Shown here piece by piece: positions 1 to 64,000 of a DNA stretch of 64,000 bases. The notes beneath the pieces were generated by a model. That model was not told where the DNA came from. It was given only the letters and a program-made list of their open reading frames with translations, and did no database searches. Location: positions 1-64,000 of IMG/VR virus record IMGVR_UViG_3300032241_002679; one strand, given 5' to 3'. Origin of the DNA: a virus. The number at the start of each line of letters is the position of its first letter. Position 1 is the stretch's first letter. The position numbers were made by a program, and so were the translations under genes.

Positions 1-1884
1 ACTTAATGTACCATTTACTGTTAGACCTGTTACTGTATTAATACTAGCATTTAATGTACCACCAGTATTATTAGTAATTGTAAATGTATTATTATTATAA
101 GTAAATCCAGTATCATATGGTGTGATTAAAGGTAAGCCAGTTATATTGCTTAACGTACCCGTACCAGCTAATGTAATTGTACCGTTTGAATATGTACCAC
201 CAGTAGCTGCATTTATTGTACTATTTCCAACACTACCGCCATTAGATGTAATACTTAATACGTTATTATTTAATGTAGCTGCTGATATATAATTCCATGT
301 ACCTACTGTATATGTATTACCATCATTTCTTGTAAATGTAATAACCCCAGAATTAGCGTTGTATGTACTTCCTGTTGTAAAAGTATTTGCACTAATTAAA
401 CCAGTTATATTACTCAATGTACCAGTACCAGCTAATGTAATTGTTCCATTTGAATAAGTACCACCAGTAGCAGCATTAATTGTAAATGTTTGAGTTGTAC
501 TGTTTGCGGTTGTTACACTTAAAACATTTGATGATAAAGTACTTGAAGTTACAGCTGTAAATAATGGTAATGTATGTAGTACACCCGTAGCATCAGAAGT
601 AACTAATAATGTATCAGTTGCGGATTGTAAACCGATTAATTGTATTGGATTACTAGTAGCAGATACTGTTAATGAAGCCGCACTTATTGTATTGGCTGAT
701 AAAAAAGTTGTAATAGTAGCACTACTCGCCCTAAATGTTCCTATGACATCTAATCTATAATTATTATCAGAACTACCATTAATTACAACATTACCAGAAC
801 CAAATGCTACAAAATTTGAAAACCCACCAACACCAATAGTTAATTTTGCGGCTGAATTAACAAAAGTATTTAAAATTGATGATGAAGTATTTCCAGATTC
901 ACTATGAGAGATAATTAAATTTTGAGTTTTTACATTTATACTACCAATTTTAATCGCTCCATTTGTACCATTAAAAACATTTAAAGTTGCATCATTAGAA
1001 CCATTAAATCCACCTGGTATAGAAGAAAATCCAACTTCTGTTTGACCCGCTAAATTGTTAAAAGCTGTTGTGGCAGACTGATAAATACCAAAATTACCAG
1101 ATTCAATTGACAAACCAATAAAATTTTGATTATTAGTAGCACTAGGCCTAATTCTAATACCATAAAGATAGTTAGCATTGCTAACAGTTGGATTAATATC
1201 CAAAGCAGTATAATAATTATTAGTACTAAAAGCACTAGGACTGTATGTACCCAAAACCCTTAATCCAATACCCGTATTTCCTGTATTAGGATTAACACTA
1301 TATGTTGGGTTTAAATCTAAGCCAACTAATACATCATTTACAACAACAGCATTAAATGTGTTATTTACATATAAACCTCTTGCTATGTTTGAAGATGCTG
1401 AAATATTACCAGAACTTGTTAAACCCGTTACTATGTTAATCGATGCTGATAATGTACCACCAGTATTATTTGTTAATGTAAAAGTATTAGCTGAACTTGT
1501 ATAGGTAAATGCTGTGGTATAAACACTTGGAAATGATGTAGGTAAACCAGTAATACTAGTTAGCGTACCTGAACCACTTAATATAATTGTACCATTAGAA
1601 TATGTACCACCTGTAGCAGCATTAATTGTTGTGGCTGTTGTGCTACTTCCATTTAAAGCAACGGATAAAATGTTATTAGATAATGTTGTTGAACTTATAG
1701 ATGCGACACCAGTTAACACATCATTACGATAAGTTACAGTACCAGAAGGATTTGCGACTAAAAAGTTTGTATTAGCTGAAGAAGCTAAATTTGTAATTTG
1801 TAATGTTGATGCCGATAAATTGCCTTGTACGGCTGAATTATTCAGCGCTATAATCCCGTTACGGGCGATAAATTCATATGCCAT
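1..1884 (-). CDS. Tail-fibre/virion adhesin-like protein, partial (runs off the left edge; absent from the ORF track)
   Basis: ATG at 1884 gives MAYEFIARNGIIALNNSAVQGNLSASTLQ...; T/S/G/N-rich; contains the same TINAATGGTYSNGTITL modules as 3354..9728 and 9881..12088. Confidence 0.8.
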   Translation of the reverse strand, partial: MAYEFIARNGIIALNNSAVQGNLSASTLQITNLASSANTNFLVANPSGTVTYRNDVLTGVASISSTTLSNNILSVALNGSSTTATTINAATGGTYSNGTIILSGSGTLTSITGLPTSFPSVYTTAFTYTSSANTFTLTNNTGGTLSASINIVTGLTSSGNISASSNIARGLYVNNTFNAVVVNDVLVGLDLNPTYSVNPNTGNTGIGLRVLGTYSPSAFSTNNYYTALDINPTVSNANYLYGIRIRPSATNNQNFIGLSIESGNFGIYQSATTAFNNLAGQTEVGFSSIPGGFNGSNDATLNVFNGTNGAIKIGSINVKTQNLIISHSESGNTSSSILNTFVNSAAKLTIGVGGFSNFVAFGSGNVVINGSSDNNYRLDVIGTFRASSATITTFLSANTISAASLTVSATSNPIQLIGLQSATDTLLVTSDATGVLHTLPLFTAVTSSTLSSNVLSVTTANSTTQTFTINAATGGTYSNGTITLAGTGTLSNITGLISANTFTTGSTYNANSGVITFTRNDGNTYTVGTWNYISAATLNNNVLSITSNGGSVGNSTINAATGGTYSNGTITLAGTGTLSNITGLPLITPYDTGFTYNNNTFTITNNTGGTLNASINTVTGLTVNGTLS

Positions 1885-1891
1885 GTTTACA

Positions 1892-1915
1892 TCTCAGTTT
1901 CCCTATCCACTGAGA
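1892..1915 (-). promoter_or_regulatory. 5'-leader stem-loop TCTCAGT-GGATAGGGAA-ACTGAGA, 7 nt upstream of the ATG
   Basis: Perfect 7-bp stem with a 10-nt purine-rich loop in otherwise very AT-rich intergenic DNA. Confidence 0.55.
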
Positions 1916-1945
1916 AGGTTTTTAATAAATATCTTATATTTTGAT

Positions 1946-3352
1946 TTATGATATATTAAATCTTTTTTTTGTAGCATTATAATTTTGTAAAATTTCGGAT
2001 GCTGATAAACCTCTATTGTAAACTTTAGCATTTGCTATATATCCATTAAAAAATTCACCTGAACTTTGAGGATCTTTTGCTAAAGCTATATTACCACTTG
2101 GAGTTATTATTGATCCATTATTATTATTAATACTTATTCCATTTATATATAAAGTACCTGTAGATGTGTAACTTAATGCTAAATGTGTCCATTTATTAAG
2201 ACTAACGTTATTTCCATTAAATGATGCTATACCCCCATATAATGCGCCATAAACATTATTAAAAATAAATAATCCATATCCATTTGCACTTGTATTTCCA
2301 TTATAAAATATACATTGATTTCCAGCTGTAGTAGCTGTACAGTATATCCAAACATCTAATGTGAAATTTGTCGTATTTGTTAAAAATACTGGCTGTATAA
2401 CACTATTAGTTGCACCATCAAATGTTAATGCGCCATTATTTATGTTACTATAATATGGTAAATTAGATCCTGTTGATGTTAATGTTGCATTATAAAAATT
2501 ACCAGTTAAATCATACCATATTGTTGAACCAGCTTGATACGAACTAGGATTTGCTGCATCAAGATACAACATTAGATTATTTGTAACAACCGTACCGCCA
2601 AAACCATCATTAACATTACTTGTTGTAGTTGTTGTTGTAAATCTATTTTTTAAAACATTATAATTTTGTTGTATTTCTGATAATGATAAAGCTCTATTAT
2701 ATGCTGAACACGTAGCAATTAAACCATTAAAAGGAGCAATATTTCCAGAACCCCCTAATGGGTTTACCCTACCTAACCCAAGTGATAGTGTTTGAGCTGA
2801 TGAAGTTTGTTCGACAATACCATTATTCGATATTGTCGAATTTAATACACCATTTATATAAAAACTAGCAGCTAATGATGCGGCAGTATAAGTAATAGCA
2901 ATATTTGTCCATGTATTTAATGCAACAACAGTTGAACCACTATCTAATAAATCTTTATTTGGTGTATTCCAAAACCAAAGTTTACCATTACCCTGCATCC
3001 AAAATCCCCAGCCCCCAGTATTATTTGGTGAATTATCCCATTCTTTATCCAATATAATCATATTTGCATAACTTGGAATATTAATCCATGCTTGAAATGT
3101 TTTATCTACCAAATCCAATGCTTTTAAATTACTTCCAAAATTTACATAATTTGTAGCTCCCGTACCAAAGTATATTGCACCAAAGTTTGAACCGCTATAA
3201 CTAACAGAACCATTAAATGTTCCAGTATACCCAGTTGGACCTAAATCAGTAATTGTGGTTGAACCACTTCCATTTAATGAATTAATATTTGCCGCATCTA
3301 TATAAAATACGAGACTATTTGTAACAATTTGACTATTATTTTGAAAACTCAT
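1946..3352 (-). CDS. Tandem LamG/concanavalin-A-like domain virion protein
   Basis: Two repeats of LxxYxDAAN...WT(N/H)xAx(T/S)Y...YING...YNRxLSxxEIxQNYN. Confidence 0.8.
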   Translation of the reverse strand: MSFQNNSQIVTNSLVFYIDAANINSLNGSGSTTITDLGPTGYTGTFNGSVSYSGSNFGAIYFGTGATNYVNFGSNLKALDLVDKTFQAWINIPSYANMIILDKEWDNSPNNTGGWGFWMQGNGKLWFWNTPNKDLLDSGSTVVALNTWTNIAITYTAASLAASFYINGVLNSTISNNGIVEQTSSAQTLSLGLGRVNPLGGSGNIAPFNGLIATCSAYNRALSLSEIQQNYNVLKNRFTTTTTTSNVNDGFGGTVVTNNLMLYLDAANPSSYQAGSTIWYDLTGNFYNATLTSTGSNLPYYSNINNGALTFDGATNSVIQPVFLTNTTNFTLDVWIYCTATTAGNQCIFYNGNTSANGYGLFIFNNVYGALYGGIASFNGNNVSLNKWTHLALSYTSTGTLYINGISINNNNGSIITPSGNIALAKDPQSSGEFFNGYIANAKVYNRGLSASEILQNYNATKKRFNIS

Positions 3353-3353
3353 A

Positions 3354-6300
3354 TTATATAGCTCTTACTATTGTTTTGACTGTCCATGTACCAGTTGCAG
3401 CTGATGCTGATAATACGGCATTACCACTGACAACAGATACACCAAATGTTATAGCACTTGTACTTCCAATATCATTTGTAGAATTATCAGTATATTGAGC
3501 AGTTGTTCCACTAAATATACTCATAATAGTCCCACTTCTTGCTCCACTCGTACTTAATACAGTATAGTCAAAAAATACCCCTGTATACGCACTAATTGGT
3601 ATACTGTATATTGTTGTACCAGAACTTGCTGTTACATTTACTTTAGCTGTTGAATTTAAGGATAATGATTGATAATTACCCATAAACACTTGGCTAGATG
3701 CATTAACTTGGAATATTGGTAACCCAGAAATATTATTAACGTTGAATATAGTACCACTACCAAGATTATCACTAACTGAGAATAATGTACCCGTTGAACC
3801 AATTACACTGAATATTGGATTTGTTGTCCCACTACCAATAACAGTTAATACATTCTGCGCTGCTCCAGAGAATAAACCTGTATTTGCAGTAATTGATGCC
3901 GTATTTATTGTACTAGCTGATGTAGCTTGTAATACCGTATTACCAGTTACTGTCAAATTACCATTAACCGTTAATCCCGTAACCGTATTAATACTAGCAT
4001 TTAATGTACCACCTGTATTATTTGTTAGTGTAAATGTATTGTTATTATAGGTAAACCCTGTAGTATATACCGTAGCAAATGATGTTGGAAAACCAGTAAT
4101 ACTAGTTAGCGTACCTGAACCAGCTAATGTAATTGTACCAGCACTATATGTACCACCAGTAGCTGCATTAATAGTAATAGTTGTTGTGTTACCACCATTA
4201 GGCGTAATACTTAATATATTACTATTTAATGTAGCGGCTGATATATAATTCCATGTACCCGCTGTATATGTCTGTCCGTCATTTCTAATACTAGTTAATA
4301 TACCAGTACCAGCGTTATACGTACTTCCTGTAGTAAATGTATTTGCAGATATTAAACCAGTAATATTACTTAATGCACCACTACCACTAAGTGTAATCGT
4401 ACCATTAGAATATGTACCACCAGTAGCCGCATTAATTGTACTATTAATAATACTACCTCCATTAGACGTAATACTTAATATATTATTGTTTAATGTAGTC
4501 GCTGATACATAATTCCATGTACCTGCTGTATATGTAATACCATCATTACGTGCAAATGATAATGTACCTGTATTAGCATTATATGTAGAAGCTGTTGTGA
4601 ATGTATTTGCGGATATTAATCCTGTAATACTACTCAATACACCGCTACCAGATAATGTAATTGTACCAGCACTATATGTACCACCAGTAGCTGCATTAAT
4701 AGTAGTAGCAGTTGTACTACTTCCATTTAAAGCAACACTCAATACATTATTTACCAATGTAACAGCACTAGTAGACTGTGTACCAGTTAATACATCACTA
4801 CGATAATACAATACACCAGTAGAATCCTGAGTAATAAATTGCATTGTCTGAGCAGCTTGTATACCCTGAAATCTAACTGGATTTGTTATTGCCACTACAT
4901 GTAATGTATTTGTAATAGCACTAGATACTACATTTATACCTACCTGACCACTGGTCTGTGCTACGATACTTGGAATACCAGTTGTAACAGAATATGTATT
5001 ATTTCCAAACAATACACCACCAATATTAAAACTATTTGTAGTACCAGATGGTAATGATATATTTGTACCAATAATTGTATTATTAGAACCAATATTCGTT
5101 GAGTTATTAGCTACATTATAACCTATAAAATTTGAATAAGACGCATTAATAGCATTATTACCAGCTTGATAACCTATAAAATTTGTATTGCTCGCACCAG
5201 TTGCACTATAACCAGCATAATATCCAAAGAAATTTGAGTATGAAGCATTAGTTGCATTATATCCAGCATACTGGCCTAATAAATTTGTATTACTCGCACC
5301 AGTTGCAGTATATCCAGCATTAGCCCCAATAAATATTGAATTATTTGCTCCATTTGCTCCATAACCACTATTTGTTCCTAAAAAGTTTGAGTTATTAGCG
5401 TTTGTTGCTAATCTACCAGCTTGAGAACCTAAAAAGTTTGAATATGAAGCATTAGTTGCACTGTTTCCAACATTGTACCCAAAAAAGTTTGATTGCAAGG
5501 CATTATAGGCGTTTAAACCAGCATTTTGTCCTAAAAAGTTTGAGTTATTTGCACCACTAGCAGTCTGACCAGCACTAGAACCAATGAAATTTGAAAAAGA
5601 TGCACCAGTAGCATTATAACCAGCATAATATCCAAAGAAATTTGATTGATAAGCGACATTTGCTTGATATCCAGCATTTTGTCCTAAAAAGTTTGAATAT
5701 GAAGCATTAGTGGCTTGATTACCAGCATAATATCCAAAGAAATTTGAATATGGTGCATTTGGTGCTGCTTGACCAGCATAATATCCCAAGAAATTTGAGT
5801 TATTTGCCGCATTTGCACCATTACCAGCATAATATCCCAAGAAATTTGAATTATTTGCAGAATATGCGTTTATACCAGCAAGATATCCCAAAAAGTTTGA
5901 GTTATTTGCATAAGCAGCAGATTGACCAGCACTCTGTCCCAAGAAATTTGAGTTACTGGCTAAACTTGCACCATTACCAGCATTAGTTCCTAAAAAGTTT
6001 GAATTATTTGCGGAATACGCATTTATACCAGCACTCTGTCCTAAGAAATTTGAGTTATTTGCAGCATATGCTGTATTACCAGCATTCTGTCCAAAGAAAT
6101 TTGCACTAGTCGCAGCAGTCGCATTATACCCAGCACTAATTCCAATAAATGTGGAAGCACTAGCTATTGTAGCTCCACTACCAGCATTAGTTCCAATAAA
6201 ATTTGAGTTATTTGCAGAATATGCAAAACCACCAGCATTAGTTCCAATAAAATTTGAATTACTTGCAGAATATGCAACATAACCAGCATTAGTTCCAATA

Positions 6301-9300
6301 AAATTTGAGTTATTTGCAGAATATGCAAAACCACCAGCATTAGTTCCCAAGAAGTTTGAATAAAATGCATTTATAGCACTAGTACCAGCCCCATAACCCA
6401 AGAAATTTGAATATGAAGCATTAGTTGCTTGGTAACCAGCATAATAATTTAAAAAATTAGAATATGTGGCTCCAGTTGCCCCATAACCAGTATTATTACC
6501 AAAAAAGTTTGAATATGATGCACTAGTTGCTTGAAAACCAGCGTTATTACCAAAGAAATTTGAATATGAAGCACTAGTTGCTTGAAAACCAGCGTTATTA
6601 CCAAAGAAATTTGAATTATTTGCGTTTGTAGAATTATAACCAGCTTGGTAACCAATAAAATTTGAATACGAAGAATTACTTGAAGACCATCCAGCATAAT
6701 AACCTAAAAAGTTTGAATATGAAGCAGAATAACCAGCATTTCCAGCAAATTGACCAAAGAAATTTGAGTTATTTGCAGAATATGCTTGATAACCAGCATG
6801 GTTACCAAAAAAGTTTGAATTATTTGCACTTGCAGCACTACCACCAGCAACAGTTCCCAAGAAGTTTGAATAAAATGCATTTATAGCACCACTACCAGCA
6901 TATTGACCTAAGAAGTTTGAAAATGTGGCTCCAGTTGCCGAAGTTCCACCATATTGCCCATATACAAACATATCACTAGCTGAAGCCACAGCATTATCAC
7001 CCAAAGCAATTGATCTAGCTCCCGTAGCAGAAGGTGATACCGCTGGATTTCCGCTATATTCCGCATAATATTTTAATGATGCTGGGAAACCACCTATAGT
7101 TGTAGTAAATGTACCCGTACCAGATAAAGTTAATACAGTACCGCCATAGGAACCACCTGTAATTGCATTAATCGTACTATTAACAACACTACCACCATTA
7201 GACGTAATACTCAATACGTTACCACTCAATGTAGTGGCTGATATATAATTCCATGTACCTGCTGTATATGTCTGTCCATCATTTCTAATATGAGTTAATA
7301 TACCAGTACCAGCATTATACGTAGAAGCTGTAGTAAATGTATTTGCAGATATTAAACCAGTAATATTACTTAATGTACCAGTACCACTAAGTGTAATTGT
7401 ACCATTAGAATAAGTACCACCAGTAGCTGCATTAATTGTTGTAGTTACAACACTACCACCATTAGACGTAATACTTAATATATTACTATTTAATGTAGTG
7501 GCTGATATATAATTCCATGTACCTGCTGTATAACTTGTACCATCACTTTTACTATTAGTTAAAACACCAGTAGATGGATTATATGTTGATGCTGTTGTTG
7601 TTGAAAATCCAGTAATTGTACCTAATACACCACTACCAGATAAAGTAATTGTACCATTAGAATATGTACCGCCAGTAGCTGCATTTAAAGTCGTATAACT
7701 AAAATTACCATTTGTATCGCTTACAATATATCTTGTATTAGCTGAACTTGTTAATCCAGTTACTTGTAAATTGGTGAATAATCCAGTTCCATTCCCTAAT
7801 ATAGCAGCTGTTCTTACACCTGCACCATTTAATAAAGTAAATACGTCATCAGTATCTGAAGCACTACCTCTTTTTATTTCAACACTACCAAAGGTTGAGT
7901 TAGTGGTAATTTGCGGAGGTGCTGAGTTATTATAAGCTTGTTGTAAAGTAGTGGTACTAGCACCAGCACCAGCCGAAACGCTTTCCCCAAATTTTGATGC
8001 AATTGAAAATTGAGCTTGAGATGAATTTGTTAAGTCACTAGCTCCTGCTTGAACACTTAATATTGCAATCAACAAACCATTATCTCTAGCATTTGGATAT
8101 ACAATAAAAGTCTCTGTTGATGCAGCAGCTATTGCTGCTGATAAAGTAGAATATACTGTTTGACCATATTGAATTCTAACCAATCCTGTTGGAAATATAT
8201 ATATTCTTTGATTTGTAGCTTGTTTAGTTGGGCTACCAACAGGTGTAATAATACCATTTAAATCATAATTTGTTGGGTCAATCAATGTAGTATTTGAGCC
8301 AACTGTGCCACCTGTTTGATTACGATATTGAAACGTTAATGGTGATGAACCAGCTAAACTTACTTGTGAGGGATTTAATGCATTTTTATAAAAGTTTATA
8401 CCCAATCCCCATAAATTACCAGCGCCCAAAGCTGTTGTTAAACCAGTATATGAATTAATAGTTATACCATCATTAATTAATTTTATTGGCGTAAACATAT
8501 CACGCAACTGGGATATTGGTGAAATATCATTATCTGTTTGGTTTAGTACAGCTATAATTGAATTATTAAAATTAGCCGTTTTACCCAAATATATATTTTG
8601 TCTTCTTTGTATTGGTGTCGGAAATGTAGATGTTTGAAATAAAGTACTGGCACTTGTTATAAAAAAATAATTACTTTCTGAACCTGATAAATATTGGGGA
8701 ATTAATCCTGTAACTCCACTATAATTAACATAAGTTAGTGTCGGTAAAACTGGATTAGAGGTATTATCAACAATCCATCCCTGAACTGGATTAATATTTA
8801 CAGTAGTTGTAGATGCTGATGTAATTCCAGAAAAAACAAAAACACCTGTAGATGTGTTATTACCATTTATAATATTTCCCTCTTTTATTGTAATACTACT
8901 TGTAGGTAATTCATTTTGAATAAGAACAATTATTGAGCCATTTGATGTGTCAGAAGAGATACACCATCCTATAAACGAAACTCTAGATTTATAAGCTAAA
9001 TTATTGTAGTTATTACTAATACCACCATCTACAGTATCAGATATAAATAACTCATCACCAGCTGTAAATCCGCTTGTATTAATCCCAGTTAATAGACCAA
9101 AATTTGTTATAAACCCAAAAGAATTATTTGGTATGTCATGTGTGGCAATACCACTAGCTTGACCATATTCAGTACTTAAACCACTTAATGCATATGAAGC
9201 ATTTGCCAATCTAAGAGTAGGTGTATTAACAGTAGCACCAGTTATATGAACTACTTGTCCTTTATTTATTTGATTACCACTTTGATTAAAAACTCTTATA

Positions 9301-9728
9301 AGACTAACTTGACCTAAATTAACACTAACATCCGTATTTGTTGTTTGAGGATAATAAGTTAAAGAATCAGATGAATTATTAAAAAATAATCTACCTGCTA
9401 ATGCGGATACCGTAGAAGCAGTATTAAAATCAATATTATTTACACTTGAAATTGTATTAGCTGTTAAAGCTGGAGTCTGAATAGTTGTGGCTGAAAATAA
9501 ATTAGCGTAAACATTTCCACTGACTGTACCACCAGTTAATGATAATCTATCCCATCCTATTTGTTGAACACTTGTTGCTGCAGAAGCACCACCAGTAAAA
9601 AGACTGTACATTTTAGCATCAGCCACATTTACAGCTACCTCACCTAGCATTAAATTTGAAATCTGGGGAACTTTACCAGCGACATTAGAAACCTTTAAAA
9701 TAAAGGTATTATTCCTTGTATTTGCCAT
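3354..9728 (-). CDS. Giant (2124 aa) tail-fibre/adhesin-like protein with 36 x 17-aa repeats
   Basis: N-terminal LMLGEVAVNVADAKMY fibre-anchor-like motif; central AxxSNFxGxxAG repeats; several ~80-aa TYTAGTWNYISATTL...TGGTYSNG modules. Confidence 0.75.
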   Translation of the reverse strand: MANTRNNTFILKVSNVAGKVPQISNLMLGEVAVNVADAKMYSLFTGGASAATSVQQIGWDRLSLTGGTVSGNVYANLFSATTIQTPALTANTISSVNNIDFNTASTVSALAGRLFFNNSSDSLTYYPQTTNTDVSVNLGQVSLIRVFNQSGNQINKGQVVHITGATVNTPTLRLANASYALSGLSTEYGQASGIATHDIPNNSFGFITNFGLLTGINTSGFTAGDELFISDTVDGGISNNYNNLAYKSRVSFIGWCISSDTSNGSIIVLIQNELPTSSITIKEGNIINGNNTSTGVFVFSGITSASTTTVNINPVQGWIVDNTSNPVLPTLTYVNYSGVTGLIPQYLSGSESNYFFITSASTLFQTSTFPTPIQRRQNIYLGKTANFNNSIIAVLNQTDNDISPISQLRDMFTPIKLINDGITINSYTGLTTALGAGNLWGLGINFYKNALNPSQVSLAGSSPLTFQYRNQTGGTVGSNTTLIDPTNYDLNGIITPVGSPTKQATNQRIYIFPTGLVRIQYGQTVYSTLSAAIAAASTETFIVYPNARDNGLLIAILSVQAGASDLTNSSQAQFSIASKFGESVSAGAGASTTTLQQAYNNSAPPQITTNSTFGSVEIKRGSASDTDDVFTLLNGAGVRTAAILGNGTGLFTNLQVTGLTSSANTRYIVSDTNGNFSYTTLNAATGGTYSNGTITLSGSGVLGTITGFSTTTASTYNPSTGVLTNSKSDGTSYTAGTWNYISATTLNSNILSITSNGGSVVTTTINAATGGTYSNGTITLSGTGTLSNITGLISANTFTTASTYNAGTGILTHIRNDGQTYTAGTWNYISATTLSGNVLSITSNGGSVVNSTINAITGGSYGGTVLTLSGTGTFTTTIGGFPASLKYYAEYSGNPAVSPSATGARSIALGDNAVASASDMFVYGQYGGTSATGATFSNFLGQYAGSGAINAFYSNFLGTVAGGSAASANNSNFFGNHAGYQAYSANNSNFFGQFAGNAGYSASYSNFLGYYAGWSSSNSSYSNFIGYQAGYNSTNANNSNFFGNNAGFQATSASYSNFFGNNAGFQATSASYSNFFGNNTGYGATGATYSNFLNYYAGYQATNASYSNFLGYGAGTSAINAFYSNFLGTNAGGFAYSANNSNFIGTNAGYVAYSASNSNFIGTNAGGFAYSANNSNFIGTNAGSGATIASASTFIGISAGYNATAATSANFFGQNAGNTAYAANNSNFLGQSAGINAYSANNSNFLGTNAGNGASLASNSNFLGQSAGQSAAYANNSNFLGYLAGINAYSANNSNFLGYYAGNGANAANNSNFLGYYAGQAAPNAPYSNFFGYYAGNQATNASYSNFLGQNAGYQANVAYQSNFFGYYAGYNATGASFSNFIGSSAGQTASGANNSNFLGQNAGLNAYNALQSNFFGYNVGNSATNASYSNFLGSQAGRLATNANNSNFLGTNSGYGANGANNSIFIGANAGYTATGASNTNLLGQYAGYNATNASYSNFFGYYAGYSATGASNTNFIGYQAGNNAINASYSNFIGYNVANNSTNIGSNNTIIGTNISLPSGTTNSFNIGGVLFGNNTYSVTTGIPSIVAQTSGQVGINVVSSAITNTLHVVAITNPVRFQGIQAAQTMQFITQDSTGVLYYRSDVLTGTQSTSAVTLVNNVLSVALNGSSTTATTINAATGGTYSAGTITLSGSGVLSSITGLISANTFTTASTYNANTGTLSFARNDGITYTAGTWNYVSATTLNNNILSITSNGGSIINSTINAATGGTYSNGTITLSGSGALSNITGLISANTFTTGSTYNAGTGILTSIRNDGQTYTAGTWNYISAATLNSNILSITPNGGNTTTITINAATGGTYSAGTITLAGSGTLTSITGFPTSFATVYTTGFTYNNNTFTLTNNTGGTLNASINTVTGLTVNGNLTVTGNTVLQATSASTINTASITANTGLFSGAAQNVLTVIGSGTTNPIFSVIGSTGTLFSVSDNLGSGTIFNVNNISGLPIFQVNASSQVFMGNYQSLSLNSTAKVNVTASSGTTIYSIPISAYTGVFFDYTVLSTSGARSGTIMSIFSGTTAQYTDNSTNDIGSTSAITFGVSVVSGNAVLSASAATGTWTVKTIVRAI
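5095..6929 (-). repeat. 51-bp (17-codon) coding tandem repeat, 36 copies
   Basis: e.g. ccagcattagttcc recurs at 6181, 6232, 6283 and 6334; 36 AxxSNFxG units counted in the protein. Confidence 0.9.
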
Positions 9729-9790
9729 GTATATACATTATTAAAAAAATCTCTATATAGAGTAATTATGAGGTTATATAACCCTAAAAA

Positions 9791-9828
9791 TAAATATCCC
9801 TGAATATTTGTTTATTCAGGGATATTTA
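9791..9828 (-). terminator. 16-bp perfect inverted repeat, likely intrinsic terminator of 9881..12088
   Basis: taaatatccctgaata-tttgtt-tattcagggatattta, followed by a T-run on the minus strand. Confidence 0.7.
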
Positions 9829-9880
9829 ACTATTTATTTTTTAAAGTAAATATTATTATAACTAATTGATAATCAATTTA

Positions 9881-12088
9881 CTAATAATTACCCCCTGAAA
9901 GTATATCAGTTGCTTGTAGGACATAGTTACCAGTACCCGTACCTCCTGTAGAGCCAATCATTATATTTGCTAATTGTGTTTCCCAGAATCTTTTTGATAT
10001 AGCATCAGCATAACTTGTTGGCACACCAGTCTGTGCGATTTGGAAGAATATACTATCACCAGTTAATCCACTGACACCCCAACCATTTTGTATTGTAAAA
10101 CCACCAGTTAGTGATGTTAAATATGTATTACCAGTTGGGTTATAGTTTAATGTAATATTTTGATCTTCGGAATATATATTACTGGTAAAAGCACTTACGG
10201 AATTACCAAATACCGTAAGACTACCATTAATTACAACATCCCCCGTACCAGGGTTACCCTCAGAACCGCCACTACCAACAATTAAACCACCAGTACCAAT
10301 TATAGCTGAACCCGTAGGTGTAGTATATAAATTTGCAGCTGTAATACTACCAATATTTACAGTATTTCCAGATACATTTGTATTACCAGTTACAGTTACA
10401 TTACCATTAACTGTTAATCCAGTCATTATATTAATACTAGCATTTAATGTACCACCAGTATTGTTAGTAATTGTAAATGTATTTGCATTATTATAAGTAA
10501 ATCCAGTATCATATGGTGTGATTAAAGGTAAACCAGTTATATTGCTTAACGTACCCGTACCAGCTAATGTAATTGTACCATTAGAATATGTACCACCAGT
10601 AGCTGCATTTATTGTTGTAGCAGTTGTACCACCACCATTTAAAGCAACACTCAATACATTACTACTTAATGTAACAGCACTAGTAGACTGTGTACCAGTT
10701 AATACATCACTACGATAGTGTAATACACCAGTAGCATCCTGAGTAATAAATTGACTATCAGTAGCACTCTGTATTCCGATAAATTTAACTGGATTAGAAG
10801 AAGCACTTACTGTTAATTGGTTAGTTGGTGTAATTGTTCCAATTCCCACACTACCGCCAGATGATATAATCATATTTGCAGTAGTATTTGGTCCATTATT
10901 ATAGAATGTAATACTATCACCACTACCTACACTAATTCTACCATTACCAGTTATATAATCTGCTACAAGACCATCAGTATATGAACCAGTAAATGCTGAT
11001 GTACTATAAAAACCATTAACAGCTCTTACACCACCATTTACATCCAATTTAAATGTAGGTGTAGCTGTTCCAATACCGACACTACCACCGCTTAAAAACA
11101 ATGTATTTGGAGCTGTAGCACTAGAAAAGTTTAATGTATAAGAAGATAAACCAACTGTTCTATTCGCTTGTAATGTGCCATCACTTGTATATATTGTAGC
11201 AGCAGATTGAGTTAATCCAGTAATTGTACCCAATGTACCACTACCAGCTAATGTAATTGTACCATTAGAATATGTACCACCTGTCGCTGCATTAATTGTT
11301 GTAGTTACAACACTACCTCCATTAGACGTAATACTCAAAACGTTACCACTACTCAATGTAGCGGCTGATATATAACTCCATGTACCTGCTGTATATGTAT
11401 TACCATCATTTCTTGTGAATGATAATGTACCAGTAGATGCATTATATGTAGAAGCTGTTGTAAATGTATTAGCAGTAGCGACACCAGTTAAATTAGCGCC
11501 ATTACCATAAAATGTAGTAGCGGATATTGTAGTAGCTGAAATGGTACCATTAACAGTTAAACCAGTAAAATTGTTTATTAATGTAGAGAAGGTACCACCA
11601 GTATTATTAGTAATAGTTAATAAATTATTATTAAAAGATGAACCAGTCACATAGATATCAGTAAAACCAGTTACATTTACACTAGGAGCACCATTATTTA
11701 AATTTAATGTTAAAGTATGTGTTCCATAGTTAAAGGTACCACCTGTTAAATATGTATCTGTTGTAACAATACTAGAAATTGGGGCTAAGACAAAACCATT
11801 GGAAGTACCAGATAAGAATAAACCGCTTAAATTACTTACACCTGAATAAGTTATGATTTTATCATCAAGTTTTAATTGTGATAAATGTGAACCTACTTCA
11901 AAAAAAGCAGCATTTGATAATGAAGGAACATAAGTTGTTGAACCTGTTCCGCTTATATATCCTTTATAATAGACTTTACCATCTGCCGTATTCACTAAAG
12001 CTTCACCAGTAGCCGCTGATGATGGTAATGCTGATGAGGGTTGATTCGATTGTTTTGTTAATAATGTAACATATCTAGTATTTGCCAT
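9881..12088 (-). CDS. Tail-fibre/virion structural protein
   Basis: MANTR start shared with 9728; GEALVNTADGKVY anchor motif; VGIGTxTP..LDV fibre motifs; shared T/G-rich modules. Confidence 0.7.
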   Translation of the reverse strand: MANTRYVTLLTKQSNQPSSALPSSAATGEALVNTADGKVYYKGYISGTGSTTYVPSLSNAAFFEVGSHLSQLKLDDKIITYSGVSNLSGLFLSGTSNGFVLAPISSIVTTDTYLTGGTFNYGTHTLTLNLNNGAPSVNVTGFTDIYVTGSSFNNNLLTITNNTGGTFSTLINNFTGLTVNGTISATTISATTFYGNGANLTGVATANTFTTASTYNASTGTLSFTRNDGNTYTAGTWSYISAATLSSGNVLSITSNGGSVVTTTINAATGGTYSNGTITLAGSGTLGTITGLTQSAATIYTSDGTLQANRTVGLSSYTLNFSSATAPNTLFLSGGSVGIGTATPTFKLDVNGGVRAVNGFYSTSAFTGSYTDGLVADYITGNGRISVGSGDSITFYNNGPNTTANMIISSGGSVGIGTITPTNQLTVSASSNPVKFIGIQSATDSQFITQDATGVLHYRSDVLTGTQSTSAVTLSSNVLSVALNGGGTTATTINAATGGTYSNGTITLAGTGTLSNITGLPLITPYDTGFTYNNANTFTITNNTGGTLNASINIMTGLTVNGNVTVTGNTNVSGNTVNIGSITAANLYTTPTGSAIIGTGGLIVGSGGSEGNPGTGDVVINGSLTVFGNSVSAFTSNIYSEDQNITLNYNPTGNTYLTSLTGGFTIQNGWGVSGLTGDSIFFQIAQTGVPTSYADAISKRFWETQLANIMIGSTGGTGTGNYVLQATDILSGGNY

Positions 12089-12149
12089 TTAATTCTTTTT
12101 TTTATATAAATATCTTATTTTTATATAAATATTTTATTTTGTTTTAAAG

Positions 12150-12560
12150 TTAATATTTCCCAGCCTCTAGCGTATCTAAATTCAATATACTAGTATCAGC
12201 ATTTAATATTCTATGATCCCCGCCACTATCATAACCCAAATCAATAGTACTAACACTTAAATTATCAATTGTAGCACTAATTGAATTCCAATAAGTACTA
12301 GTTCCAGATACTGTATTAATTTGTCTAAATCTTCTAATTGGAGTTCCTAAATTAATAGTTGCATCTATGTTTGGATTTAAATCAGCATTTATGTTTATTT
12401 CATTAGTACTTAAATTAATTTCAATATTACTATCACAATTAATTAAAAGATTTGTATAAACTGCAGTACAAGCTGAAATTGTTTCAGTTTGACCAGTATT
12501 TTCAACTGGTTCAATAATAAAAGTTTCATTTATATTTGGTAAATTGTTAATATATTGCAT
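12150..12560 (-). CDS. Small virion-associated protein, paralogous to the N-terminus of the 14172 gene
   Basis: NLPNINETFIIEP...SACTAVYT vs NLPNILETIILQP...SATT*IYT. Confidence 0.6.
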   Translation of the reverse strand: MQYINNLPNINETFIIEPVENTGQTETISACTAVYTNLLINCDSNIEINLSTNEININADLNPNIDATINLGTPIRRFRQINTVSGTSTYWNSISATIDNLSVSTIDLGYDSGGDHRILNADTSILNLDTLEAGKY

Positions 12561-12637
12561 AGTATTTACACATTTGGTAAATTGGTTATATATAAATATT
12601 AATAATTACCAAGTTAAACAGTTGATATTAAAAAAAA

Positions 12638-12910
12638 TTAAATGCTATTACCTATTAATTCTAAACGGCTTAATTGTGTATAATCTCTGGATACTTCTAA
12701 TTTAATATTATCATTAGCATTTACAAATATTGGGTTTTCTATGGTCAAACCACTAGATACTAAAGAATTGTTTATATAAATGGCTAAATCCGATACATTT
12801 GATGAATTTATTATTCCTGTAAATTTTAGGCTATATTTAGCTTTGAAATCTATTTCTGTATCAGCAAGCGGATTTAAAAGAATTGTGTATAATAAAAAGT
12901 AATTATTCAT
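12638..12910 (-). CDS. Stand-alone paralogue of the C-terminal domain of 14169..15218
   Basis: YTILLNP...AKYSLKFT...LIGNSI vs YTIVFKP...AKYGLKFT...LLGNTI. Confidence 0.7.
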   Translation of the reverse strand: MNNYFLLYTILLNPLADTEIDFKAKYSLKFTGIINSSNVSDLAIYINNSLVSSGLTIENPIFVNANDNIKLEVSRDYTQLSRLELIGNSI

Positions 12911-12913
12911 TTA

Positions 12914-14172
12914 TTAAAGTTTAAAAGCGATAATTTGTTCTCCAGTACTTTGTACCGTAGCTACATTAGATAAATATTGGCCAATACTATTATTCACAGT
13001 TAAACCTGATGTAAATGCACTCCATAGCCCCTGAGCGATATTACTTGGCAATAAAGCACTACCAACTGTATTATCCGTTGGAACACCATAACCAACTACT
13101 AATGGACTTGGCATATTTAGAGTTCCAGTTAATCCGCTAGATACACCATAAACGACTCCGCTTCTTACATCAGAAACTGAAGGAACATTTCCTACCATGT
13201 CAACGGTATATAATGTTCTACTTGTTGTTAGATTTGATGTCGTAAATGTCCAAAATTGTGTGCTACCACTCTGTAGGTATAATTTTGGTCCATAAAAAGC
13301 CATAATTCCATTATTATTATATAATGCTCCATTTATAATATTTGTCGCTGATGTCGATGTTGATTGTACAGCTGGGGCTGTAGTTGAGGCTGATAGAGTG
13401 CCATTTATTGTTAATAGGCCACTTGATGTTGTATTTATAGCAACATTTATACCAGTAGCAATAACATTTCCATTCACAGTTATATTTCCAGTTGTTGTTG
13501 AAATACAATTACTACCACCAGCGCTAATATTTCCAATTATTGTCACATTACCCTGTACATATCTGGACCACTTGCGGCAGCTGTAATTATTGAAGATACA
13601 CTTCCCGTTACATTTACATTTAAAGACCCGATTACGCCATTACCATTCTGTTTAAGTGTTAAAACATTATTATAAAATGTAAAACCAGTTACATATGAAT
13701 CAATTGTGGTTAATGAACTAAGATCTAAATAATACGTATTACCATCATTTCTAGTAAATGTTCCTATTTTTGTTGTTGGATTAAAAGTAACACCAGTAGT
13801 ATAATAGTCAGTAAAACCACTAATTACTACAATACTATCATTATTATTAAATAGACTTAATATTTTAGTATTATTATTAAATGTTCCACCAGTTAATTCA
13901 ACAGATTTATTATTAATAATATCTAATAAATTTGTTCCACCACTATAAAAAATAGCAGCATTAATTGTATTTCCACTAATATTAGAATCAGAAGTTAAAT
14001 TACCAGTAATATCGATTGAATTAGCGTTTAAAGATATTTGACTAGTACCAGTAAATGGTTTAATTAATGGTGTATAAATTCAAGTAGTCGCTGAAAACAT
14101 TACACCAGCTTTATTAACAAATAATGGCTGTAAAATTATCGTTTCTAATATATTGGGTAAATTGCTGCTCAT
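12914..14172 (-). pseudogene. Interrupted fibre-like gene: ATG 14172, in-frame TGA at 14082-14080, open to TGA 13545-13543, then frame switch into 12914..13546
   Basis: ATGA overlap with the upstream gene; MSSNLPNILETIILQPLFVNKAGVMFSATT*IYTPLIKPFTG...; ~178 open codons of fibre-like sequence (TGGTFNNNTKILSL, FTRNDG) missed by the ORF track. Confidence 0.65.
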
Positions 14173-15218
14173 ATTGTATTTCCTAGTAATTGAAATTTGC
14201 TTGTCTGTAAAAAGTTTTTATTTACATTTATAGTTACTAAATCATTTGTATATACATAAATTGGTTCCGTTAAAACAATACCACTAAACACAATTGTATT
14301 ATTTACACTAATAATTATATTTCCAGTATTTTCAATATTAACAATTTGAGTAAACTTTAAACCATATTTAGCATTAAATGAAAATGTAGTATTAGCCCTT
14401 GGCTTAAAAACAATCGTATAATCTAAACTATTATTTTTAACATACGCATCAAAAACAACACTTTTTGATTTTTTAGCATCTGATAATTCAAGAATAGTAT
14501 AGACTCTATTGATAGTAGGCACTACCTCAAAATCATTTTCATCAAGAATATATCCCATCATTTTAATTTCAAACTCTTGAACATAAAACCTACGATTTTC
14601 AAAATCCTCAATATTACTCTCATCACTTATTGATTCAACAAGAATCGGCATTGGATGCCCCTTTACAAAAACATAACTTTGACGAGATTGAAATGTTTTA
14701 TGAATTAATGAATTGAATTTATTTAAATCCTTCATTTTATTTGTAAAAATTCGTACTTCATAAGTTATATCCACACTCGTTGGCTGTGGAATTTTATATA
14801 GATCAACCCCTTTTCTACTACCATCAAATGTAGGTACTTTCATATAGGTGTAGGTTCTACCGCCAGGTATATTCCACAAACCAGCTTGATTTGTGCCTAC
14901 TTGGATATCTGGTCTTCTGACTACAGTTATAAATGGTAATTTGATATTTTCATATTCATTACTAAATGACCATGTTTTTGTAAATTCTGTCCATCTCTGA
15001 ATAGTTAAAAATACTACTGGAACTTTAATACCATTAAGTGTTATACTTAAATCATTATTCATGTATTCAATAAAAGCAGCATCCATATCTTCTTCACTCA
15101 CACCACGTGGCAAAAAAGTTGCTTTATCAGTAATATTGTCTAAAATTTCCTGCCTTCTTTCGGGGCCAATTTTAGTCGGATTTATGTTTAAATTTGTTTT
15201 AAAGCCTTTAGGTACCAT
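14169..15218 (-). CDS. Putative tail-completion/sheath-terminator protein (T4 gp15-like)
   Basis: VPVVFLTIQRW, LPFITVVR and PTSVDITYEVRIFT motifs; follows the neck-like gene. Confidence 0.5.
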   Translation of the reverse strand: MVPKGFKTNLNINPTKIGPERRQEILDNITDKATFLPRGVSEEDMDAAFIEYMNNDLSITLNGIKVPVVFLTIQRWTEFTKTWSFSNEYENIKLPFITVVRRPDIQVGTNQAGLWNIPGGRTYTYMKVPTFDGSRKGVDLYKIPQPTSVDITYEVRIFTNKMKDLNKFNSLIHKTFQSRQSYVFVKGHPMPILVESISDESNIEDFENRRFYVQEFEIKMMGYILDENDFEVVPTINRVYTILELSDAKKSKSVVFDAYVKNNSLDYTIVFKPRANTTFSFNAKYGLKFTQIVNIENTGNIIISVNNTIVFSGIVLTEPIYVYTNDLVTINVNKNFLQTSKFQLLGNTI

Positions 15219-15230
15219 AATTTATTTATT

Positions 15231-15754
15231 TTATACACCAGCAAATTCACTACTATCTATAGGTCCACATATTATAGTTCTATATGCACCCTTATATCCC
15301 ATAATTGTATGTTTATTGTCAAAATTTTTCTTACCATCATTAGATACACTATAATATCTAATTTCATTCTCCGATACTGGGTAACCAACATAATCACCAT
15401 AATCTATATCAGTCTCCATTTCATTCAATTGTTGTTGATAAATGCCAAAAGTAACCGTACCATCCTGAAGATATCTAGCTGTTCCGTCTTTATTATAAGC
15501 TTTATTCTCTGGCTCAGCTAAAATAGGTATTACCTTAAGTTCTATTGGCGGATAAAATCGTATACCATCTACAACAGCCTCACCATATAATTTATCAAAT
15601 TGCGATGTGGTTCTGTCTACTTTATATAAAATAATTGTGAAATTACCGTCACCCTCAATTGCTTCTCGGCCCATGGATTGTTCCAAAAAAAAAAATCTTC
15701 TTCAGAAAAGAATTTATTTATACGTGTAATTGGAATAATTTTATTATTTTGCAT
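15231..15754 (-). CDS. Putative head-completion/neck protein (gp14-like), frameshifted at a T11 run
   Basis: MQNNKIIPITRINKFFSEEDFF (ATG 15754) joins LEQSMGREAIEGDG...DKLYGEA only by a frame change in the A11 run at 15685-15695. Confidence 0.55.
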
Positions 15755-16772
15755 GATTTTTAATATATTTATGAATCGTCTTATTTGAACAGCCGTATAT
15801 ATTACCAATTTGTACCATATTTAACCCATCTGATAAATATTTGGTAATATCGGTTATATTTAAATTGTATTTATTTGATAGTGGTTTTTTTATGTTATAT
15901 TTTTTTAAGTTACCACTAATAACAGTTCTATGGCACCCATAGTAAAATGCTATCTCGTCTATTTTTTTATTTTCATCAATAAATAATTTATATAATTCTA
16001 TTTCACTAATTTTATATTTAAAATTTGGGTTATTTTCCCCCTTAAAAATTTTCTCGTTTTTAACTTTATTACTTCTTTTTAAAAGCGTATTTTTTGATAG
16101 CGATTTATTAAACATTGGGTTATTTTTACCCGTATTATTAATGCTCATCAATTTTTTTGTTTCATTTGTATGCTTATAACCCAAAGAATATTTATTTCCT
16201 CGATGTATATTACCCATTATTTCTTTAGTTTCTTTCGTATGCCTATAGCCCAACGCTCTTTTATTTCCTTTCATATTTTCGGACATTTTTAGCTTAACGG
16301 CTTTAGCCCATTCTTCATTCCCCCATAATTCCTTTAACATTTTTTTCTTATCGATTATTTGTTTTTCTGTTAATTTTTTACCTTTATGGGTCTTAGATAT
16401 TTTTTCTTTAGCTTGAGCGGTATGAGTTTTACCAAACATTGGGTTAATATCCCCCCCATCTGCTATATTAAATAATAATGTTCCACACTTCCTTTCTTTT
16501 TGTATCAATTCTATTTCTGAACATAACATTTCTTCGTATGAATCACACTCTTTTATTAATCTAATTATCGGGCTTAAATTATTTTTTTTCAATTCATTAA
16601 ACCATAAAGCTATTTTTCCGTTTGTTGGACTTCTTAAATGGCCACGAAGCCTAGCATTCAATGTTCCCATAGTAATTCCAATATACTTTAAATTATTATT
16701 TTTAGGACAATACAATCCATATAATAAAAATTTATTTATCCTAGTAATAGGCGTTAATTTTGGATTATTCAT
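15744..16772 (-). mobile_element. Free-standing GIY-YIG homing endonuclease with NUMOD3 repeats and C-terminal HTH repeats
   Basis: LYGL...KYIGIT, RLxGH, NIADGG; repeated NPMFGKTHT/LGYRHTKETKE NUMOD3 motifs. Confidence 0.85.
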
Positions 16773-16819
16773 GGTCTTTAAAGATAAATATTTACATAGT
16801 GCGAAATAATCATAAGAGC

Positions 16820-16847
16820 TTGATTTTATTTAAAATTTTCGTATAAT
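16820..16847 (+). promoter_or_regulatory. Possible sigma70-like promoter for the helicase
   Basis: TTGATT-N16-TATAAT upstream of 16882; AT-rich context makes this weak. Confidence 0.3.
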
Positions 16848-16881
16848 TATAAATTATAACATTATTAAAAATTAACTATAA

Positions 16882-19182
16882 TTGATTAATTTAGACGATA
16901 TTAAAGGAAATTATGCTTTAACTTTATTAGAAAATTACAATGGTCTTAATCCATACTTAATTAAAATGAAAAAAGACTATTTTAATAATAAAACTAAACT
17001 GACTGATACTCAAATAAAATATATAAGTGATAATCATGAAAAAGAACCAATTCTAATCAATAGAATTATTAGGATAACGCCATTTTTGGGTGAAGAATTA
17101 AAAAAACAGGATAACATATCATTCATACCTGAAAAAATACTAATAGAATATATTTTAGCTGAAAATGAAAAAACCTATCATATCTATGGTAAACTAAAAA
17201 AGAATCAAAAAGAATCTAAAATGTATTGGTTACCAAAAACACAAGTGATAGATGACCCATATTATGAAGAAGTCAATGTAGATGTCGATTTTAATAAGTA
17301 TAATTCAATTCTAGCCAAATACGGCAAAAAACTATATCAACACCAAGAAGAGTCAGTTAAATTTTTGTTGTCAAGGAATAGTAGTATATTGGCCTTAGAC
17401 ATGGGACTTGGAAAATCAATGATTTCGATAATAGCAGCTTTAGAATCTGAAGCTAAAAACATATTAGTAGTCTGTCCCTCATCAGTTAAGATAAATTGGA
17501 AGCGTGAAATAAATACATTTTCTAATAACGTAACAATAATAGAGGGTCGTAAATGGGATAAAGCTAAGTTTACAATAATAAATTATGATATTTTAAAAAA
17601 TTTTCATACAATTGGTAATCAAAAGAAGAAAAATAATACAGACTCTGTGGATTATAATAGACAAATAGTAGATTCCAATTTTGACTTAATAATCGTAGAT
17701 GAAGCGCATTATTTAAAAAACAATAAAAGCATTCGTGGAGAAATAATTGCTGATCTCGTTATAAATCATGGTATTAATAAGATATGGCTATTAACTGGCA
17801 CACCTATTTCTAATAGGCCAATGGATTTTTTTAATTTATTAAAAATAATTAAATCTCCGTTAGCTCAAAATTGGCAATATTACGCTATCAGATACTGTGA
17901 TGCTAGAAAAATGTTCAGAACACTTAAAAATGGTAACAAAAAACAAATTTGGATTACAGATGGTGCATCTAATTTAGATGAATTAGCTTCAAAAACTAAA
18001 AATTTAATACTCAGAAAACTTAAGACCGATGTATTAGATATGCCAGATAAAGTAACCATACCTGTATATCATGAACTATCTAAAAAAGGCTGGGGTGAAT
18101 ATAATAGACTATGGGATGAATATCTTGAAAAAAGAAGAGAAGAGAAAAAAAGAGGCCCTATACAAAGAGATCTAGTAGAATTAATACTCCTGCGTAAATT
18201 CATAGCTATGGAGGCTATACCACAGACTATAGAAATGACTGAAAACGCTATAGAAATGGATAAAAAAGTAGTTATTTTCACTAGTTTCACTGATGAGCTT
18301 CTTGAATTAAGCGATTATTTTGGAAAGAATGCCGTACTGCATTATGGACCAATGTCAGATAAAGAAAAACAAAGAAGTGTAGATGAATTTCAAAATAATG
18401 ATAAAATAAAAGTCTTTATTGGTAATATTAAATCAGCTGGTGTCGGTATTACACTTACAAAAGCTACTGTTGTAATCTTTAACTCATTCGAATGGGTTCC
18501 TAGTTGGAATGAACAAGGGGAGGATAGGTGTGTTTTTGAGGGGCAATTAATTATGACTGATTCTGGTTATAAAAAAATAGAGGACATCCAAATTGGTGAT
18601 AAAGTATACACACATCTTGGAAATTTTAAAAAAGTTATTAACATTCATACGCATTTAGAAATAAAAAAAACGAGAATAGATATTAATAGTTTTGGTTTTA
18701 ACGAAAAATTAAGTTTAACCGAAGATCATAAAGTTTTTGTCTATAATACAGAAAAAAAACATTTTGAATGGGTTGAAGCCATTAATTTAAATATTTTTAA
18801 ACACAAATTAACATTAAAATTAAATAAACAACGAATTAATGAAAAAGAATACTTAGAAGTTGATGATTATATTTTATATCCGATTAAAAATATTAACATT
18901 AGTCAAGCAAAAAAGGGTGAAGAACGAGTTTATGACTTATCAGTTGAGGATGATAATTCTTTTGTTGTCGGGGGCTATAATGTCCATAATTGTTATAGAA
19001 TAGGACAGAATGAAGATGTAAATGTATATTATCAATTATTTGAGGATACTATATCAGTCAGAATGTGGGAGACACTAAGAAATAAAAAAGAAGTTATCTC
19101 AACAATCATGGGTGATAAAAAATTGAGTGATGAAGAAATAACACAAATAATGACAAATAAATTAATTGAAAATTATGAATAA
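16882..19182 (+). CDS. SNF2-family helicase containing a mini-intein
   Basis: LDMGLGKS (motif I), DEAH, LTGTP, SAGVGITLT, QGEDR|CYRIGQ (motif VI, split by the intein). Confidence 0.92.
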   Translation: MINLDDIKGNYALTLLENYNGLNPYLIKMKKDYFNNKTKLTDTQIKYISDNHEKEPILINRIIRITPFLGEELKKQDNISFIPEKILIEYILAENEKTYHIYGKLKKNQKESKMYWLPKTQVIDDPYYEEVNVDVDFNKYNSILAKYGKKLYQHQEESVKFLLSRNSSILALDMGLGKSMISIIAALESEAKNILVVCPSSVKINWKREINTFSNNVTIIEGRKWDKAKFTIINYDILKNFHTIGNQKKKNNTDSVDYNRQIVDSNFDLIIVDEAHYLKNNKSIRGEIIADLVINHGINKIWLLTGTPISNRPMDFFNLLKIIKSPLAQNWQYYAIRYCDARKMFRTLKNGNKKQIWITDGASNLDELASKTKNLILRKLKTDVLDMPDKVTIPVYHELSKKGWGEYNRLWDEYLEKRREEKKRGPIQRDLVELILLRKFIAMEAIPQTIEMTENAIEMDKKVVIFTSFTDELLELSDYFGKNAVLHYGPMSDKEKQRSVDEFQNNDKIKVFIGNIKSAGVGITLTKATVVIFNSFEWVPSWNEQGEDRCVFEGQLIMTDSGYKKIEDIQIGDKVYTHLGNFKKVINIHTHLEIKKTRIDINSFGFNEKLSLTEDHKVFVYNTEKKHFEWVEAINLNIFKHKLTLKLNKQRINEKEYLEVDDYILYPIKNINISQAKKGEERVYDLSVEDDNSFVVGGYNVHNCYRIGQNEDVNVYYQLFEDTISVRMWETLRNKKEVISTIMGDKKLSDEEITQIMTNKLIENYE
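18529..18990 (+). mobile_element. Mini-intein (154 aa, no endonuclease) in helicase motif VI
   Basis: C1 CVFEG; block B TEDH; VYDLSVEDDNSFVV...VHN followed by +1 Cys. Confidence 0.92.
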
Positions 19183-19435
19183 AGTAAGAATTTATACAGT
19201 TGAAGGATGCCCATATTGCATCGAACTAAAAGAAATGTTAAAAAAAGATAATGTAGAATTTACAGAAGTCGATGTGAATTTACCAGAGAATGAAGAAGAA
19301 TTTAAAAAATTACATGAATTTACCAAATGTGAAGATGTACCCATGGTTAAAGTTGGTAGACAAGTATTAATCCCAAATACAAGTTTTCAATCAATTCAAG
19401 AGGCCTATGAATTGACAAAAAAATTTTTAATTTAA
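19175..19435 (+). CDS. Glutaredoxin/NrdH-like redoxin
   Basis: CPYC active site and VP motif; ATG at 19175 more likely than 19166. Confidence 0.85.
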   Translation: MNKVRIYTVEGCPYCIELKEMLKKDNVEFTEVDVNLPENEEEFKKLHEFTKCEDVPMVKVGRQVLIPNTSFQSIQEAYELTKKFLI

Positions 19436-19542
19436 ATATCTCATTTTTAAGAATTAATTTATATATATTGATTTCATTATATATTTTAAGAAATATAATA
19501 TATTTATATCCTAATATAATATATTTATTATTAAATTAAACA

Positions 19543-20700
19543 ATGAGCGTACCAACAGTAGATCGTGATAGGATATTTACCCAATTTAGACATTCTTTAG
19601 GTGCCCCAATTAGGCAAATTGAATTAACGGATGAACAGTTATGTACATTATTGCAAATAGCAATAGAGGATTATTCTGAATATGTACAAGAGTGGCTAAT
19701 TGAATTTCAATGGCAGAGTGTATTTGGTAAAAATATTAGTACTACGGATATGGCATTCGCCATGAGTGTTAGATCATTTGATTTCATGAGTCAATATACT
19801 TACGCATATTCCAAACAAGTTGGTTTACAGACTAATGGCCCATGGGAATTAAAAAAAGACTATATAACACTTGAGGCTGGTAGACAAGTATATTTAATAC
19901 CAGCTGGTAGAGAAGTTAATGAAGTATTATGGTTTACCCCTAGTACAGTTAGTGAGGCCTTATTAGCCAATTATGGTGGTATTGATTATGGCTTTGGTGG
20001 TGGATTTGCTCAAATGGGTGGTGGTTATGGTACGGCTGGTACTGGTACTGGTGGTGGTCGTAGTGGTTATTATATAGCACCAGCTTTCGATATGTTATTA
20101 ACGGCTGGGGATATGAATTTAAAAAATCGTATCGTAAGAAGTGATTTAGCATATAAAATTACAGCAGGACCAAATGGTACAAAATTATTACATCTCATGT
20201 CCACGCCAGGTTCCCTACTATCCTTTGGTATGGGTATTGATACGCCTGGCGGCCTTGGTAACAGTATGTCAATTGCTGGTTGCCAAGTATGGTATTTTTA
20301 TTATGATACGACACCAGAAAATGTTGATCAATGTCGTATCGATAATCCAGATATAATAATGTTACCAAACCAAGTACCGTTATCACAATTGGATTTTTCT
20401 ACATTTAATGAACCTACTAAAGTCCTTATAAGACAATTATTTGTCGCTGAAGCTAAAAGAGCTTTAGGTAGAACTAGAGGTAAATTTGGTGGTATTGTTG
20501 GACCTCCTGAAGCTGAAAGAACAATGGATTACGAAACTCTTATTACAGAAGGGAATGAAGAAAGAAAGGCTGTACTTGAGAGACTTGATGCGAGATTACT
20601 CAGACTTTCATCAACTGCGCAATTAGAGAGGGGTGCAAATGAAGCTGAATTCTTAAATAAACAACTTAAATATCGTCCTTTAGGATTTTGGGTTTATTAA
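19543..20700 (+). CDS. Neck protein (T4 gp13-like)
   Basis: LGAPIRQIELTDEQL N-terminal motif and GRTRGKF near the C-terminus. Confidence 0.7.
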   Translation: MSVPTVDRDRIFTQFRHSLGAPIRQIELTDEQLCTLLQIAIEDYSEYVQEWLIEFQWQSVFGKNISTTDMAFAMSVRSFDFMSQYTYAYSKQVGLQTNGPWELKKDYITLEAGRQVYLIPAGREVNEVLWFTPSTVSEALLANYGGIDYGFGGGFAQMGGGYGTAGTGTGGGRSGYYIAPAFDMLLTAGDMNLKNRIVRSDLAYKITAGPNGTKLLHLMSTPGSLLSFGMGIDTPGGLGNSMSIAGCQVWYFYYDTTPENVDQCRIDNPDIIMLPNQVPLSQLDFSTFNEPTKVLIRQLFVAEAKRALGRTRGKFGGIVGPPEAERTMDYETLITEGNEERKAVLERLDARLLRLSSTAQLERGANEAEFLNKQLKYRPLGFWVY

Positions 20701-22161
20701 TAATTTATAGCATTTATTTCCAGAATCATAAATTCTATAAATTTTTCTGTTGATCATGATTTCATGTTCAGATTTATCTGAATTATAACCCTGTTCAATT
20801 AGAACATTTTTTCTAAAATTAAATCTATATTTTCTTTTGTCATTATCTATATAATAATAATTGGGTCTGCTATTATGACTAAATTCAAAGCCTAATTTTT
20901 CGTATAAATTACCATTGGACCATCTTCTGTCAGCATAGCTTATTATTTCATTTGGATTATAATTTCTAATAAAATATTGAAGTAGTTTATTAGCACCTCC
21001 AATTACGGTGGTATCCAATTTATTACAGAATCTTAATAATTCATATGAATTATTTGATTTATTTTTACCCATTGTTTTTCTTAAAGAGCCAAATGTCATT
21101 ATACCGATTAATTCATCATTATAATATAATCCTATTTTTATTTTAGCGTTTACATGTCCCTGAATATGGTTTAATTCTAAAAATTCTTTTGTTTTTTTAT
21201 TATCTATTTCTTTAATAATACATTTTCTTGCGTGTATTTTATTAGATGTGAGTCCTAATATATTTTTAAGTCTTGATCTAACAATATCCTGTTTATATAC
21301 CCATTCATCCTCAAATATATGAATTAATCTTATGCCTTGTTTTTCACAAGCAATTGTTTTATTAAGATGATAATTTTTTAATTTAAATTTTTCACTATGC
21401 CAATATAACCCATTGAACTCAATTGCGAGGTTATGACTAGGTATATAGATATCTAATTCTTGTTTATCTAATATGTTTCTATTTTTTAATTCTACATTAA
21501 TATTGAATGATTTAATGAAGTCTGAAATATCATTTTCTGCTTTAACATTTTTCAATGAACATTTTAAACAGCCCTGTTTTTGTGATAAATGATTTTTTGG
21601 TGTCTGTTCAAATTCACCATGTATTGGGCATATTAATTTAATATTTGTATATGAATTAATATATTCTGATAATGAATAGTCATATTTGTTTTTATTAATT
21701 TCTTTGGATTCATTAATAAATTCTTCTGTTAATTTTGTATTTTTTAAATAACCGCAAAGTTTACAGCCATATTTTATATGTGCGTTAGGAGTCTGTTCAA
21801 ACTCACCATGTATTGGGCATATGATTTTAACTCTGTCTTTATTTGTCTTATAATTTACCAAAGAATAATCATATTTATTTCCATGAATTTTTATTGATTT
21901 TTTAATAAAATCATCAATAGTATTTCTAAATAAATTTGAATTTTTATTATAACCGCAATTTTTACATCCTTGGCCTTTTATATGTTTATATGGAGTTTGT
22001 TCAAATTCACCATGTATTGGACATATTATTTTAATCTTAGTATCTGTATTAATATAATTTACTAAAGAATAATCATATTTATTATTATGAATTAATTTAG
22101 CTTCATTAATAAATTCTTGTGTCGTTTTTTTTATATTTTTATTAGAAGTTCCACTCATCAT
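20680..22161 (-). mobile_element. Free-standing endonuclease with three KYDYS..ICPIHGEFEQTP..H..GC zinc repeats (DUF723-like) and a PD-(D/E)xK-type domain
   Basis: ELDIYIPSHNLAIEFNGLYWHS, IHIFEDEW, SYADRRWS; overlaps the 3' ends of the polymerase and neck genes. Confidence 0.8.
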
Positions 22162-25100
22162 CTATTTCTCCTTTATTATCCGATATGATTATATCTTCTT
22201 TTAATTCAATATCATTTAAATTATTTTGATTTTCTTCTGTATTAGTATATATACTATAAATCTTTTCTTTAATAACAATATTATTCTGTTTTTTATATTC
22301 TAACCATAATTCATATTTATCATCAGAATCAATATTTGATAAATCATACCATTCATTTCTCTGTATTGCTTCATTCTCATACTTAAAAATATCGAGTAAA
22401 TGACCTAGGGTAAATTCCCATTTTTTAGAAATAAGATTACCATCGTCATCAATATTTGCAATTGCCATAATACTATCAGGAAGTATATTTGTATCGGATA
22501 TATCATTTAATTCTTCCAATTCCAAGCGTCTAATAATATCATCAAATTTTTCAATTTCGTATTTAATTCCTTCTTCACGCTTTGTTTCTATTTTATTATT
22601 ATAATCATTCTTAATTAATATCCATTCTTCTTCGGAAATATTATTAGGAATTTTATTTACATTATTCCAGAATTTTATTTCTTTATCCTCCATTGTCATT
22701 AATTCTTCATAAGAATCTTGTTCATCCGCTTTATTTGGTAAACCAGATACTAATTTACATTGATCATCAGTAAAAATATTACGCCCATCAAGCTTTTCTA
22801 CTTTTGTTTTTTTATCTTTCTTAATTTTCAATAAAATTTTATTTCTAATATCAGGATGAAAACAGACCAATAATGGTTTAACTTTATTATTAAATGCCTC
22901 TAAATATTTTTCTACATTATATTCATCTGTCAATAAATCCTTTTCTAATTCATTTATTTTATTTTTTATAATATCAATATTTTCAGTATCATTTGGATCG
23001 GTATTCTTTATGGTTTTTTTCAATGATTCTATTTCTTTGATTATTTCCATATTGTTTTCAACTACATTTGAATCAATTAATTTGCAATTCAATTTTATAC
23101 CCTTATTAATAATTGACGTGTTTGTATCATTATTAATTTCGTATTGTAGTTCTTTTTTATTTAATTTAATTTTCTTCTCAACAATTTTTTGAGCATCACC
23201 ATCAGTTTTTTTTGTCCCTATATTGACATAATATATTGTATCACCTAAATTTATTTTTAGATTATGTTTAATGGCTAATTCCATATGAGCTTGTGGTGGT
23301 AAATTATTGCCAATTTTATTTTTTTTAGTTGATCTTAATTTATAATCACTTAATGAACTTTTTACTTTTGATTTAGATGCAATTTTAACAATAGGAATGT
23401 TATAATTATAAATCATATCAACATATTCATAATAATAATTTATAAATTCTTTTCCCTTCCCATCCAATAAGAGTCTAATAGCATTATCTAAAAAATCCTC
23501 AATATACACAGGCATTTTTTTATTTTTAATGCTATTACCGACAAATTTAATTTTGCCTTCTATATCAGTGGCATAATTTTTTCTTGAAAAATTAATTGTT
23601 GAATTACATATTTCATCAATATCCAATCCCATTCGACCACTCATGTATGTCTCATTAAATTCAGCCAGTACAGCATTCAAACCGACTAATTCCTGATTAG
23701 CATAATTAGTCGTTTTCCAATGGCTTCCTTTGGTTAGATATTTTACATTATCTATATTTTCAGGAAATTTAAAGTTAACACCATCAGTATCGAGTACTAA
23801 TGGTTTAAATCCATATTTTTCGGTAAAATACCTAACCATTAATCTTAAATACTGCCTTCCACGACAAGTAGTTTCTTCGGCACAATTTGTATCACCCCAA
23901 TTAAAAATATAAGGAGCACCATAAGCACCGAACCAAGAATTAGCAAGAATTTTTAATGGTAATTGTTTTTTATCATATAGATTAACAAGTGCTTTATTTT
24001 TTTTATATTCTTCCTCTAATTCATTTCTTTTTTCAGAAGAATGGGTGTTATTATCGATTTCTTTTTTTAGTTTTTTTACTATTCCCTTATAATTCTCTGT
24101 TAAGAATTTAAATTTATCACGAGTATCCACAATATAGGTCAACATTCCCTTCATTACACCACTAATATCCAAATCAGGAAAAATATCATGTGTCAATTGA
24201 TTTTTTGGGTAAAGAGCGGCATAGTCCATTTTAACTACATTCTTAGAATATCCGACTTCAAGTAATCTTGATAAACCACCAGTAAACTCTCTTTTAGATT
24301 GTGTCTCTGGTATTGCAAGATTATTTTCATATGACCAAGCGGCCATAATTAATTTCCATTGGCTAGCAGTACCCATTGTAGTACTTCTGCTATATGTCGT
24401 TGGTAATAATTTAGATATTAGAAATGCCGCTTGGTTGAAAATGATATCAATTTGTTCTGTTTCCCATAAGTCATCAAGAAGATATCTTTCAATAATATAT
24501 GATCCATTAACAACTTTATAATTGTCTTTTAATGGCGTTTTATCGGATATTTTATACCAATTACCATTTTCATCATTGAATGCATATTGATTTTTTTTAT
24601 CAGACCAGACACTATATATTTTATCTCCCTTAACATATACACGATTCTTTTTTGCAATATCAGAATATTTTGTAATATATTTAAGGCCCCAACTTTTAAT
24701 ATTAGAATTTATTGCTTGGGCTCTACGTACACTATGTGCAATATCAATTATATTATGGCCATACATGTATGTTTGGTTAAACGATTCCATTTCATTCCCT
24801 AATTTAAGAATACTTTGTTTTCTTTTCAAGGGAGAAATGCCATCAAGCCCAACAGCTATATCATCTAATTTAAGATTTAATCTTTCTGCTCTATCAAGTA
24901 TGAATTTCCAGTCAAAAGATTCTGAGTTATAGCCAGAAATAATATCTGGTTTTAATTCATTAATTTTATTAAAAAATTTTATAATATTTTTTCTTTCACA
25001 GTCTCTTTTTTCTTGCGGTGTTTCACCAATGGTATCCAAAACTTCTTCATAATTTCTATTATCCCTCATTCCTATTTGGAAAATAGCATCTTTTTCACCA

Positions 25101-25627
25101 TTTAATCCCTCCGTCTCTAAGTCAAACTGAAATCTATGTAAATCATTATAATCATCCATGCCTTTAAATAAACGAATCCCTGATTGAATCATGAATTGTT
25201 CAACTGGCGTAAACATAAAAAATAATTTACTATATTCTTTATTAAATAAATCTACGCCACCATTTTTGAAAAATAATATTAAATCATTATAAGAACCCGA
25301 AGTTGTTGCTAAAAATTTATAACCATTTTCAAGTCTATCTGGTGAAAAACCATTTGAGTCTGAAGTAATTAGCTTTTTTGTGCGTATTTTAAATTTATCT
25401 TTAGCCTTTGCTATGACATCTCTTTTACCTCCATATAAATAATTTTTTACGTCATCCTTAAACCATAAAAATGGTTTATATTTGTATTTTTGAATAAATT
25501 TGCCCTTAAGTGGATCATTTATAATAAGATTTACATATGGATCTGAATAATTTGCCTCAATTCCAATGACATATTTTAACGGATTATTACCATTTAAGAA
25601 ATTTTCAATAATTTCGGGGCTAACCAT
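22142..25627 (-). CDS. polB: Family B DNA polymerase
   Basis: ExoI FDLET, ExoII GYNSESFD, motif A DYAALYP, motif B KILANSWFG, motif C LDTDG; ATG 25627 preferred as start. Confidence 0.93.
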   Translation of the reverse strand: MVSPEIIENFLNGNNPLKYVIGIEANYSDPYVNLIINDPLKGKFIQKYKYKPFLWFKDDVKNYLYGGKRDVIAKAKDKFKIRTKKLITSDSNGFSPDRLENGYKFLATTSGSYNDLILFFKNGGVDLFNKEYSKLFFMFTPVEQFMIQSGIRLFKGMDDYNDLHRFQFDLETEGLNGEKDAIFQIGMRDNRNYEEVLDTIGETPQEKRDCERKNIIKFFNKINELKPDIISGYNSESFDWKFILDRAERLNLKLDDIAVGLDGISPLKRKQSILKLGNEMESFNQTYMYGHNIIDIAHSVRRAQAINSNIKSWGLKYITKYSDIAKKNRVYVKGDKIYSVWSDKKNQYAFNDENGNWYKISDKTPLKDNYKVVNGSYIIERYLLDDLWETEQIDIIFNQAAFLISKLLPTTYSRSTTMGTASQWKLIMAAWSYENNLAIPETQSKREFTGGLSRLLEVGYSKNVVKMDYAALYPKNQLTHDIFPDLDISGVMKGMLTYIVDTRDKFKFLTENYKGIVKKLKKEIDNNTHSSEKRNELEEEYKKNKALVNLYDKKQLPLKILANSWFGAYGAPYIFNWGDTNCAEETTCRGRQYLRLMVRYFTEKYGFKPLVLDTDGVNFKFPENIDNVKYLTKGSHWKTTNYANQELVGLNAVLAEFNETYMSGRMGLDIDEICNSTINFSRKNYATDIEGKIKFVGNSIKNKKMPVYIEDFLDNAIRLLLDGKGKEFINYYYEYVDMIYNYNIPIVKIASKSKVKSSLSDYKLRSTKKNKIGNNLPPQAHMELAIKHNLKINLGDTIYYVNIGTKKTDGDAQKIVEKKIKLNKKELQYEINNDTNTSIINKGIKLNCKLIDSNVVENNMEIIKEIESLKKTIKNTDPNDTENIDIIKNKINELEKDLLTDEYNVEKYLEAFNNKVKPLLVCFHPDIRNKILLKIKKDKKTKVEKLDGRNIFTDDQCKLVSGLPNKADEQDSYEELMTMEDKEIKFWNNVNKIPNNISEEEWILIKNDYNNKIETKREEGIKYEIEKFDDIIRRLELEELNDISDTNILPDSIMAIANIDDDGNLISKKWEFTLGHLLDIFKYENEAIQRNEWYDLSNIDSDDKYELWLEYKKQNNIVIKEKIYSIYTNTEENQNNLNDIELKEDIIISDNKGEIDDEWNF

Positions 25628-25643
25628 AATAACTATTTTTTTA

Positions 25644-25651
25644 CAAATATA
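25644..25651 (-). promoter_or_regulatory. Bacteroidota-type -7 promoter element TATATTTG upstream of the polymerase
   Basis: Matches TAnnTTTG, 16 nt before ATG 25627. Confidence 0.55.
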
Positions 25652-25664
25652 CAAAATAAAGTTT

Positions 25665-25694
25665 AAAAAAAAACCCTTTATTTAAAAGGGTTTT
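25665..25694 (-). terminator. Intrinsic terminator after the ArdC-like gene
   Basis: AAAACCCTTT/AAAGGGTTTT stem with a T-run on the minus strand. Confidence 0.7.
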
Positions 25695-25714
25695 AACAAA
25701 AATATGGCTTAATT

Positions 25715-26953
25715 TTATAAATATTCTTCTGCAATCACATCTCCCTCAGCCAATTCATCAATCTGGTCAATTATATACTTTGCAACCTTTCTAATGGTTT
25801 CCATGTTTTTTGTGATTGCCTCTTTATTACCCTTCCATAAATAAATATATGTTGAATGATGTTGAACTGGAATATTAAAATGTTTCATTACTACATATGA
25901 TACACTTTCAGCCTGTAACTCTTTCAATTTTTTATCAGATTTTATTTCATCACCCTGATAAAATTTTGATGAAGGCCAATGCATTAACTCGTGCGCCAAT
26001 TCATGTACAAGTGTTGAAACTTCACCAGCACCCTCTACGCCTGAAGACATATTTATATGTCCACCAGCAGAATAACCATTTTCACCGCCTCTAGCATCTG
26101 ATTTAGTTAATTTAATATTTTCTTTTTCTATTACTTGAGATACATATTTGTATAATTTTTGTGTCAATTCAGTTGGTGAAGTTTCACTAAACCATTCAGG
26201 TTCACTAGGAATATCTTCAGTACCTGCAAAAGGTTTTGTATCAGCAATATCATAAACTTGTACCGCTTTAAAACCAACTAATCTATTGTCTCTAACCGCT
26301 GAATCTAAACCTTCATCACCTAAATCACTACCCTTTTTTTTCTTATTTTTATCTGTAAATATTGGTCTAAAAATCCATATACCACGTGCGTCAGCTACAA
26401 CATATCGATTTAATTTTTTTCTCCAATCTTCCCTACCAGCTACCTTAGTTGCATCTGGCCTTTGAATTAAAATTAAAATATTATTTGAAAAACTGTAAGA
26501 ATGAAATTTTGATTGAAAAGTTAAATATCTTCTTATTGCAGCATCTGTTGCTTTTTCATCAGTTGCTTTTCCTAAATCATCAATGTAAGAAGTTAATTTT
26601 GATGTTAAGCTTTTAGAATCTGTAATTGTACCATCCTTTATTACATAATCTTTTATATCTTCCAATGAATTTATAAATTCATCTGTTTTATTAATAAAAT
26701 TTAATCTATCTTGCGCTTGTTTAAAATTAGTAGAATCCGTTACCCATACTTTTTTAAAGGTATCCCATTTGAATAAATTATCCTGTTTAATTTTTTCTTT
26801 ATTTTTATAAGTCTCGTCACCCGCTTCTTTGGGATTTTCTTTATCAGAAACTACAACTAATTGATCCTTTTCAGGTTCATTACCACTTGATGGTGTTTTT
26901 AATCTTTTAAGTTTTAAAAGTTCGTCTAATTTTTTCTTAATTACACTTTTCAT
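25715..26953 (-). CDS. ArdC-like ssDNA-binding domain plus zincin metallopeptidase (polyvalent-protein type)
   Basis: YSFSNNILILIQRPDATKVAG, VYDIADT, LVHELAHELMH, ELQAESVSY. Confidence 0.8.
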   Translation of the reverse strand: MKSVIKKKLDELLKLKRLKTPSSGNEPEKDQLVVVSDKENPKEAGDETYKNKEKIKQDNLFKWDTFKKVWVTDSTNFKQAQDRLNFINKTDEFINSLEDIKDYVIKDGTITDSKSLTSKLTSYIDDLGKATDEKATDAAIRRYLTFQSKFHSYSFSNNILILIQRPDATKVAGREDWRKKLNRYVVADARGIWIFRPIFTDKNKKKKGSDLGDEGLDSAVRDNRLVGFKAVQVYDIADTKPFAGTEDIPSEPEWFSETSPTELTQKLYKYVSQVIEKENIKLTKSDARGGENGYSAGGHINMSSGVEGAGEVSTLVHELAHELMHWPSSKFYQGDEIKSDKKLKELQAESVSYVVMKHFNIPVQHHSTYIYLWKGNKEAITKNMETIRKVAKYIIDQIDELAEGDVIAEEYL

Positions 26954-26956
26954 AAA

Positions 26957-27328
26957 TTATTTTTTAATGTCTGCGTCAAGTACGTTTATATAGAGTTGTT
27001 CTCTAATAGGGACAATTAATGTTCCAGTACCATCCAAAAATGTTATTTCAAATTGAGCAATATATCTACCAGCTTTTTGTGTATCATGTTCACTGAATTG
27101 ATATACTAAATAATATTGGTCACCCATACAATTTGACGGTGTTAATAATGATGTACTAGCTGGTTTTTTACCAATTCTTTTGATACCAGTTATAACATCA
27201 GTCATACTGAATGTTATATTTGCATTCTGTATTTGATCATAAAATTTACGAAAGTCATTTCTTCCATCTTGTATAAGCTCCAGCTTCAATGGATTTAATG
27301 TTGCCCCCTTATTTATAAAAAATTCCAT
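26957..27328 (-). CDS. BppU-like baseplate/fibre adaptor domain protein
   Basis: FFINKGATLNPL...VYQF...DT..AGRYIAQFEITF...P pattern. Confidence 0.55.
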   Translation of the reverse strand: MEFFINKGATLNPLKLELIQDGRNDFRKFYDQIQNANITFSMTDVITGIKRIGKKPASTSLLTPSNCMGDQYYLVYQFSEHDTQKAGRYIAQFEITFLDGTGTLIVPIREQLYINVLDADIKK

Positions 27329-27368
27329 AATTCTGATATTTTAATTTTATTATTATTTTCTCTTATAT

Positions 27369-30300
27369 TTATTTACCTCTGACTAATGTACCGTTAAATA
27401 AAACACCATATGCTTGGTTTGTTTCTGTCTGTTGATTTACACTACTTCCTTGTAATGCCCAAAACTCAACATAATCTGTACCACCACTTAAATAAATAAG
27501 ATGATTAACCCCTATGGCTACACCAGCACTACTAACTGGTGTTCTATTTCCACGTTTAAATTCATTTCCATTTTTATATATTGAGCATATAAAAGCTGAT
27601 GTTGAAATTGAACCAGTAAATGACGCAATTGATACATATCCATTTATTTGATAATAACCAGCTATTTGTGGGTTAAATCTAAAGGTTGAATTATTATAAG
27701 CATTACCTATATTATATTCAATAGTATCAGCCGACAATTTTATCGGTGTGCCATTGCCAGGTATTATATTAGGAATACTAGCCCAAGCACTAAATGCGGG
27801 ACTACTCGAACCAATATTGTTACTATGAATAATACCATTTCCATCTATAGTTAAATAACTAGTATCTCCAGTATTTGCGCTTAACCCTACTAATTTTAAC
27901 GGATTTGTAGTAGCTGTTACTGTTAAACCACTTGTGAAAATACCATTACCCAATACTTGTAATCTATAGCCTAGATCTGGTTGATTATTTGGTTGAAATG
28001 GATAGCCAATAATAGTGTTTTGAGTGGAAGTACCCAATATTTGTACATTATTTAATTTAGTATAAAACGGCTGTACATTAAATGGGCTTCCCAAACTATA
28101 AACAGCGGTACCAATAATAGTTGTATTAGTAATACTTGATATAGCTGAACCAGCCGCTTGTGCACCTGCACCTATTGCAATAACTTGATTCATAAAACCA
28201 ATATCATTATTATAATAACCAGATTGATCTCCAATAAATGTATTAGTAAAACCAGTAGATAATCCGCCACCAGCATCATTACCAATTGCTGTATTATTAC
28301 CACCAACTGTGAGATATTCCATCGCCCATATTCCATACCCAGTATTATATTGGCCAGTAGTAACGGCATTCATAGCCCTATAACCAATACCAGTATTTCC
28401 TCTAAATCCATAAAGTCCATTAGTTGTTAGCGATTGAAGAACATTGCGACCAATTGCTATTGTACCATAATCAGTATTCGTTCCATTTGTATATCCCGTC
28501 CAATTAAGATTTGTTGTTCCTATATAGATATGTGGTCTAATTCCTCCATATCCATTATACAGTGTAATTAATGGGGTATTATTACTGTAATTTATAATAT
28601 TAAATATATCACCACCACTATTATATGATTGCTGATTTATATTTATTGCGCCATAAAAATTACTATTTCCACTTACATCTAATTGATATTGAGGTGTCGG
28701 ATTATTAATACCTATATTACCTCCACTAAATACTAAGTTATTAGGTGTTGTTGATGAAGTAAATGTAAGTTTATATGAGGATAATCCTATCGTTCTATTT
28801 GAATTCAATACACCATCACTATTATATATGTTTATAGTATTACCAGTTAGACCACTTATTGTTGTTGTATGAACAATACCATTTGTATCTATTGTTAATA
28901 AACTTGTATCAGTATTATTTTGTAATCCTTCTATTTTAATTGGATCTGTTGCTGCGGATATATGCAATGCATTACTTGGATTAATCACATTAATCCCTAT
29001 ATTTGCATTGGATACGCCTGTATATGGTTCACCTCCTATATTTGAATATAATCCAGTACCAAATAATACACCGCCTATATTAAGACTATTTGCGGTATCA
29101 TCCGCTAAAGTAATATTTGTACCAATAATAATATTATTAGAACCTATTCCATTTGTATTATTTATATTATAAGCCGTTTGATACCCAATTAGTGTAGAAT
29201 AAGACGCATTACTAGCATTATAACCAGCATTATGGCCAAAGAAGTTTGAATTAGATGCATTTATGGCAAAACAACCAGCTTGATACCCCAAGAAATTACT
29301 ATCATTAGCATTAGTAGCCTGTAAACCAGTTTGGAAACCAAAGAAATTACCGTTATACGCATTTGTAGCACCAAATTCAAGATATCCACCAGCCGAATCA
29401 CCAAAAAAATTACTATTATATGCATTATGGGCATATAAACCAGCACTTGGGCCAATGAAATTTGACCCAAAAAATCCATTAACTCCAGTACCAGTTATAC
29501 CATAACCACTACTTGTTCCTAAAAAGTTTGAACCAGATGCATAAATAGCTTGAAACCCAGCATCATTACCAAAAAAGTTTGAATAAAATGCATTAATAGC
29601 ACTATTACCAGCATTTTGGCCGAAAAAGTTTGAATCATGTGCACTAACAGCCCCATTACCAGCACTATTCCCAAAAAAGTTTGAATAATATCCAGAAGTA
29701 GCCGAAGAACCAGCTTGATACCCCAAGAAATTACTATCATTAGCATTAGCAGCATAAATACCAGCCTCAACTCCAATGAAATTTGAATTGAATGCATTAG
29801 TGGCTTGATTACCAGCTACGTAACCTAAAAAGTTTGAATATGATGCACTTGTTGCATCATAACCAGCACCCTGCCCCAAAAAATTTGAATAAAATGCATT
29901 AGTAGCATTAAAACCAGCTTCATTTCCTAAGAAATTTGAATATGATGCATATGTAGCATTAACACCAGCATAATCACCAATAAAAATTGATTGATTTGCA
30001 TATGTAGCATTCTGGCCAGCATTATTGCCATATACGAACATATCATTTCCAAGTGCCTGTGCACCATCACCTATTGCTATGGAACCAGCATTTCCAACAA
30101 TTGGAGAAACACTTGGTGAACCACTATATTCGCTATACCATTTTAATGATGTTGTAGAAAATCCAGTAATACTTATTGTATCGCCACTTAAATCTATAAG
30201 AGTTAATGTACCAGTTTGATTATCATATGTACCACCAGTAATAGGTGCATAACTAGTACCACCGCTTAGACTTGTAACATCCAATGTCAATGTTGAATTA

Positions 30301-30467
30301 TCATATCTCGTTAAAACAACTTTAGCTCCTAAGACATTGGCACTTTTTATTGCCAATCCCTTTAGAAATATCATATTATTATCTAAATCAGCAAAGCTCA
30401 ATACACTACCTTTGGTAATATCATTGTATGGACTTGTTAACGATCTTAATGTTAAATTATTTGGCAT
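27369..30467 (-). CDS. Fibre/adhesin with ~16 17-aa SNFxG repeats and a C-terminal C1q-like head
   Basis: KGSVLSFADLDNN anchor; repeats; AFSAW...FNPQIAGYYQING...DYVEFW C-terminus. Confidence 0.7.
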   Translation of the reverse strand: MPNNLTLRSLTSPYNDITKGSVLSFADLDNNMIFLKGLAIKSANVLGAKVVLTRYDNSTLTLDVTSLSGGTSYAPITGGTYDNQTGTLTLIDLSGDTISITGFSTTSLKWYSEYSGSPSVSPIVGNAGSIAIGDGAQALGNDMFVYGNNAGQNATYANQSIFIGDYAGVNATYASYSNFLGNEAGFNATNAFYSNFLGQGAGYDATSASYSNFLGYVAGNQATNAFNSNFIGVEAGIYAANANDSNFLGYQAGSSATSGYYSNFFGNSAGNGAVSAHDSNFFGQNAGNSAINAFYSNFFGNDAGFQAIYASGSNFLGTSSGYGITGTGVNGFFGSNFIGPSAGLYAHNAYNSNFFGDSAGGYLEFGATNAYNGNFFGFQTGLQATNANDSNFLGYQAGCFAINASNSNFFGHNAGYNASNASYSTLIGYQTAYNINNTNGIGSNNIIIGTNITLADDTANSLNIGGVLFGTGLYSNIGGEPYTGVSNANIGINVINPSNALHISAATDPIKIEGLQNNTDTSLLTIDTNGIVHTTTISGLTGNTINIYNSDGVLNSNRTIGLSSYKLTFTSSTTPNNLVFSGGNIGINNPTPQYQLDVSGNSNFYGAININQQSYNSGGDIFNIINYSNNTPLITLYNGYGGIRPHIYIGTTNLNWTGYTNGTNTDYGTIAIGRNVLQSLTTNGLYGFRGNTGIGYRAMNAVTTGQYNTGYGIWAMEYLTVGGNNTAIGNDAGGGLSTGFTNTFIGDQSGYYNNDIGFMNQVIAIGAGAQAAGSAISSITNTTIIGTAVYSLGSPFNVQPFYTKLNNVQILGTSTQNTIIGYPFQPNNQPDLGYRLQVLGNGIFTSGLTVTATTNPLKLVGLSANTGDTSYLTIDGNGIIHSNNIGSSSPAFSAWASIPNIIPGNGTPIKLSADTIEYNIGNAYNNSTFRFNPQIAGYYQINGYVSIASFTGSISTSAFICSIYKNGNEFKRGNRTPVSSAGVAIGVNHLIYLSGGTDYVEFWALQGSSVNQQTETNQAYGVLFNGTLVRGK

Positions 30468-30471
30468 ATTT

Positions 30472-31515
30472 TTAAATTAATCTAATTTTTATTGTTCCAC
30501 TTGTATGATATAACCCGCCTATTGGTATACCATTTGCTGCGGCTATTGCATCATTTTCATAATTCAAATTAATTACCTGTGGTAAAATAATTGTAGCTGT
30601 TGTACCACTAATCAAATCTACTCTAAATGCATCAGCTCTATTATTATCATCAGAACCACAGCCTATTATTGCAATATTATTATTTGTATTTCCTATTGTA
30701 TTATATCTACCTGAAACATGTTGAAAATCTATTTCTGAAATTGTATTATTTCCTTCGGCATGAGAAGCAAATCCAAGTGTTATAGTGTTATTTCCCTCAG
30801 AATGTGAAGAATTGCCAATACTAAAATTAGTATGTCCTTCAGAATGGGATGCATTGCCATAAGCAAAATTATTATACCCCTCTGAATGTTGATAATTAGA
30901 TGGAAATATATCATCAGTAATTACTGAAGCACCAATTAACGCATCTTCTGAATTTATATTTTCATTTAATACTATAATTGTATTTGTATCATTAAAACTA
31001 ACTGAATTAGTTTTAATTATTTTAATTTCATTTACAGAATCATAATATAATATTTGAAGACCATTTGATAAGATATAAGTAATCTTTGATGAAACATCGC
31101 CATAATTCTCATCCAATGTTATAATACCATTAACTACACTAGAAGAATGATAAGCATATAATCCAGCGACACTTAAATATCCTTCAGAATGTGAAAAATT
31201 ATTAACTGATATGGCATTAAATCCATTTTCTAAAGTAGAGGCTGAAATAGATGGTGCACATAAAGAACCAGTCATTGTATCACCAGTTAAACGAACATAA
31301 GCACCACCAATACCATCATTATTTATTGGAACTGTTATAATGGAACCGTCTATTTTTTTTAATGTAAGTATATCACCATTCCAATCGGCACTTTTAATAG
31401 CCAATCCCTTTAAATGAATCAGATTATTATCTAAATCAGTATGGCTTAATATACTACCTTTAGTAATATCACCATGTGGACTTGTAATTGTCCTAAGAAT
31501 CAAATTATTAGACAT
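30472..31515 (-). CDS. Fibre-like protein with 14-aa SHSEG (trimeric-adhesin-head-like) repeats
   Basis: N-terminus paralogous to 30467; SHSEG/SHAEG at 14-aa spacing; ATG 31515 preferred as start. Confidence 0.65.
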   Translation of the reverse strand: MSNNLILRTITSPHGDITKGSILSHTDLDNNLIHLKGLAIKSADWNGDILTLKKIDGSIITVPINNDGIGGAYVRLTGDTMTGSLCAPSISASTLENGFNAISVNNFSHSEGYLSVAGLYAYHSSSVVNGIITLDENYGDVSSKITYILSNGLQILYYDSVNEIKIIKTNSVSFNDTNTIIVLNENINSEDALIGASVITDDIFPSNYQHSEGYNNFAYGNASHSEGHTNFSIGNSSHSEGNNTITLGFASHAEGNNTISEIDFQHVSGRYNTIGNTNNNIAIIGCGSDDNNRADAFRVDLISGTTATIILPQVINLNYENDAIAAANGIPIGGLYHTSGTIKIRLI

Positions 31516-31599
31516 TTTTATGTATTTTTTATAATCTAATTTTTTAATAAAACTAGACTTATACATAAATATGTAATAAAACCCTAAGTGTCAGATTAT

Positions 31600-32838
31600 T
31601 TAATCAATTGTTTCTGTAAATCTAACCCAATTATTTCCATTATAGACCCTAAGACCAGGTACGTTATCAATTTGAAATATAACTAGACCAGCCACAGGAT
31701 TACTTATATTGTCTCTTTGATTTTTAGACATACGTGGTAGTAAAAGACCACTGTTTGTAGAAGTTAAATCTAAAATAGCACTTAAATCAGGTGTCGAAGT
31801 ACCAATACCTATATTACCACCAGTTGCTCCTGTATATGGATTACCACTAGTTGTTGAATATAATCCAGTACCAAACAATACACCGCCTATATTAAGACTA
31901 TTATTTGTAAAATCTGGTAATGTAATATTGCTACCAATAATAATATTATTAGAACCAATATTTGTTGAACCATTAGCTACATTATAACCTATAAAATTTG
32001 AATAAGACGCACCCGTAGCATTATAACCAGCATATTGACCAAGGAAATTTGAATGAGATGCGTTAATAGCATTATAACCAGCATATTCTGCACCAAAAAA
32101 ACTATAGGTAGCATTTATCGCCCCATAACCAGCATAATCATTTAAAAATATTGAGTTATATGCATTTGTTGCCCCATAACCAGCTTGATTTCCCATGAAT
32201 ATGGAATCACTGGCATAAGTTGCCTCAAAACCAGCATAAGCACCAATAAATGTGGCACCACCAGCATTAGTTGCATTAACACCAGCATATTCACCAATAA
32301 AATTTGAATTACTTGCATTAATAACATTTTGACCAGCACTCTGTCCTAAAAAGTTTGAATTAGCCGCATTTGTTGCACCATAACCAGCATCCTTTCCAAA
32401 GAAATTTGAATATGAAGAATTAGTAGCATTAAAACCAGCACCCTGCCCCAAAAAATTTGAATAAAATGCATTAGTAGCATTAAAACCAGCACCCTGCCCC
32501 AAAAAATTTGAATATGAAGCATTAGTAGCATAATAACCAGCGCTATCCCCAACAAAAAAAGAATAGTTAGTTGAAAAATTAGTTGTTGATGGATTATTTG
32601 AATAAATTGTAGAACCATCTATAGATAAGGGGCTACTATTTCCAATTGGTAAGTAAAGTGTAAATGTACCACCTGTATTATTAAAAAATGTGACTGTGGT
32701 AGTTCCCGTATTATATGTAGCACCAGTTACAAATACATCAAATCCGCTATTAGGTAAATGTATATTTGGTATTAATTTGTTACCATCCAATGGTGCATAA
32801 CCATTAGGTATTGCTCTGTTTAATTTACTTTCAAACAC
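31600..32838 (-). CDS. Fibre-like protein with ~12 17-aa SNFxG repeats
   Basis: NGYAPLDG N-terminus; repeats; IGIGTSTP...LDLTSTNSGLLLPRM C-terminus. Confidence 0.7.
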   Translation of the reverse strand: MFESKLNRAIPNGYAPLDGNKLIPNIHLPNSGFDVFVTGATYNTGTTTVTFFNNTGGTFTLYLPIGNSSPLSIDGSTIYSNNPSTTNFSTNYSFFVGDSAGYYATNASYSNFLGQGAGFNATNAFYSNFLGQGAGFNATNSSYSNFFGKDAGYGATNAANSNFLGQSAGQNVINASNSNFIGEYAGVNATNAGGATFIGAYAGFEATYASDSIFMGNQAGYGATNAYNSIFLNDYAGYGAINATYSFFGAEYAGYNAINASHSNFLGQYAGYNATGASYSNFIGYNVANGSTNIGSNNIIIGSNITLPDFTNNSLNIGGVLFGTGLYSTTSGNPYTGATGGNIGIGTSTPDLSAILDLTSTNSGLLLPRMSKNQRDNISNPVAGLVIFQIDNVPGLRVYNGNNWVRFTETID

Positions 32839-32853
32839 TAGTTATAATTTTTT

Positions 32854-33126
32854 TTAATGTCCTGTTGTTAATATTTGTCTCAATCTTTCTATTACTTCAA
32901 CGTCAGTCCATTGACCAATAGAATCATATGTCTGACCAGACCATAAAGTATAAACAATACCCTTATCTGTATATACTTTAACAGTTTTTTCAACTGGATT
33001 ATCTACTTCTTTAACAATAGTAATTTGATTGGTTGTAATATTTATACCGCCAATTGATTTAACTACAACAGGAGGGTTAAATGTTATTACTATACCAGCA
33101 TTTTTTGTTTCGGGATTTGTTGCCAT
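32854..33126 (-). CDS. Hypothetical protein
   Basis: Compact ORF in the operon; LWSGQTYDSIGQWTD. Confidence 0.6.
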   Translation of the reverse strand: MATNPETKNAGIVITFNPPVVVKSIGGINITTNQITIVKEVDNPVEKTVKVYTDKGIVYTLWSGQTYDSIGQWTDVEVIERLRQILTTGH

Positions 33127-33143
33127 TTTATTTTTTATTTTTT

Positions 33144-35330
33144 TTATATATTATTTGTACCATTTATTTTTCTTTCAAGCGTATATGTACCATTAAATAC
33201 GGTATCAAATGTTATAAAATCAAAATTTGAACCATTTACAACGAATGAAGAAGTTGGCATTATTATTTGGCCACCACTAGTAATACTACCCACGGGCGTT
33301 CCACTAAAGGTAACCGTTAAACCATTTGCGGCTTGAAATTTTTGCGGAATATTTGATCCGTTAATGATATTTGTTAATGTCTCTGTAGAATTTGATGATG
33401 TCAATGTTATTATTCCAGCATAACTATAACTACCCATATTAATGCTATTTGCGTTTGTTATGTCAATTGTTATTGGGAATGTACTTGATTCGATAGAGAC
33501 ATACGCACCATCCAAATTTTCATTAATTGTTATTTCGGAAAAATATGCCTTTGCTCCAATTTTAATATTATAAACATGAATATTATTATTTAAAGTTATA
33601 TTATTAAAAATACAATTATTTTCTAATGTTATATATTGAAATATAGCACCATCATTTAATAATATAGTATATAATTCAGTATTTGATGCGACACTAACAT
33701 TTTCCAAATATGCGTTTCTACCAAATGTAATATTGTTTAATCCAGAAGATAAACCAATCATAATATTGTTTATTCCTGAATTAGTATTATTAAAAAAAAT
33801 GTACTCAAAATAAGAACCATTTAACATATTGACGTAAGAAATATTAGAATTTGCTGCGTAAAAATATATGTTTGAAAAATATGAATTATTAGTAACCTCT
33901 ATTGCATAAATAGAAGAAGAATCATTTCCTTGGATATTAGAAAAAGAAGAATCCATTCCTATAGTAACATCATACATATTTGAATTTGTACCAAAGTTTA
34001 TTTCACCAAAGTAACCATATGTTTCAATTTTTACATCCGAAATATCAGTATTATAATATAAATAAACCACTTCAAAAGTACAATCTTTGTCCATAGTTAT
34101 ATATTGAATATATGAATATGGATAAAGATATACCGAACTAAAATTTGAACCCCCCCCGACTTCTATATAATTAAATTGTATCCTACCAGCATCATTATTA
34201 CATGTAAATATACTATTAAAGTAAGCGCTTTCTTTTAATTTAATATTATAAATTTCTGTATAATCACCCAAATTCATTGATATCATATGACCACCCTTAT
34301 CTGATGTTATATTATAAATTTGTGTTCCAACGCCCCAATTATGCGCATTAAATCCACCGCCATTATCAAAACTTACATTAACAATATACCCATTTCCTTG
34401 ATTTGGAAAATTGACTAAAGAATCAAGATAAGAATTTTTAATGGTGACATTTAAAACATTAGGATGTCCCCATGGAAAACGATTTATATTATTATAACCC
34501 CAATTATTTGAAAACCATATATAATCTGAATATACTTCATTAGTATCATCCCTTCTATATGATATATTGTCATATTCATATTGATATTCAATAATATCAC
34601 ATACAAGTTTATAATCTGTTGTATTATAAAATACAGGAGTCCAATTGGTATTATCTAAATATACTTGTGTATATGGCCAACCAAGTGGTGTATTACCAAC
34701 ACCACCAGTCAAATTTTCCCAAACAATTCCACCCCAAATTACTTTTTGTCCAACACTATACGAAGCTTGTGAAATATAGCTAGAATATGCCGCATATGAA
34801 CCACTACTATCACCATATATATTTGTTGTTGTTGACCAATTTCCACCAGTATTAATAAATGTTAGGGTACTTTGACCAGGTATTTCTACAAGATAACCAG
34901 TTTGTCCTTGATCTCCATGTATATTCTCATTGAATTCAAAAAATCCAGTAGTTGAACCTATATTAATTCTATCTTTATTATCCCATACACTATATAGAGA
35001 ATAATTAGGATTATAAAATAAACCCCATCCTGATCTACTGAGAGTATTTTTAGATGTTGCTTGTAGAATAATATTTGTTCCACCATATAATGTAGGATGT
35101 ACACCTGTAATTTGATAAAAATTACCATTTGTTAGACCTGATATAGATAATAATTCATCCATTTCAGATTTTGTAAGAGTTATAAGTTGATTACCACTAC
35201 TAATGGTATTACCGCTTAAATCTTTTACTTTAATATTATTATCAGAAGCATCCACAAAAAAATTAACAGCACCAGATGGGGCTGCTGGAACTTGTGTTGC
35301 ATTTTGAGGTTGAAATTGTATATATTGCAT
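33144..35330 (-). CDS. Virion protein with a probable beta-helix/solenoid C-terminal half
   Basis: Periodic N/I/Y/F-rich ~11-aa units (FxxIxxxxxS). Confidence 0.55.
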   Translation of the reverse strand: MQYIQFQPQNATQVPAAPSGAVNFFVDASDNNIKVKDLSGNTISSGNQLITLTKSEMDELLSISGLTNGNFYQITGVHPTLYGGTNIILQATSKNTLSRSGWGLFYNPNYSLYSVWDNKDRINIGSTTGFFEFNENIHGDQGQTGYLVEIPGQSTLTFINTGGNWSTTTNIYGDSSGSYAAYSSYISQASYSVGQKVIWGGIVWENLTGGVGNTPLGWPYTQVYLDNTNWTPVFYNTTDYKLVCDIIEYQYEYDNISYRRDDTNEVYSDYIWFSNNWGYNNINRFPWGHPNVLNVTIKNSYLDSLVNFPNQGNGYIVNVSFDNGGGFNAHNWGVGTQIYNITSDKGGHMISMNLGDYTEIYNIKLKESAYFNSIFTCNNDAGRIQFNYIEVGGGSNFSSVYLYPYSYIQYITMDKDCTFEVVYLYYNTDISDVKIETYGYFGEINFGTNSNMYDVTIGMDSSFSNIQGNDSSSIYAIEVTNNSYFSNIYFYAANSNISYVNMLNGSYFEYIFFNNTNSGINNIMIGLSSGLNNITFGRNAYLENVSVASNTELYTILLNDGAIFQYITLENNCIFNNITLNNNIHVYNIKIGAKAYFSEITINENLDGAYVSIESSTFPITIDITNANSINMGSYSYAGIITLTSSNSTETLTNIINGSNIPQKFQAANGLTVTFSGTPVGSITSGGQIIMPTSSFVVNGSNFDFITFDTVFNGTYTLERKINGTNNI

Positions 35331-35335
35331 ATTTT

Positions 35336-35968
35336 TTAAATTATAATACCTGTTCCCGTTATTGTTGAATTTCCTGATAATATTATAGCACCAGCTACAT
35401 TTATTTCGCCATTATTAACTATATTACTATTAAGAATTAATAAATTACCACCAATAAATATCTGACCCCTATCATTAAATTCAATATCTCCAATATAAAA
35501 TTGATTATTTCCAGATGATACAAATAAATCTGAATTATTTAAAACATAATTACCAGAAATTACCAAAGTTTCTTCCGTATCAACTAATTTTGTCTCATTA
35601 TATAACCAATGTTTTACATTTTTAGGATATCCTGAAACATTAATTGTACCACCAGTTTTATTAACTAATGAAGTTATACCAGTATTATTGTTATAAGTAC
35701 CGCCAGTTATAACATCTTTTCCAGTTGTAAAACCAATAACATCAAAAGTTCCACCTGTTGAATTAGTAAATGTAGCTGTACCATTATTATTATTATAAGT
35801 ACCACCTGTTACATATGGGAAAACATCATCATTGTTTAAAAATGCTGTTAAGCCACTTATTGTTATTTTTTTTGTCTGACCATTATTCACAATAGGAATA
35901 ACATCACCCAAATTTGGATTTATATTAATTGGTAATTGGCTAATTGGTATATTACTATATGGTGGCAT
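35336..35968 (-). CDS. Virion structural protein
   Basis: IPISQLP...VIPIVNNGQTKKI N-terminus; VTGGTYNN modules. Confidence 0.6.
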   Translation of the reverse strand: MPPYSNIPISQLPININPNLGDVIPIVNNGQTKKITISGLTAFLNNDDVFPYVTGGTYNNNNGTATFTNSTGGTFDVIGFTTGKDVITGGTYNNNTGITSLVNKTGGTINVSGYPKNVKHWLYNETKLVDTEETLVISGNYVLNNSDLFVSSGNNQFYIGDIEFNDRGQIFIGGNLLILNSNIVNNGEINVAGAIILSGNSTITGTGIII

Positions 35969-35974
35969 TTATTT

Positions 35975-37774
35975 TTAAATTAAAATTGAATATAAATTTT
36001 CTTGAAGTAACAAATAACCATTTTCTTGGCTCAATAAACCAATTGTTGGTGTATATCTAACTACTTCACTATTATAAATATTTGTTATATCATCAAAATA
36101 TAAATCACATAAATTAAATTTAAATTGAGATATATCACCGATAAATGAACCAGCAAAATTCTGTTCAATATTTAAACCTAAGTCAGCCGTATCTCTCCCG
36201 TCAAATGTCTGTGTTTCAATAAGACCCTGTGAACCGCCACCAAGACTAATATTAAATGGTACACCTACTTGTTTTATAGAATAATCATTTAATCTTCTGG
36301 CTATAAATTCTTTAAAATTATCGATGAAATATTTAAGTTTACCATTTACATAAAAACTAAGTCGCCCTAATCTAGCTGGTTTATTTTGTTCTATATCACA
36401 ATATTCATATGTATCATACATAGAATATCTTATAATAATATTTGTCCAGACATTACTCTGAACCATTCCACTTGGCGAATATCCCTCCTCAACGGTATAT
36501 CCACTAATTGTTGTTGTACCAGAACAATATCCTGTAATTGTCAATAATCTATAGCCTATGCTACCATCATCTCTAATTCTAAATCCAATTGCGTTGTCAT
36601 ATGTATCTGCTGTATATGGTAAATTGTCAAATTGTATTGATGTATCAAAACCACTAAATCCGCAAGCTACCTGTGTACCAAATCCACTTGGTCCACCACA
36701 ATTTGAACAATAACTTGTTGTTTTTGAATTGTTTACTTGTCCGTATATTAAAAATGGATTTGTAAAATTAGTCTGAACTGTTTTTGGTGTTGTTATTGTA
36801 ACTGGAATACCATCGTTAAAGCAAGCTATTTCTGTAGCAAATCCACTTGGTCCACCACAATTTGAACAATAACTTGTTGTTTTTGAATTGTTTACTTGTC
36901 CGTATAAAAGAAATTGATTTGTATATGTTACTGTATCAACTTGGTTTGGATACAGTGTAATCGTATCACCAGAATTATTAAATCCATCAGTTCCAATTAA
37001 TAAATTACTTTCTTTTAAAACTGTACACCATGGACTTAATGTATCGGTACAGCCACTATTTACAGTACAGCCACTTGTACAACCAGTATCAGCCCCTTCA
37101 AAAGCATTCCAGAATTTATTTTCTGCTCTAGTACCCATATAAAAGAAAAATCCTTTATTATTTGGGTATATATCATTTAATCTAGTACCAGTATAAGCAC
37201 TAGTAATTGTATCATCTTTTTTTAACCAAAATTCAGCTACCCAAGCCTGTGGTACACGTGTTGGTAAAACTTTATATGTCGAACCATCTATTTGATAATA
37301 ACCTTGATAAAATCCACCATTAAATTGTGCATATTGTCCTGAAAAATCAGAATTTAAATTAATTGGATAGATAAATTGATTAGTTGTACCCGTAACACTA
37401 TTTAAATGTAGTCTTGAATCACCTGATGGAATGAGTAAAGAAGTTCCAGTTAATGCTGATAATAATGCTAAATTAGCCGTATCACCACTATGTTTATCAA
37501 ATGTAACAAGACCATTATCAATACCAGTTAGGCCAATTGTATTAAAAGTATAACCAGTATTTGTCGCACCCGTCCAAGTTGCTAAACTTGAAATTAAATT
37601 TAATGATGTGCCACTATTAAAAATGGCTGGATTATTAAAGTCAAAATATGATACCAAACAGTCTTCAGCCTTATGTAAAGAAGACTCGTCATTTGCTAAA
37701 TAAAAATCCCAATAATCACTATTGGATAATAATACGTCTAATTTATTGAAATTAAAATTTTTAATATTTCCCAT
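35975..37774 (-). CDS. Cys-rich virion protein with a LamG-like C-terminus and an internal CxxC duplication
   Basis: WVAEFW, FYVNGKL, FIGDISQFKF; two YCSNCGGPSGF units; LLLQEN tail. Confidence 0.55.
   Translation of the reverse strand: MGNIKNFNFNKLDVLLSNSDYWDFYLANDESSLHKAEDCLVSYFDFNNPAIFNSGTSLNLISSLATWTGATNTGYTFNTIGLTGIDNGLVTFDKHSGDTANLALLSALTGTSLLIPSGDSRLHLNSVTGTTNQFIYPINLNSDFSGQYAQFNGGFYQGYYQIDGSTYKVLPTRVPQAWVAEFWLKKDDTITSAYTGTRLNDIYPNNKGFFFYMGTRAENKFWNAFEGADTGCTSGCTVNSGCTDTLSPWCTVLKESNLLIGTDGFNNSGDTITLYPNQVDTVTYTNQFLLYGQVNNSKTTSYCSNCGGPSGFATEIACFNDGIPVTITTPKTVQTNFTNPFLIYGQVNNSKTTSYCSNCGGPSGFGTQVACGFSGFDTSIQFDNLPYTADTYDNAIGFRIRDDGSIGYRLLTITGYCSGTTTISGYTVEEGYSPSGMVQSNVWTNIIIRYSMYDTYEYCDIEQNKPARLGRLSFYVNGKLKYFIDNFKEFIARRLNDYSIKQVGVPFNISLGGGSQGLIETQTFDGRDTADLGLNIEQNFAGSFIGDISQFKFNLCDLYFDDITNIYNSEVVRYTPTIGLLSQENGYLLLQENLYSILI
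36679..36906. repeat. Perfect 69-bp direct repeat (36679-36747 and 36838-36906)
   Basis: Identical including third codon positions; offset 159 bp (53 codons). Confidence 0.9.
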
Positions 37775-37825
37775 TACTAGTTAATACCCAATTTAATTAT
37801 AAAATGAATTTTTAAGGGTTTATTA

Positions 37826-37855
37826 ATAAATATTCACCGTTTCTAATATATTTAT
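37826..37855. promoter_or_regulatory. Back-to-back ATATTTAT motifs serving divergent gene blocks (candidate late promoters)
   Basis: Minus-strand copy at 37826-37833 and plus-strand copy at 37848-37855; same sense-strand motif precedes many structural genes. Confidence 0.5.
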
Positions 37856-37871
37856 AATAAAAGAATTATTT

Positions 37872-38330
37872 ATGCCCATAAAGAAAAAAAGTGAAATTGA
37901 AGAATTTGTTGATTCTGATGGTTCTATTATTAGCGGTGATAGAAATGCTGTTAATAATAGCGAAATTGAAACAGGACCAACTGCCAAACCTTGGAATGAT
38001 GATTCTGATTATGAAAAAGGAGTATCCACAACAACTGACAGAGTTACAAGATATACACAAAATATTCCTTGGTTTGCCGTTTATAGTTATCGTAGTGCAG
38101 CTGGTAGGGGTCAAACAATGAGTGAAAATAAAAAAGTGATAAAGAAGAAAGAATTGGAAAAAATGACTGAAGAAGATTTGGTTAAAAAATCAAAATATGA
38201 TGAAATTTTACCAAAAATATATGATGCTGTTGATAAAATAATAGATAAGATTGAAGATGCTGATTTGTCAAAAGATCAATTAGAAAAAATTAAAAAAATA
38301 GTATTAACTAAAATAAAAAAGAATGCCTAA
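37872..38330 (+). CDS. Hypothetical protein
   Basis: First ORF of the plus-strand block; overlaps the next gene. Confidence 0.65.
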   Translation: MPIKKKSEIEEFVDSDGSIISGDRNAVNNSEIETGPTAKPWNDDSDYEKGVSTTTDRVTRYTQNIPWFAVYSYRSAAGRGQTMSENKKVIKKKELEKMTEEDLVKKSKYDEILPKIYDAVDKIIDKIEDADLSKDQLEKIKKIVLTKIKKNA

Positions 38331-38775
38331 TTCACAACTTATAGATAAAGTATATCCAGTACCCGAACACCTCCAAAATTTTTTGGGTCCTAGTATTTCT
38401 TATCATAATCTTAAAATGAGTAAGACAAGAATGAATAAGGCTAAGAAAGAAGATTTAAATGAATTTAATGCTAAAGGGGGTGATAACGTATTAAAATGGA
38501 TTGAAGAGACTTTAAAAAAAGATCGTGACGCTATTCATAATGTTAAACAGACTGGTATGAATGCTGGGAGAAAAAATCAATTTATAAAGCCTCATGAAAA
38601 AGACAAAGATAATGCTAATCCTACAGCAGTAGGTGGTTTACCAAAAATGAATAAAGGTAATATTAGCAGAAAAATAATGAATAATAAAGAAGTTTATAAT
38701 GAATCTATTAAAAAAGAAATTTCTGAAATAAGATATTTAATAGAGTACATGAATAAAAATAAAAAAACAATTTAA
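38323..38775 (+). CDS. Hypothetical protein
   Basis: Coupled ORF in the operon. Confidence 0.65.
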   Translation: MPNSQLIDKVYPVPEHLQNFLGPSISYHNLKMSKTRMNKAKKEDLNEFNAKGGDNVLKWIEETLKKDRDAIHNVKQTGMNAGRKNQFIKPHEKDKDNANPTAVGGLPKMNKGNISRKIMNNKEVYNESIKKEISEIRYLIEYMNKNKKTI

Positions 38776-38777
38776 TT

Positions 38778-39155
38778 ATGCCAACACCACATTTACCAGA
38801 TGGAGGACAATCAGCACTTGAAGTAGCTGCAATTGCTCAAAGAAATACCTTAATCCCTATTAATCTTTATAATGGGAATCAACCAGCGAATGAATATACC
38901 GCTACGCATACTAGAGCTATATCCGATTCATTAACACCGCATAATGGAAAAGGAAGTGGACAATTTCTAGATATATTCAATTATGATGGAGTAGGTTCAG
39001 ACTGGGACCAAAATGGTAATCCATCAAATAGAAATGGACAGGGATCTGGACGTAATCCAGCTTTTGCAAATAATTTATCAACTTGGGGATATGGTCCAAA
39101 TAGCTATTATTTAGCACCAGATACCTCAAAAAATTCTGGACAAGTTATTATTTAA
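38778..39155 (+). CDS. Hypothetical G/N-rich protein, possibly virion-associated
   Basis: Coupled ORF with a TAATG overlap. Confidence 0.6.
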   Translation: MPTPHLPDGGQSALEVAAIAQRNTLIPINLYNGNQPANEYTATHTRAISDSLTPHNGKGSGQFLDIFNYDGVGSDWDQNGNPSNRNGQGSGRNPAFANNLSTWGYGPNSYYLAPDTSKNSGQVII

Positions 39156-39778
39156 TGAAACTTTACAATTTATTTGAAGAACTTATATTAGAAGCAAAAC
39201 TTTTAAATGAAAGTGTGTCTGATGATGATGTTATTAAGGCACTTGAGGGAAAATATTTTGTAAAAATTACTTATGATGAATCAGAAAGTGGTAATAACGT
39301 TAGTAATAGAACTATAGGTGTATATAATCTGGGTCATACTAAGGCTGGGAATAGAGCCATAAGAGTTTTTCAAATTGGCGGTGATTCTAAAACAACTGTA
39401 GAAGGTGCGTGGAAAACACTGAGACTAGATAGAATAATGTCTTGGCGACCAACTAAGATGAAATTTTATAAACCAGCATCCGATTATAGTAATACCATAC
39501 CAATGTATAACGAAAATCCAAGTGGACAAGAAAAAGAAACTAGTCCAATGGGTCCTCCAAATGGTCATGTTGATAGATTTGTTAAATTTGATAGAGTTAA
39601 ATATCCTAAGACTCAACAGTCATATACTAGTAAAACAGGTGCTTCTAGAGAATTAACAGATAAAGAAAGAGAAGAATTATATAATACTAAAAGACCAACT
39701 TTGGTACCAACCAATAAGCCTAAATATGAAAAAAGAAAGCCTATTGATACAAGTGCCACAACTGGTCCTAAAAAATAA
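39155..39778 (+). CDS. WYL-domain protein
   Basis: VKITY...RTIGVYNLG...WKTLRLDRI WYL signature. Confidence 0.7.
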   Translation: MKLYNLFEELILEAKLLNESVSDDDVIKALEGKYFVKITYDESESGNNVSNRTIGVYNLGHTKAGNRAIRVFQIGGDSKTTVEGAWKTLRLDRIMSWRPTKMKFYKPASDYSNTIPMYNENPSGQEKETSPMGPPNGHVDRFVKFDRVKYPKTQQSYTSKTGASRELTDKEREELYNTKRPTLVPTNKPKYEKRKPIDTSATTGPKK

Positions 39779-39790
39779 AAAAAAATAAAT

Positions 39791-40360
39791 ATGGAAATAC
39801 CACAACCAGTAGATGTAAATAGACTAAAAGCAATTTTGGGCGCATCTAAAAAAATAATGAATAAAGTTGAGACTGGCGATTTTGAAACTGGACACATTGA
39901 TGCAAGAGCTTTAACAGAAGAAGGTGTTGCTGAATTAAAAGCAGAGGGTGTTACAAGACCAAAATCACAAATGAATCATGTAGGTTATACCGCTGAGAGT
40001 GTAAAAAATTCTAAACTACCAGAAGCTATAAAAAAAGTTATGCTTGAAAACCCAATACCACAAATGGTTAATCCAAATCATACATTTACAATAGATGATG
40101 TTTCTGAATTAGCAGATAAACCAATGGGATTACCAAGAATTCCAAAAACATCTAAAAAACAAATAGTCGAATCGTATAATTCTAATTCAAATTATATTAC
40201 GGTTAGTAAAGAAGAATTAAATGAAATGGTTAGCGATATGGTTAATGAAAAATTATTAGAATTTTTTGTGCAAAATCATAACAAAAGAATTACTGAAGAC
40301 GCAGTTAAAAAAACAATTAACATGCTAATTAAAGAAGGTAAACTTAAAAAAACTGTTTAA
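39791..40360 (+). CDS. Hypothetical protein
   Basis: NSKLPEAIKKVMLENPI; followed by a terminator. Confidence 0.65.
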   Translation: MEIPQPVDVNRLKAILGASKKIMNKVETGDFETGHIDARALTEEGVAELKAEGVTRPKSQMNHVGYTAESVKNSKLPEAIKKVMLENPIPQMVNPNHTFTIDDVSELADKPMGLPRIPKTSKKQIVESYNSNSNYITVSKEELNEMVSDMVNEKLLEFFVQNHNKRITEDAVKKTINMLIKEGKLKKTV

Positions 40361-40386
40361 TTTTTTTTAAAAATATTTTAAAAATT

Positions 40387-40409
40387 GGGGCTTATAAAAG
40401 CCCCCTTTT
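40387..40409 (+). terminator. Intrinsic terminator
   Basis: GGGGCTT-ATAA-AAGCCCC followed by CTTTT. Confidence 0.75.
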
Positions 40410-40458
40410 ATTTACATTAATATTTTAATTATTATATTAATTTTATAATTTTTATTTA

Positions 40459-41376
40459 ATGGGGAATAAAATTATTTTAGATGATAAATTGATTCAACTA
40501 ATTAAAGACCAATATATTTCTGGAATTGGCTCAACAATAATTAGTAAAAACTTAAATATCCCAAAACATACAATTTTAAAAATATTAAATAAATTAAAAA
40601 TAATAAGGAATAGACGTATATCTAAAGAATTTTATTCTAATTTTTGGGAAGAAGAAAACATGTGGTGTGGTAATTATGTATGTAAATCCTGCAACGAAAA
40701 AATAAAATTTTGTGTTAATGAAAAATCGTTATTAAATAGAAATTTAAAAAGAAAAAACATTTGTAAAAAATGTTCATTAAAAAAACAAATCGGTAGCAGT
40801 AATTCATTTTATGGAAAAAAACATATGGAAAAAACCAAAAAACAAATATCAAATAAAAAAATTGGTATTTGTACAAGTAACCATAGTAAAAAGCCTGAAT
40901 ATAGGAAACTATATAGCAAGTTGGCAAAAGAAAGGTGGGCTAGCGGTAAAATGGAATCAACCAGAATCAAATTAAGTAACTTGATGAAATCAAGGATAAT
41001 GAATGGTAAATTAAAGGGTTATATTAGATCTAAAGCCGAACTTAAAATAGTTGATGAAATTCAAAATCTAGGAATAATCGTTATAGAAAATTTTAAAATA
41101 AAAACAAAAGTATTTGATATCTATATACCAAAATTTAATTTACTGATAGAATACAATGGAGATTATTGGCATTGTAACCCTAAAAAATATAGTCCTAATT
41201 ATTTTAATAGTAAAAAAAATAAAACAGCGGAAGAAATTTGGAACTATGATAAGAATAAACTTGACTTAGCAAAAAAGTATAATTATACTTGCGAAACAAT
41301 TTGGGAATCGGATTATAAAAAAGATCCCGAAATAATAAAAAATATAATAAAAAAATATGACACAAAACATGATTAA
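40459..41376 (+). mobile_element. Free-standing endonuclease (HTH, CxxC pairs, NUMOD3, Vsr/DUF559-like catalytic domain)
   Basis: CKSC/CKKC; NSFYGKKHMEKTKKQIS; FDIYIPKFNLLIEYNGDYWH; TIWESD. Confidence 0.8.
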
Positions 41377-43759
41377 TCTCACCCCAGTTCGTCAAAAAAT
41401 TAAGCTATTAGTGGTAGCTAGTGACAGAACTGGGGTGAGCTGACTAAGCTTTTTTAGATCAACAAAACCACATATTCATTTAGAAAAAAATTATCCTGAT
41501 GAATTTCAAATTGATATAGATTATGAACCACATTTGGATAATGATGAATGGTTAAAACAATATGATATTATTCACTATCACAGAACACTGGGTCCGTATG
41601 AACAAATGGAAAGTTTAATTAAAAGATTAGATAATTTAGGTATTGTTAGTATTATGGATTTGGATGATTATTGGTCACCTGGCCCTCATCACCCAGCTTA
41701 TCTCTTAATAAAGAACACTGGTTTAGACAAAATGATATTAAACAATATTAAACTTGCAAAAAATGTAACTACTACTACAAAAATTTTTGCTGAAGAAATT
41801 GCTAAACATAATAAAAATGTATTTGTATTGCCAAATGCAATTGATCCAACCGAAAAACAATTTACATATAATCCAGAAAAAAATGACCGAATTAGAATTG
41901 GTTGGTTAGGTGGTAGTTGTATGACACCAGATACAGAAATATTGACAAATGAAGGGTGGAAACGATTTGATAAGCTAAATCAAACCGAAGAAGTAGCGAC
42001 ACTAAACCCAGAAACAAATGAAATTGAATACAATAAACCAACTGGCTATATTTGTGAACCATTTGATGGACAATTAAATTGTGCTAAAAACGAGTTAGTT
42101 GAGTACGAAGTAACACCAAACCATAACATGTATGTATCAGAAGCTAAAAATCTAACACATAAAAAATTAGATTTACGGTTGATACAATCCGAAAAAATAC
42201 ATGGCAAAAATTTTCATGTTAAGATAGATGGTATTTGGAAAGGCGAAGAAATGAAATACTTTGTTTTACCAAAATTAAATTTTGAGACTGAGCAAGAAGA
42301 ATCATATATTGATTCTTTAATAGCTAAGAAATATAAACCAACTAATTATTTAGTTGATAAATATGGTTCGGATCTACATTTAGATATGGATAAATGGTTA
42401 AAGTTTTTTGGTTTTTGGATGGCTGAAGGGTGGACTAGTAAATCAAGAGGTTTATATCAAGTTGGTGTTGCACAAACTAAGGATAATAATTATTTATCTG
42501 AAATGTTTGATACTTTAACAGAATTAGGGTTTAACCCAAAATACACCAAAGATAAAAAACAACTTAGAGTTTTTGATAAACAACTATGGGATTATTTATC
42601 TTATTTTGGCCAAGCGTTTGAAAAATTTATACCCAACGATATTTTATCATTATCTAGTCGTCAATTGGAAATATTTTTAGAGTGGTTCATAAAAGGTGAC
42701 GGAACGGTAGAATCTAATAAATACCAAAGAAAAAGAGCCTTTACTAGTTCTAAAAAATTAGCGGATAATTTACAAGAATTAGCGTTAAAAATTGGTATAA
42801 CAGCCACTATAACAAATAGGGGAAAAAGAACATCCAGTATTAAAGGAAGACCGATTATAAATCAATACGATAGTCTTCAAATTAATTTTGGAAAAAAACC
42901 AAGTATTAGTAAACACAATAAATCAACACCATTAGTAAAATCTTCAGAACAATATAATAGATATTATAAAGGTAATGTATATTGTGTTGAGGTTCAGAAT
43001 CATATTATTTATGTTAGAAGAAACGGTAAAGCAATGTGGGTTGGTAATAGTCACCTTAAAGATCTAGAAGTTTTAAAAGGCGTAGCTGGTAGAGTAGCTA
43101 GTGAAGGATTATTGGATAAAATACAATTTGTTGTATGTGGTTTTGACCTAAGAGGAACCATGACAATAATTGATGAAAAGACAGGAGAACAAAAACAAAG
43201 ACCAATTCTACCACGTGAAAGTGTATGGTTTGAGTATGAGAAAATATTCACTGATGATTATAATATAGTTAGTCCTGAATATAAAGAATTTTTATTGAAA
43301 TTTAAAAATGAGGAGTATCCAAATTTAATGAATGAACCGTATAGAAGAGTATGGACAAAACCAATAAGTACATATGCCACTAATTACAATTTGTTTGATA
43401 TATCATTAGCACCAATTGAAGAAAACATATTTAATAGAGTTAAAAGTCAGCTTAAAGTTATTGAATCTGGATTTCATAAAAAAGCATTAATAGCACAGGA
43501 ATATGGTCCTTATCAAATAGATATTAAGAATGCGTATCAATTTGGTGGTGGTTGGGATGAAAATGGAAATGGAATTTTAATAAATAGCAATAAAAACCAT
43601 AAAGATTGGTCTAAATTTATTATTAAACTAATTAAACAGCCAGAATTAATTAAACAATTGGGCGAAAATTTATATAATACGGTAAAAAATACATATTCAT
43701 TAGATAAGGTTACTGAAGACCGAAGAAATTTATATCATAAACTAATAGGCAATAAATAA
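41357..43759 (+). CDS. GT-B (GT4-like) glycosyltransferase with an intein; the true 5' end lies upstream of an in-frame TGA (41441-41443)
   Basis: MTQNMINLTPVRQKIKLLVVASDRTGVS*LSFFRSTKPH is in frame with the tracked ORF at 41534; DLDDYW, VLPNAID, GWLGGS|SHLKD, DISLAP..FN..KSQLKVIE motifs. Confidence 0.8.
41378..41450 (+). other. Candidate ribosomal hop/bypass element: 17-bp stem-loop plus AGC-TGA-CTA-AGC
   Basis: ctcaccccagttcgtca (41378-41394) pairs with tgac(a)gaactggggtgag (41422-41439); matched Ser codons 41438-40 and 41447-49 flank the stop. Confidence 0.55.
41918..43048 (+). mobile_element. Intein (377 aa) with LAGLIDADG/DOD endonuclease, inside the glycosyltransferase
   Basis: C1 CMTPDT; block B TPNH; FFGFWMAEG and FLEWFIKGDG; VYCVEV...WVGN followed by +1 Ser. 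Confidence 0.9.
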
Positions 43760-43771
43760 TTTATTTTTTAG

Positions 43772-43802
43772 TTGCAGATTCAGGATTTTTTATGTAAGTT
43801 TG
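43772..43802 (+). promoter_or_regulatory. Bacteroidota-type promoter TTG-N20-TAAGTTTG
   Basis: -33 TTG at 43772 and -7 TAnnTTTG at 43795-43802, 14 nt before ATG 43817. Confidence 0.6.
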
Positions 43803-43816
43803 TTAAAAAATATATT

Positions 43817-44398
43817 ATGTCCTTAAAATCTGAACAAATAGTTAAAAATACTAAGAAGTATTTTCAAACAGCTACTGATAATGGGTTTATGAATGAAGAT
43901 CTCATCAAATTTTTGGGTGAGGACTTTATTAAAGCACCCGCATCTACAATGAAAAATCTTCATAATGCTTTTGAAGGTGGTTTAGTTGATTACTTGTTAA
44001 ACGTAACAAAATTTGCTATTAATTTTAACAATTCATTACCCGAAGAAATGAGGGTTGATCAAAAATCTCTTATTAAAGTATGTTTTTTACATCAAATAGG
44101 AAAGGCTAAAATGTATAAGCCTTGTACATCAGAATGGCATATTGAAAAACAGGGTAAGATGTATGAATTTAATGAAAATTCTGTGTCAATGCGTGTCAGC
44201 GAACGTTCAATTTATTATGCGACTCAGCATGGTATACAATTTACTGATGAAGAATATTCAGCGATTTTAAACTTTGATAAAGTTGATGATAAAATGGCCG
44301 AATACCACAATACAATGCTTGGGGATTTATTAAAAACAGCTTCATTATTCACAATTAAACATTTAAAACAAAAATATAATGAAAACCAATCTAGATAA
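43817..44398 (+). CDS. HD-superfamily (YhaM-like) protein with degenerate metal motifs
   Basis: APAS...HNAFEGGLVDY, LHQIGK (HD changed to HQ). Confidence 0.6.
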   Translation: MSLKSEQIVKNTKKYFQTATDNGFMNEDLIKFLGEDFIKAPASTMKNLHNAFEGGLVDYLLNVTKFAINFNNSLPEEMRVDQKSLIKVCFLHQIGKAKMYKPCTSEWHIEKQGKMYEFNENSVSMRVSERSIYYATQHGIQFTDEEYSAILNFDKVDDKMAEYHNTMLGDLLKTASLFTIKHLKQKYNENQSR

Positions 44399-44948
44399 AA
44401 TGAGGGAAAAGATTTTTAAATTAATTGATTCTAATAGTAATTATAGTATTGAAGATTTTAATGCTGAATTTGCCCAAGTTAATCATGTTGAAAATTATAA
44501 AATTGCTTTAAATTTTGAGAATAAATCAAATAATCCAAATCCAGAGTATGCAACTGCTGGTTCTTCTGGATTTGATTTAAGAGCAAATCTTGAAAAAGAT
44601 GTCTGGATAGGTAAGGGTAAAAGAGAAATTATACCAACAGGATTATATTTTGAAATACCTGAAAATTTTGAAATACAAATACGTCCTAGAAGTGGTTTAG
44701 CTGCAAAAAATGGTATAACAGTACTAAACACGCCTGGGACAATTGATGCTGATTACAGGGGTGAAATAAAAATAATCCTTATTAATCATGGTGAAATACC
44801 ATTTTGTGTTAAACATGGTGATAGAATTGCACAAGCTGTGTTTGCATCTGTCATTGGCGAGAATGTTGTTAATTTGTCACAAGTAGATAAAATTTCAGAT
44901 AATACACAGCGTTCGTCTGGCGGCTTTGGTAGTACAGGTTTACATTAA
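44379..44948 (+). CDS. dut: Trimeric dUTPase
   Basis: GFDL, RPRSGLA, GTIDADYRGE, GDRIAQ, RSSGGFGSTG. Confidence 0.95.
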   Translation: MKTNLDKMREKIFKLIDSNSNYSIEDFNAEFAQVNHVENYKIALNFENKSNNPNPEYATAGSSGFDLRANLEKDVWIGKGKREIIPTGLYFEIPENFEIQIRPRSGLAAKNGITVLNTPGTIDADYRGEIKIILINHGEIPFCVKHGDRIAQAVFASVIGENVVNLSQVDKISDNTQRSSGGFGSTGLH

Positions 44949-44961
44949 TTTAAATTAATTT

Positions 44962-45729
44962 ATGAAATTAGATTTTAACGATTTATTAATTGTTCCACAA
45001 AAAATCACTTCAATAACCTCTAGATCAATGGTTAATCCATTTGCTAAAGATTATCTTCCATTAATGACTGCTCCAATGGATACTGTTATTGATAATAATA
45101 ATAGTGATGTATTTTTTAAAAACAAAATTAGAGTTTGTTTTCCCAGAGGAATTTATGCTGAAAGAGGGTTTAAGTCTTTTTCTATCTCAGAAATGGCTGA
45201 ATTAGTTCAACAAAATAATATAAAGCCTGATAACAGTTACTTAATTGATATAGCAAATGGTCATATGAAAAATGTTTTAGAATTGGTTAAAACAATAAAA
45301 GAAAAATATCCTAATTTAAAGTTAATGGTCGGCAACATTGCTAATCCTGAAACATTTGCTTTATTATCTGATGCTGGTGCTAATTATATTAGAGTTGGTA
45401 TAGGCAATGGCGGAGGATGCATTTTAGAAAATTCTATTGTTTCAACTAAGTCGGGGGATAAACCAATTCAAAATGTCGAAATAGGCGATTATGTTTTAAC
45501 CCACACTGGTGAATATAAAGAAGTAATTAGCACAATTGCATATCCCAGTCGTGAAGAACTTATAAAAATTAACAACACGATATCAACTAAAACACACGAA
45601 TTTTATGTATTAAATAAGATTTATAAAGATTTAGTTGACGATGATAATATTCATAATTATGCTGAATGGATTAAAGCCGAAAATCTAACTAACGAATTTT
45701 TTTTATTGGAATATGATGAGAATGATTAA
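44962..45729 (+). CDS. IMPDH/GMP-reductase family N-extein fused to a split N-intein (45418-45726, 103 aa)
   Basis: LDFNDLLIVP, TAPMDTV, IDIANGH, RVGIGNGGG|CILENS; block B TKTHEF; acidic end EYDEND. Confidence 0.9.
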   Translation: MKLDFNDLLIVPQKITSITSRSMVNPFAKDYLPLMTAPMDTVIDNNNSDVFFKNKIRVCFPRGIYAERGFKSFSISEMAELVQQNNIKPDNSYLIDIANGHMKNVLELVKTIKEKYPNLKLMVGNIANPETFALLSDAGANYIRVGIGNGGGCILENSIVSTKSGDKPIQNVEIGDYVLTHTGEYKEVISTIAYPSREELIKINNTISTKTHEFYVLNKIYKDLVDDDNIHNYAEWIKAENLTNEFFLLEYDEND

Positions 45730-45753
45730 CCTTTTAATAGGTTCGACATATTT

Positions 45754-46800
45754 ATGATAAAACCCATTATGTTGAAGAAACTTTTTAATAAAAAAAATAT
45801 TTGTCTAGAATGCCAGGAATTTTTTAATAAAGATACCGACAATAAAAATTTTTTATCTTTTACTAGTCATTTAAAAACACACCATGGTATGTCTAATGAG
45901 GAATATTATCGTAAATATTATCTAAAAAATAGTGAGGGTCTTTGCGCTTGCGGATGCGGTAATAAAACCACATTTCATAAAGGTAAATATTTAAAGTATT
46001 TTTCTGACCATAAAAATTATATTACTCAGACAGATTTAACACTCTTAAAAATTAAAAAATCTAAAGAAAAATATAATAAAATTTCTAGTTTATTAAAAAA
46101 AACAGGTATAACATTTGATGAATTAAAAAAAACATATGATGAATTTATTAATTTAGAAAAACCAATTAGTGTTTTATCGAAAGATTTATCAATTGATTTT
46201 AGAACATTAAAGGATTATTGGTTAAAAGTTGGTTTAATTGAAAATAAAGAAATTTTTAAACGGACATGCTTAAAATCTCAAACTAAATGGCTAAATAAAC
46301 CATTGGTTCCAAATGATAATATTGTTGAAAATTTACGGTCTAAATTATTTTTAATTAAAGAACTTTTAAATAGGTCGGATAAAGTAACTTTTAACCAAAT
46401 AATTACTGTTATAGATTTAAAACTTAATAAAAATTATCTTGGTTGGTTTCTAAAGGAAAATCTGACATCTACAGAGTTAAAAAAGGTTAAATTCATTAAA
46501 CACAGTCAAATTGAAATTGATTTTCTTAATTTATTAAAATTTTATTTCGATAAATCGGTTTTAGGTTCTTTTGAGCTTGATGGTAAAATTTTTGATTACA
46601 AATTGGGTAAAAATATTTTAATTGAATTAGATGGCGAATATTGGCATTCATCCGATGAAACTAAAATCAATGATAAATTAAAAAATGAAATAGCTAAGTC
46701 TAATGGATTTACTCTAATTAGAGTTAATGATAAACATGTTAAATCATTAGATTTTTTAAATAATTTAAAAAATATATATGAAAAAATTAAAAAAATATAA
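45754..46800 (+). mobile_element. Free-standing Vsr/DUF559-like endonuclease between the split-intein halves
   Basis: CLEC...HLKTHH, CACGCG, FDYKLGKNILIELDGEYWHS; start may be ATG 45769. Confidence 0.8.
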
Positions 46801-47449
46801 ATTAAAAGAAATTGAAACTATTGAGTTTATAAATACTGAGTCATATAATATGTTACATGATATAACAGTTGATAAAAATCATTCCTATCAAGTTAACAAT
46901 AATATTGTTCATAATTGCCTCACAACTCAAAATACGGGTGTTGGATATCCAATGGCATCCCTAATTAAAGAATGTTATGAGGTATCACTGTCATTAAAGA
47001 ATCCAGCTTATATTGTTGCTGATGGTGGAATGCAGACATATAGTGATGTTATAAAAGCTTTAGCATTAGGCGCTGATTATGTAATGCTTGGTAGCATTTT
47101 TAATAAAGCACTTGAATCTGCTGGTTCTAATTATTTATGGAAAAAAATAAGAGTTCCACAAATAATTGCTAATAAAGCTTATAAATTCGGTGTTCCTGTT
47201 TATAAGAAGTTTCGTGGAATGAGTACTAAAGAAGTTCAAAAGAAATGGGGTTCTAAGAATATTAAAACTAGCGAAGGTGTAATACGATATAGAAAAGTGG
47301 AGTACACTCTTGGTCAATGGTGTGAAAATTTTGAACATTATTTACGCTCAGCTATGAGCTATACAAATGCTAAAAATTTAAAAGAATTTATTGGCCAAGT
47401 AGAATTGATTGAGATAACAAATAATGCGTATAAAAGATTTAATAAATGA
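46778..47449 (+). CDS. Split C-intein (46778-46915, 46 aa) fused to the IMPDH/GMP-reductase C-extein
   Basis: MKKLKKYKLK...LHDITVDKNHSYQVNNNIVHN|CLTTQNTGVG; ADGG, KALALGADYVMLG, FRGMS, SEG, LRSAMSY. Confidence 0.9.
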   Translation: MKKLKKYKLKEIETIEFINTESYNMLHDITVDKNHSYQVNNNIVHNCLTTQNTGVGYPMASLIKECYEVSLSLKNPAYIVADGGMQTYSDVIKALALGADYVMLGSIFNKALESAGSNYLWKKIRVPQIIANKAYKFGVPVYKKFRGMSTKEVQKKWGSKNIKTSEGVIRYRKVEYTLGQWCENFEHYLRSAMSYTNAKNLKEFIGQVELIEITNNAYKRFNK

Positions 47450-49092
47450 TAACAGTAGTATATTGTACTAGAGAGACAAAACCAAAACATAAAGAGCATA
47501 TAATTAAGACATCTGGTCTTGGTAAAGATATTGAAATTATTGAAATAATAAATCATGGAGAGGGATTAACGAAACCATATAATCGTGGTTTATCTCAGGC
47601 CAAGAATGATATTATTGTTTTTATGCATGATGATGTTGAGATTGAAACAACTAGTTGGGGTAAAAAATTATTAAAAACTTTTGAAAAAAATTCGGATTAT
47701 GGTATTATAGGTGTTGCTGGTACGAAAAATATGCCTAGTAGCGGTCGTTGGTGGGATGATAGGAATAAAATGTATGGTAGGGTAAAACATACGAGCCAAG
47801 GTAAAACTTGGCTTTCGGCTTATTCAGAAGACATAGCAAATGATGTTGAAGATGTAATAATTGTGGACGGTTTATTTTTTTGTGTTAATAGAAAAAAAAT
47901 TAAAAATAATTTTGATGAAGAATTTACTGGGTTTCATTTTTATGATATTAGCTTTTGTTTTCAAAATTTTTTAAATGGTTGTAAGTTAGGTATAATAACT
48001 AATATAAGGGTCAATCATATGTCTATTGGTATGACAAATGATGAATGGGAAGATAACAGACAATTATTTATAAAAAAATATTCCGATAAGTTACCAATAA
48101 CAATTAAAAGAACAAACTTTAAACATAAAAAATTAAAAATATTAATTGGTTGTTTAAGTTTTTCAAATTTTACTGGTTCTGAATTACATGTTTTTGAATT
48201 AGCAAAGGCTCTTACTAAAAATAATTGTGATGTAACCATCTGTTCTACGTTAGGTAATCCTCTTGTGAGTCTTGCTAAACAGTACAGCATTAAAGTCTGT
48301 GATATGAAAGAACCGCCTAATTTTAAATTAGGTGATGGTAAATGGCAATTAAACACTCCTGAAGGACTTGTAACATCAAAAGAAAATACCTTATATAAAA
48401 TATCCGATGAAAGATTTGATATAATACATTCTAACCACAAACCAATCACCGAATTTTTATTAAAAATATATCCAGATATTCCATTTATTTCAACAATACA
48501 TTCTGAAGTAATTGCATTAGAACAACCAGTTATTTCTGATAATATAAAAAAATATATTGCAATTAGACCTGAAATTAAAGAATATTTAATTACAAATTTT
48601 AATATATCACCAGATAAAATTGATGTTATTTACAATCCAATAGATATAAATAAATTTAAAATAATCAATAATACAATTAAAAGGTCTAAAAAAATTTGTT
48701 TATTTGTTGGTACAATAGATTATTTACGTAAAAATACAATACAGGATTTAATTAATACTACACGAGATAATAATGAAGAACTTTGGATTGTTGGTAAAAA
48801 AAATGATACATATTTAGAGAATATGATACAGAATGAATCACATGTTAAATATTTTGAACCAACATATAATATTGAAAAGTATGTACAACAATGTGATTAT
48901 ACGGCAGGTATTTTATTAGGCCGCACAACAATTGAGGGATGGTTATGTGGAAAAAAGGGTTGGATCTATAATGTCGATGAGTTTGGTAATATTAAATCAA
49001 AAACATTACATGATGTACCTGAGGATGTCAAAAAGTTTGGTTCTGATTCTGTTGCTAGTGATATAATTGAAATTTATAAAAGTTTATTATAA
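47446..49092 (+). CDS. Bifunctional glycosyltransferase (GT2-like plus GT-B-like)
   Basis: VFMHDDV, FHFYD; second domain FTGSELHV...GRTTIEGW. Confidence 0.75.
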   Translation: MITVVYCTRETKPKHKEHIIKTSGLGKDIEIIEIINHGEGLTKPYNRGLSQAKNDIIVFMHDDVEIETTSWGKKLLKTFEKNSDYGIIGVAGTKNMPSSGRWWDDRNKMYGRVKHTSQGKTWLSAYSEDIANDVEDVIIVDGLFFCVNRKKIKNNFDEEFTGFHFYDISFCFQNFLNGCKLGIITNIRVNHMSIGMTNDEWEDNRQLFIKKYSDKLPITIKRTNFKHKKLKILIGCLSFSNFTGSELHVFELAKALTKNNCDVTICSTLGNPLVSLAKQYSIKVCDMKEPPNFKLGDGKWQLNTPEGLVTSKENTLYKISDERFDIIHSNHKPITEFLLKIYPDIPFISTIHSEVIALEQPVISDNIKKYIAIRPEIKEYLITNFNISPDKIDVIYNPIDINKFKIINNTIKRSKKICLFVGTIDYLRKNTIQDLINTTRDNNEELWIVGKKNDTYLENMIQNESHVKYFEPTYNIEKYVQQCDYTAGILLGRTTIEGWLCGKKGWIYNVDEFGNIKSKTLHDVPEDVKKFGSDSVASDIIEIYKSLL

Positions 49093-49093
49093 T

Positions 49094-49993
49094 ATGGGGA
49101 TATTAAAAGATTGGTTTAAAAATAAAGTAGCGTCATTAGGTATATCATTATCAAATGTCGAAAAAAATTTATTGAGTCAGGATAAAAAGAGTCTTGAGGA
49201 TGATACTAAACAAGTACAGAGACATTTACAAGGAACTTTACTCGATTCTTTATTACATGGTGAATTGACACAAGAAGTAAAAAATTTGAGATGGAGGACG
49301 TATAAGATATATAAAGAAATGTCCAAATACAAACCTACATTTAGTTATTTAAATGATGACGATGATAATCCACCTGAAATGATTAATATAGAAACTGTAG
49401 ATAAAAAAAAATATATTAAAAATATAAAGGTTGATGATTATGATAATTATGATTTAGAATTATCATTTAATAATATTCGCAGTACTCTTAATCTTACTGA
49501 TGCCATTGAAACTGAAATAACCTTAAAAGATTATGACGCAAAAATAAAGGGAGATGTTTCGTTAAAAATAAATAGGAATTTTATTCCAAAATTTTATATT
49601 GAAAATTTTACAAAAAAATTAAATATAAGAACTATTGATGACAAAAATAAACTTTTAGAATTCTACGTATCAAAATATTCTGATATGTATAATCCTCAAA
49701 CAAATGTTTTTATTAATCAAATTAAAAAGATTATAAATAATGGCCCCTCTAATCATAATTTTTTGGAGTTTGATGAGGTTGGTTTTATGACAAATAATAC
49801 AATTGGAGCTGATGATTTTTTATTATATACATATGATAACATTTTTTTTGATAAAATAGTTGAATTTGATGGTTATTATGTTATCAAATTTAAAGCTAAA
49901 GTTTTAATTAATGGTGAGGATTTATTAAAAGATTTTGTACAAGAAGAATTGGAAAAAAAATATGATAACAAAGAAACAAAAAAAGTGAAATGA
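49094..49993 (+). CDS. Hypothetical protein
   Basis: ATG 49094 (MGILKDWFK) right after the upstream stop; ATGA overlap with the next gene. Confidence 0.65.
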   Translation: MGILKDWFKNKVASLGISLSNVEKNLLSQDKKSLEDDTKQVQRHLQGTLLDSLLHGELTQEVKNLRWRTYKIYKEMSKYKPTFSYLNDDDDNPPEMINIETVDKKKYIKNIKVDDYDNYDLELSFNNIRSTLNLTDAIETEITLKDYDAKIKGDVSLKINRNFIPKFYIENFTKKLNIRTIDDKNKLLEFYVSKYSDMYNPQTNVFINQIKKIINNGPSNHNFLEFDEVGFMTNNTIGADDFLLYTYDNIFFDKIVEFDGYYVIKFKAKVLINGEDLLKDFVQEELEKKYDNKETKKVK

Positions 49994-50610
49994 GTTTTAA
50001 CAAATATTTTGATAAATTATATTGTATAAATTTGGATAAAAGACCTGATAGATGGTTAGAGGCGAAGAATGAATTTAATAAATTTAAAATTGAGAATGTT
50101 GAGCGTTTTAGTGGTGTTGATGGCAATGAGTTAAAACAGAATTTAAAAATTCTTAATGGTGAAGCTGGTATCTTATTAACACATATTAATTTAATTAAAA
50201 AATGTTTGGATGATAAAGTTTCAAATGTTTTAATATTTGAAGATGATGTCATTTTTACAAATGAAATTAATTATTTAGATGACTATATGAATAAATTACC
50301 TAAAGATTGGGATATGATTTATTTTGGTGGTAATCATATATATGGGCCTAAGCCTATAAAAATAAATGATAAAATATTAAAAATTGATAGTACAGTTGCT
50401 TTACATTGTGTCGGAATAAAAAATACTGTTTTTGAACAAATATTACAACTTTTACCAAAGATGGCAAAACAAGTTGACGCATATTATACTATTATACAAA
50501 AGAGTTTTAATGCTTATTGCGTAACACCAAATATTGCAATACAAAGAAGGGGTTTTAGTGATATCCAAAATAAGATTGTTGATTATAGAAATTTTTTTAT
50601 TAATGAATGA
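49990..50610 (+). CDS. Glycosyltransferase family 25
   Basis: YCINLDKRPDR, VLIFEDD, WDMIYFG. Confidence 0.85.
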   Translation: MSFNKYFDKLYCINLDKRPDRWLEAKNEFNKFKIENVERFSGVDGNELKQNLKILNGEAGILLTHINLIKKCLDDKVSNVLIFEDDVIFTNEINYLDDYMNKLPKDWDMIYFGGNHIYGPKPIKINDKILKIDSTVALHCVGIKNTVFEQILQLLPKMAKQVDAYYTIIQKSFNAYCVTPNIAIQRRGFSDIQNKIVDYRNFFINE

Positions 50611-51422
50611 AAAATCAATTAATTATATTTTCAAAAAATAGGGCTTGTCAGTTAAACTTATTGTTAGATTCGTTAAAGATAAATTCAGGAGATTTATTTG
50701 ATAATATAGCTGTTCTTTACACTTTTAATGAGGAATACAGAAGTGGATATGAAAAATTAAAATTAATACAACCAGCAATAAATTTTAAATTAGAACGTAA
50801 TTTTAGAAATAATTTATTATCATTAATAAATGATAATTATGAGGCCACTACATTCATGGTCGATGACGCAATTCTATTCAGACCAATTATAGAAAAAAAA
50901 ATAGATATTATAAAATCAGTAATTGAAGATTCTGTTATATTTTCTTTAAGATTAGGTCAAAATTGTGTTTATTCTCACCCCGCAAATTTACATTATACTT
51001 TAAATGATCATGAAATCGATAATAAGTATATAATTTTTGATTATACCAAACAACAAATTGGGGATTTTAAATATCCGTTATCAACCGATGGTCATATTTT
51101 TAATACTCAATTAATTAAAAATTTGCTAGTTGAAATTGATTTTATTAATCCAAATACACTAGAACATAGTTTACAAAAATTTGTTAATTCAAATTTTATA
51201 CCCAAGATAATTAAATGTTTTATTGACTCAAAATTAGTCAGCGTTCCTGTCAATTTGGTTAATAATGTATTTAAAAATAGACATGGGCTAGAATTCGGTA
51301 TTTCTGAAAATGAATTAAATAATAAATTTTTATCAAATGAAATTATCGATATAAATTTATTGGATTTTTCAAACATAAATGGTCCGCATAAAGAAATAAA
51401 ATATGTCTTTAAGAAAAGTTAA
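50607..51422 (+). CDS. Putative glycosyltransferase (GT-A-like)
   Basis: IIFSKNRACQL..LLDS, FMVDD; cluster context. Confidence 0.55.
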   Translation: MKNQLIIFSKNRACQLNLLLDSLKINSGDLFDNIAVLYTFNEEYRSGYEKLKLIQPAINFKLERNFRNNLLSLINDNYEATTFMVDDAILFRPIIEKKIDIIKSVIEDSVIFSLRLGQNCVYSHPANLHYTLNDHEIDNKYIIFDYTKQQIGDFKYPLSTDGHIFNTQLIKNLLVEIDFINPNTLEHSLQKFVNSNFIPKIIKCFIDSKLVSVPVNLVNNVFKNRHGLEFGISENELNNKFLSNEIIDINLLDFSNINGPHKEIKYVFKKS

Positions 51423-52230
51423 AATTATCGATACTAATTTTGCTCACGCAAAATATAGTACTGATTATCAAGAATCAAAATATATTGAATGGGTGCGAAA
51501 CATACCACCCAATAATGATGAAATAATATTCTTTACTGATAATTCAATGTATAATGTTGATAAAATAAAAAATTGCAAGAAAATAGGTATGTTAATGGAA
51601 CCTAAGGCGATAAATTTTAATATATATGACTGGATCAGTAAAAATCACAATAAATTCGATTTAATTTTAACATATGATAAAGCATTGATTAATAATTTTG
51701 ATAATATTGAATTTTATCCGCACTGTGGTTGTTGGATTAAAGAAAAAGATCATAAAATTTACGATAAATCAAAGTTATTATCTATTGTTGCTTCAAATAA
51801 ATCTCAGACAAATGGTCATAAATTAAGGCATATAGCTATTTCAGAATTGAAAGAAAAAAAATTTGATTTAGATGTCTTTGGTAGAGGGTATAATTCTATT
51901 GATTATAAATTAACTTCATTAAAAGATTATGCCTTTTCATTAATAATTGAAAATAGTCGCTCTGATTATTATTTTACTGAAAAATTAATAGATTCATTTG
52001 TCACTGGAACTGTACCAATTTACTGGGGGTGTCCTTCTATTGGTAATTTTTTTAACTTAGACGGTATGATAATTTTTGAAGATATTAAAGATTTACTTTG
52101 TAAAATAAATTTATTATCTTTTGATAAATATAATAAAATGTTACCAGCTATTAAAGAAAATTTTATTAAGACAAAAGAATTTTTAATAGCTGAAGATTGG
52201 ATTTACAAAAACACTAATATATTCAAATAA
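51403..52230 (+). CDS. Glycosyltransferase family 10 (fucosyltransferase-like)
   Basis: IENS..DYYFTEKLIDSF..GTVPIYWG. Confidence 0.85.
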   Translation: MSLRKVKIIDTNFAHAKYSTDYQESKYIEWVRNIPPNNDEIIFFTDNSMYNVDKIKNCKKIGMLMEPKAINFNIYDWISKNHNKFDLILTYDKALINNFDNIEFYPHCGCWIKEKDHKIYDKSKLLSIVASNKSQTNGHKLRHIAISELKEKKFDLDVFGRGYNSIDYKLTSLKDYAFSLIIENSRSDYYFTEKLIDSFVTGTVPIYWGCPSIGNFFNLDGMIIFEDIKDLLCKINLLSFDKYNKMLPAIKENFIKTKEFLIAEDWIYKNTNIFK

Positions 52231-52231
52231 T

Positions 52232-52918
52232 ATGAATTTTACATTTGGAATAATTACTGGTGGTAATAATGAAATAAATATTAATCAAATTATTGATTCA
52301 ATTGAAAATCAAAATATACCAAATTATGAGATTATAATAGTCGGTGATTGTAATTTAAATAGAAAAAAAACACACATTGTAAAATTTAATGAAAGATCAA
52401 AACCAATGTGGATTACCAAGAAAAAAAATATAATTACAAATACTGCGAATTATGATAATATAGTCTATTTACATGATTATGTAAAATTCAATGATAAATG
52501 GTATGAGGGTCAAATCAAAAGCGGTTCAGACTTTAAAGTAAGAATGGATAAAATAATTGATTTTTATGGTAACCGCTTTAGGGATTGGTGTATTTGGCCG
52601 CATAATAATAATTTCATGGATTCAATAATAGAAAGAGATTGTTTAATACCATATAACATGATTCATTTATCTAAATATATGTACATATCTGGCACATATT
52701 GGATTGCCAAAAAAGAAGTTATGTTAGAATTTCCATTGGATGAAAATTTATCTTGGGGTCAGGGAGAAGATGTTTTATGGTCAAAACAAGTAAGAAATAA
52801 ATATGAATTTAATATGAATTCATACTCAACCGTACAACTTATTAAATTAAACAAAGATAAAGTTTTTAACGAGCCTAATGAAGAAAAAATAAAAATATTA
52901 AATAATATAAAAAATTAA
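52232..52918 (+). CDS. GT2-like glycosyltransferase
   Basis: FTFGIIT, YEIIIVG, YLHDY, GEDVLWS. Confidence 0.7.
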   Translation: MNFTFGIITGGNNEININQIIDSIENQNIPNYEIIIVGDCNLNRKKTHIVKFNERSKPMWITKKKNIITNTANYDNIVYLHDYVKFNDKWYEGQIKSGSDFKVRMDKIIDFYGNRFRDWCIWPHNNNFMDSIIERDCLIPYNMIHLSKYMYISGTYWIAKKEVMLEFPLDENLSWGQGEDVLWSKQVRNKYEFNMNSYSTVQLIKLNKDKVFNEPNEEKIKILNNIKN

Positions 52919-52921
52919 AGA

Positions 52922-53557
52922 ATGCATATATTAAACAAATGTTTTGATAAAATTTATGTTATAACAATAGAGGGTTCTTTCAGAATAGAAAGAATGAAAG
53001 AACGTTTAAATGGTATTGATTATGAATTTTTTTATGGTGTAAATGGTGCTACGTTGGATAAAACCCCATATATTCAAATGGGCTCCAAACAGACAAGGGG
53101 TCAATTAGGTTGTACACTTAGTCATTACAATTTATATAAAAAAATAGTTAATGAAAATCTATATGATAAAGTGTTGATATTAGAAGACGATTCAATTTTT
53201 ACTGATAATTTAAATGAATTAGAAAAATATATGAAACAATTACCCCAAGACTGGGGAATGTTTTACTTAGGTTGGGATGGCGGAGGTAATATTAAGCCTA
53301 ACTTTTCTCCTAATTTGTGTGAAATATCCAATAATAATTTATTTGTTCTTCATTGTACTCATGCCATATCAATAAGACCATGGTTTGCCCAGAAAATGCT
53401 TGAATTAAATAAAAATGCTTTATATACTGCTGATGGTTCATTTACGGAAATAGTTAAACAATTTGGGGTTAAAACATATGCTGCTATTCCTAAAATAATA
53501 AATCCAGATAACATGGAATCTATAACATGTAACATAGACAGAGATTATGGGTTCTGA
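52922..53557 (+). CDS. Glycosyltransferase family 25
   Basis: GCTLSH, LILEDD, WGMFYLG. Confidence 0.85.
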   Translation: MHILNKCFDKIYVITIEGSFRIERMKERLNGIDYEFFYGVNGATLDKTPYIQMGSKQTRGQLGCTLSHYNLYKKIVNENLYDKVLILEDDSIFTDNLNELEKYMKQLPQDWGMFYLGWDGGGNIKPNFSPNLCEISNNNLFVLHCTHAISIRPWFAQKMLELNKNALYTADGSFTEIVKQFGVKTYAAIPKIINPDNMESITCNIDRDYGF

Positions 53558-54866
53558 TAAATTGATTAAACGAATAATAGATCTTTCTTATACATCAAAA
53601 GAAGGTCATATACCAAGTTCTCTTTCAGTCTTGGACATATTGTATGTTCTATATGGTAAAATATTAAAAAATGAAGACAGATTCATTTTGAGCAAAGGAC
53701 ATGCATCTCTTGGATTGTATGTTATATTAGAGCATTTCAATTTATTAGAATATAATCTTGATGATTTTTGCAAATATAATAGTAGTATAGGCGGTCACCC
53801 AAGTAATAAATTAAAACATATTGAAGCCTCAACTGGTTCTCTAGGTCATGGATTACCAATCGCTGTTGGTATTGCTATGGGTGAAAAAATACAAAAAACT
53901 AATAATAAAGTTTTTGTAGTTATAGGAGATGGTGAATCAAATGAAGGAACAATTTGGGAATCAGCTTTATTAGCCTCTAATCATAATCTAAATAATCTTT
54001 ATTGTATTATGGATTATAACCATTCAAATGATAGAGCGTTAAAATTGGATAGTGTAATAAATAAATTTAATGCGTTTAATTGGCATACGATAGAAATTGA
54101 TGGGCATAATGAAAATGAAATAATAAAAGCTTTAGAAACAAATTCAGATAAACCAATTTTTATTTTGGCTAACACCGTAAAGGGTAAGGGAATATCAATA
54201 ATTGAAAATAATCCAGAATGGCATCATAAAATCCCAAATGATGAAGAATATAAAAAACTTATTAATACAATTTATTTAGATAAAATAAATTTACTAATAC
54301 AATCATCTAATAATCTTGGTCAGACATTTCAAGAAGTTTTTAATTTGGTAAATTATGTAATTGAAACAAGAAATATAATTGGTGATATTGCTGAAGTAGG
54401 TGTTTATTCTGGGGACAGTGCTAAAATATTAGAATATTTTAAAGATGAAAATAAGAAATTATACCTATTTGATACATTTGAAGGATTAAAAGATTGCGGG
54501 GAAAAGGATGGTGATTATTTAAAAAACGGTTTTTTATTTTATGATTATAATAGTACAATAGAAAGATTTAAAAATAATGATAGTGTTATAATATCTAAGG
54601 GTTATTTTCCAGAAGAAACTGGAAATATATTAAATGATAAAAAATTTTCTTTTGTTCATTTAGATGTTGATACGTATCAATCAACTTTTAATTGTCTTAA
54701 TTATTTTTATGATAAAATGAGTAGTCATGGTATTTTTATTATACATGATTATACAGGAAATAATCAAACTGAAGGTGTTTCATTGGCTGTTGATGAATTT
54801 TTTAAAAATAAATTAGAAAAACCTAATATTATTGGAACGTCACAATGTATAATAATAAAACAATGA
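53547..54866 (+). CDS. Transketolase N-terminal (ThDP-binding) subunit fused to a TylF/MycF-like O-methyltransferase
   Basis: GHIPSSLS, LSKGHA, TGSLGHG, GDGESNEG, WHH; then EVGVYSG, FDTFEG, HLDVD, IHDY. Confidence 0.85.
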   Translation: MGSDKLIKRIIDLSYTSKEGHIPSSLSVLDILYVLYGKILKNEDRFILSKGHASLGLYVILEHFNLLEYNLDDFCKYNSSIGGHPSNKLKHIEASTGSLGHGLPIAVGIAMGEKIQKTNNKVFVVIGDGESNEGTIWESALLASNHNLNNLYCIMDYNHSNDRALKLDSVINKFNAFNWHTIEIDGHNENEIIKALETNSDKPIFILANTVKGKGISIIENNPEWHHKIPNDEEYKKLINTIYLDKINLLIQSSNNLGQTFQEVFNLVNYVIETRNIIGDIAEVGVYSGDSAKILEYFKDENKKLYLFDTFEGLKDCGEKDGDYLKNGFLFYDYNSTIERFKNNDSVIISKGYFPEETGNILNDKKFSFVHLDVDTYQSTFNCLNYFYDKMSSHGIFIIHDYTGNNQTEGVSLAVDEFFKNKLEKPNIIGTSQCIIIKQ

Positions 54867-55744
54867 GAAAACAATTAATAAATTCTGTTGAAAAAGTATT
54901 GTTTAATAATGATAAAACAATTTTATTATTAGGGGACATTGGTGTATTTGGTTTTAGAAATGCGTTTCAAAATTATTCAGACAGAGTTTATAATATAGGT
55001 ATACTAGAGCAAAGTACAATTAGTTTAGCCTCTGGCATGGCCATTACGGGTCTTATACCAATAGTTCATACTATTGCACCATTTATAGTAGAAAGAGCTT
55101 TAGAACAACTTAAAATAGATTTTGGATATCAAGAATTAGGTGGAAATTTTATTACTGTTGGCGCATCATATGATTATGCTGCTTTAGGGCCAACACATCA
55201 TTGCCCAGCAGATGTTTCATTATTACTAACAATTCCAAATATGGAAATTATTGTGCCTGGGACTAGTAATGAATTTGATCAATTATTTAATATTGGTTAT
55301 AATAATAATACACCGACATATTATAGGCTTAGTGAATTCGAAAATAATGTTTCAAATAACGTAACTTATGGGAAAGGAAATATTATTAAAATTGGTTTTA
55401 ATGGGGTTATTGTATGTATTGGTAATATGTTATCCAATGTCATTGAAGCGACAAGAAATTTAGACATTACGATCTTATATTATACCAGTATTAATCCCTT
55501 TGATAGTGATTTATTATTAAATAATTATTTATACGATAAACCCATAATAGTAATAGAACCATTTTATGAGGGAAGTATAAATTATAAAATAACTAAAACA
55601 TTAGAAGGCAAAAATTACAAATTATTTAATATTGGTGTTCCACATAAATTCTTAAAAAACTATGGCACTAAATTAGAACACGATGAGCATTTAGGGTTAG
55701 ATATAAAAGGACTTAAAAATAAAATAGAACAATGTCTTATATAA
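54863..55744 (+). CDS. Transketolase C-terminal subunit
   Basis: NIGILEQ, RALEQLK, LGPTHH, YYRL; ATGA overlap at 54863. Confidence 0.88.
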   Translation: MRKQLINSVEKVLFNNDKTILLLGDIGVFGFRNAFQNYSDRVYNIGILEQSTISLASGMAITGLIPIVHTIAPFIVERALEQLKIDFGYQELGGNFITVGASYDYAALGPTHHCPADVSLLLTIPNMEIIVPGTSNEFDQLFNIGYNNNTPTYYRLSEFENNVSNNVTYGKGNIIKIGFNGVIVCIGNMLSNVIEATRNLDITILYYTSINPFDSDLLLNNYLYDKPIIVIEPFYEGSINYKITKTLEGKNYKLFNIGVPHKFLKNYGTKLEHDEHLGLDIKGLKNKIEQCLI

Positions 55745-56751
55745 TTGAGGAGGAAGCAAAAAATATAGTCTCTAATATAAATTTTGAATTACTTAGAGAT
55801 AAAAAAATACTTATAACTGGTGCTTCTGGTTTAATAGGTATTTTTCTTATAGCTTCTTTAAAGGAAATTAAAGAAAAATATAATATTAGCATTTATGCTT
55901 GGATAAATAACTCATTAGATGATAATATTTCAAGAATATTTAGTGGATGTAATATATTACAAGGGGATATTACTAATATAAATACATTTCAAGATATGAA
56001 TATGTTTGATTGTATTATACATGCCGCTGGTTATGGGCAACCAACTAAATTTATGGATGATAAAATTAAAACAATACATTTAAATACTACAACTATCATC
56101 AACTTATTTAAGTATCTTAATCCTAATGGTAAATTTTTATTTGTTAGTACTAGTGAATTATATAGTGGTTTAGATTATGAAAATATTACTGAAGAACAAA
56201 TAGGTATAACAAATACAAATCATCCACGCTCATGCTATATTGAAGGTAAACGATGTGGAGAAGCTATATGTTATTCATATATCGATAAAGGATTTGATAT
56301 TAAAATTATTAGACTTAGCTTAGCTTATGGGCCTGGTACAAAAAAAAATGATGGTAGGGTATTAAATTCATTAATCCAAAAAGGATTGACTGAAAATTCT
56401 ATTAGACTAATGGATTCTGGTGATGCTATTAGAACTTATGGTTATATAACTGATATTATCGAAATGTTTTGGAATATTTTATTATTTGGAAAAGAAATAT
56501 TGTATAATGTTGGTGGTAAGTCGATAACAACAATATTAGAATTAGCCAGATTAATTGGTTTTGAACTTAATAAAAAAGTTATTATACCAAATGTATCACA
56601 AGAAATTTTAGGTAACCCTAAGTTTGTTAATATTAGTTTAAATAGATATTTAAGTGAATTTAAAAAAGAAAATTTTATTTCATTAAAAGATGGGATAGAA
56701 AAAACAATAAAATGGCAAAAAAAAATATACAATGGAACAAACAATACATAA
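55732..56751 (+). CDS. NAD-dependent sugar epimerase/dehydratase (UDP-GlcA decarboxylase-like)
   Basis: TGASGLIG, STSELY, RSCYIEGKR, YGPG. Confidence 0.85.
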   Translation: MSYIIEEEAKNIVSNINFELLRDKKILITGASGLIGIFLIASLKEIKEKYNISIYAWINNSLDDNISRIFSGCNILQGDITNINTFQDMNMFDCIIHAAGYGQPTKFMDDKIKTIHLNTTTIINLFKYLNPNGKFLFVSTSELYSGLDYENITEEQIGITNTNHPRSCYIEGKRCGEAICYSYIDKGFDIKIIRLSLAYGPGTKKNDGRVLNSLIQKGLTENSIRLMDSGDAIRTYGYITDIIEMFWNILLFGKEILYNVGGKSITTILELARLIGFELNKKVIIPNVSQEILGNPKFVNISLNRYLSEFKKENFISLKDGIEKTIKWQKKIYNGTNNT

Positions 56752-57552
56752 AATTACACCAAAAGATTTGGAAAAAATTTTAGGGTTTAATATTAATGAA
56801 ACATTAAAAAATAAAATTGAAAAATTTGATTTAAAATATAGGCCATTAACTTATGAGGAAAGAAATGATTATATATTAAATGTAATAAACGTATTAACGA
56901 ATGACATTATTAAATCTGGTGAACATAGAATATCTGAATGGGAAAATGCTTTATGCCATTAGTTGATAATTTTGATTATAAAATACATATTTGTTTAGTA
57001 GATGCCGTACTCCAACATTATTTACAAAATGTGGAGAATATATTTGAATTTGGGTGTGGGCCAGCTTATCATTTAATAAGATTAAATGAATTCAATAAAA
57101 ATGTCAAATTAAATGGTTGTGATTGGACAATTAGTTCGCAAAATATAATCAACGAAATCAATTCTTTATTAGATTTAAATATTAATGGGATTAATTTTAA
57201 TTTTTTTAAACCAGATTATAATATTGACATACCAAAAAATAGTGGTATATATACAATTGCAGCGTTAGAACAAATTGGGGAAAACTTTAAAGAATTTGTT
57301 GATTTTTTATTATTTAAAAATCCAGAGATCTGTATTCATATGGAACCAATCGATGAATTATTAGATAATAATTTAATAGATACTTTATCAAAAAAATATT
57401 TTAGAAAAAGGAATTATTTAAAGGGATTTTTACCATATTTAGAAAAATTAGAAACAGAAAATAAAATAGAAATAATAACAAAACAAAGAACTTATTCTGG
57501 AAGTTATTTTATAGAAGGCCATTCTTTGATTGTTTGGAAAATTAAAAAATAA
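56732..57552 (+). pseudogene. SAM-dependent methyltransferase-like gene in two overlapping frames (56732..56962 and 56938..57552)
   Basis: EFGCG motif I in the second part; out-of-frame overlap at EWEN/FMPL. Confidence 0.55.
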
Positions 57553-57555
57553 ACT

Positions 57556-58473
57556 ATGAATATATTAGTTACAGGAGGTGCTGGTTATAAAGGGGTTTTA
57601 TTGACAGAAGAATTATTAAAATTAGGGCATAAAGTTACTGTATTAGATAATTTTATGTATGGATATGATACTTTATTACATTTAATTTCGGATAAAAATT
57701 TAAGTATTAATAAAGTAGATATTAGAAATTTAAATAAGAAGGATGTTAAAAATTTTGAAATAATTTATCATTTAGCGGGGATTAGTGGAATGCCAGCTTG
57801 TGCTACAAATCCACATTCAGCTGAAAGTATAAATGTTGACTCAGTCAGAAATTTAGTGAGCTTTATGTCCAAAGAACAATTATTAATTAATGCTTCTACT
57901 ACATCTATGTATGGTTATTCGGAAACTATATGTACCGAAAATTCCGTAATATCACCTGTAAGCATTTATGGTAAAACAAAGTATATTTCTGAAAATATTA
58001 TTCAAGAAAGGGAAAATAGCATTTCACTAAGATTTGCAACTGTTTTTGGGATATCACCAAAAATGAGAAATGATTTAATGGTTAATGATTTTACATATAA
58101 AGCAATAACAGATAGAAGTTTAATTTTATTTGCTGGAGATACTAAACGTACTTTTATTCATATAAAAGATGCTATTAGAGCATATATTTTTGCTATGAAT
58201 AATTCATCTATAATGAGAGGTAATGTCTATAATGTTGGTGATGAAATAATGAATTTATCTAAAAAAGATATTGCGGATAACATTGCAAAATATATCAAAT
58301 TTGAATTAGTTACTTCTAATTTACCTGATTTAGATAAACGAAATTTTGAAATATCGTTTAAAAAAATAAAAAAAATGGGATTTAAATTAGAATACGGATT
58401 AAATGATGGAATAATGGATTTAGTAAAACTATATTCATATTATGTTCAATATGCACCTTATAAAATAATATAA
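57556..58473 (+). CDS. NAD-dependent epimerase/dehydratase
   Basis: TGGAGYKG, YGKTK, LRFATVFG. Confidence 0.88.
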   Translation: MNILVTGGAGYKGVLLTEELLKLGHKVTVLDNFMYGYDTLLHLISDKNLSINKVDIRNLNKKDVKNFEIIYHLAGISGMPACATNPHSAESINVDSVRNLVSFMSKEQLLINASTTSMYGYSETICTENSVISPVSIYGKTKYISENIIQERENSISLRFATVFGISPKMRNDLMVNDFTYKAITDRSLILFAGDTKRTFIHIKDAIRAYIFAMNNSSIMRGNVYNVGDEIMNLSKKDIADNIAKYIKFELVTSNLPDLDKRNFEISFKKIKKMGFKLEYGLNDGIMDLVKLYSYYVQYAPYKII

Positions 58474-59402
58474 TGGATATTAGATTATACTTTCATGAAT
58501 TTTGGGGTGATTTTAATAAAAACGATAACATATGGTTATGGCTTTTAAGACAAAATCATAATGTCATTTTAGATGATATTAATCCTAATTTAGTAATTAC
58601 TATGGGAACAGGACACAAACCATTTCCTAATGCTTATACAATTTATTATTGTAATGAACCATATTTTCCTAATTTAGATGATCTTGATACCATAGCTAAT
58701 CATTTCTTGTCTAATTTTTATATTGATATACCAAATCATACAAGATTTCCGTCATACTATATGTATATTCATGAATTTATAAGAACTGGACTAATATCAG
58801 ACTTATCATTTTTTAAACAAAATAATAGAAAAATACCAATAAAAACACATTTTTGTTGTTTTGTCAGTAAAAGTTTAAATGGTAAACGTGGAGATTTTTT
58901 TCATAAATTAAGTAAATATAAACAAGTAGATACTAATGTTTTACCATATGGTCATTTTAACGTCCCATATGATAATTCATCTTTTAATTCTTCTAAGCCT
59001 AAAATTGAATTTATAAAAAAATATAAATTTAATATAGCATTTGAAAATAATTACAGAGGCGGTTACCAATGCTGGCCTAATGCTATTTTAAATAACGGAT
59101 ATTTGGTTGACATGGGTGGATTAATATCGGAAAAATTAATTGAACCATTTATTAGTGGCACTATTCCAATATATTGGGGGAGTAAGATGGTATCGAATGA
59201 ATTCAATCCTAATACATTTTTAAATTATTATGATTTTGATAGTGAAGATAAATTAATTGAAAAAATAATAGAACTTGATAATGATGATAATAAGTATAAT
59301 GATTATTTTAAAGAACCCATATCTACAACCAATCAGGCTAATGTGTTAGATTTTGATTATATTATTAGTCTATTGGATAACATAATTAAAAATATAAAAT
59401 AG
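58473..59402 (+). CDS. Glycosyltransferase family 10 (fucosyltransferase-like)
   Basis: YKFNIAFEN, SEKLIEPF..GTIPIYWG. Confidence 0.85.
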   Translation: MDIRLYFHEFWGDFNKNDNIWLWLLRQNHNVILDDINPNLVITMGTGHKPFPNAYTIYYCNEPYFPNLDDLDTIANHFLSNFYIDIPNHTRFPSYYMYIHEFIRTGLISDLSFFKQNNRKIPIKTHFCCFVSKSLNGKRGDFFHKLSKYKQVDTNVLPYGHFNVPYDNSSFNSSKPKIEFIKKYKFNIAFENNYRGGYQCWPNAILNNGYLVDMGGLISEKLIEPFISGTIPIYWGSKMVSNEFNPNTFLNYYDFDSEDKLIEKIIELDNDDNKYNDYFKEPISTTNQANVLDFDYIISLLDNIIKNIK

Positions 59403-59403
59403 T

Positions 59404-60786
59404 ATGGAAAAAAATATAAAATTAATAATTTTTGATTTGGATGGTGTTTTAGTTGATGCTAAAGAAATACATTATGAGGCTTTAAATAAATCATTAAGTT
59501 CTATTAATAAAAATTACATTATAACAAGAGAAGAACATTTATCTATTTATGATGGACTACCTACAAAAATTAAATTAGAAAAATTAACCAGTAATAAAGG
59601 ATTACCTAAAGAATTTCATGAAATAGTTTGGCAAAGAAAACAAGAATTTACTAAAGATGTTATAAAAGAAAAATTATCGGAAAACACTAGATTAATAAAT
59701 GTTTTAAAATCTTTAAAAGAAAATGGTTATAAAATATATGTAGCATCTAATTCTATTAGAGAATCTTTAAAATTAATGCTATATAAAACTGGATTAATTG
59801 AATATGTTGATTATTATTTATCCAATGATGACGTTACTCATCCAAAACCACATCCAGAAATTTATTTAAAATGTATGATACATGCTGGTGCTAAACCAAG
59901 CGAAACATTAATTGTTGAGGATAGTTTACATGGCAGAGAAGCGGCAATAAGTTCTGGTGGGATATTATGTCCCGTGGATTCACCCGAAGATGTGACATAC
60001 GAAAAATTGAAAAAACAATTAGATGAAATAAGTGATAAAAAAAATGAAAATAAAAAATGGATATCCGATGATTTTAATGTTTTGATCCCAATGGCTGGTG
60101 CTGGTTCAAGATTTGCATTAGCTGGATATACATTTCCTAAACCATTAATAGAAGTGCGTCAAAAACCGATGATTCAAGTTGTTATTGAAAATTTGAATAT
60201 AAAGGCTAATTACATTTATATTGTTCAAAAAGAACATTATGAAAAATATAATCTTAAATTTGTTTTGAACCTCATAACCCCAAATTGTCAAATTGTACAA
60301 GTTGACGGTTTAACACAAGGTGCTGCATGTACAACACTTTTAGCAAAAGATTATATAAATAATGATAAACATTTATTAATAGCAAATTCGGATCAATATA
60401 TTGAATGGAATAGTAATAATTTTTATTATTCAATCATTAATAATAAATCAGATGGAACGGTTGTTACATTTGAATCCACACATCCTAAATGGTCATTTGT
60501 TAAATTAGATCATCAAGATTATATAAGTGAAATAGCCGAAAAAAAACCAATAAGCAATATAGCTACAGTTGGTTTATATTATTGGAATAAAGGCTCAGAG
60601 TATGTAAAATATGCTGAGAAAATGATAAAAAATGAAATAAGAGTAAATAATGAATTTTATGTTGCCCCAGTATATAATGAAGCAATCAAAGACGGATTAA
60701 AATTTAGAACCTATAATATAGAAAAAATGTGGGGACTTGGGACACCAGAAGATTTAAAAATTTATCTAGAAAATAAACATGATTAA
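59404..60786 (+). CDS. HAD phosphatase fused to a sugar nucleotidyltransferase-like domain
   Basis: FDLDGVL, KPHP, VEDS; IPMAGAGSRF...PKPLI, LGTPEDL. Confidence 0.85.
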   Translation: MEKNIKLIIFDLDGVLVDAKEIHYEALNKSLSSINKNYIITREEHLSIYDGLPTKIKLEKLTSNKGLPKEFHEIVWQRKQEFTKDVIKEKLSENTRLINVLKSLKENGYKIYVASNSIRESLKLMLYKTGLIEYVDYYLSNDDVTHPKPHPEIYLKCMIHAGAKPSETLIVEDSLHGREAAISSGGILCPVDSPEDVTYEKLKKQLDEISDKKNENKKWISDDFNVLIPMAGAGSRFALAGYTFPKPLIEVRQKPMIQVVIENLNIKANYIYIVQKEHYEKYNLKFVLNLITPNCQIVQVDGLTQGAACTTLLAKDYINNDKHLLIANSDQYIEWNSNNFYYSIINNKSDGTVVTFESTHPKWSFVKLDHQDYISEIAEKKPISNIATVGLYYWNKGSEYVKYAEKMIKNEIRVNNEFYVAPVYNEAIKDGLKFRTYNIEKMWGLGTPEDLKIYLENKHD

Positions 60787-61671
60787 ATGAATTTAGTAAT
60801 ACCAACATATAATAGACATTACGAATATAATATTAATTTTTTAAAATCATTTGATAAATTTTGTTTGGATAAAAATGATGTAAAAATCAATTTTATTGTT
60901 AGTTCTAATGACTACAATAATTTTATTGGGCTAAAAAATCAATTTACAAATTTAAATATTAATTTTTTTAAATTAAATGATTTATTAATGAGTGTTGATC
61001 AAAAAAGGTTTTCGGATAATTTAAGTTTTTTTGCCCAAAAATATCCATTACAATCAATTAAAAAATTATTTGCTTATAAATGTGTTGATACTGATTATAT
61101 TGTTATTGATAGCGAAAATTTATGTCTTAAAGAATTCAAATTTTCAGATATATTTTATACATTAAAAAATAAACCAATACTCTATTGCAATAATATATAT
61201 CAAAATATTCAAAAAGATGTTAATCAATCATGTAATGATTTATTAAACTATACCAATAATAAATGGTTTTTTGTCAAAAGTTATTGGTTTTATGAACTAG
61301 AATATGTTGAAAAATTATTACAAGAATTAAAGGACTTACATAAAAACGATGTTACTTTAATATTAAAAGATAAATTATTTTTTGATTATCAATTATATTC
61401 TACTTATTTATTTAAACACAATAACAAAAAATTTCTATGTATTGATGAAATTTTAAAAAAAGATTATAATTTTCAAAAACAATTAGATGAATTAGGCGGT
61501 AATTACGAATATATGATGACAATATTAAACGAAGAAAATTATTTAAACTACACAAAAATATTAAATGATTTAGATGAAAGAATTATTCGCCTTCATTGGA
61601 TTGATGAAAATATTAAAAATAAAATAATAAATAATACCAATGTATCTATTGGTACTTTTCATTGGGATTAA
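60787..61671 (+). CDS. Putative glycosyltransferase
   Basis: LVIPTY N-terminus, Q.IKKL, VIDSE; cluster context. Confidence 0.5.
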   Translation: MNLVIPTYNRHYEYNINFLKSFDKFCLDKNDVKINFIVSSNDYNNFIGLKNQFTNLNINFFKLNDLLMSVDQKRFSDNLSFFAQKYPLQSIKKLFAYKCVDTDYIVIDSENLCLKEFKFSDIFYTLKNKPILYCNNIYQNIQKDVNQSCNDLLNYTNNKWFFVKSYWFYELEYVEKLLQELKDLHKNDVTLILKDKLFFDYQLYSTYLFKHNNKKFLCIDEILKKDYNFQKQLDELGGNYEYMMTILNEENYLNYTKILNDLDERIIRLHWIDENIKNKIINNTNVSIGTFHWD

Positions 61672-61684
61672 TAAAACTTTATTT

Positions 61685-62047
61685 ATGGATACTAGACCTA
61701 AAACAATTTTTCTTGATATTGATGGGACATTAGTTGAACATTCTGAAAATATTTCAAAACAATACGTACATACTCCAAAATTATTAAACGGGACACTTGA
61801 AAAATTAGCGGAATGGGATAAAAAAGGTTATAATATTATTCTAACCACTGGAAGAAAAGAAAGTGGTAGAGCCGCAACAGAAAAACAATTATTAGAGTTA
61901 GGAATATTTTATGATCAGTTAATTATGGGAATTGGTGGTGGTATTAGAGTCCTAATTAACGATAGAAAAAAAAATAAAACATATGATACAGCAGTATCAA
62001 TAAACCTTGACAGAAATGAGGGTATTAGTTCAATTAAAGATTTATGA
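61685..62047 (+). CDS. Small HAD-family phosphatase
   Basis: FLDIDGTL, LTTGR, LIND. Confidence 0.8.
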   Translation: MDTRPKTIFLDIDGTLVEHSENISKQYVHTPKLLNGTLEKLAEWDKKGYNIILTTGRKESGRAATEKQLLELGIFYDQLIMGIGGGIRVLINDRKKNKTYDTAVSINLDRNEGISSIKDL

Positions 62048-62394
62048 AAGAAGTAATAAAAATAGATAAGCCATGGGGTTTTGAAAGATGGATTGAAGTT
62101 AATGATAATTATGTGGTTAAAGAATTATTCATGAAAGCTGGTAACAGCTGTAGCTTACAATATCATGAAAAAAAACATGAAACTTTTTATGTAATTAAGG
62201 GTCAGTTAAAATTTTATGTTGGCTTGACTAAAGATTTATTGACTGAAATGATCCTTAAAGAGGGTGAACACTATACAATAGAACCATTTGTCATTCATAG
62301 AATGGAAGCAATGATAGATAGTCTATATTTAGAAAGTTCGACCAATTTTTTATATGATGTAATTAGAATAGAAGATAAATATGGAAGAGTATAA
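62044..62394 (+). CDS. Cupin (mannose-6-phosphate-isomerase-like)
   Basis: KPWG, SLQYHEKKHET, HRM. Confidence 0.8.
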   Translation: MKEVIKIDKPWGFERWIEVNDNYVVKELFMKAGNSCSLQYHEKKHETFYVIKGQLKFYVGLTKDLLTEMILKEGEHYTIEPFVIHRMEAMIDSLYLESSTNFLYDVIRIEDKYGRV

Positions 62395-63955
62395 AGTTTT
62401 AATAACAACCAGTGGTATTGGTACTAGATTAGGTGATTTGACAAAATATACCAACAAAGCATTAGTTAGAGTTGGAAAGAAGCCAGCTATTTCATATATA
62501 GTTGAGCATTATCCTTTGGATGTTGAATTGGTTATTACCTTAGGTTATTTTGGAAATCAAATAAGAGATTTTTTAAGTTTAGCTTATCCAAATAGAAAAT
62601 TTAAATTTATTGAAGTTGATAAATATGATGGTGAGGGATCAAGCTTAGGATATTCTTTGTTAAAAGCTAAAAATGAATTACAATGTCCATTTATTTTTCA
62701 CGCTTCGGATACCATTATAGATAAAAAAGATTTAATAAAAAAACCCTTAGTTAATTGGTTGGGCGTTTGTTATAAAGAAAATACATCACAATATAGAACA
62801 GTATCATTCAATCACAATAATATGATTTATGATAAAGGGGATATGAATTCTAATTTTGTATATATAGGATTAGCTGGGATAAATGACTATCAAAAATTTT
62901 GGTCTGCTTTAGAAAAAGAATATATCAGTAATCCAAATAATTCTAGTCTTAGTGATTGCCATGCTATAAATAAAATGTTTATCAATAAATGGGAAACTTA
63001 CGAATATAATAATTGGTTAGATATAGGTAATGCCTCAGATTTAAAACATTCAAGAGAATTAATAAGTGATAAATTTGAATTATTAGATAAAGTAGACGAG
63101 TCAATTTTTATATTTGAAAATTTTGTTATTAAATTTTTTTATGATAAAACCATATGCTTAAATAGGGTTAAAAGAGCTAAAGAATTAGAAGGACTAGTGC
63201 CTAAAATAATAGGATTTACTGATAATTTCTATAAATATAAATTAGCCAAGGGGGAATTATTATCATCAATAATATCTGAACCCGTATTTCATAATTTTTT
63301 AAAATTTAGTAAAGAAAAATTATGGATTAAATATGATAACTCTGATGAATTTAAAAAAAAATGTAATGATTTTTATTTTACAAAAACATTAAAACGATTA
63401 GATATGTTTTATAAAGAACATAAAATTGTTGATAATGAATGTTTAATAAACAATATTAGTATACCGTCATTATTATCAATGATAAATAGTATAGATAAAG
63501 ATTGGTTATGCTCTAATCAAGAGTATCAGTTTCATGGTGATTATATATTAGATAATATTATATTAAATGAAAATAATGATTTTACATTATTAGACTGGAG
63601 ACAAGATTTTGCTGGTGATCTTAAAAATGGTGATATTTATTATGATTTGGCTAAATTAAATCATAACTTATTATTTAATCATGATATTGTAAACAAAGGA
63701 TTATTTTCAATTACTAAAGAAAATAATAATAATAATATGTCAATAATTAAATGTGATATATTAAGAAGTGATAAATTAACTAATTGTCGTGAAATATTAC
63801 ATGAATGGATTAAGGAAAATGAGTTGGATTTAAAAAAAGTCAAAGTATTAACCGCTATTATTTGGTTAAATATGTCACCACTTCATGATTATAAAATGGG
63901 TGAATTCTTATATTATTTTGGGCTTTTTAATCTTTACAAAGCGTTGAATAATTAA
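62381..63955 (+). CDS. Nucleotidyltransferase fused to a choline-kinase/APH-like phosphotransferase
   Basis: TTSGIGTRL...NKAL, WLDIG; HGDYILDNI, LLDWR, YDLAKL. Confidence 0.8.
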   Translation: MEEYKVLITTSGIGTRLGDLTKYTNKALVRVGKKPAISYIVEHYPLDVELVITLGYFGNQIRDFLSLAYPNRKFKFIEVDKYDGEGSSLGYSLLKAKNELQCPFIFHASDTIIDKKDLIKKPLVNWLGVCYKENTSQYRTVSFNHNNMIYDKGDMNSNFVYIGLAGINDYQKFWSALEKEYISNPNNSSLSDCHAINKMFINKWETYEYNNWLDIGNASDLKHSRELISDKFELLDKVDESIFIFENFVIKFFYDKTICLNRVKRAKELEGLVPKIIGFTDNFYKYKLAKGELLSSIISEPVFHNFLKFSKEKLWIKYDNSDEFKKKCNDFYFTKTLKRLDMFYKEHKIVDNECLINNISIPSLLSMINSIDKDWLCSNQEYQFHGDYILDNIILNENNDFTLLDWRQDFAGDLKNGDIYYDLAKLNHNLLFNHDIVNKGLFSITKENNNNNMSIIKCDILRSDKLTNCREILHEWIKENELDLKKVKVLTAIIWLNMSPLHDYKMGEFLYYFGLFNLYKALNN

Positions 63956-63967
63956 TATATTATTAAT

Positions 63968-64000
63968 ATGAAACAGACTAAAATATTTATAGGACCAATG
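63968..64000 (+). CDS. Start of the next gene (MKQTKIFIGPM), partial
   Basis: ATG 12 nt after the previous stop; too short to assign. Confidence 0.4.
   Translation, partial: MKQTKIFIGPM

Follow-up and report, generated by a model that had tools for sequence, protein, structure and literature searches.

Genes and features of the locus

We analysed a window of 64,000 nucleotides (positions 1 to 64,000 of the IMG/VR virus record IMGVR_UViG_3300032241_002679), in which a homing-endonuclease gene is followed by a glycosyltransferase (GT) gene whose 5' end is interrupted. The features of this region are listed below.

40387–40404, strand not given: terminator-like hairpin, with a 7-bp GC-rich stem and a T run
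40411–40438, + strand: promoter-like site ahead of the endonuclease gene (TTTACA, 16 nt, TATATT)
40459–41376, + strand: free-standing homing-endonuclease gene, 305 aa (PHROG 3339, fold matches, homologues in the same place)
41357–41440, + strand: GT ORF1, cassette-borne, with a new start, an N-terminal extension and recoded native codons (alignment with relatives)
41378–41439, + strand: long hairpin (minimum-energy fold, covariation, 38 folded relatives)
41438–41440, + strand: proposed take-off codon AGC (Ser); take-off is limited to GGT, GGC, AGC and AGT in 69/69 distinct relatives
41441–41446, + strand: gap, presumed untranslated, of TGA (41441–41443) and CTA (41444–41446); a stop directly follows take-off in 69/69
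41447–41449, + strand: proposed landing codon AGC, matching the take-off codon; the first two bases agree in 67/69
41450–43759, + strand: GT ORF2, the remainder of a GT-B (GT4-like) glycosyltransferase (PHROG 7162, fold matches)

The hairpin at 40387–40404 closes the upstream gene (39791–40360) and is the left-hand limit of the stretch that the cassette has rebuilt; a comparable terminator-like hairpin is found directly 5' of the GT promoter and start codon in uninterrupted relatives. The promoter-like site at 40411–40438 is a weak candidate, as 13 such sites were found where 12 are expected by chance. Since no terminator is present between the endonuclease and GT genes, the two are probably co-transcribed.

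The endonuclease contains an N-terminal helix-turn-helix, a Cys4 region, a NUMOD3-like motif and a C-terminal PD-(D/E)XK domain of the Vsr/I-Bth0305I-like type. It matches PHROG 3339 (homing endonuclease) with E = 3e-10, and Pfam gives a weak match to MTES_1575 (for a paralogue, to DUF559), both with marginal E-values. Its predicted model (pLDDT 85) was compared with known structures using Foldseek: the Vsr entries 1cw0 (E = 2e-3) and 1vsr are matched with marginal E-values, and I-Bth0305I (3r3p) with a TM of 0.77 on the target, an rmsd of 3.0 and 21% identity. The residues D220, E231, D235 and H238 (IEYNGDYWH) are invariant across 29 homologues, and homologues of 41–60% identity occupy the equivalent location in relatives. 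A second member of the family lies in the window at 45754–46800, within a gene split by a split intein, an arrangement first described for the I-Bth0305I family (PMC2677866). Among the other copies of the family (L134–L161), none showed a comparable hop, and several seem to lie ahead of intein-like pieces.

Concerning the GT gene, ATGs are present in its frame at 41357 and 41369; the first lies inside the 3' end of the endonuclease gene (20-nt overlap) and aligns with the start codon of the relatives. The gene is broken after codon 28 by a stop codon and six bases, and reads, in order, ...SDRTGVS, AGC-TGA-CTA-AGC and FFRSTKPH, with TTT (41450–41452) as the resume codon. Past the gap the frame stays open for 771 codons, to 43759. 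The first-pass annotation had described the start overlapping the endonuclease stop, the flanking AGC codons and about 770 in-frame codons after the TGA, and all of these descriptions hold. The recoded copy in ORF1 encodes K-I-K-L-L-V-V-A-S-D-R-T-G-V-S, its codons being shifted to GC-rich synonyms (GGG, GAC, CGT) relative to uninterrupted genes, and ORF2 holds a 377-aa LAGLIDADG intein (41918–43048). The protein matches PHROG 7162 (glycosyltransferase) with E = 1.5e-40 and Pfam GT4 with E = 0.018 only. The predicted model of an uninterrupted homologue (pLDDT 91) has two Rossmann-like domains, with beta1 at residues 6–11 and helix 1 starting from residue 18; its best fold matches are GlgM, MshA, BshA, PglA and PimA. 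In the GT-B fold the hop site falls where the beta1 loop ends and helix 1 is N-capped, and the length of this loop is invariant in 61 homologues.

Interrupted and uninterrupted relatives

The comparison set comprises 69 distinct interrupted relatives and 61 distinct uninterrupted homologues. Part of the data was retrieved by a pattern requiring the hairpin, a GGY/AGY codon and a stop; this part is unbiased only for the landing codon, gap length and ORF integrity, and the fully unbiased subset consists of nine distinct interrupted sequences. No near-identical phage records were found. A protein search of cultured phages yielded only GTs of <40% identity, all lacking the cassette, so there is no laboratory system for it. 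The pattern scan of bacterial and archaeal genomes gave 52 matches, all of them by chance, in high-GC genomes and none with a GT homologue, and no clue to the host.

The uninterrupted homologues read SDRTGV[GS]-[YFK][YF]RS, so the window carries a surplus of 9 nt; removal of these bases, proposed earlier as restoring the GT-B N-terminus, gives the exact sequence of the 61 homologues. All 69 interrupted relatives break at one common codon. The take-off codon is Gly or Ser (GGY/AGY) and is followed immediately by an in-frame TAA or TGA (TAA 41, TGA 28, TAG 0) and then by a landing codon placed directly before the conserved resume codon. Take-off and landing codons match in 67/69, and Ser/Gly identity changes in concert at the two positions, as had been predicted (Ser with Ser in 7/8, Gly with Gly in 60/61). 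Third-base differences stay within the pairing range of one tRNA (AGC/AGT; GGT/GGC/GGA), and the two exceptions to the matching are L086 (AGT..GGC) and L277 (GGC..AGC). Part of this matching could reflect descent, both copies encoding one GT residue, and not only selection for re-pairing of the tRNA. Homologues that start downstream of the stop, or that carry three extra residues, were looked for and none was found.

The displacements among the 69 are +5, +6, +7, +8, +9, +10, +11, +13, +14 and +15 nt and fall in all three frames, which rules out simple readthrough or a single frameshift. The gaps are 2–12 nt long and have no conserved sequence beyond the stop codon. Past the stop, the gaps contain A 52, T 20, C 12 and G 1 (one G in 85), and by avoiding G they hold no premature landing triplet. 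The downstream ORFs are intact in 69/69. In interrupted loci dN/dS is ~0.19 for the 12 codons that lead up to take-off and 0.23 beyond the resume codon; judged by these ratios, both coding pieces are under purifying selection.

The long hairpin immediately precedes this interruption. Its 5' arm (41378–41394) lies in the N-terminal extension and its 3' arm (41422–41439) on the D-R-T-G-V-(S) codons, reaching into the take-off codon, with an apical nested hairpin at 41403–41409/41413–41419. The GC-rich 17-bp stem with one bulge noted in the first-pass annotation is thus present, and minimum-energy folding returns this structure (-33.6 kcal/mol, z = -4.7; 0/200 dinucleotide shuffles are as stable). 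Its architecture is common to 38/38 relatives folded. For the 75 nt that end at take-off, the minimum free energy is -29.4±2.8 in interrupted vs -7.8±3.2 in uninterrupted genes, and the hairpin is specific to the former. A plain MAFFT alignment mis-registers the 5' arm between clades and a covariance-model alignment was used; as this is fitted to the structure, its figures lean towards the structure: 81% of cells are paired vs 30–46% with the partner slid, and 10 pairs show double changes, a number reached in 0/500 shuffles. The compensatory changes, which had been anticipated, include synonymous third positions of Thr and Val codons. Also, it is the 5' arm that encodes the conserved residues of the N-terminal extension (T-P-V-G-R type).

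Two further elements were considered here. An internal Shine-Dalgarno role for the GGGG of the 3' arm, like that in prfB (RF2), carries little weight: SD-like motifs are not enriched upstream of the phage ORFs (3% vs 6% background), and GGGG covaries with its partner CCCC, and GGAG with CTCC in one clade. The small AGCT...AGCT hairpin proposed over the stop does form in the window and in other Ser-type relatives, but is impossible in the Gly-type majority (GGT TAA GGT); since most relatives cannot form it, it is no conserved element but a side effect of the AGC/AGC repeat.

A mobile cassette and the proposed hop

Based on these comparisons, the region is an intron-less homing cassette, composed of a Vsr/I-Bth0305I-like endonuclease and a replacement GT 5' end. 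Near-identical phage pairs differ by a ~1-kb cassette inserted 1–2 codons past the hop site (L005 and L006 are 96–98% identical except for ~1 kb), and presence/absence polymorphism at this fixed site is seen in L005/L006, L013/L016 and L128/L094. The cassette contains the endonuclease, the new start, the hairpin arm, the recoded N-terminal copy and the gap. The insert had been taken to be 9 nt; 9 nt are indeed extra, but the whole GT 5' end has been replaced (start codon, N-terminal extension and a recoded copy of ~17 codons), and in four loci the original is kept as a relic upstream of the nuclease, each broken 1–2 codons after the hop site. The expected co-occurrence of insert and 5' arm with the endonuclease is seen in 5/9 distinct interrupted loci vs 0/~54 uninterrupted loci of the unbiased sample; it is not strict, as at least nine loci have lost the nuclease. 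More distant nuclease relatives are found upstream of uninterrupted, differently recoded GT genes.

We consider it likely, from this comparative evidence, that the interruption is passed by a programmed short translational hop, by which the cassette would break the target site of its nuclease without killing the GT gene. The replacement 5' end would restore the conserved N-terminus (beta-strand 1 and the SDRTGV[GS] loop), while the stop and the few bases after it would alter the DNA across the presumed cleavage site and leave the protein unchanged. The ribosome would start at ATG 41357 and reach AGC 41438, where peptidyl-tRNA-Ser would occupy the P site and UGA the A site; slow termination would let the anticodon release the take-off codon. 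The mRNA would then slide by 9 nt as the 17-bp hairpin re-zips behind the ribosome, its 3' arm leaving the mRNA exit channel, and the same tRNA would re-pair at AGC 41447, decoding resuming at UUU. The junction peptide, ...TGVS-FFR..., would be identical to that of uninterrupted homologues. Given the three frame relations, only re-pairing of the P-site tRNA would restore the protein in every variant. We infer in this way the hop, how efficient it is, the hairpin's role as driver and the protection from the endonuclease; a high efficiency is an assumption. Unassisted stop-hops in engineered E. coli genes reportedly reached ~1% or less in the work of Weiss et al. in 1987.

Alternatively, the interruption could be a costly but tolerated scar, at which translation mostly terminates and the GT is made in traces, when ribosomes spontaneously hop or read through, or is absent, the cost being outweighed by homing. 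The cassette is clearly mobile, its patchy distribution on the GT tree needing ~20 state changes; several endonuclease copies are decaying, and the T4 element may be mildly deleterious (bioRxiv 10.1101/2022.08.31.505936). However, the amino acids of the N-terminal copy are kept through many synonymous changes, as the low dN/dS before take-off indicates, and the take-off/stop/landing design and the hairpin are kept across cassettes with nucleases only 41–60% identical. The nuclease-less loci (at least nine distinct ones) retain hairpin, gap and intact ORFs, although without the endonuclease there is no homing advantage there. Such conservation of amino acids, design and ORFs is unexpected if the product did not matter, and we regard a scar of this kind as unlikely.

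The GT could also be made as two polypeptides, an N-terminal peptide of 25–31 aa (beta-strand 1 and the loop) and the rest, produced by termination-reinitiation and assembled non-covalently, like the split Topo2L and NrdA after MobA/MobE insertion; among related elements, split genes that function in pieces have been described (bioRxiv 10.1101/2022.08.31.505936). In L277 the sequence TGATG places an ATG immediately ahead of the landing codon and in the resume frame, a hint that the gene can exist in a two-piece form, and L088 and L315 have TTG at that place. In the other 66/69 there is no ATG, GTG or TTG between the take-off and resume codons, the matched codons and the scarcity of G in the gaps would be left unexplained, and the central strand of a Rossmann-like domain would have to come from the peptide, so that production in two pieces seems very unlikely.

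Removal of the extra bases from the mRNA, by hairpin-guided cleavage and ligation or by an editing activity, would account for a strong conserved hairpin that ends exactly at the gap. The process could do without an in-frame stop right behind the upstream codon and without a duplicated codon, although these two are nearly invariant, and it would have to act on gaps of variable length that share only the stop codon. No match to known RNA families (Rfam, intron, ribozyme) was found in 40300–41800 at E ≤ 1, and we hold this process to be highly improbable.

Conventional recoding, chosen separately for each variant, is given equally little credence. Here +6, +9 and +15 would be solved by readthrough, and the window gap is indeed in frame (+9), whereas the others would need +1 or -1 frameshifting; shifty stops promote +1 frameshifting, and forward shifts can be helped by a hairpin upstream (PMC5009743). 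Against this, the P-site tRNA cannot re-pair after a slip of 1 nt (AGC to GCU, GGU to GUU), readthrough would add 2–5 residues to a loop of invariant length, the least leaky stop, TAA, is the commonest, and this reading calls for three mechanisms although a single one is enough.

An assembly or sequencing error, or a TGA read as an amino acid (by recoding or a suppressor tRNA), is suggested by the bare presence of an in-frame TGA alone and is effectively refuted: the design recurs in dozens of independent metagenome assemblies, bearing out the earlier argument that random error could not explain it, TGA is an ordinary stop in this phage (ending 23/120 long ORFs), no tRNA genes were found in the 142-kb contig, and many variants have TAA and are out of frame.

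Comparison with known systems and significance

Homing endonuclease and bypass are combined in T4 gene 60/MobA, and there are published cases of engineered stop-hops and of 5' stem-loops with a forward-driving effect (bioRxiv 10.1101/2022.08.31.505936; 10.1101/2024.12.09.627546; PMC5009743). As in the GT cassette, the free-standing homing endonuclease has invaded a conserved ORF (bioRxiv 10.1101/2022.08.31.505936; 10.1101/2024.12.09.627546; PMC5462505), and the element supplies a new start codon and an N-terminal extension along with a copy that replaces the displaced codons. Both systems have a stop directly after take-off (Gly in gene 60, Gly or Ser in the GT), a matched landing codon and a 5' stem-loop upstream of take-off, and in both the bypass outlasts the endonuclease, which decays or is lost. 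Some gene 60-type elements also carry VSR-like nucleases, as the GT cassette does.

There are also clear differences. The GT cassette has no sequence homology to that of gene 60; its target is a GT4-like glycosyltransferase instead of Topo2L, and its nuclease is PD-(D/E)XK Vsr-like, whereas MobA is HNH. The gap is 2–12 nt in the GT family vs 50 nt in gene 60 (20 nt in its shortest relative), which leaves no room for a take-off/A-site stem-loop or for the mini Shine-Dalgarno found ~6 nt 5' of the gene 60 landing codon. The nascent chain has only 25–31 residues and lacks a KKYK-like signal, which in gene 60 lies ~25–30 residues from the P site. The 5' hairpin differs in position and strength: it is much stronger, lies 0–3 nt from take-off vs 9 nt in gene 60, and is the only conserved stimulator.

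In form, the GT family resembles engineered E. coli stop-hops, in which a stop sits between matched codons and 9 nt are decoded as one amino acid (PMC5009743). The +6 class (GGT TAA GGT) has exactly this engineered form, and +5 hops are also described (PMC5009743). The engineered cases are synthetic, whereas the GT family is natural and conserved, with a dedicated hairpin and a mobile-element context; according to the same review, no natural in-frame stop-hop was known (PMC5009743). The byps of Magnusiomyces mitochondria (Lang 2014; Nosek 2015, via PMC5009743) measure 27–55 nt at 81 sites, require relaxed mitochondrial decoding as well as an A-site codon that is unused, and have no link to an endonuclease or a 5' hairpin. 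Concerning the Vsr-like nucleases of the I-Bth0305I type and their 'fractured genes' (PMC2677866; PDB 3r3p), the fold of the nuclease domain is shared; their host genes are rescued by an intron or a split intein, whereas the GT would be rescued by a recoded 5' end and the proposed hop.

With about even confidence, we extend the proposed hop to a broader view, in which the GT genes form a natural, independent family of very short bypasses (5–15 nt) that would work with no take-off stem-loop, mini-SD or long nascent-peptide signal. The re-zipping hairpin would be the single dedicated stimulator, pushing the ribosome forward, although a nascent-peptide effect may contribute. Breaking a cassette's own target site within a conserved codon, with the host gene unharmed, would then be a general way of homing cassettes.

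T4 gene 60 is essentially the sole well-studied natural bypass in bacteria and phages, and its relatives are all confined to one topoisomerase gene (bioRxiv 10.1101/2022.08.31.505936); we found no published description of the GT hop family. Gene callers split or truncate genes with such gaps. If the proposed hop is true, it would represent an independent second origin of the endonuclease-plus-bypass strategy, and a minimal set of signals (matched codons, a stop and an upstream hairpin) would be enough to program bypassing. The natural gaps of 2–12 nt would then allow a direct test of mRNA re-folding in the exit channel as the driver, and the 69 natural variants would be an already available mutational series from which to work out what bypassing minimally requires.

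Layout of the endonuclease–glycosyltransferase locus

The window (G+C 28%) comes from a 142-kb viral contig, G000, which is estimated to be about 40% complete. It contains an endonuclease gene and, overlapping its end, a glycosyltransferase (GT) gene broken near its 5' end by an in-frame stop and a short gap:

40459-41376: endonuclease ORF, 305 aa
41357: ATG, start of the GT frame, 20 nt inside the end of the endonuclease ORF
41378-41394 with 41422-41439: stem of a hairpin, which also carries an apical hairpin
41438-40: AGC, take-off codon, the last codon before the stop
41441-43: TGA, stop
41444-46: CTA, gap bases after the stop
41447-49: AGC, landing codon (the matched codon past the gap)
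41450: TTT, resume codon
41918-43048: LAGLIDADG intein in the long GT ORF, 377 aa, between GWLGGS and SHL

The first piece of the GT is translated as M-T-Q-N-M-I-N-L-T-P-V-R-Q-K-I-K-L-L-V-V-A-S-D-R-T-G-V-S, and past TTT 41450 the frame is open for 771 codons, to 43759. The observation of the first-pass annotation at this gene is confirmed. A changed genetic code was rejected as an explanation of the stop, because TGA is an ordinary end of ORFs (it closes 23 of the 120 long ORFs of the genome; stop usage in the contig is TAA 91, TGA 23, TAG 6) and no tRNA gene is found in the whole contig. The starts of the contig are located in A-rich tracts and Shine–Dalgarno (SD)-like tetramers precede 3% of the long ORFs, against a background of 6%, a pattern suggestive of a host in which initiation does not depend on SD.

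The GT gene is the target of two independent selfish elements, since it carries both the intein and a cassette formed by the endonuclease gene and a replacement GT 5' end with hairpin and gap. By the length of their GT ORFs (~770 aa), an intein is also likely in several related loci, e.g. L006, L007, L030 and L087; other relatives are without it.

Interrupted and uninterrupted relatives

Querying IMG/VR with the N-extein (the part of the GT between resume codon and intein) gave 80 loci, most of them uninterrupted and reading M-K-K-L-K-V-L-V-V-P-S-D-R-T-G-V-[GS]-[YFK]-[YF]-R-S; in all, 61 distinct uninterrupted GT 5' ends were collected. These homologues continue through the same place without a break; relative to them, 9 nt are extra in the window. 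The predicted structure of one of them has a GT-B fold (pLDDT 91), and the closest folds to the GT model are GT4-type enzymes, e.g. GlgM, MshA, BshA and PimA. In the model, the site of the interruption is where the loop past beta-strand 1 ends and helix 1 has its N-cap; this loop is of constant length across the GT homologues.

In the unbiased sample, nine distinct loci are broken at the same GT codon as the window. An endonuclease search and a DNA pattern scan (hairpin plus stop) brought the interrupted set to 69 distinct sequences. The pattern demanded a GGY/AGY codon and a stop; for the loci found with it, the free observations in the following counts are only the landing codon, the gap length and the integrity of the ORF.

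Codons and spacing at the interruption in the 69 interrupted sequences
Take-off codon: GGT 43, GGC 18, AGC 6, AGT 2
Stop immediately 3' of take-off: TAA 41, TGA 28, TAG 0
Landing codon, immediately 5' of the resume codon: GGT 35, GGC 13, GGA 13, AGC 7, AGT 1
Take-off-to-landing displacement, short: +5 (2), +6 (43), +7 (3), +8 (9)
Take-off-to-landing displacement, longer: +9 (2), +10 (1), +11 (6), +13 (1), +14 (1), +15 (1)
Bases from stop to landing codon: A 52, T 20, C 12, G 1

The matching of take-off and landing codons noted in the window recurs in the relatives, the first two bases being equal in 67 of the 69. The gaps are nearly free of G, and therefore no landing triplet occurs before the actual one. 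The same residue is encoded in uninterrupted genes additionally by GGA, GGG, TCA and TCT, none of which is seen at take-off (part of the interrupted set was found through the pattern demanding GGY/AGY). The downstream GT ORF is intact in all 69 (~380-420 aa, or ~770 aa with an intein). The GT pieces on both sides of the gap are under selection: among interrupted loci, dN/dS is ~0.19 over the 12 codons that precede take-off and ~0.23 over the 35 that follow the resume codon.

An ATG, GTG or TTG is present anywhere from take-off to resume in only three of the 69 sequences. One of these three, L277 (metagenome contig Ga0098052_1007709), which is also one of the two loci with mismatched take-off and landing codons, reads GGC TGATG AGC TAC, with an ATG in the resume frame overlapping the stop (UGAUG); here the hop may have turned into a stop-start coupled two-piece gene. 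A slip of 1 nt would give no tRNA re-pairing, and readthrough would be unable to repair two of the three frame relations. Only movement of the P-site tRNA from GGY/AGY to the next cognate triplet, with re-pairing there, would restore the protein in every variant.

The hairpin before take-off has a folding energy of -33.6 kcal/mol in the window (z = -4.7), and the same architecture is found in all 38 relatives folded. The energy of the 75 nt up to the take-off codon is -29.4±2.8 kcal/mol in interrupted loci vs -7.8±3.2 in uninterrupted ones. A covariance model was built on 13 sequences, and 32 were then aligned with it; in this alignment, which is fitted to the structure and biased in favour of the hairpin, 81% of the cells are paired vs 30-46% with a slid partner, and the two-sided changes (10 pairs, 57 cells) are matched by none of 500 shuffles. 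The compensatory stem changes expected by the first-pass annotation are present: synonymous third positions of Thr/Val codons in the 3' arm vary with the 5' arm. The codons of the 3' arm are GC-rich synonymous choices (GGG, GAC, CGT) with low usage in this genome, and GGG is found in 33/38 interrupted vs 9/61 uninterrupted sequences; the coding sequence has therefore been recoded for the stem with the protein unchanged.

Mobility and decay of the cassette

About 20 changes of the hop state are required on the N-extein tree. The expected co-occurrence of insert and endonuclease holds as a tendency: among distinct loci of the unbiased sample, a homologue lies upstream in 5/9 interrupted and 0/~54 uninterrupted GTs, but the association is not strict, since nine hop loci lack the nuclease overall (all distinct loci: hop with nuclease 31, hop without 9, plain with nuclease 11, plain without 48).

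The loci L005 and L006 are 96-98% identical outside ~1 kb, and L006 retains the original GT 5' end upstream of the nuclease (M-K-K-L-K-V-L-V-V-P-S-D-R-T-G-V-S-Y-F), ending two codons past the hop site. Such relics (M..KVLVVPSDRTGV[GS]Y..) are found upstream of the endonuclease in L105 (=L006), L091 (=L007), L083 (=L030) and L088 (=L087); they are separated from the hop site by ~0.9-1.05 kb and all end 1-2 codons past the hop codon, an end that probably marks the point of insertion or cleavage. The window contains no relic of the original GT 5' end. The identity pattern and the relics together give the limits and contents of the cassette. Read 5' to 3', it is composed of a short spacer and the nuclease gene, whose conserved K-K-Y-D end contains a new ATG; then come an extension that holds the 5' arm, the N-terminal codons in recoded form, the stop with the gap, and finally the landing codon.

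The endonuclease ORFs of L091, L083, L088 and L096 are shortened (168-255 aa from the first Met) and tblastn similarity covers most of the 305-aa nuclease; in these loci the nuclease appears to be decaying with hairpin and gap still intact. From some hop loci it is wholly absent, and the sole difference within the L013/L016 pair is a small 5' replacement. Two uninterrupted GTs (L051:2920-3010 and L038:2926-3010) carry the N-terminal extension and 5' arm of the cassette, with covariance-model scores of 59.6 and 41 bits, respectively; both gap and endonuclease are missing, the 3' arm is relaxed, and the two look like products of natural reversion or of gene conversion. Nuclease relatives of lower identity (33-40%) are located upstream of uninterrupted GTs whose N-termini are recoded differently, with no hairpin, which would be another route to avoid self-cleavage.

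The proposed hop and related elements

A programmed short hop, the interpretation of the first-pass annotation, is supported with corrections; it is the best-supported reading and, in our judgement, quite probably correct. The peptidyl-tRNA-Ser on AGC would meet UGA, un-pair and re-pair 9 nt downstream. With the ribosome at the take-off codon, the E site and the mRNA exit channel would hold the 3' arm of the hairpin, the 5' arm being already outside, and re-zipping would draw mRNA from the exit, pushing the ribosome forward. This role has been suggested earlier for the 5' stem-loop of T4 gene 60, and also for forward-shift upstream hairpins (PMC5009743; bioRxiv 10.1101/2024.12.09.627546). We infer alike the hop, its efficiency, the role of the hairpin and the protection of the nuclease target.

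The MobA/gene 60 element follows the same logic, but the GT cassette falls outside the gene 60 family by its target gene, nuclease class, missing signals and gap size: it resides in another gene with another class of nuclease, lacks a take-off stem-loop, a mini-SD and a long nascent-peptide signal, and has gaps of 2-12 nt vs 20-50 nt in the gene 60 type. A survey of gene 60 found bypass in Topo2L only and termed it unique (bioRxiv 10.1101/2022.08.31.505936), and according to a 2016 review a natural in-frame stop-hop was not known (PMC5009743). No published description of the GT hop family was found in the literature, with journal coverage incomplete.

The model of the nuclease (pLDDT 85) matches Vsr and the homing endonuclease I-Bth0305I in its C-terminal domain. 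ORFs 3' of the endonuclease homologues in L134, L141, L142, L145, L146, L155, L157 and others have repeated initial motifs, e.g. ..W.IETD.GW...I.., and no hop-like gap is seen after these homologues; the motifs suggest intein (Hint)-like pieces and genes fractured with split inteins. The window contains a second endonuclease ORF, placed between two other ORFs in the region 44962-47449:

45754-46800: second Vsr-like endonuclease ORF, 21% identity to the first, weak DUF559 and MTES_1575 matches

Should the two ORFs flanking it be the parts of one gene that a split intein has fractured, this nuclease family would use a different rescue strategy 4 kb away.
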